Positions 1 to 27,963 of a DNA stretch of 27,963 bases are shown here, one piece after another; the stretch's first letter is position 1, and the number at the start of each line of letters is the position of its first letter. The DNA comes from Methanotrichaceae archaeon (GTDB taxonomy: Archaea > Halobacteriota > Methanosarcinia > Methanotrichales > Methanotrichaceae): contig CAVWIG010000050.1 of the NCBI GenBank assembly GCA_963754945.1, positions 1-27,963 on the forward strand. Direction: 5' to 3'. Made by a program: the position numbers and the translations under genes. A model generated the notes under the pieces. The model worked only from the letters and a program-made list of their open reading frames with translations. It was not told the DNA's origin and searched no databases.

Positions 1-1681
1 AGTAGTGGTCTCCGAAGAGGAATACGTTACCTCCTGAAGAGGAGTAAAATCCACACTTGGTGAAGGGCTCTCTGCTGTTTGAGTTCCCCAGACGGTGTCG
101 TGATTGTCTTTCCAGTAATAGTTGCTTCCGGATTCAACACTGGTGACCTCTCCAGTATTTGGATCTCTCAAATCCGTTGTTCCTAGAATGGTGTTGGACC
201 ACTTGTTGGATAGATCATCCATTGTCTTCTCCCGGTTGTTGTAGGTCTCAGTTATAATGTTGCTGACGTCTGAGCTAGCATCGATGCTGCTTCCGGAATA
301 GGGCGAGGAATAAGCAGGACTGATGGGATATTGAACAGGATTAATCGAGCCCGTGTGTTGGCCTTGGCCGGAAAAAACACCAGGATATTGGCCTTGGTTG
401 CTTACCATGCTTGGATATTGGCCTTGGGATGCCGTACCTGGATACACGCTTTGATTGGCCATGGTGTTGGATATTGACCCTGAATAATTCTGAGCCTTCT
501 GGTTCTGTGTCCACTCGCTGTTGTACTGGAAGGAGCTTACCGCTCTTTCCAAGACAGAACGAAGCCAACAGCTCTCTAGAGTCTGGAGCTATGTAGCCTA
601 TCAATTTCGATACCTGCCAGAGATAGCTGCCTGATCCGAGATCTCTACTCGCAGTTACCGCCAAGCAGTATCCTTGCCAACGCTCTCCGTTAACCTCTAT
701 GGTGAACGTGGTCTCTCCAGCGTTGGCCTCCAAAGGCAGACCAGACTGTCTATAAACCTCGTTGATGGCTTGAGAAAGATCCTGTCGATCCTGATCGCCA
801 TTGTAGATGACTCCGGGTATGTCCTTCAGGACGAAATTCGCGTATGCTTTTGCAAACTCTTTGCCCGTCATGTATTGTTTTGCTTTGAGGTATTGATTGT
901 ACTCTGGATAGTATTCTGTGCCGTCTACCAGTCCCAGACTGTCTGGCTTTCCGCTCATTGAGATGTACAGGGGTATTCTCGTATCTCCATAAATTACGCC
1001 CACCTTGTTATCCGGTGAGTCAATCTCCACGCCTAGCCTCAAGTCTCCAGGATTAGGCTCTAAGAGTCCGCCTGTTATGTTCCAGCCCGAAGGCACATCT
1101 AAGCTAAAGGCATCTTTCTCAGGGTCTTTCCAGACAATATACTGAACATTTTGGCTCTGTGAGGTTTCAGGCTTGATAAAAGAAAAGCTTTTTAAAATTC
1201 GTATTAATGTAGTGCTTGTGTCGTTAAACTTCAAAGTAGGAGCAGCGATTGCAAAAAGCATCCCAGAACGATTATCGAGCACGCATAGAACGGCAGCCGA
1301 ACCCAGGACTCCGCCATCTGAATAGTTCATGGCCATTACGACCTCTTCAGGCCTTTCGAGAAGCCTCTGGAAGCCTTGGATCCTTGCTTCAGGAAATTGT
1401 GAGGCGAACATCGATGGCGTTTTGTTTAAATAATTCATGGCCGTGATCTGTTGGTCTGTAATGAATGGATAGATTATTACAAAAGCGGACCCATTTGGAC
1501 TCTTTATCACTATAAACTCTTTTCCTGGGGTTTCAACCGACCATCCGTTTGGATGAGAAACCTGAAACCCAAGAGGATCTTTGTGAACGGTCCAGTCCCC
1601 TTCACAAAAAGCCAAGTTAGCCACGATGAATAAGATAATCGTAGATATCAACGAATAGACAAATATCTTAGACGGTCTCAT
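1..1681 (-). pseudogene. Secreted protein with probable tandem PsbP/DcrB-like domains, frameshifted near 545-550; true C-terminus runs off the window edge
   Basis: Signal peptide and two similar domain starts (WTVHKDPLGFQVSHPNGW; WKDPEKDAFSLDVPSGW). The listed ORF ends in junk sequence, while another frame is open 588->1 (RAVSSFQYNSEW...DPNTGEVTSVESGSNYYW). Could be a sequencing error. Confidence 0.7.
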
Positions 1682-1804
1682 GATACTCCCTGAGATAAAT
1701 ATCTAATGTATCTAATATCTACCATATTTTGCAATTGTGACCCGTCAGCGTTAAATCGTGCATAGATTGCTAAAAGGACTAACAGAGCCCTAACTGAAAA
1801 AGAT

Positions 1805-2923
1805 TTACTTATTTCCATCGCGGACAACACCCCACTCATCTTTTTTCGGACGTCCCCGTTTCTTTTCTACTTTTACCATAACCGGCATGACCTGCACATT
1901 CTTGAGCAGGTGATGCGAGTGCGCTGATTGCCATAATCTCAAATCATTATCGGCGTCCGATACGCAGGCAAATTTCTTTCTCATTAGCTTTTTGAGATCT
2001 TTTTCGGCATCAGTCGTTTCGTTTTCAATTTTTTTCTCGAACGTTTTTTGGTTCCTCTTTTCCATTTCTTAGGACCAAACAACAACCGCACGCTGAGGAA
2101 TTCCTGCATAATTAAGAGCGGTTGTAAAAAAAGCGTATCTTGGATCGCTGCCAGGTATCATATTTAAGTTGGAGTTGAGTAGTTTTTGAGCTTCTGATAC
2201 AGTGGCTGGGATATGCGTAATCCATTTTGTATCTGTTCCCAAAAATTTGATATTTTCTTCTGTGTACAAAGCGCTATCCGCGATCCAATAGCTTTCATCG
2301 TCAAAATCAATCGCTTGTTGCGTTTTTTGTATCATTTCCATTATACTTTTCTTATCCGATTTATTTCCCGAGTATGCTTTAGCAAAGAGCGGCAAACCAA
2401 ATTGATTTGTAACCATACCGAGAACGAACCTCTTCAGATCCATTCTACCGTCTTTGGCATGACCAAAAGTAACCTGGATTGAATCAGCGTCTGGCGCATC
2501 ATTTTCATATTTCCCATAGACGCTGAAGTTTGTTGTATCTACATGGATTAGTTGAGTCTCGAAAGAAAATTGTTTCATTATGTGCAAAGAGATCTCATTG
2601 AAGAGCTCAGTGGCACCGTTTTCGTAAATCGCATCAAGTGTCCTGCCAACTACGTCGTCATTGAGGTCGGCTGGATTGATGCCTTCACCAAGTAGCTTTC
2701 CGGTAGGAATTGTCATGAAAAAGTTGGGAAAAAGGTACAGCCGCTGACCAGTAAAACCCAAGCCGTTCAAGATCATAGCTTTGATAATTACTGAATGAAG
2801 AAGATTTCGCGAACCTCTCTTGGGAAGAACTCGATCAATTACGTCAGCGATATTCAATGCATCAAATATGCCAGCAACTATGCCAAGGTGACCTATCAAA
2901 TATGATTGGACATCCATATCCAT
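1805..2923 (-). pseudogene. IS1634-family transposase with in-frame TAA (2071-2069) and 3' truncation
   Basis: Motifs HLGIVAG, HVDTTNFSVYG, GHAKDGRMDLK, IADSALY. The two ORFs are in frame (TCC TAA GAA ATG); similarity ends after RGRPKKDE. Confidence 0.88.
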
Positions 2924-3028
2924 GCTACTTCCCTTCTTGGAAGCAGTAGAAAGTCGTTATTAAATAATCTTTCCCATTTTAATCATAGGCTATTTCTGGA
3001 TTATTTGATGCGAAGCGCGGAATGTGGG
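1835..3028 (-). mobile_element. IS1634-family element, truncated
   Basis: Terminal CCCACATTCCGC at 3028-3017 upstream of an IS1634-type transposase; no matching second end. Confidence 0.8.
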
Positions 3029-3089
3029 GATATTCACCTCCATACGATTTTTGAAGCTATATTATTGTTTTATATAGTTTCTTTGTGGA

Positions 3090-3226
3090 ATGAAAGAAAA
3101 GAGCACCAGACGTTTGCTTTGCGGAATTGAAGTTGCAGAGGAATGCGTGCATAGGGATGGGCTTGGAGGGTAATCCTGAAAGCACACCAAGGTTAGCAAG
3201 AGCCGAGCTTGAATCCTTGGAAGGCT
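3090..3226 (+). pseudogene. Decayed partial paralog of the 3943-4188 gene
   Basis: Aligns by eye with 3943-4077 (shared GCGGAATTGAAGT, TGCATAGGGATGG, CTTGGAGGGTAATCCTGAA, AAGGTTAGCAAGAGCC, GAATCCTTGGAAGGC) with indels. Confidence 0.8.
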
Positions 3227-3306
3227 TGCTCCTTAAAGCCTCCGATCAACTCTATCATGAGGGTTAAATTTATATTCTACGCTGCGATCTAGCAGGCAGG
3301 AGATAA

Positions 3307-3627
3307 ATGAATAATTCGTTTATATATTTCATAGGAATGTTGGCCATTATGACGGCCACATCTTTGATCGTGGTCACATCCCAAGAGTATGCTAATATAA
3401 CAATTAATAATGCCATTCTAAATAATACAGCCTTGAGTAATACAAGCATGAATTTTTCTGCCATGAATAAAACCGTTATTAATACGACCAATGAGACCGC
3501 TTTTCGGATCGGCAATAGGATAGAAGGTAATAAATCGGCTTTCGAAATTGGTTTGCCGGTCAAGCCTGTAAAAGATGCAGGTAAGTTTTGGTATATCATA
3601 CAGGCAACACCTCATGGAACTGTTTGA
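3307..3627 (+). CDS. Small secreted Asn/Thr-rich protein, probable glycoprotein
   Basis: AGGAG RBS, hydrophobic N-terminus, eight N-x-S/T sequons in the mature part. Confidence 0.75.
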   Translation: MNNSFIYFIGMLAIMTATSLIVVTSQEYANITINNAILNNTALSNTSMNFSAMNKTVINTTNETAFRIGNRIEGNKSAFEIGLPVKPVKDAGKFWYIIQATPHGTV

Positions 3628-3942
3628 AATTCGAAATTGCCTTCTGTGCGTCTCCACAAAAAGCCGATAAAGAGGGCCATCCTCTTCTCCTTGTTTTCGG
3701 CCAACAGTTCTGTAACACTTTTCGGATTGGATAAGTAGTGTAATAATAACCCCTAATACCGTATCGTTTTGACCAAAATGACTGAATGCCAGATTAAATC
3801 TGGAAACACCGGTCAAGAAGGCACGAACGGTGAAGCTTGAGGCGATCTGTAGCCACCTGTATCAGCTTTTCTCGTAGCTAAGGCGATGTTCAAGTCCATG
3901 TGATCATTGCAACTAAATACTTTAATAGAGTTTCTTTATGGC

Positions 3943-4188
3943 ATGAAGGAAAAGAGCATCGAATCTTTGATTGCGGAATTGAAGTCACAGAGGAATGCCT
4001 GCATAGGGATGGACTTGGAGGGTAATCCTGAAGCAGAGCAAAGGTTAGCAAGAGCCAAGCTCGAATCCTTGGAAGGCGAGCTTCTGTACACAGTTGCTAT
4101 GCATGTTATTGACCTGGAGAAAGAGATAGCCAGAATGAAGAGCGGTGAACTACCAAATGATAAAGGTGGTTACTTTGTAGGAGAATAG
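3943..4188 (+). CDS. Small helical hypothetical protein (81 aa)
   Basis: ATG at 3943 matches the ATG of the decayed copy at 3090; coiled-coil-like sequence. Confidence 0.7.
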   Translation: MKEKSIESLIAELKSQRNACIGMDLEGNPEAEQRLARAKLESLEGELLYTVAMHVIDLEKEIARMKSGELPNDKGGYFVGE

Positions 4189-4611
4189 CCTAGAAACTCA
4201 ATAACATTTAGGGCTCGGTGACAATGAGATGGCAGCCGTCTTAAAAGAAGAAGAGATAAATTACAGTGAGGCGGAATATGTTATTTCCAATATGAGTATA
4301 TACCAAAAACGCAAATCTGAGGGGAATTCTTCTTCACCACCTTTGATGGTCCTGCTCACACCTACCAGTACATGCAAGAGATCAGTGATTTGCTACAGCT
4401 CGCAGTCAGAAAAAGACACCCATAAGCTTTCAGATAGGTGGAAAAGATCCTTGCCAGGAAATGACCAAGAGCGTGTTCTGTGGACACTTACAGAACATGG
4501 TTGCTCGATGGGCAAGAGGCGTACATGGCTCGCCGGTTGCAGACGAGGCAGATCGTGCTTGATGTAGTCTTGCAGGAGCTTGAGCGTGCCGGAAGGTCAA
4601 GCTAACAGAGA

Positions 4612-4877
4612 TTAAGGGCAAGCTCGTGGTAGGATGAAGGAGAGCCGATGACTATTAATTATCCTAGCCAGCTCTCCTAGCTTCAGCTCATCTCCCTCAA
4701 GCCTGCTCTGGATCATCTCCTCAACATCCGAGGGCCTGGCGTGGAAGATCTCCACTAGGGTCTGCTTGGCCGTCTCCAGCTCCAAGAATAGGGGTTGGCA
4801 GCATTGTCACATCCTTACTGCTTATGTGTCCACATGAACCTGAAGGCTGGCCATTCCTTGACTATCGTGGGGAACAT
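4612..4877 (-). pseudogene. Possible decayed small hypothetical gene
   Basis: MFPTIVKEWPAFRFMWTHKQ*, then in a shifted frame LFLELETAKQTLVEIFHARPSDVEEMIQSRLE; protein-like but interrupted. Confidence 0.35.
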
Positions 4878-4975
4878 ATAATATAATAACAATTTAACTA
4901 AGTTACGTGCAGAAGGAAGAGATTATGTTCGTGCGGCTATAACTTCAGAAAGGTATTTACGAACTAAACGCTCTG

Positions 4976-6434
4976 ATGAATAATATGACGATCCGTAAAA
5001 AGACCCTTTTCATAATCTTCGTCACAACGCTATTTCTGGTTTTGCTTCTTTACGGAATTTCAGAAACCTTCTTTCTTGGCAGTTTCGCAAATCTAGAAGA
5101 TCATATGGTTCTACAAAACGTCGATCGCGCTCAGTTGGCTTTGTCCTCCGACATCGACCAGTTGAACTCAACAGTACAGGACTGGTCTACATGGAACGAG
5201 ACTTATGCTTTCATAATGGATCGAAACCAAAATTATATCTCAGCAAATCTGAATGCTGAATCTTTATCTAATCTCAGGATTAATTTGATTCTGTTCGTCG
5301 ATTCATCCGGACAATTAGTCTTCGGCAGGATGTTGAACCTCAACACAAAGAAGGTGATGCCCGTTCCACAGAACTTCCTGAAAAATCTCTTTAAAAAAGG
5401 GACTCTGGTTTGCCGCAACGAATCGGACATGTTCAAAGGAATTGTCCTCCTTCCGGAAGGTTCTTTGATTATTTCCTCACAGCCTATCTTGACCAGCGAG
5501 TGGAATGGACCCGTTAGGGGGACGCTCATTATGGGTCGCTACCTCGATTCAGAACTGACGCATCTGAGTGAGATGACGCAATTACCTATTGTTAGCCAAA
5601 GAATAAACGATTCAAATATGTCTTCTGACTTCGCTGCTGCACAATCCTCTATTTTAAAAGGCAAACCCGTTTTGGTTAACCCATTATCAGAGAGCTCAAT
5701 TGCTGGATACGCTCTCATAAAGGACATTTACGGAGATCCCTCACTAATTTTGCGAGTTGATTTGCCAAGGGACATCTATCGTCAAGGTCGGTCTGCAGTT
5801 TATTATTTTTCTATATATATTCTATTAATTGGGCTTATCTTTGCAATTGTGATCCTATTTCTATTGGAGAAAACATTTCTGTCCAAAATTGCCAGGCTTA
5901 TCCTCGATGTTCGTAATATCGACTTGAGCGGTGAGGTCTCGAAGCGAATTCCCGTAGCAGGAAAAGACGAGCTGTCGAGGCTATCATGCAACATCAATGA
6001 TATGCTAGATAAGATCGATCAATCCATCACCGAGCGCAAGCGGGCAGAGGAAGCACTGAGGAAAGCCCATGATGAACTAGAAATGCGGGTAAAAGAAAGG
6101 ACTGAGGAGCTGGCGAGGAAGAACATAGAGATGGAGAGGTTCGTCTATACTGTATCACATGACCTGAGAACTCCTTTGATCAGTGTTAGCGGTTTTCTGG
6201 GATTAATCAAGCAAGACGCTGAAAAGGGGGACCTGGATCGGATGCAGGCCGATCTTCGGATAGCAAATGGAGCTATCACGAAAATGGACCAGCTCCTCCT
6301 TGAAACATTGGAACTTAGCCGCATCGGCAGAGCAGTCAACCCACCGGAAGATGTACCATTCGGGGAGATTGTCAAGGATGCTCTCGGACAGACTAGCGAG
6401 AAAATCAGATCCAAGGGGTTCAAGGTATCTGTAG
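4976..6434 (+). pseudogene. CHASE4-HAMP-HisKA sensor histidine kinase, truncated by IS701 (no HATPase_c)
   Basis: TM, CHASE4 motif DWSTWNETYAF, TM, HAMP (GKDELSRL), H-box SHDLRTPL. N/G boxes absent; the ORF reads on into IS sequence to 6544. Confidence 0.9.
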
Positions 6435-6529
6435 TAGGACTTACGCACTTGGCAGAATCTTCTTATATTGCATGGACTATATTAAGACCTACAAATAAAT
6501 GGAATAGGGCTGAACTTGAATCCTTCCAA

Positions 6530-7518
6530 TGCTGTGTCGCATGATTATTATAGTATTATTTCGTTATTCAAGAATTCATAATTTATTTTAACTAATTACT
6601 TATATGCTCCTAAGTATATTATACAAAATGAATGCTCTTTTAATCTCGGCGACCATTCCTTCGGGTGAAGATGCCCGAACCGTCTCACCAAAGATACGCT
6701 TGATCGATGAGAAGAAGCCTTCAACTGCCCACCTTCTACCGTACTGATGCATTTGCTTCCAACCCTTGTAGCCCATTTTTTTGAATTCCAGAACCGCTGT
6801 TGACCTGGCTGATGCATCTTTACCTACTATCGCGTTCTCTCTGATCTTAATCCCTGGACAATCTACACCTTTCGATTTCATAAATTCAAATGCGTCGTTT
6901 GTGTCATATGCGCCATCCATCAACCCCTCCTCAATATTGACGTCTTTCAACAAAGGGCGCAAAACCTCGCTATCCGAGGTGTCTTCTTCTGTAATTTCCA
7001 TAGACAATAATCTCTTTGATTCAACGTCGACTGCCACATGAACTTTAAGCCATCCTCGCCGCTGCTTTCCGTGTTTCTCGCGCATCCAATCCCCTCTATT
7101 TGTTACCTTTATCCCAGTTGAATCAACTGCAACAACAGCGTCGTTCTCTGGTATCTCTATTCCAAGATCTTGCTTAGAGATTCGCTTATGGAGGGTGGTA
7201 TAATCTGCCGCCACCAATCCTGGTTCATAGGTCGAAAGTCGTCCAAAGAATCCTTCAAGTTGACGATATGGCATTCGAAAAAAAGAGTATATTATTGATG
7301 CAAAAGTTATAAAAGTGTTAGGGTATTTGTATGGAGCGCCTGTTTTCTTTCTATTCATTTCTCTTAATTCCCAACTCCAGTTCTTCACACAACTCAAATC
7401 GAGATAGAATTCGCCTCTTCGAACAAGTTGGGCATTATATTCTGGCCAGTCTCTATTATCAACATAGTTCATGATATAATATTTATATTTAAACTATTTA
7501 AGCTTAATCGACACAGCA
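6530..7518 (-). mobile_element. IS5-family element (IS903-like group), apparently complete
   Basis: TIRs TGCTGTGTCG / CGACACAGCA; flanks CCTTCCAA (6522-6529) and CCATCCAA (7519-7526) form a 7/8 target duplication. Confidence 0.9.
6600..7472 (-). CDS. IS5-family DDE transposase
   Basis: DWPEYNAQLVRRG, VDSTG, WLKVH, DGAYD, YGRRWAVEGFFS; uninterrupted 290 aa. Confidence 0.93.
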   Translation of the reverse strand: MNYVDNRDWPEYNAQLVRRGEFYLDLSCVKNWSWELREMNRKKTGAPYKYPNTFITFASIIYSFFRMPYRQLEGFFGRLSTYEPGLVAADYTTLHKRISKQDLGIEIPENDAVVAVDSTGIKVTNRGDWMREKHGKQRRGWLKVHVAVDVESKRLLSMEITEEDTSDSEVLRPLLKDVNIEEGLMDGAYDTNDAFEFMKSKGVDCPGIKIRENAIVGKDASARSTAVLEFKKMGYKGWKQMHQYGRRWAVEGFFSSIKRIFGETVRASSPEGMVAEIKRAFILYNILRSI

Positions 7519-8672
7519 CCATCCAAGTGCGATGATCTTGATTATATTCACTTTCTGATAGCATCAGTAGATGTTTTTACCTGTACCGAAGCCGCAAGGT
7601 GTCAGCCAGTCGGAGAAAATAGTTCATCGCATGATGCATTTACCCGTCTTCTACAAAGACAGCCTCCAGATACGGATACGTTGTGGAATGAAGTAAAGAA
7701 TATTGTTCAGCCTCAAAATGGTTTCTTGGTAATTGACGATACGACGTTGGACAAGCCGTATGCCAAAAATATGAGCCTAGTTTATCATCAATGGAGTGGA
7801 AAACAGCATCGACTGGTGAATGGAATCAATATTTGTACGTTGCTGTGGACAGATGGAAACGCCATAATTCCCGTTGATTTCCGAATCTACGATATAGATG
7901 TTGACGGCAAGACAAAAAATGATCATTTTCGGGATATGCTTGCCAAAGCAAAAGAACGAAGTTTTCAGCCCCGTATTGTTCTCTTCGATAGCTGGTACGC
8001 CAGTGTAGATAATCTCAAAACCATACGGAAGTCTGGATGGCACTGGCTGACCCGATTGAAGAAAAATAGGCTGGTGAATCCAGATAACACAAAAAACATG
8101 CAAATCCAGGAGATAGAGATACCGCTGCAAGGCAGGGATGTGCATTTAAAAGCTTATGGTTTTATAAAAGTATTCAAGATAGTCTCTAATGACGGCGACA
8201 TAGGATACTGGGCAACTGACGTGCTGGAGATGGACGAAGCTAAACGCGAAAAAATTGGTGGATATTCCTGGAAGATTGAGGAATATCACAGGGGAATAAA
8301 GCAATTCTGTGGAGTCGAAAGCTGTCAAGCAAGAAAAAGTCAGTCCCAGAGAGCACACATAATGTTCTCCCTGAGAGCGTTTCTCAGATTAGAAGTAGAA
8401 AGGCTTAGAATGGGAATGAGTTGGTTCGAATCTAAGCGAAGAATTATTCGTGAGGCAATTCGCGAGTATATAAAATATCCTATTTATTCATTGTCGAATG
8501 CTTCAACTGCGTAAGTCCTAAAAAATCAGAAATTCGTCTAAACTTCCTTGGCTTTGACGAAGGCTCCAAAAGGCCGTTTATAACCCACAAAAATTATCAG
8601 TTGACATTGTGAGCTTCGGATTTGATAGAATCTAATCCAAAATAAATAAGAATTAACACAGGATAAATTCAA

Positions 8673-8715
8673 CTGAGCAGGGGGCGGCAGTGGCCTTCTC
8701 GACTGCCGCCCTCAG
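8673..8715. other. GC-rich hairpin downstream of gltX
   Basis: GGGCGGCAGT / ACTGCCGCCC 10-bp stem plus outer CTGAG / CTCAG. Confidence 0.6.
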
Positions 8716-8752
8716 CGCATCCACGTCTGAAACTTCAATCTAACCCGACACT

Positions 8753-10450
8753 TCACCTGTGAGCATAATAAGCTACTATCGGCTCTCCCAGGCGGTTTAT
8801 GCGCACGAATCCATAACGCTCGAATTGCACAACCTTGCCCAGCTCCGTCGCTATCCCGGCCTCGCCGAATCCCTCATCCACACCGTCGGGCTTCATGACC
8901 TTGACCGGCAATGCGTCGCGTGGAGCCCAGTGGATGATTCTAAACCTGTCTTTCTTCGCCTGATCAGGGTCTACGTAGGCCAATTTCGCCATAGCAGGCT
9001 CTTTGCTTGTAAGCATGACTGTGCAGAAGTCCTTCAGTCTGAATAGACCTCCAGGCGTGAGAGAAAGTAACTCTAGGTCACTCCTACAGATGTAGACTTT
9101 GTTGCCCGCCGGTATCTCCCGAAAGCCACGGTCTATGGTGGGATGGAGCGGCGCGCGCGCGAGCGCGGGCACGTCCCCCTCGATCTCGAGTTCGACAGGG
9201 TCCCAGACGAAAAAGTACCTGTTGGCCTCAGGGTCGATTAGCTTGCGGTTCTCGGCGTAGATGGTGTCCATGCTTATGCTGATGTCAGTCTCGCCGACTC
9301 CAAGCTCCACCATGAACTTGCGAAGGGCTTCTGGCCTGATTCCGCGGCAGCGCATAGCTCTGACAGTGGGCACCCTCGGATCGTCCCAGCCTGTGTACTC
9401 GCCAGCCTCGATGGCCTTCTTGAGCTTGCTGGTGCTGAAAGATCCAAACTGGTGGATCTTGATCTTCCCCCAGTGAATCACCCTCGGATACTCCCAGCCC
9501 ATGTGATTGTAAAGGTACTTCTGCCTGCTTTCGCTGTCCGCCAGGTCCTTGCCCCGGAGGATATGAGTCATTCCGAGCAGGTGGTCCTCCACGCCGGACT
9601 CGAAGTCGAGTAGGGGCCAGACTCTGTACTTCGATCCGACATGAGGATGGATGGCGGTTACTATCCTGAAGGCAGGCCAGTCTCGCATGGCCGGGTCCTT
9701 GTGAGTCATGTCGGTCTTGACCCTCAGAACCGCTTGCCCTTCCGCCAGTGTGCCATCGAGCATCTTCTTCCACAGGTCCAGGTTCTCCTCCGGCAACCTG
9801 TCGCGGTGGGCGCACGCAATCCCTGCATCCTTGTGCTCCTTGAACACGAGCTGCTCGCAATGACAGACGTATGCCCCGCCTCTTCGAATCAGCTCCTCCG
9901 CAATCTCATAGTAGAGCGGCAGCCTCTCGCTGGCTATTATCACCTGGTCAGGCGTCGCACCCAACCAGGCGCAGTCCTCCAGATACCAGCCATACGCCTC
10001 AGGCATCGGCCTTTTCTTTACAGGGTCGGTGTCGTCGAAGCGGATCAGGAACTTGCCGCCGTACTTCTTTACATACTCGGAGTTGATGATGATCCCCCGA
10101 GCACTTCCTAATGTCGGCGGGCCGTTGGGGTTTGGGGCAAAGCGCATTACTACGCCCTCGTCCGCTCCAACGAGATCAGGAAGGCCTTTGTCCGGCTCTT
10201 TGTGTTCGGAGAGTTCTGCGATCAGCTCCGGTGCGATGGCTTCCAGGCGCTCCTGCCACTCTTCAGGACTCATCCTGGCCACTTGGGCCAAGACGGATTT
10301 AATCTCCGGCCCGACCTCTTTTGCCCTGGGACGAAGCTCGGGATGCTCGCCCATTAGTTTTCCCATTACAGCCCCGGAATTTGGAGCAGCCCTGTACTTC
10401 ACAGCGTTCTGAAGCGCGTACTTCTCAATGAGCTCCCTGATCTCTGCCAT
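8753..10450 (-). CDS. gltX: Glutamate--tRNA ligase (archaeal)
   Basis: RFAPNPNGP, RFDDTDP, THILRGKD, GWDDPR, QFERYGFVR. Confidence 0.97.
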   Translation of the reverse strand: MAEIRELIEKYALQNAVKYRAAPNSGAVMGKLMGEHPELRPRAKEVGPEIKSVLAQVARMSPEEWQERLEAIAPELIAELSEHKEPDKGLPDLVGADEGVVMRFAPNPNGPPTLGSARGIIINSEYVKKYGGKFLIRFDDTDPVKKRPMPEAYGWYLEDCAWLGATPDQVIIASERLPLYYEIAEELIRRGGAYVCHCEQLVFKEHKDAGIACAHRDRLPEENLDLWKKMLDGTLAEGQAVLRVKTDMTHKDPAMRDWPAFRIVTAIHPHVGSKYRVWPLLDFESGVEDHLLGMTHILRGKDLADSESRQKYLYNHMGWEYPRVIHWGKIKIHQFGSFSTSKLKKAIEAGEYTGWDDPRVPTVRAMRCRGIRPEALRKFMVELGVGETDISISMDTIYAENRKLIDPEANRYFFVWDPVELEIEGDVPALARAPLHPTIDRGFREIPAGNKVYICRSDLELLSLTPGGLFRLKDFCTVMLTSKEPAMAKLAYVDPDQAKKDRFRIIHWAPRDALPVKVMKPDGVDEGFGEAGIATELGKVVQFERYGFVRINRLGEPIVAYYAHR

Positions 10451-10558
10451 TTGACTTCTCCTGAAAAACTGCCTCTATTGGTATCAGTCTTTCTACAAAG
10501 GGATATCTCTTTGTTGTTGCGGTCGGTGATTTCTGGCCTTGGGATTCAATCTTGGGAT

Positions 10559-10987
10559 TCAATGTTCTTTGCTTGGCAATTGTTGCTCGAGGTCGGAACA
10601 ATACAGCCTTAATGCATCTCCTATCATTTTGTCGTGATCGAAAGCAAGAATGGGCAGGTCGTCAAGCGGAAAGACTCCGGCCGATTTGGCATCGGATCCT
10701 GAGACCAGATTACCTGACCCTTTGGAAAAGTAGCAGACAGAGACTACATGCCCCCGCGGATCGCGATGGGGATCTGAGTAGACTCCAACCAGGCCAACAA
10801 GATCGATCAATAGGCCGGTCTCCTCCCGGACCTCTCTGACAACAGCCTCTTCTGTGCTCTCGCCAATCTCCACAAAACCGCCGGGAAGAGCATAACAGCC
10901 CTGAAACGGTGGATTCTTCCTCTTGATAAGCACTACTCCGCCTTCGAAGAAGATGACCGAATCCACCGCCAGGAGAGGAGTTCTCAT
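10559..10987 (-). CDS. Nudix hydrolase (ADP-ribose pyrophosphatase-like)
   Basis: Nudix box GFVEIGESTEEAVVREVREETGL; RDPRGH; LAFDH. Confidence 0.93.
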   Translation of the reverse strand: MRTPLLAVDSVIFFEGGVVLIKRKNPPFQGCYALPGGFVEIGESTEEAVVREVREETGLLIDLVGLVGVYSDPHRDPRGHVVSVCYFSKGSGNLVSGSDAKSAGVFPLDDLPILAFDHDKMIGDALRLYCSDLEQQLPSKEH

Positions 10988-11004
10988 ACACGACCTTCTG
11001 AAGG

Positions 11005-11035
11005 AATAACTTTTGCCGGACCGAAAAGCTTATTT
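11005..11035. promoter_or_regulatory. Back-to-back BRE/TATA-like promoters (Nudix leftwards, putative sRNA rightwards)
   Basis: Minus strand GCAAAAGTTATT about 20 nt before the Nudix ATG; plus strand CCGAAAAGCTTATTT at 11021-11035. Confidence 0.55.
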
Positions 11036-11059
11036 GCGGCATGCGTCGTTACCACACAC

Positions 11060-11116
11060 GGCAAAGGTCGATTAGTGATCTCCCTCCTTAACCCTAACAT
11101 CCAATCGACTTTTGCC
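11060..11116 (+). ncRNA. Putative small hairpin RNA with anti-SD loop
   Basis: Stem GGCAAAGGTCGATTAG / CCAATCGACTTTTGCC, loop TGATCTCCCTCCTTAACCCTAACAT; begins about 25 nt after the TATA-like box. Confidence 0.55.
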
Positions 11117-11146
11117 TCTTATTCGCCATGATTGAGTTCAAGAGAT

Positions 11147-11230
11147 AACCTTTTCGGTGCAGACTCTACAGTGCGCACTCTACAGTAAATGACTACAGTG
11201 AAGACGCTGTGGTGAGGACCTCACGGTGCG
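11147..11230 (+). repeat. Degenerate ~14-bp tandem repeat, 5-6 units
   Basis: GACTCTACAGTGCG / CACTCTACAGTAAA / TGACTACAGTGAA / GACGCTGTGGTGAG / GACCTCACGGTGCG. Confidence 0.6.
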
Positions 11231-11310
11231 GCCGTGCAAACGATGCCACAAAGTGCCCATCGATCCTTCGCGGCGATGAAGCTAAATTGTATCCTTCCTT
11301 TCTTTAACTC

Positions 11311-11919
11311 ATGCCCTTTTATGTTCTCAAGCTGGGGGGCAGCCTGATCGGTTCAGCCAAGGCGATTGTGTCCAGATTATCTGACCTTGAATCCAAAGGC
11401 TATAGCTTCCTGGTGATTCCGGGGGGAGGCCCCATGGCAGACCTGGTTCGTGGACTTTTCTCGGAGTACAATCTAACGGACGAGGCAGCCCACTGGATGG
11501 CAATCCTGGGCATGGAGCAGTACGCATACATCTTGGCAGACGGCACTGGAGCCGCCTTGACAACGGAAATCGCCAATTGTGTTGGAGTGAAGGTTCTACT
11601 GCCTTATCAAGCCCTGAAGGAGGACGATAGCGGTCTCGGGCACTGTTGGGATTACACCTCCGATGCCGTGGCCGCGCTGGTGGCCGCCAGGCTGAAAGCA
11701 GATCTAATCAAGGCAACGAACGTCGACGGTATCATAATGAACGGCAAGCCAGTAGAAGAGGTCACTGCTGCTATGTTGGTCCGAGTAGAGTCGTGCCTTG
11801 ATCATGGAAGCCTTGAGCTTCTCAAAGGCAGAAGCTGCTGGATTCTTAACGGGACAGATCCGAATAAGCTCATCGATTCAATACTTACAGGAAGAGGAGG
11901 GACGGTTGTAAATGGGTAG
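11311..11919 (+). CDS. mfnE: Amino-acid-kinase family protein, MfnE-like (methanofuran biosynthesis kinase)
   Basis: LKLGGSL, IPGGGPMADLVR, AHWMAILGMEQY, WDYTSD, ATNVDG. Family is clear; the specific function is inferred. Confidence 0.7.
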   Translation: MPFYVLKLGGSLIGSAKAIVSRLSDLESKGYSFLVIPGGGPMADLVRGLFSEYNLTDEAAHWMAILGMEQYAYILADGTGAALTTEIANCVGVKVLLPYQALKEDDSGLGHCWDYTSDAVAALVAARLKADLIKATNVDGIIMNGKPVEEVTAAMLVRVESCLDHGSLELLKGRSCWILNGTDPNKLIDSILTGRGGTVVNG

Positions 11920-11980
11920 TAAAACGACACTCGGAACTCAAACTTCCGACCTTTCCTTTCTGTCTCGTCTCTCTTCTATG

Positions 11981-11994
11981 GGAAGGTTTATACC
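11981..11994 (+). promoter_or_regulatory. BRE/TATA promoter of the Zn-ribbon/aEF-1beta/tRNA-Ala unit
   Basis: GGAAGGTTTATACC upstream of RBS AGGAGGGAGA (12011-12020). Confidence 0.6.
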
Positions 11995-12024
11995 ATGTGA
12001 TACAGCAACCAGGAGGGAGAAAAC

Positions 12025-12195
12025 ATGAAGGAAGAATTACCCGAGAAGTGCATATCATGTGGCGTGATGCTGACTGGTGTAGGCGGGGTTAAGTTTCCCT
12101 GTCCAAGCTGCGGCACCGTAATAGCCAGATGCAACAGATGTAAAAAACAGAGCAATGCCTACACCTGCAAGGTGTGCGGTTTTGCAGGTCCCTGA
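12025..12195 (+). CDS. Small double zinc-ribbon protein (DUF1610/COG2888-like), 56 aa; not in ORF track
   Basis: MKEELPEKCISCG...FPCPSCG...RCNRCKKQSNAYTCKVCGFAGP; four CxxC pairs; usual position before aEF-1beta. Confidence 0.92.
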   Translation: MKEELPEKCISCGVMLTGVGGVKFPCPSCGTVIARCNRCKKQSNAYTCKVCGFAGP

Positions 12196-12205
12196 GGTGA
12201 CTTGA

Positions 12206-12475
12206 ATGGGTGACGTAGCGATAAGGATGAAGGTCATGCCTGAGAGCACTGATGTGGATCTGGTCAAGCTAGGGGAGGCCATCAAGGCAGTCGTTCCCAG
12301 CTATGCAAGGCTGCATGCTATTGAGCAGAAGCCGATTGCCTTCGGACTGAAGGCTCTAATAGTGGTCACAATTATGGACGATAAGGGAGGCCACAACCCA
12401 GAGGAGACAGAGCTCCTCCTCGCCAAGATTCCGGGTGTGGAGTCGGTCGAGGTGGAAGAAGTAGGCCTTCTCTAA
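12206..12475 (+). CDS. ef1b: Translation elongation factor aEF-1beta
   Basis: MGDVAIRMKVMPES, PIAFGLKAL, IPGVESVEV; RBS GAGGTGA. Confidence 0.96.
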   Translation: MGDVAIRMKVMPESTDVDLVKLGEAIKAVVPSYARLHAIEQKPIAFGLKALIVVTIMDDKGGHNPEETELLLAKIPGVESVEVEEVGLL

Positions 12476-12488
12476 ACTTTTCTTTTCC

Positions 12489-12560
12489 GGGCTTGTAGAT
12501 CAGCGGTAGATCGCCGCCTTCGCAAGGCGGAGGCCGCGGGTTCGAGTCCCGCCAAGTCCA
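12489..12560 (+). tRNA. tRNA-Ala(CGC)
   Basis: Acceptor GGGCTTG/CAAGTCC with G3:U70; anticodon arm CCGCC-TTCGCAA-GGCGG; T-loop TTCGAGT; T-run follows. Confidence 0.96.
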
Positions 12561-12824
12561 TTTTTCGATGTTTCTGTATCATTTTTGGAATAAGCTTATT
12601 CGATTAAAAATTTGAATCCTACATCCCAATGCAAAAATATGATCTCTGGCCCGGCCCAGCCTTCCTCGTCCGGAAACCCTCACCGAATCAGTCCTCACAA
12701 GATGATTTGCCTGGCCTAAACCACCTCGTAAAATCTCACCGCAAAGGTTTCTTCATGCCTTCTCTTTTCAACAGAATTTCTACTGACCGAAGAGGTTATG
12801 TGTGTCCATCGTCTCTATACTATT

Positions 12825-13301
12825 ATGGCTACAGAGGATCCAATCAAATTGAATTTTGGTGCGTATCTTCTCCAATTTGATCGAAGCGAGTACAACATCG
12901 AAATGAGAGACTGCATTGCCATAGCCACCACAAAGGACGATCCGAATAGTAAAGCCAGGATCTCGATCTTGCCGAGCGTTCCTTGGACAAATCTGTACAT
13001 AGACACCCAACAAAGAGTTCGGACAGCTTCGCGGGACTTCCCTTGGAAGATCGGGGACATCCCGGCCGACATTCAAACCCCTGGTCCTGAGCGCATTCAG
13101 GTGGATGGTCGCGATGGATTCCGTGTTCAAAACGACTATCTGAGCAAAGCTGGAACAGTTATTTTATCTGCTGAGCGAGTGGGCTGCTGGCTTGATGACT
13201 TCGTTATGTGCGAGATCCTTGCCATCTATTCTCCGAATGATAGGAATACAGTGCATTTGATGAGGTCGATAGTTAAAACGATACACTTTGAAAAATCCTA
13301 G
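12825..13301 (+). CDS. Hypothetical protein, possible PsbP-like fold
   Basis: ATG 12825 preferred over the upstream start at 12798; IQVDGRDG and terminal IVKTIHFEK pattern. Confidence 0.65.
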   Translation: MATEDPIKLNFGAYLLQFDRSEYNIEMRDCIAIATTKDDPNSKARISILPSVPWTNLYIDTQQRVRTASRDFPWKIGDIPADIQTPGPERIQVDGRDGFRVQNDYLSKAGTVILSAERVGCWLDDFVMCEILAIYSPNDRNTVHLMRSIVKTIHFEKS

Positions 13302-13367
13302 ATTCCTTTGGCCCTCATCTATAGCTCCCCATCTATGCAGTTATCCATTTCATAGGGCCCGAAAGAT

Positions 13368-14080
13368 GTGATTCTTCTGAGGGATTTAGCTGTTCTACAA
13401 GAAAATATGCGAGAGGGGATTCTGAAACGATAGCTCTAGATCCATGGTCGGTCGATTATTTTGAGGATAAGTTCGCGAAACCCGATCCCTGGAAATACTT
13501 TACTTCGGTCTATGAGAGGACGAAGTACCAGCGGCAACTCGATATTATAAAGGATCGCAATCCAAATCCTCAAAGGATTCTAGAGATCGGTTCAGCCGAA
13601 GGGGCCCAGACCCTTCTGTTGGCTGATCAATTCCCAGAAGCTAATATTACGGCGATAGAGATATCCTCGAATGCTCTAGGAAGGGCTAAGAATAACCTGT
13701 TGCAGTTCGCGGATAGAATTGAGCTTATAAATGCCGACATTGCAGAATACGAACCCAGCATCGAAGATAGCTGCTTTGACGTCTGCATATGGAGCGAATC
13801 GATCTACTACCTGGGTGCACGGCTTCCATTGACTACGACGTACGATCTTCTGGGCAGAGTCGTGAACAAGCTGAAGGACGGAGGTCTGCTGGTCATGGCC
13901 AATACAGTGAGTCTGCCCGAGGGTATACCGGAACATGTTATGACCAATCGGCCAATTATAGATTGCTATTATTCCCTCCTGTCCAGTCTGGCTTTGCCTT
14001 TATCGAAATCAAATTACTCAGAGGACAAGCTGGGACGGATGTACGAATACCAGGTCTGGGCATTCGAGCTCAAATTATAA
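13368..14080 (+). pseudogene. NodS-like class I SAM-dependent methyltransferase with apparent 5' frameshift
   Basis: Frame open from 13325 with DPWKYFTSVYERTKY and LEIGSAEG, but no start codon until 13619. GTG 13368/ATG 13407 join it by one added base in the GGGG run (13415-13418). Confidence 0.75.
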
Positions 14081-14151
14081 CTGTTTTTGAGAAAAATAAT
14101 AAGCTGCATTTTAGCAGCTAAGCCGTTTGATTAAAAGAAGCATCGCTTACT

Positions 14152-14850
14152 CTAAAGAGGAGCGTGCCTCGGCATTATGTTGGGATCTATTCCCTTTGCG
14201 AGCTGTGTTACATCAGTGACCTTGCTTTTGGGAGTCTGGTACGGTTGCCCAACGGTGGTTGGAGTCTGGGACTGCTGCCCGAGGGTCGTCGTGGTATCTT
14301 GAGCTGTTTGGGGCTGCCCTGCCGCTACCGTCGATGCCGCTGGCGACGGCGTGGCGATCTCCGCAGGCGTGTAACCTGAAATGTCCGGACTTATTTTCGT
14401 AGCCGTAAACATGTCTTGGGTTGCGCTGCCATTGCTGTCATAGCTGGTATAGCTCCCCCGAATAGTATCGCTTGAGATCAAACCGATCATCTCCGTGGAT
14501 ACCAGAGTCTTGGCCTGCATTGCAGCTACTGCGATGTTTGCCATCTTACCGGAGATCGATCCTGTCAAAACGCCATTCCATGGTTCGGCTCCTTCGAATT
14601 TGCACCTTCCCGAGAGAGTGTCGCCCGACTGGCTTAACGCCATGGTAATCTCGGTATCTGCAAAGGAGACTTTCCAGATTCCCTGAACACCGACGAACTC
14701 GACCGCTGGCGCGGGCGTTGAGGTGTCATTAACTGGAGTCGTTGTCACGTTCTCCGACGAGTTCTGTCCAGGAGCCGCAAGGACGCTCTGAGGCGCTGCG
14801 ACCAACATCAGTAAAAGTAATGCCGCTTGTCCAATCCATTTAACTCTCAA
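14152..14850 (-). CDS. Secreted protein with beta-rich domain and Thr/Pro/Gln-rich linker
   Basis: GGAGG RBS before TTG; signal peptide ending VLA; low-complexity linker. Confidence 0.85.
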   Translation of the reverse strand: MRVKWIGQAALLLLMLVAAPQSVLAAPGQNSSENVTTTPVNDTSTPAPAVEFVGVQGIWKVSFADTEITMALSQSGDTLSGRCKFEGAEPWNGVLTGSISGKMANIAVAAMQAKTLVSTEMIGLISSDTIRGSYTSYDSNGSATQDMFTATKISPDISGYTPAEIATPSPAASTVAAGQPQTAQDTTTTLGQQSQTPTTVGQPYQTPKSKVTDVTQLAKGIDPNIMPRHAPL

Positions 14851-15211
14851 ATCTGAACCTCCATACTAAGCGCACAAACTGTTTTTGGTACCGCTTTTGG
14901 TCCTCTGGCATTTTCGTCTTTCAGGTTAATAAGCCCTTCATCTGCTGTATGGTTTCCAAATATTCGTGCAGAACAGAATTAATCACGATCTTAATCGATA
15001 TTATCGGGGCAACTCCAGTATAATCTCCAGCTAATTAGCAATAATTCAACACATTACTCCCCCATTCAGAAAGACGACGAATGTCGATTCAAAGGTGAAT
15101 GGATCTCTGAGTTCATCAATTACTCTTTAACTTTAAGCAAAATCGCTTTGGCGATCAAAAGTTTCTTAAACCATTTTATTCTTACATCAATGATAGGTCA
15201 AGGAGATACAA

Positions 15212-15568
15212 ATGGCAGGTTGCACACACAGAAACTGCGGCGATAGCGAGAAAGTATGGCTTATGCATACTTACAAGGGCAAGGATTGCGGGCTGAAGCC
15301 GCATCCCTATTGCGTTGAATGCGGCCTGGTCAAGAACCTGTCCTCGGATAAGCCGCGAAAGATCGGCTTTTATATCAACATCCTGGCAGCTCTGGGAGAA
15401 CGATTGAAGGTAGGTCAGGCTCAGATGAGGCTGGTTTCAATGGAGCTGCAGGACTCCGGCCTGGAAGACTCCTACGGCATGGACCGATATCAACAGGAAG
15501 TGCTGTTTACACAGACCGTCAGAAAATACGTCAAGGTATCAGAACAGATTATCCGCGAGCTTTTTTGA
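15212..15568 (+). CDS. Hypothetical protein with predicted Zn-binding N-terminus
   Basis: AAGGAG RBS; CTH...PHPYCVECG. Confidence 0.82.
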   Translation: MAGCTHRNCGDSEKVWLMHTYKGKDCGLKPHPYCVECGLVKNLSSDKPRKIGFYINILAALGERLKVGQAQMRLVSMELQDSGLEDSYGMDRYQQEVLFTQTVRKYVKVSEQIIRELF

Positions 15569-15590
15569 CTCTAATATTTTCTAGTATTTT

Positions 15591-16706
15591 CTAGTTCGAC
15601 CCTTCATAAACATTCTCAATAACGCCGCTTATCCGGTCCCAGTCGTAGCCTCTTGCAAGTTCGATGCAGTTTGTCCTCATTGATGCGCTTCTATCTAGGA
15701 CGCGGATGATTGCTTTCGATAGCTCGTCGGCTGTCGGCTCACACACGATGCCGGTCCCTTCCGTTACCAGATCGCTTACTGCATTCATTCTATGGTTCAC
15801 TGTAACCAGAGGCAGCCCGCATGCATTCGCATCTAATGCCGCCATTCCAAAGCCCTCTCTTGTTGAAGGCATCACAAATACCTTCGAGGACTTCATCCTG
15901 GCGATGGTCTCGTCGTAGTTTTCTAGAAACCCGGTGAATTTTATGTTATTCTCCAGACTAAGTTCTTTGGCTAGACGTTTCAACCTAGTGGCATCCGGTC
16001 CGTCTCCAATTATGACCGTACTGATGTCTGGAACTTCCCGTTTAACAAATTGTAGCGCTCTTATGAGAAGGTCTAAATTCTTGTGCCTGATCAGCCTTCC
16101 GGCATAGACAATATCAGAAGCCGTATCCCAAGCATTGATTCGTTCAATTCTCTTAAAGTCCAATCCGTTGGGAATAACCTTGACGCCCTCGACTCCCAGA
16201 TGCTCAAGCTCTCTTTTCGTCATCTCTGAAACTGCGAGGTTCTTATCTGTGAGCTTTGAGGCTGCGGATTCAATATACCTGCCGACACCGCCTTTTTTCC
16301 CAAGATATTCGTACCAGTAGTCTCCCCAGACTTCGTGCCATGTTATGAAAAGGTCGGACTTACAAGAAATCGAGACCAGCCTCGCCGAAAAGCATGGTAG
16401 ATATGGAAACTCTTGGCAGTCTATCAGGTCGTAATCCCCTTTTAAGGATACAAGAACCTTCCAAGCAAAAACCAACGCCTCTTGTATCGATCTTCGATCC
16501 CCGGAGTAAAGACTTCTGGGACTGCAGATGCCGTGAAGGAAGACGCCATCCCTTTGGATGACGCTATCGCCCTTCCACCATTTGATCCCAAAGCAGTGAA
16601 CCTCATGCCCCCTGTCGGCAAGTCCCCTGGAGAGTTCATACACCCTCTTCTCTGCGCCTCCTTTAACCCAAGGGTAAACGGCATCGTAGACGTAGGCAAT
16701 CTTCAT
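15591..16706 (-). CDS. GT4 family glycosyltransferase
   Basis: YPWVKGGAE, YAGRLIRHKN, PSTREGFG. Confidence 0.93.
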   Translation of the reverse strand: MKIAYVYDAVYPWVKGGAEKRVYELSRGLADRGHEVHCFGIKWWKGDSVIQRDGVFLHGICSPRSLYSGDRRSIQEALVFAWKVLVSLKGDYDLIDCQEFPYLPCFSARLVSISCKSDLFITWHEVWGDYWYEYLGKKGGVGRYIESAASKLTDKNLAVSEMTKRELEHLGVEGVKVIPNGLDFKRIERINAWDTASDIVYAGRLIRHKNLDLLIRALQFVKREVPDISTVIIGDGPDATRLKRLAKELSLENNIKFTGFLENYDETIARMKSSKVFVMPSTREGFGMAALDANACGLPLVTVNHRMNAVSDLVTEGTGIVCEPTADELSKAIIRVLDRSASMRTNCIELARGYDWDRISGVIENVYEGSN

Positions 16707-16721
16707 CCAGAAGCCTCAGAA

Positions 16722-17846
16722 TCAATCGGCCTTGGTGCCGTTGTTCAGCAGCAGCAGGCTCAAGAACATCCCTGAGAATATGGTCTGTATCCCCAGAATG
16801 GACAATATCAGGGCCATCATAGCGTTCTGGGTCTGGTACAGCCCTCCAAACCCTGCCGCTCTCCAGTCGAGCAGTACCTCAACCCCTAAAACCACGCCGA
16901 AGACGAGGAGCAGGAATCCAAGAAGTAGCTCCTTCTCCAAGGAATGATAGCTCATGAGCTTCTTTGTCAATTTGGAGCTGCTTGAAACTCCGTATGCCAC
17001 TCCATAGGCTGCAAAGTAGAGTCCGGCTAGGAGCATCTGGTATCCGATTACCAGCAGCAAGCTTCCTAGAATCAGCGAATGCATCCTGTTCTGTTCATTA
17101 AGCGAAACTTCAGTGGCAAGGGCCAATCCTATGATAAGGGCCACTACGCCCGGAATCATTAGAAAAGGTACGGGCCTATAAAGCATCATGAAGCGCAAGT
17201 GTCTCCAGCCGTCAGAGAAAGAGCTCAGCTTGGATTTGCCCAGGCGGGGATAGTAGGTTATGGGAACCTCGGCTATTCTCAAGTTCTTGTTGGCAGCTTC
17301 GATTACCATCTCCGAGGCGAACTCCATCCCACCCGCCTTCAGGCTTAACCTGTCTAGTGCATCCCTGGTTATGGCCCTCAAGCCGCAATGGGCATCGGAG
17401 ACTCCAGTGGAAAAGAGTTTGTTCAAAACCCACGTTAGGAAAGGATTGCCGATGTACCTGTGAAGTGCGGGCATTGCACCCGGTTTTATAACTCCCTTTA
17501 GCCTGGTCCCAAGGACCATATCTACGCAACCGCTTTGGAGACAGGAGATTAACTTATCGATCTCTCTTGGGTCATAAGTCAGGTCTCCGTCCATGAGAAC
17601 AATATACTTTCCAGTTGCATGCTTGAAACCGTTAAGGTACGCATTGCCGTAACCCAACTTCTCTGGTACAACTACGGTTGCACCAAGTGCCTTGGCTATT
17701 ACTGGGGTGTCGTCTGAGGAGCTGTCTACAACTATTATTTCTCCTTCAAGACCCATTTCCTTGAATGCTGCATTAGCCTGCTGAATGCACTCGCCGATAG
17801 TTTTAGCCTCATTCAAGGTGGGAATTACCAGGCTGACTAGTGGCAC
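16722..17846 (-). CDS. GT2 (DPM-synthase-like) glycosyltransferase with C-terminal TM helices
   Basis: [39 protein letters not shown]; four hydrophobic segments. Confidence 0.93.
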
Positions 17847-18103
17847 ATCCCATCTGATAGATCTTCAGTGATTAAGCCTTTCCCATATAAATTGGCATAA
17901 ACGAAAGACTGCATCCCATGCGAACAAGAGTACTTTGAGTAACACGAGGGATAACATGGTTGTCAGCTAATGATATTAGTTGAAGGAACATTCGGTCCAC
18001 CTCACAAGATCGAGGCCACTTTGGTTGATCAAGGTTCGTCCTGGAGTGATCTAGATATGAGTGATCTAGATATTATGGTGTACCTTACTGATAAAAAAAA
18101 TAG

Positions 18104-18187
18104 CGCCGAGGGTGAGATTCGAACTCACGAGACCCTTGCGGATCACCAGCTTTCCAGGCTGGCGCCATACCGCTAGACGACCTCGGC
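18104..18187 (-). tRNA. tRNA-Ser(GGA)
   Basis: GCCGAGG/CCTCGGC-G; anticodon arm CCAGC-CTGGAAA-GCTGG; long variable arm; T8 run downstream; CCA not encoded. Confidence 0.96.
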
Positions 18188-18189
18188 AT

Positions 18190-19281
18190 TCAACGATTAT
18201 TGCCTGGTACTGGGGCCTGCATAGAACCCGGCTTCTTCTCGGCCAGTTTCCACGCCCTTGGGTACGTGCCCGGCTCCATTATTACCCTTTCGGTCCTGGC
18301 CACGATTCCCCTCTCTGCAGCCAGCATTTCTGAGCTCGATAGGTCGGCCTTAGCAAGGGCTACCGCCTCGCCCTTAAGGGTAAAGATTGCCACGTCATCG
18401 TTCTTGATTATGTTAGTCTCGAGGCTGAGCAGCCCCGGCGCCGCAAGAGGAGCACCATGGCAGACAGCATCGACGGCATTGTCGCTTATCACAAGCCTGG
18501 GCAGGTGCCGCAGTGCAGTCTCTACCGGATGAATAACGCGACGCAGCTCTTTCTCGTCTCCTGTCTCCCTCCATTGCTCGTAGGCATCCTTGAGCTGATG
18601 CAGCGTGACAAGAGTCCCGTCCTCTCGGAATGGACCAGCCTTGGTGCGCCTAAGCTCTTCCATATTTGCTCCGGTACCAAGAGCTAGGCCGATGTCATAG
18701 CAGAGCTTGCGTATGTAGGTCCCAGCCTCACAGCCTACCTGCATCAGTGCGTGCTGCTCCTCGATCTCCAGGACGTCCAGGTAGTAGATGGTCCTTGTCC
18801 TGAGCTGTTTGACTACAGCGGACTTAAGAGGCGGCTTCTGGTAGATAGGACCCTCAAACTCCTTACAGACCTCCAGAATCCTTTTGCGCGGCAGAGCTTT
18901 GTGCACGTGCATGAGGCAGATGTATTCCTTTCCCGCCAATAGAAGCGTGTCCATTACCCTGGTGGCATCGCCGAGCAGAACAGGCAGGATTCCTGTTACC
19001 TTGGGGTCCAGGGTTCCGCTGTGACCGGCCTTATCAACGTGAAGTATGTTCTTGACCCATGCAACGACCTCGTGGCTGGTCGGGCCCGAGGGTTTGTCCA
19101 GGTTTATGGCACCCAGACGCAGATGCATCTCCAGGGACCTGCTCTCTGGAGAACAACCAAAACCCGGATCGGTTTTGGCCTTCCTCTTGAATATAGTGGA
19201 TCTGATCTTATCCGAAGGCAGAGTTTTAGAAGGTGTTTTGATGACCGGATTATGGCCTATAGTTCCCTCTGGGGCGTTCAT
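18190..19281 (-). CDS. cbf5: H/ACA pseudouridine synthase Cbf5
   Basis: DKPSGPTSHEV, GHSGTLDP, YQKPP, EAGTYIR, PUA domain. Confidence 0.96.
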   Translation of the reverse strand: MNAPEGTIGHNPVIKTPSKTLPSDKIRSTIFKRKAKTDPGFGCSPESRSLEMHLRLGAINLDKPSGPTSHEVVAWVKNILHVDKAGHSGTLDPKVTGILPVLLGDATRVMDTLLLAGKEYICLMHVHKALPRKRILEVCKEFEGPIYQKPPLKSAVVKQLRTRTIYYLDVLEIEEQHALMQVGCEAGTYIRKLCYDIGLALGTGANMEELRRTKAGPFREDGTLVTLHQLKDAYEQWRETGDEKELRRVIHPVETALRHLPRLVISDNAVDAVCHGAPLAAPGLLSLETNIIKNDDVAIFTLKGEAVALAKADLSSSEMLAAERGIVARTERVIMEPGTYPRAWKLAEKKPGSMQAPVPGNNR

Positions 19282-19799
19282 TGTTTCAGAGACCTGACTG
19301 CAGCAAGGACGATGTTCAGAGTTCCCCTCTCATCGAACTTCCCAGTGTCCACCACTAGATCGTAAATGGCAAGATCGGCTATGTCGATGTTGTAGTACTT
19401 CATGTACCGACGGGCTTCGCTCTCCTCTCGAACCCTGGTTTCTGCGAGAGAATCCTCTAAAAGCTTGGACTCCCGATTGGCAATCCGCCCGGCTCTGATC
19501 CTGAGATCCGTCTTGAGCGCGACCTTCAAGTCGGCATTGAGAAGATGTCCCGACAGCCTCCCCTCAAAGATGCCTGAACCGGCTTTTGCCAGAGATTTTT
19601 GACCATCGTCAATGAGATAGTCTATCTCAGGTCCTCGTTCGGCAAGCCGATTGAGATCCTTGACTGATACATTCTTCTCGCTCGCGATCTTTCTGAACAG
19701 CTCTCCTGAGTTGACCCACCTTATCCCGAGCTCGGCTGCAAGGCTGCGGGCCACGGTGGTCGTTCCAGTCCCAGGGGCACCGCTTATGGTTATTATCAT
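19278..19799 (-). CDS. cmk: Cytidylate kinase (archaeal)
   Basis: ISGAPGTGTTT, EGRLSG, RYMKYYNID; operon position. Confidence 0.93.
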   Translation of the reverse strand: MIITISGAPGTGTTTVARSLAAELGIRWVNSGELFRKIASEKNVSVKDLNRLAERGPEIDYLIDDGQKSLAKAGSGIFEGRLSGHLLNADLKVALKTDLRIRAGRIANRESKLLEDSLAETRVREESEARRYMKYYNIDIADLAIYDLVVDTGKFDERGTLNIVLAAVRSLKQ

Positions 19800-19809
19800 G
19801 TCCGATTTC

Positions 19810-20415
19810 CTAGTTCATGCTGCCTATATCCAGGGCCTTTCTTATGATCTGAGAGACTGGTATGGAGCAGATGAAGTACCAGTAGAACCAATAGATTACC
19901 GGACCGAGAACCACTTCGGACACGCCATGGGTTCCCCAGAAGGGGAAGGTCATCATGAGATGGTGCTGTGCTATGTACAGGTAAGCCCACATGAAGAGGG
20001 GTATGGAGACGATGCCGATGTACAGCATGGGTTTGAATTGCATCTGCATCATCTTGCCCTGCTCGGAGACCATCTTCATCTGCTCTGTCTGGAGCTGCTG
20101 CAGTTTTCCCTTGTCTCCAGAGAGCTGTGCCTCTTTCATGGCCGCCTGAAGATTCCTCATCTTCTCTTGCTGGTTCTTGAGGAAATCCCAGTCCATGGTG
20201 TACTTCTGGATCAGGCTGGCGTATAGGCCCGTCACTGCCGCTAGGGCAAAGAGGACTACATGGAAGGGCAGTATGGCTGGAAGCCAGCCCAAGACTGCAC
20301 CCATGGCGACCCCTATTACATGTCGCAGATCACCGCTGACCATGATCCCAAAAAAGAGAAAGAAGCCCACTGCGAGAGCAAGAGTATCTATGGACTTGGT
20401 CAGCTTCCCGTTCAT
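19810..20415 (-). CDS. DUF106 / EMC3-TMCO1-like membrane protein
   Basis: TM, coiled coil, QFKPML, WFYWYFICS; position after secY. Confidence 0.92.
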   Translation of the reverse strand: MNGKLTKSIDTLALAVGFFLFFGIMVSGDLRHVIGVAMGAVLGWLPAILPFHVVLFALAAVTGLYASLIQKYTMDWDFLKNQQEKMRNLQAAMKEAQLSGDKGKLQQLQTEQMKMVSEQGKMMQMQFKPMLYIGIVSIPLFMWAYLYIAQHHLMMTFPFWGTHGVSEVVLGPVIYWFYWYFICSIPVSQIIRKALDIGSMN

Positions 20416-22025
20416 GACGTGGCTCCGAAGAACTTCTGCATCATCGGGTACATCTCTTGGATCTGCTCGCTCGCGATCTGTTCATAGAGCCTGTAAACTA
20501 TGCTCACTGCCAGAAGCAATCCGGTTCCACCAGCACCTCCAAGGGTTCCCATCATGTTGGCGATCAAAGCCAGGAGGGCAATTATGATTCCTCCGATGAC
20601 AGTCACCTTGGGTATATACCGTTCCATCAGCCGCTCAATGGAAGCGGGATTTCTCCGGTATCCTGGGATCTGCAGACCCGATTTGTGTATCTTCTCCGCC
20701 ACGTTCTTGGCATTCATCCCGGTGGTTTCGATCCAGAATATGGCGAATATGATTCCCCCGATGATGAGGAAGGATGCGTCCGTCATCACATGTAGCAGTA
20801 TCTGCCAGTTGGCGATGGGAGACATTCCCAGTTCTACCATCCCTGGGTATTGCTGAGATACCAAGCTCGGTATCCAGTTACTGGGCCCGTTGATTGGAGA
20901 CATGTAATACATTGGTCCAGAAACCGGCTGAGGCGAAAGAGCGCTTATGGCCGCATTGGTAGCGGAGTCAAATCTGGCAGTCGAGATGAAGTTTCCTAGC
21001 CAGCTGGTGTAGCCAGTGTATACCGTTGTAACGCCCTGACCTGTGACTGACGTAGTCGTGACACTGCCAAACCTGGATGTAAACAGCGCTCCTATCATCT
21101 CCAGGTTGGCCTGAATGGCCCGGACCAGGATCATGGGCAGGACACTCGCATAGACCAGCTTTACTGGGAACTTGCCGCGCGCGCCTCGAACCCGGCTATG
21201 AGCCAGTGGTATCTCTATCCTGGTAGACTCGACGAAGACAACCATCATTATGATTATTATTGTCGATATGAGTGCCAGAATCCCGCCGGTTATGAAGATG
21301 TACCTGATCCCTTCAGGGGTAAATATCTCTCCCAGGCTTATCAGGCCAAGCCTGAAAATATCAAACCACTTGGGAATTATTCCCACAGGGAGACCGCCGT
21401 CTCCGGGTGCCCAGTTGAATATTCCTGTGATCAGCTGCTGGCTTATTCCTGCTACTATGAACAGGCCAACGCCTGACCCAACACCCCATTTGGAGACTAC
21501 CTCGTCCATGAACAAGATCAGCGCTCCGCCTATGAAGACCTGAATGAATATTATGAGAGAGATCAATCCGGGAGATACACCTAGAGTGGCTGCGAGGTTC
21601 ATATCTGGACGGAGATATCCTCCCAGGACCTGAGGTAGGCCCTCTACTGCGATCATCACGAAAACCAGGGCCTTTTGAGTTCCCTGGAACACGGCCTGAT
21701 CTCGAGGATCGCTGAGATTCAGCTTGATCACATCTGCGCCCACAAGGAGCTGGAGCACGATGGAGGCCATTACTATAGGCCCTATTCCAAGCAGCATCAG
21801 CGATCCGAAGGACCCGGCGAAGAAAGCCCTGTAAGAGGCGAAGGCGTCAATGGATGCCTTGGACAATCCGAAGAGAGGAATGTTGCCCAGGGCGAAGTAC
21901 AGAAAAAGTACGACCAGAGTCCAGGTCAACTTCCGCTTGAAGTGGACGTGGCCTGCCGGCCTCTCCACTGCCGGCAGCCTTCTCACAAAGGGCTCTATGG
22001 CATAAAAGAAAGTATGCTGGTTCAT
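20412..22025 (-). CDS. secY: Preprotein translocase SecY
   Basis: LGIGPIV, KWGVGSGVGLFI, QIPGYR, GTGLLLAV. Confidence 0.97.
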   Translation of the reverse strand: MNQHTFFYAIEPFVRRLPAVERPAGHVHFKRKLTWTLVVLFLYFALGNIPLFGLSKASIDAFASYRAFFAGSFGSLMLLGIGPIVMASIVLQLLVGADVIKLNLSDPRDQAVFQGTQKALVFVMIAVEGLPQVLGGYLRPDMNLAATLGVSPGLISLIIFIQVFIGGALILFMDEVVSKWGVGSGVGLFIVAGISQQLITGIFNWAPGDGGLPVGIIPKWFDIFRLGLISLGEIFTPEGIRYIFITGGILALISTIIIIMMVVFVESTRIEIPLAHSRVRGARGKFPVKLVYASVLPMILVRAIQANLEMIGALFTSRFGSVTTTSVTGQGVTTVYTGYTSWLGNFISTARFDSATNAAISALSPQPVSGPMYYMSPINGPSNWIPSLVSQQYPGMVELGMSPIANWQILLHVMTDASFLIIGGIIFAIFWIETTGMNAKNVAEKIHKSGLQIPGYRRNPASIERLMERYIPKVTVIGGIIIALLALIANMMGTLGGAGGTGLLLAVSIVYRLYEQIASEQIQEMYPMMQKFFGATS

Positions 22026-22396
22026 AGTACTACTGCTTGTCCGCCTGCAGCCTCGATCTTGCTTTTGGCCACAGCCGAGAACCCAGTTGCGCTAACGACG
22101 AGCTTTTTAGTAACCCTGCCGCGGCCTAGTACCTTAGTCTCACCCAGCTCGATCCTACCATCCTGGCAAGCCATCTGATCCAGCACGTCTACATTGACCA
22201 CCGGGACGTCGCAACTATTGGGCTGGACAAATCCGTGCTTGCCCATCTGAGTTCCCAGAAGCATCGAACGCATGAAATGGTGCTTACATTTACCTGAATC
22301 GCCTCGGCCGCCACGAGACCCACCGCCTCTGGCGTTCTTGTGCTTTCCGTGGTAAGTCCTCATTCCCCTGCGTTCCTTGGTCTTTGGTCTAACCAT
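22022..22396 (-). CDS. rpl15: Ribosomal protein uL15
   Basis: RGGGSRGGRG, GKHGF, KVLGRG, KIEAAGG. Confidence 0.95.
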   Translation of the reverse strand: MVRPKTKERRGMRTYHGKHKNARGGGSRGGRGDSGKCKHHFMRSMLLGTQMGKHGFVQPNSCDVPVVNVDVLDQMACQDGRIELGETKVLGRGRVTKKLVVSATGFSAVAKSKIEAAGGQAVVL

Positions 22397-22400
22397 TGTT

Positions 22401-22856
22401 CTACCTCATCTTCGTGATAAGATCATTTATCGATTCGTGGAAGCCAAGCACTCCGCCCTGCGGTACAGTCTTCTTTGTGCTCTTGAGGCCCTTTCGGGCT
22501 GGGTGGAGCCTGAATACCGGCTTTATCTCTAGGTCTTTGAAGCTTGCCGAGCCTGCGTTTATAGCTTTGGCAAACTCCTTGATTGAGCCGAAGGCGGTCT
22601 TCTCTTTTATGAGCTCTTCAGTCAGACGCCTGTTTCCAGCAAGCCTTCCACGCTTTTCCAGAAGCAAAGCAAGGGTATCATCATCTATCTGGCCCCAGGC
22701 CACATAATCCTTGACTTTTTGGATCATGCCGCGGTAGTGAGGATCTTCCTTGACCACAGCGCAGTGGTTGACCCTATTCATGTGCAACAGATCAAGAGTA
22801 TCTCTTATCTCGGGCCTTGTGTTCACTCCGCCTCTGATCCTGACTATCACATACAT
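22401..22856 (-). CDS. rpl30: Ribosomal protein uL30
   Basis: VRIRG, KVKDYVAWG, FRLHP. Confidence 0.95.
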   Translation of the reverse strand: MYVIVRIRGGVNTRPEIRDTLDLLHMNRVNHCAVVKEDPHYRGMIQKVKDYVAWGQIDDDTLALLLEKRGRLAGNRRLTEELIKEKTAFGSIKEFAKAINAGSASFKDLEIKPVFRLHPARKGLKSTKKTVPQGGVLGFHESINDLITKMR

Positions 22857-22858
22857 GA

Positions 22859-23482
22859 TCAGGACCTCACGGTTATCGTGTTGAGGAGCGCGTTGTAGGT
22901 GGCCATGGCGAAGTTCAAGGTTGTCCTCGTGGAGCCAAAAGTTCTGGTCCAGATATCCTTGATGCCCGCCATATCCATGACCTTCTTAGCTGAGCCGCCT
23001 GCTGCGATACCTAGACCCCGGGGTGCCGGCATCAATACTATCCGAACGGACCCGGCCTCGCCCATGACCTTGTAGGGCACTGTGTGAGGCTGCCCGCATC
23101 CGCACTCCCAGCTTCCGCATCCGCGGTTGATCTTGAAAAGGTTCAGCTTGGCTTTGTCTATGCCCTTCTTGATGGCCTTGCCCACCTGGACGTCCTTGCC
23201 CTCGCCCAGGCCGATGTAGCCGTCCCTGTTCCCAACAATCACAGTGGTTCTGAACTTGACTCTTCTTCCCGAGTCAGTCATCCTCTGGACCATGTTGATG
23301 TCCAACACCTCGTCCTCGAGGTTAGGAAGAAGCGCACTGACCAGGCCAGATTCCTTAATCGGTAACCCAGACCTCAGGGCCTCATCGAAGGTTGTGACTT
23401 GGCCTTCAAACACGAGCTTGCCGAGCCTGGTTTTGGGGATCCATTCCTCTTGGTAATAATCGCGTCTCTGTTTTTGATCCAC
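22859..23482 (-). CDS. rps5: Ribosomal protein uS5
   Basis: [35 protein letters not shown]. Confidence 0.96.
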
Positions 23483-23486
23483 AGTT

Positions 23487-24005
23487 TCACCTCAGTATCT
23501 TCTCCCTGGCTGCTTCGAACTGATCAACAATGTCCGAGCCCGTGTGCTTCTTTATGTGCTCGCCCCGTACGCGTTCAATCTCCGGGAATATCTCCGGGCT
23601 GTGCGGTATGTCCGCTCCTGCATCGACGACGCCCTTGATGGCCGAGTAGACCCTTCCACCCTTGGTGGAAGCATGTAGTCCAATGTCGGCTATGGCCTCG
23701 CTGACACCCAGGGCCAACATCTTCTTTCCGAAGAGCAGACCTGTTAAGTAAGCTGCCGGCAGGTTCCCTGTGGCCAGGGTATACCCGTAGTCTCTGAGCT
23801 CCTTCGAGGTGACCGTCAGGAGCGTCTTGTCGCCCGTCATCTCCGCTACAACCAGTTGTAAAGTCGTGTTCGCGTTGCTCTTCCTGACTACTAATCTTGG
23901 TTTCTTGGAAAGTATAAGTTTGTATCTTACATGATAGTTAGTTCTGCCCTCTCTCCGTCTTCTGAAGGGCACCTTGTATCTAGGTCCGGTTGCCAAATCA
24001 CTCAC
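23487..24005 (-). CDS. rpl18: Ribosomal protein uL18 (start may be TTG 23996)
   Basis: [27 protein letters not shown]. Confidence 0.95.
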
Positions 24006-24459
24006 TCCTAGCTAAGCCTTTGGCCTTGATGTACGCGTTGAGATGCGCCGTGCTCCTGTACTCTCCGCCTGCGGATTTCCTGTAGAGCATCCGATAGGTG
24101 TGACGGTCTATCTGGCCGCCATCCTTAAGGTCCCTTAGCCTTCTTCTGAGGGCTCTTATCTTGGCCATCCACTGCTCTTTTCTGGGGGTTCGCGCGCCTT
24201 TTGCGCCTTTTCTGTGGCCCGGCCCTTTTCTGTGACCGTAAGCCCTCTTCTCAGCCCTGAGCCTTAACCTCGACCGGCTGTTTCCTTTCTTGGGCTTTGC
24301 CTTGATGTTCCCTGCCTCGATCTGAGCCCGGATATCCTCCCTGGTTATGGCATCGGATAGATCGCCGGCTGCTTCAATATCAGGGCTGATCCAAACTCTG
24401 CTCTGCCCGATCTTGAGCTCGGAAGCGGCAAGCCTGCGCTGCTTGAATAGGTCTGCCAC
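23998..24459 (-). CDS. rpl19e: Ribosomal protein eL19
   Basis: [26 protein letters not shown]. Confidence 0.96.
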
Positions 24460-24460
24460 T

Positions 24461-24859
24461 CTAATCGCCTCCGGTCTTCGATGCTAGGGTCTTAGGATTC
24501 AGGATCTTGAGATTCATCTCGGCTGCCTTGGCCTCGATCTCTGTTCGCTTCTTTCTGCCTAAGGTTGAAGCCATGCGGACAGCATAACCTTCGGCCTTTT
24601 GTAGATCCGCCATGTTCCGCACAAGGAGCTCCCTGAAACCCGATGGGTGAAATCCCTTTACTGCTCTGGGACTACCAAAACCTGGCCGAACCAACTTGCC
24701 CTTGGCAGAAACCTGCGCTCCGAGCTTATTATGTATACCGCGAGGCTTGCGCCAGCTAGTGCCCAGGCGTTTCTTCTTATGGGAATCGTGACGGTTGAAC
24801 TCGGGCTTCTTGGACTTCTGCCTGAGCCTTACCTTGAGCATCTTATCCATGGACGTCAC
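24461..24859 (-). CDS. rpl32e: Ribosomal protein eL32
   Basis: KPEFNR, WRKPRG, GFGSP, HPSG. Confidence 0.95.
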   Translation of the reverse strand: MTSMDKMLKVRLRQKSKKPEFNRHDSHKKKRLGTSWRKPRGIHNKLGAQVSAKGKLVRPGFGSPRAVKGFHPSGFRELLVRNMADLQKAEGYAVRMASTLGRKKRTEIEAKAAEMNLKILNPKTLASKTGGD

Positions 24860-25386
24860 CTTTTCCCTACCAGGTATATCCCGTCCTGGAACACCCTGAT
24901 ATCGAATCCTCTGACCCTGGTCGCCTGTTCGATATTGGCCATGGTCTGGCCGACCTTCTCCTTGTCTATGCCCGAGAGAGTCACCTCATCCTTACCGAGA
25001 TCGACCTTGGTTCCTCCGACGATCTTGGCAGACCTGGCCCTCCTCTCGCCCAGAAAGTTGTTTATTATGAGCTCGTCCTGGCCCGCTTTTAGCTGAATAG
25101 GGAAGTGAGAGTAGACGACCTTCATCTTGTACTCAAACCCCTCTGTGACTCCAGCGATCATATTGCCGATATGAGCTGCCAGGGTACCCACCATTGCCCT
25201 CTGGTGTTTGCGATCGAACTTAGAATTCACGATCAGATGCGATTCCTCTTTGTTGATGTCAATTCCAGGGTACCACAGCCTTCTGGACAGTTCCCCTTTG
25301 GGGCCTTTGACTGTAACTGTCGAGTCGGCCACCTGGATGTCAACTCCCTCAGGAATCTCTATCTGCCGTGCCACCTCTTTAACCAT
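24856..25386 (-). CDS. rpl6: Ribosomal protein uL6
   Basis: KGPKG, YSHFP, NFLGE, RVFQDGIY. Confidence 0.96.
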   Translation of the reverse strand: MVKEVARQIEIPEGVDIQVADSTVTVKGPKGELSRRLWYPGIDINKEESHLIVNSKFDRKHQRAMVGTLAAHIGNMIAGVTEGFEYKMKVVYSHFPIQLKAGQDELIINNFLGERRARSAKIVGGTKVDLGKDEVTLSGIDKEKVGQTMANIEQATRVRGFDIRVFQDGIYLVGKR

Positions 25387-25394
25387 GAGATCAC

Positions 25395-25793
25395 CTAATA
25401 AACGTACGCCAACAACTGGCCGCCGATGGACTGGGACCTGGCATCGCTATGGGCCATTACGCCCCTGCTGGTGCTCAGTATCAGCACTCCGAAGTTCCTG
25501 GCAGGGAGGAATCGCTTCTCCCATTTCTCGAGTTCAGCAACTTTGGCGGCAAACCTGGGCTTTATCACGCCGCACCGGTTAATCCTTCCAAGTAGCTTCA
25601 CCCTGAACATTCCCGACTTACCGTCGTCTACGAACTCGAATTCGCCTATGTATCCCCGGTCAGCCATGACCTTCAAAGTCGTTCCTATAAGCTTAGAGGC
25701 CGGGTGAATTATACATTCGGGCTTGCCTACGCTCTCCGCGTTCTTTATTACGGACAGTGCATCGGCTAGTGGATCCAATAACACTTTGACCAC
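25395..25793 (-). CDS. rps8: Ribosomal protein uS8
   Basis: [30 protein letters not shown]. Confidence 0.96.
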
Positions 25794-25946
25794 CTACGAA
25801 AATTTCTCAAAGCCCATCTCGGGGGCGATCTCTCGGAAGCACTGCCTGCACAGGTATATCCCGTACTTCCGGACTAGGCCGGCCTTTCTGCCGCAGCGCC
25901 TGCACTGGTTTGCGCCCCTTCCAAAGCTCTTCTTAGTCTTCTTCAT
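25794..25946 (-). CDS. rps14: Ribosomal protein uS14 (Zn type), 50 aa; not in ORF track
   Basis: [50 protein letters not shown]. Confidence 0.96.
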
Positions 25947-26458
25947 GCTGCCTCCAAGATCTCCACGCCGAACTTCTTCTGCATGAACCCCATAGTGTCG
26001 GCCTTGGTGAGCTTCTGCCTAGTGGGTAGCTTCTGTGTGGCTATCCTCCTCTTGGCTATCCTGTACCCAGCCCTCTTCATGGCCACGGACACGTCCATTC
26101 CGAATATGCCTATCTCCGGATCGTACCTCATTCCTGGGAAGTCGGTGTGCTCTTCGATACCGAAGGAGAAATTCCCCAGTTTATCGAACTGGCCGGGCTT
26201 CAGAGAGTTGCCCGCAGCTTTGAGGGCCAGCACAAGGAAATCCTCTGCCGCTTTTCCCCGGAGGGTTAGCTTGGTTCCGATTGGCTCATTCTTCTTTATT
26301 GCGAAAGTGGGCAGGGTCTTCTTGGCTATGGACCGCACTGGGCTCTGGTGAGTGATCTGCTTGAGGATGGTCTCAGCGTTGACCAGCCGCTGACCGCTCT
26401 CGCCCACACCGATGTGGACTACCACCTTGTCGATGCAGGGCTCTTGCATAACGTTCAT
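25943..26458 (-). CDS. rpl5: Ribosomal protein uL5
   Basis: [30 protein letters not shown]. Confidence 0.96.
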
Positions 26459-27168
26459 CTAACCGCCCCCAGAGCGATAGCCGCCTGGTCCCTGCCGATC
26501 ATGAAGACGTAATCGGCTATGGTCTCGAAATCCTCCTCGCCCGCAATTACTACTCGATTGGGCCGGGAGCTTCTGACCGTATGAATTGCCTTTATCTTGC
26601 CGGTCTGTCCAGAGTGCTTTCCCCCCACCACAACGGCAAGGTTTCCTTCTTTGAACTCGATCCGATCCTCGATCTTCTTCTCGGGGATGGACAGAATCAG
26701 GGAGTCGCCAGGCTTGTAAGCGCCTTCTTCCAACCGGTTCGACCCATCGTTGAAGTTGAGCTGCTGCTTATTGCCTTTGAGCGTGGTCTTGTTCTCCACC
26801 CGCACCAGCTTTTTCCTGTCGGTTGCCTCTATGGGTTTGAAGAAGAACATACCTCTCTCGTCACGAAGCATCCTATAGTCCTGATTCAAAGCAGGGACGG
26901 ATATAATGTCGAAAATTCCTACGGGCTGCTTATGGTCCTTCACCACCTTTCCATCAACAAGGACTTTGCCCTCGTAGAGGAGCCTTTTCGCCTCACGGGA
27001 GTTGTCTACCAGCTTCAGCATGTCTCTGATTACCATTACCAAGGGCATGCTGTCCTCAGACGAATGGGGACCTGGGCTGGCCTTGGCCACCCATTTAGGA
27101 CTCTTTCTGGCGATAGGCCAGCTTCTGGGAACCGTTACTCTCTTTTGATGTCTACTCATCTGGTTCAC
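26455..27168 (-). CDS. rps4e: Ribosomal protein eS4
   Basis: HQKR, SPGPH, VLVDGK, GGKHSG. Confidence 0.96.
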
Positions 27169-27524
27169 CTCGAAAAGATTTTTTCTCTCTCCCCATCCTC
27201 TAAGTTCAGTTTGGTAATCATAACGTTCGATGGATGGATTGGCCTTGGAACTTCTGTGCCGTCAGCGCGGAAGTTGGAAACACCGTGAACCTTGATTAAG
27301 GTCTTCTTCAGGTCGACGTTCTCGACCTCACCCTCAACTCCGGCGTGATCTCCGCGCATAACCCTGACTGTGTCGCCCTTGCGGATCTGAGCATGGCGAC
27401 TCTTCAGCTCCGCCCGAAGCTCTTTGCTCAGGATGGAGTGCATGTACTTCTGCCTTATATGCAGCGGCGCATTGTACCTAATCTTTCGCTGTTTGCGTGG
27501 CTGAATGCTGTTCATAATCATCAC
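27165..27524 (-). CDS. rpl24: Ribosomal protein uL24
   Basis: [23 protein letters not shown]. Confidence 0.96.
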
Positions 27525-27919
27525 ACTATCATGGATGCGGCAGAAGCTATCTTACCAAACCGTTCCGCAACCTCACGAGCAACTGGTCCTTTGACCTCGG
27601 ACCCCTTGGGGACACCCTCGTCGTCTACTATGACGGCGGCGTTGTCCTCGAAGCTGACCCGCAGTCCATCAGGCCTGCGGAACTCTTTCCTCTGGCGAAC
27701 GATAACGGCTTTGAACATCTGCTTTCGCATCTCGGGAGTTCCTTTCTTTACGGAGACTACAACCGTGTCCGCGATTCCTGCGCAGGGCTGTCTATTTTTT
27801 ACGCCGCGGTATTTCTTTACCGCTATGACGAATAGCGTACGCGCACCTGTATTGTCTACGCAATCCAGGTATGCGCCAGTGTTGATCGCCCTTGGGATCT
27901 TGGCCTTAAGTCCTCTCAT
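27521..27919 (-). CDS. rpl14: Ribosomal protein uL14
   Basis: [28 protein letters not shown]. Confidence 0.97.
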
Positions 27920-27963
27920 TTCAAAACCTCCACTATCACGTAGGACTTTGTATTGGAGAGAGG
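27916..27963 (-). CDS. rps17: Ribosomal protein uS17, 3' fragment
   Basis: [15 protein letters not shown]; TGA overlaps the rpl14 ATG; expected gene order. Confidence 0.85.

Follow-up and report, generated by a model that had tools for sequence, protein, structure and literature searches.

The element examined here lies in the spacer between a Nudix hydrolase gene and a gene of the amino-acid-kinase family, which had been called mfnE in a preliminary description of this DNA; a glutamyl-tRNA synthetase (gluRS) gene situated past Nudix was recognized by a domain search of the window, that is, the whole stretch of 27,963 nt that was analysed. The features of the locus are listed in Table 1. On rereading of the sequence, the BRE/TATA-like CCGAAAAGCTTATTT at 11021-11035 and the hairpin beginning at 11060 were both present as previously described, and the pairing of the stem was again found to comprise 14 Watson-Crick pairs, one G-U pair (G11066-T11110) and one A-C mismatch (A11074-C11102). 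The TTAT of the promoter starts 30 nt ahead of the first stem base, and such a spacing between BRE/TATA and stem is what a canonical archaeal promoter would have if transcription began at the base of the stem. From these elements, transcription of the putative small RNA (sRNA) is predicted to start at 11060 or immediately 5' of it.

Table 1. Features of the spacer and of its surroundings (positions are those of the window)
Feature	Position	Strand	Sequence or description	Basis
Nudix hydrolase gene	10559-10987	-	divergent upstream neighbour	Pfam NUDIX, E 1.2e-22
Promoter of the predicted sRNA	11021-11036	+	BRE CCGAAAAG (11021-11028), TATA-like CTTATTTG (11029-11036)	
Candidate operator	11037-11048	+	CGGC-ATGC-GTCG, imperfect palindrome between TATA box and predicted start	
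Hairpin, 5' arm	11060-11075	+	GGCAAAGGTCGATTAG	sequence, fold, model alignment
Hairpin, loop	11076-11100	+	TGATCTCCCTCCTTAACCCTAACAT (UGAUCUCCCUCCUUAACCCUAACAU), 25 nt, G-poor	unpaired in MFE structure
Hairpin, 3' arm	11101-11116	+	CCAATCGACTTTTGCC	sequence, fold, model alignment
Pyrimidine-rich tail	11117-11125	+	UCUUAUUCG (TCTTATTC, UCUUAUUC), presumed weak termination region	
Mirror BRE/TATA-like element	11145-11158	-	ACCGAAAAGGTTAT	pattern match and inverted repeat
TATA-like element of mfnE	about 11281-11289	+	GCTAAATTG	sequence
Amino-acid-kinase-family gene (mfnE)	11311-11919	+	downstream neighbour	Pfam AA_kinase, E 9.3e-18
tRNA gene	12489-12560	+		Rfam gathering score
tRNA gene	18104-18187	-		Rfam gathering score

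Folding of the plus-strand RNA of 11050-11130 gave -20.3 kcal/mol, compared with a mean of -7.94 (sd 2.41) for shuffled sequences (z = -5.13), and none of 200 shuffles was as good. For the minus strand, the z value was -1.86 and nine of 200 shuffles were equally good. The promoter pattern CCRAAARNNTTAT was matched twice in the window, where 0.07 matches would be expected, and none of 100 shuffles reached two; one match is the sRNA promoter and the other is its mirror copy on the minus strand (11145-11157). The loop is almost free of G and is therefore expected to be single-stranded, and its CU-rich motif UCUCCCUCCUU is unpaired in the MFE structure. It carries the 16S-tail-like GAUCUCCCUCCUU together with ACCCU(A)ACAUCC, which is invariant in the family. 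The 3' end of the sRNA is poorly defined at the window copy, since the longest U-run in its tail is only 2.

Comparison with related genomes was carried out at several levels. When the locus was compared with 30 relatives by BLAST, the hairpin was matched at 74-88% identity as separate segments, and the flanking coding sequence was less similar. A covariance model, R1, was then built from an alignment of 16 genera. At E <= 0.001 it has matches in 104 of 105 genomes of the family, including all 64 of high quality, and the top match in each of about 100 genomes scores 52-86 bits. The sole genome missed is 80% complete, and a weak match (E 0.0027) was found there in a later search. Of 16 named Methanotrichaceae/Methanothrix records, 13 have the element ahead of mfnE, and the other three gave no more than 268 nt of upstream sequence.

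Ortholog statistics were obtained from 33 model-aligned loci, 30 of which are distinct. The stem positions pair in 95.9% of 390 cells in the distinct orthologs, compared with only 24-52% in slid registers. Two-sided changes occur in three stem pairs (15 cells), and the covariation score of the stem is 0.197 against 0.149 in shuffles, none of 500 shuffles reaching the former value; this covariation is modest, given that the sequences were aligned by fitting to the model and that five of the 13 pairs are constant. Read on the plus strand, the stem contains 42 G-U cells and three A-C cells, and reading of the minus strand would turn each G-U into C-A; this asymmetry points to the plus strand as the folded one. 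A T-run of at least four follows the stem in 18 of the 30 loci, and an A-run of at least four precedes it in none. All 30 distinct loci have the BRE (CCGAAAG or CCAAAAG) at -39 to -33 and TTAT at -30 to -27 relative to the first stem base. The spacing from arm to arm ranges from 25 to 44 nt among the orthologs, and their tails are U-rich and free of CCUCC. The most invariant segment of the loop is ACCCUACAUCCA and not the anti-Shine-Dalgarno (anti-SD) motif: none of the 30 distinct orthologs deviates from ACCCU-ACAUCC, and the UCCCUCC core is present in variant forms. Thus, both stem and loop turned out to be conserved across relatives, a point that the preliminary description had proposed to check.

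The element does not correspond to any known RNA family that we searched for. In Rfam 15, no match at E <= 10 overlaps the locus (the sole row, an irrelevant lncRNA model at 10424-10543, has an E value of 3.4), the only hits at the gathering score in the whole window are the two tRNA genes, and four homologous loci, including a paralog and distant homologs, gave no match at E <= 1. Reading of the locus revealed neither a C box (RUGAUGA) with a D box (CUGA) nor an ACA box after the stem. Full-text literature searches gave, among the articles listed, nothing relevant on small RNAs of Methanothrix/Methanosaeta and nothing on the stem motif. Coding readings were also considered and rejected: the paralogs have no start codon in common, and within the 5' half of the loop the orthologs differ in length by numbers of nucleotides that are not divisible by three. 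On the minus strand, an ATG within the loop (11100-11098) opens a frame of 38 codons, spanning 10985-11100, whose TGA overlaps the Nudix ATG (ATGA). This frame is confined to the window genus and probably arose by chance, because in other genera TAG directly follows the same ATG.

We also considered whether the locus is a DNA-level element, such as a mobile inverted repeat, a cruciform or a palindromic operator, and not an RNA gene. The conserved sequence of the arms, the multicopy nature of the family (see below) and a further copy of the 9-mer ACTTTTGCC upstream at 11009-11017 would all be in line with it. However, BLAST of 11000-11310 against the own genome returned this locus alone, which speaks against the MITE match that had earlier been named as an outcome capable of refuting the sRNA, and against a mobile inverted repeat in general. 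The position is moreover orthologous across 15 genera (in 27 of 33 loci), each copy is accompanied by a promoter at a fixed distance, the arm spacing varies, and the G-U to A-C ratio of 42 to 3 would be unexpected for a DNA palindrome. A DNA-level element is therefore highly improbable.

The gene order Nudix (minus strand), RNA (plus strand) and mfnE (plus strand) was observed in 27 of 33 loci; mfnE itself is seen in 26 of them and the contig ends in the other. The remaining six loci are those of genus g6, in all six genomes of which the RNA occurs with its promoter and in the absence of both Nudix and mfnE. There, the spacer is roughly 900 nt and no plus-strand ORF is found for about 600 nt downstream. 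The TATA-like element that had previously been suggested for mfnE is indeed present in the window, at leaderless distance, and other genera have a conserved CTCAAATAGG-type box about 31 nt upstream of the mfnE ATG. An SD is missing from mfnE in most genera, and the distance of about 31 nt from its TATA-like box to the ATG corresponds to leaderless geometry. Judging from these elements, mfnE, and probably Nudix, look leaderless.

This neighbourhood bears on the alternative, raised in the preliminary description, that transcription from 11021-11036 yields a long mfnE leader with the hairpin as its 5' part. In agreement with a leader, the window copy has no U-tract, the RNA contig of one relative spans 11094 through 11166 and further, and in many genera mfnE begins only 34-100 nt 3' of the element. 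Yet mfnE has its own TATA-like box and leaderless geometry, a U-run directly follows the stem in 18 of 30 orthologs, the g6 copies stand without mfnE, and the paralogs have no consistent downstream gene. The mfnE box and the stand-alone g6 copies speak against the leader, which we regard as very unlikely. The stretch from 11060 to about 11122 is, with high probability, a real RNA gene on the plus strand, as judged from sequence comparison.

In most genomes of the family, R1 also produced further, weaker matches of 25-48 bits. The own genome contains about ten such additional loci, which lie in varied intergenic regions, and most of the ten inspected have a BRE/TATA-like box at the same distance. 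They include three tandem family members (G000 C28:199018-199526) spaced about 270 and 170 nt apart. The paralogs of the own genome consist of the stem GGCAAAAGUCGAU/GACUUUUGCC, the loop UUUUCUCCCUCCUACAUC and the tail CUCCCUCCUUAUUA, the last being a single-stranded 3' tail behind the hairpin. They resemble the window copy in BRE/TATA distance, in stem sequence, and in the CU-rich UCCCUCC motif and CCUACAUC of the loop. In contrast, the window copy occurs once, in the syntenic order Nudix-sRNA-mfnE, and its conservation is much stronger; its loop, which includes the invariant ACCCUACAUCCA, exceeds theirs in length; its tail is UCUUAUUCGCC, the second CUCCCUCCUUAUUA motif being missing; and, in its genus, it faces a mirror promoter. 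The missing CUCCCUCCUUAUUA tail separates the ortholog subfamily from the paralogs and is not treated as defining the superfamily. In sequence terms, the window locus belongs to a multicopy family of putative hairpin RNAs, of which it is the best-conserved member and the one that is single-copy and syntenic.

Homologs with the same stem, promoter and C-rich loop were identified in three other families of the class. In an alignment of 22 orthologs, paralogs and other-family copies, the columns of the stem GGCAAARGUCG/CGRCUUUUGCC are invariant or at least 90% conserved. A superfamily model, R2, was run on a phylum-wide sample and gave 20 matches in the own genome, with 53.5 bits for the window copy. 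R2 has matches in all four Methanotrichaceae genomes of the sample. In family f3, it detects a single copy per genome in 10 of 14 genomes, these copies being distributed over three genera; it has no match in the two genomes of genus g21, in two other genera of f3, or among the 132 genomes of 24 other families searched. Within about 1.5 kb of the other-family copies (seven loci), gluRS, Nudix and mfnE were not found. On the evidence of these model matches, members of the predicted hairpin family occur in several copies per genome in Methanotrichaceae and in one copy in a sister family. Bacteria also have multicopy sibling sRNAs with C-rich or CU-rich loops (e.g., LhrC1-5 of Listeria), whose exposed pyrimidine motifs are able to pair with SD. 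They are similar in that several copies occur per genome and each is a short hairpin; they are not homologous to the present family, and their genes have sigma-factor promoters and Rho-independent terminators.

Between the TATA box and the predicted start, orthologs, paralogs and copies of family f4 contain a conserved element consisting of CGRC, 4-6 nt and GNCG. The consensus of the 30 ortholog loci is CG.C...CG at -23 to -10, and a variant, CGGCAAT.GACGTA (CGGCAATTGACGTA), is found in own-genome paralogs and in family f4 (L064). Its recurrence at this place suggests that the element may be a common operator of the whole RNA family.

Turning to possible functions, the likeness of the loop to the 16S 3' tail, pointed out in the preliminary description, is real when judged against the 16S of the own genome, which ends in ...GGAUCACCUCCUAAAG and is similar to the loop segment GAUCUCCCUCCUUAA. 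The loop reads AUC(UC)CCUCCUU, which is the tail-like part, and continues with ACCCUACAUCCA. Start regions were examined in a crude set, 800 being sampled from 1,640 ORFs with a length of 200 aa or more and the first ATG being taken as the start. In the own genome, GGAGG is present upstream of 8.7% of these starts, with a peak at -13 to -11, compared with 3.1% internally, and pairing with the loop at -12 kcal/mol or better was obtained for 17.6% of upstream and 8.6% of internal windows. Three shuffled loops gave 7.6-12.1% upstream and 3.6-8.5% internally; this ratio is similar to that of the real loop, so the start-region signal is weak. A duplex scan of the own genome with a 30-nt loop revealed no outlier except the cis-antisense site, its top matches lying mostly away from ORF starts. 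The complement of a 21-nt loop sequence, searched in five genomes with up to three mismatches, returned only three self loci; the lack of a match in the two g2 genomes is explained by the different loop of g2. The complement of the invariant 12-mer, with at most one mismatch, was found at the level of the reversed control.

Among the neighbouring genes, the start region of gluRS pairs with the loop at -14.3 kcal/mol on average; 19 of 24 values reach -12 or better, and the -11.9 of the own genome is not unusual. This strong pairing is due to an ordinary gluRS SD. The values for the Nudix and mfnE start regions are -11.0 and -7.7 kcal/mol. The gluRS start region of the window (10451-10490, minus strand) has a clear SD, CAGGAGAAGUCAAAUG, and across genera AGGAGAU or GGGAGAU lies 6-8 nt ahead of the gluRS ATG.

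By analogy with described archaeal sRNAs, masking of ribosome-binding sites (RBSs) appears to be the most likely mechanism, an assignment that we make tentatively. The BRE/TATA at 11021-11036 would set the start at the foot of a stem of 13-16 bp, and the resulting sRNA of about 60-65 nt would present the G-poor, CU-rich loop on its stem, followed by the pyrimidine-rich tail. The exposed AUC(UC)CCUCCUU and ACCCUACAUCC would then pair with purine-rich ribosome-binding regions of mRNAs and block initiation, as described for sRNA41, sRNA154 and sRNA162 of Methanosarcina mazei. These M. mazei sRNAs are reported to mask RBSs via anti-RBS sequences in exposed loops, and have experimentally supported targets such as the RBSs of the ACDS operon and glnA2 (Buddeweg et al. 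2018 and others, as reviewed in PMC5867862). Judged by this description, the present RNA is likewise an intergenic archaeal sRNA in a methanogen of the same broad lineage, for which masking by an exposed loop is proposed. It differs in that it would consist of one hairpin, some 60 nt long, whose stem sequence is invariant and common to a gene family. The targets in M. mazei are experimentally supported, and the present case offers only generic in silico pairing with SD-bearing start regions.

The conservation pattern allows a second function to be envisaged, that of a protein-binding or decoy RNA, in which the stem would be the recognition site of a protein and the tail-like loop would titrate a 16S-tail-binding factor or compete globally for SD. 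Several observations are compatible with such a role: the stem sequence is kept across orthologs, paralogs and four families; five of 13 stem pairs are constant; the loop segment that varies least differs from the anti-SD motif; AUC is retained before the CCUCC core as in 16S GGAUCACCUCCU, with one lineage reading UGGAUCCCUCCUA; CUCCCUCCUUAUUA is placed as a single-stranded tail in the paralogs; and neither the duplex scan of the own genome nor the complement searches found a specific mRNA target. On the other hand, the analysis yielded no candidate protein, the conservation of the stem sequence could also reflect promoter-proximal or termination constraints, and the mimicry of 16S is not strict, because copies outside Methanotrichaceae have CCCCUC in place of CCUCC. 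We consider a decoy rather unlikely.

A broader possibility is that the invariant scaffold GGCAAAAGUCG, which is restricted to the class among the sampled genomes, presents copies of the 16S rRNA 3' tail, has expanded in Methanotrichaceae from one gene to about twenty per genome, and forms a joint ribosome-tail mimic system whose core copy is under its own operator and antisense control. The RNAs of such a system would compete globally with 30S for SD sites, or titrate a 16S-tail-binding factor, and translation could thereby be shifted between SD-led and leaderless mRNAs. We regard this possibility as quite doubtful.

RNA data were available as contigs of four peat metatranscriptomes, which derive from relatives at 90-95% identity and give no strand, ends, starts or level. 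At least five RNA runs have matches, the shares being small (0.06-0.16). Contigs from three studies cover 10845-11099, 10911-11110 and 11007-11105, that is, Nudix, the spacer, the presumed sRNA promoter and most of the hairpin, and a fourth contig starts at 11094 and runs rightwards. Cover is absent over 11156-11317 in those runs and was not counted as silence. The spacer between Nudix and mfnE is thus transcribed in relatives. The sRNA is not demonstrated by these contigs, because they carry neither strand nor ends, and their cover over the sRNA promoter fits a minus-strand or upstream-initiated transcript better than it fits the sRNA.

A source for a minus-strand transcript is suggested by the mirror promoter. 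It forms an inverted repeat of 14 nt (93%) with the plus-strand promoter, both promoters are equally distant from the hairpin, and it is placed for a start at about 11118, antisense to the hairpin and towards Nudix. A comparable minus-strand element is found behind the hairpin in seven of 30 ortholog loci, compared with a background of 0.023 per 130 nt. The spacer-spanning contigs and the mirror promoter therefore suggest an antisense Nudix leader in the window genus, where transcripts are probably made from either strand of the hairpin, that of the minus strand reaching into Nudix.

Cis-antisense control could accordingly be supposed to be the main role of the locus in the window genus. The minus-strand promoter would yield either the Nudix mRNA or a separate RNA, the first 57 nt or so of which would be the exact complement of the sRNA, and convergent transcription or duplex formation would tune Nudix expression. 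In addition to the equal distance of the two promoters and the seven loci with a comparable element, the contigs of three studies bridge Nudix to the hairpin and end at 11099-11110, and adapter remnants in two contigs place the first read on the plus strand, which, as is usual in common stranded libraries, would faintly point to minus-strand RNA. Against this role, the contigs derive from relatives and carry information on neither strand nor ends, and the folded strand is, by the G-U bias, the plus strand. Moreover, 23 of 30 loci have no mirror element and genus g6 keeps the RNA in the absence of Nudix; cis-antisense is therefore not the conserved function, and we consider it unlikely to be the main one in the window genus.

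In the window genus, upstream of the hairpin, a second copy of the 9-mer of the 3' arm, ACTTTTGCC, at 11009-11017 is complementary to the beginning of the 5' arm; it was seen in this genus only. Judged by this complementarity, it could give an alternative pairing in a minus-strand Nudix leader.

Taken together, the locus is best explained as an independent sRNA gene, the core member of its family, with an RBS-masking loop and, in the window genus, an antisense transcript, a complete account to which we assign an even chance. In the window genus, the mirror promoter would probably drive the antisense transcript into Nudix, and the sRNA may act in cis on that leader as well. Structure, conservation, strand, promoter geometry and membership of the family are shown by the analysis, and we infer where the transcript begins and ends, what it pairs with and how translation is affected. 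The core of the preliminary description, an undescribed sRNA of about 60 nt with its own promoter, is upheld by its occurrence in nearly all genomes of the family, the fixed promoter of the orthologs, the strand bias of the G-U pairs, the stand-alone g6 copies and the lack of an Rfam match. In terms of sequence and structure models, this is an undescribed archaeal sRNA family of a known general kind, of which the window locus is the putative conserved core copy.

Archaea of the Methanothrix family are major acetate-consuming methane producers. An RNA gene that is found in nearly every genome of this family searched, with promoter, strand and structure defined, is a clear candidate for experimental testing, and the number of genes in its sRNA family has grown about twenty-fold in this lineage. 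Should the mechanism proposed here be correct, RNA regulation by RBS masking, so far shown in Methanosarcina, would be found in another lineage of methanogens, and there as a multicopy system. R1 and R2 could serve as the starting point of an Rfam family, and the annotation of hundreds of metagenome-assembled genomes could benefit from them.

Finally, three direct repeats with a period of 14 nt were observed between the mirror promoter and the mfnE TATA: ACTCTACAGT at 11163-11172 and 11177-11186, and GACTACAGTG at 11191-11200. From their arrangement, the repeats may be a transcription-factor site. The first two form a palindrome around GCGC, and GACTACAGTG is also present in the RNA contig of a relative.
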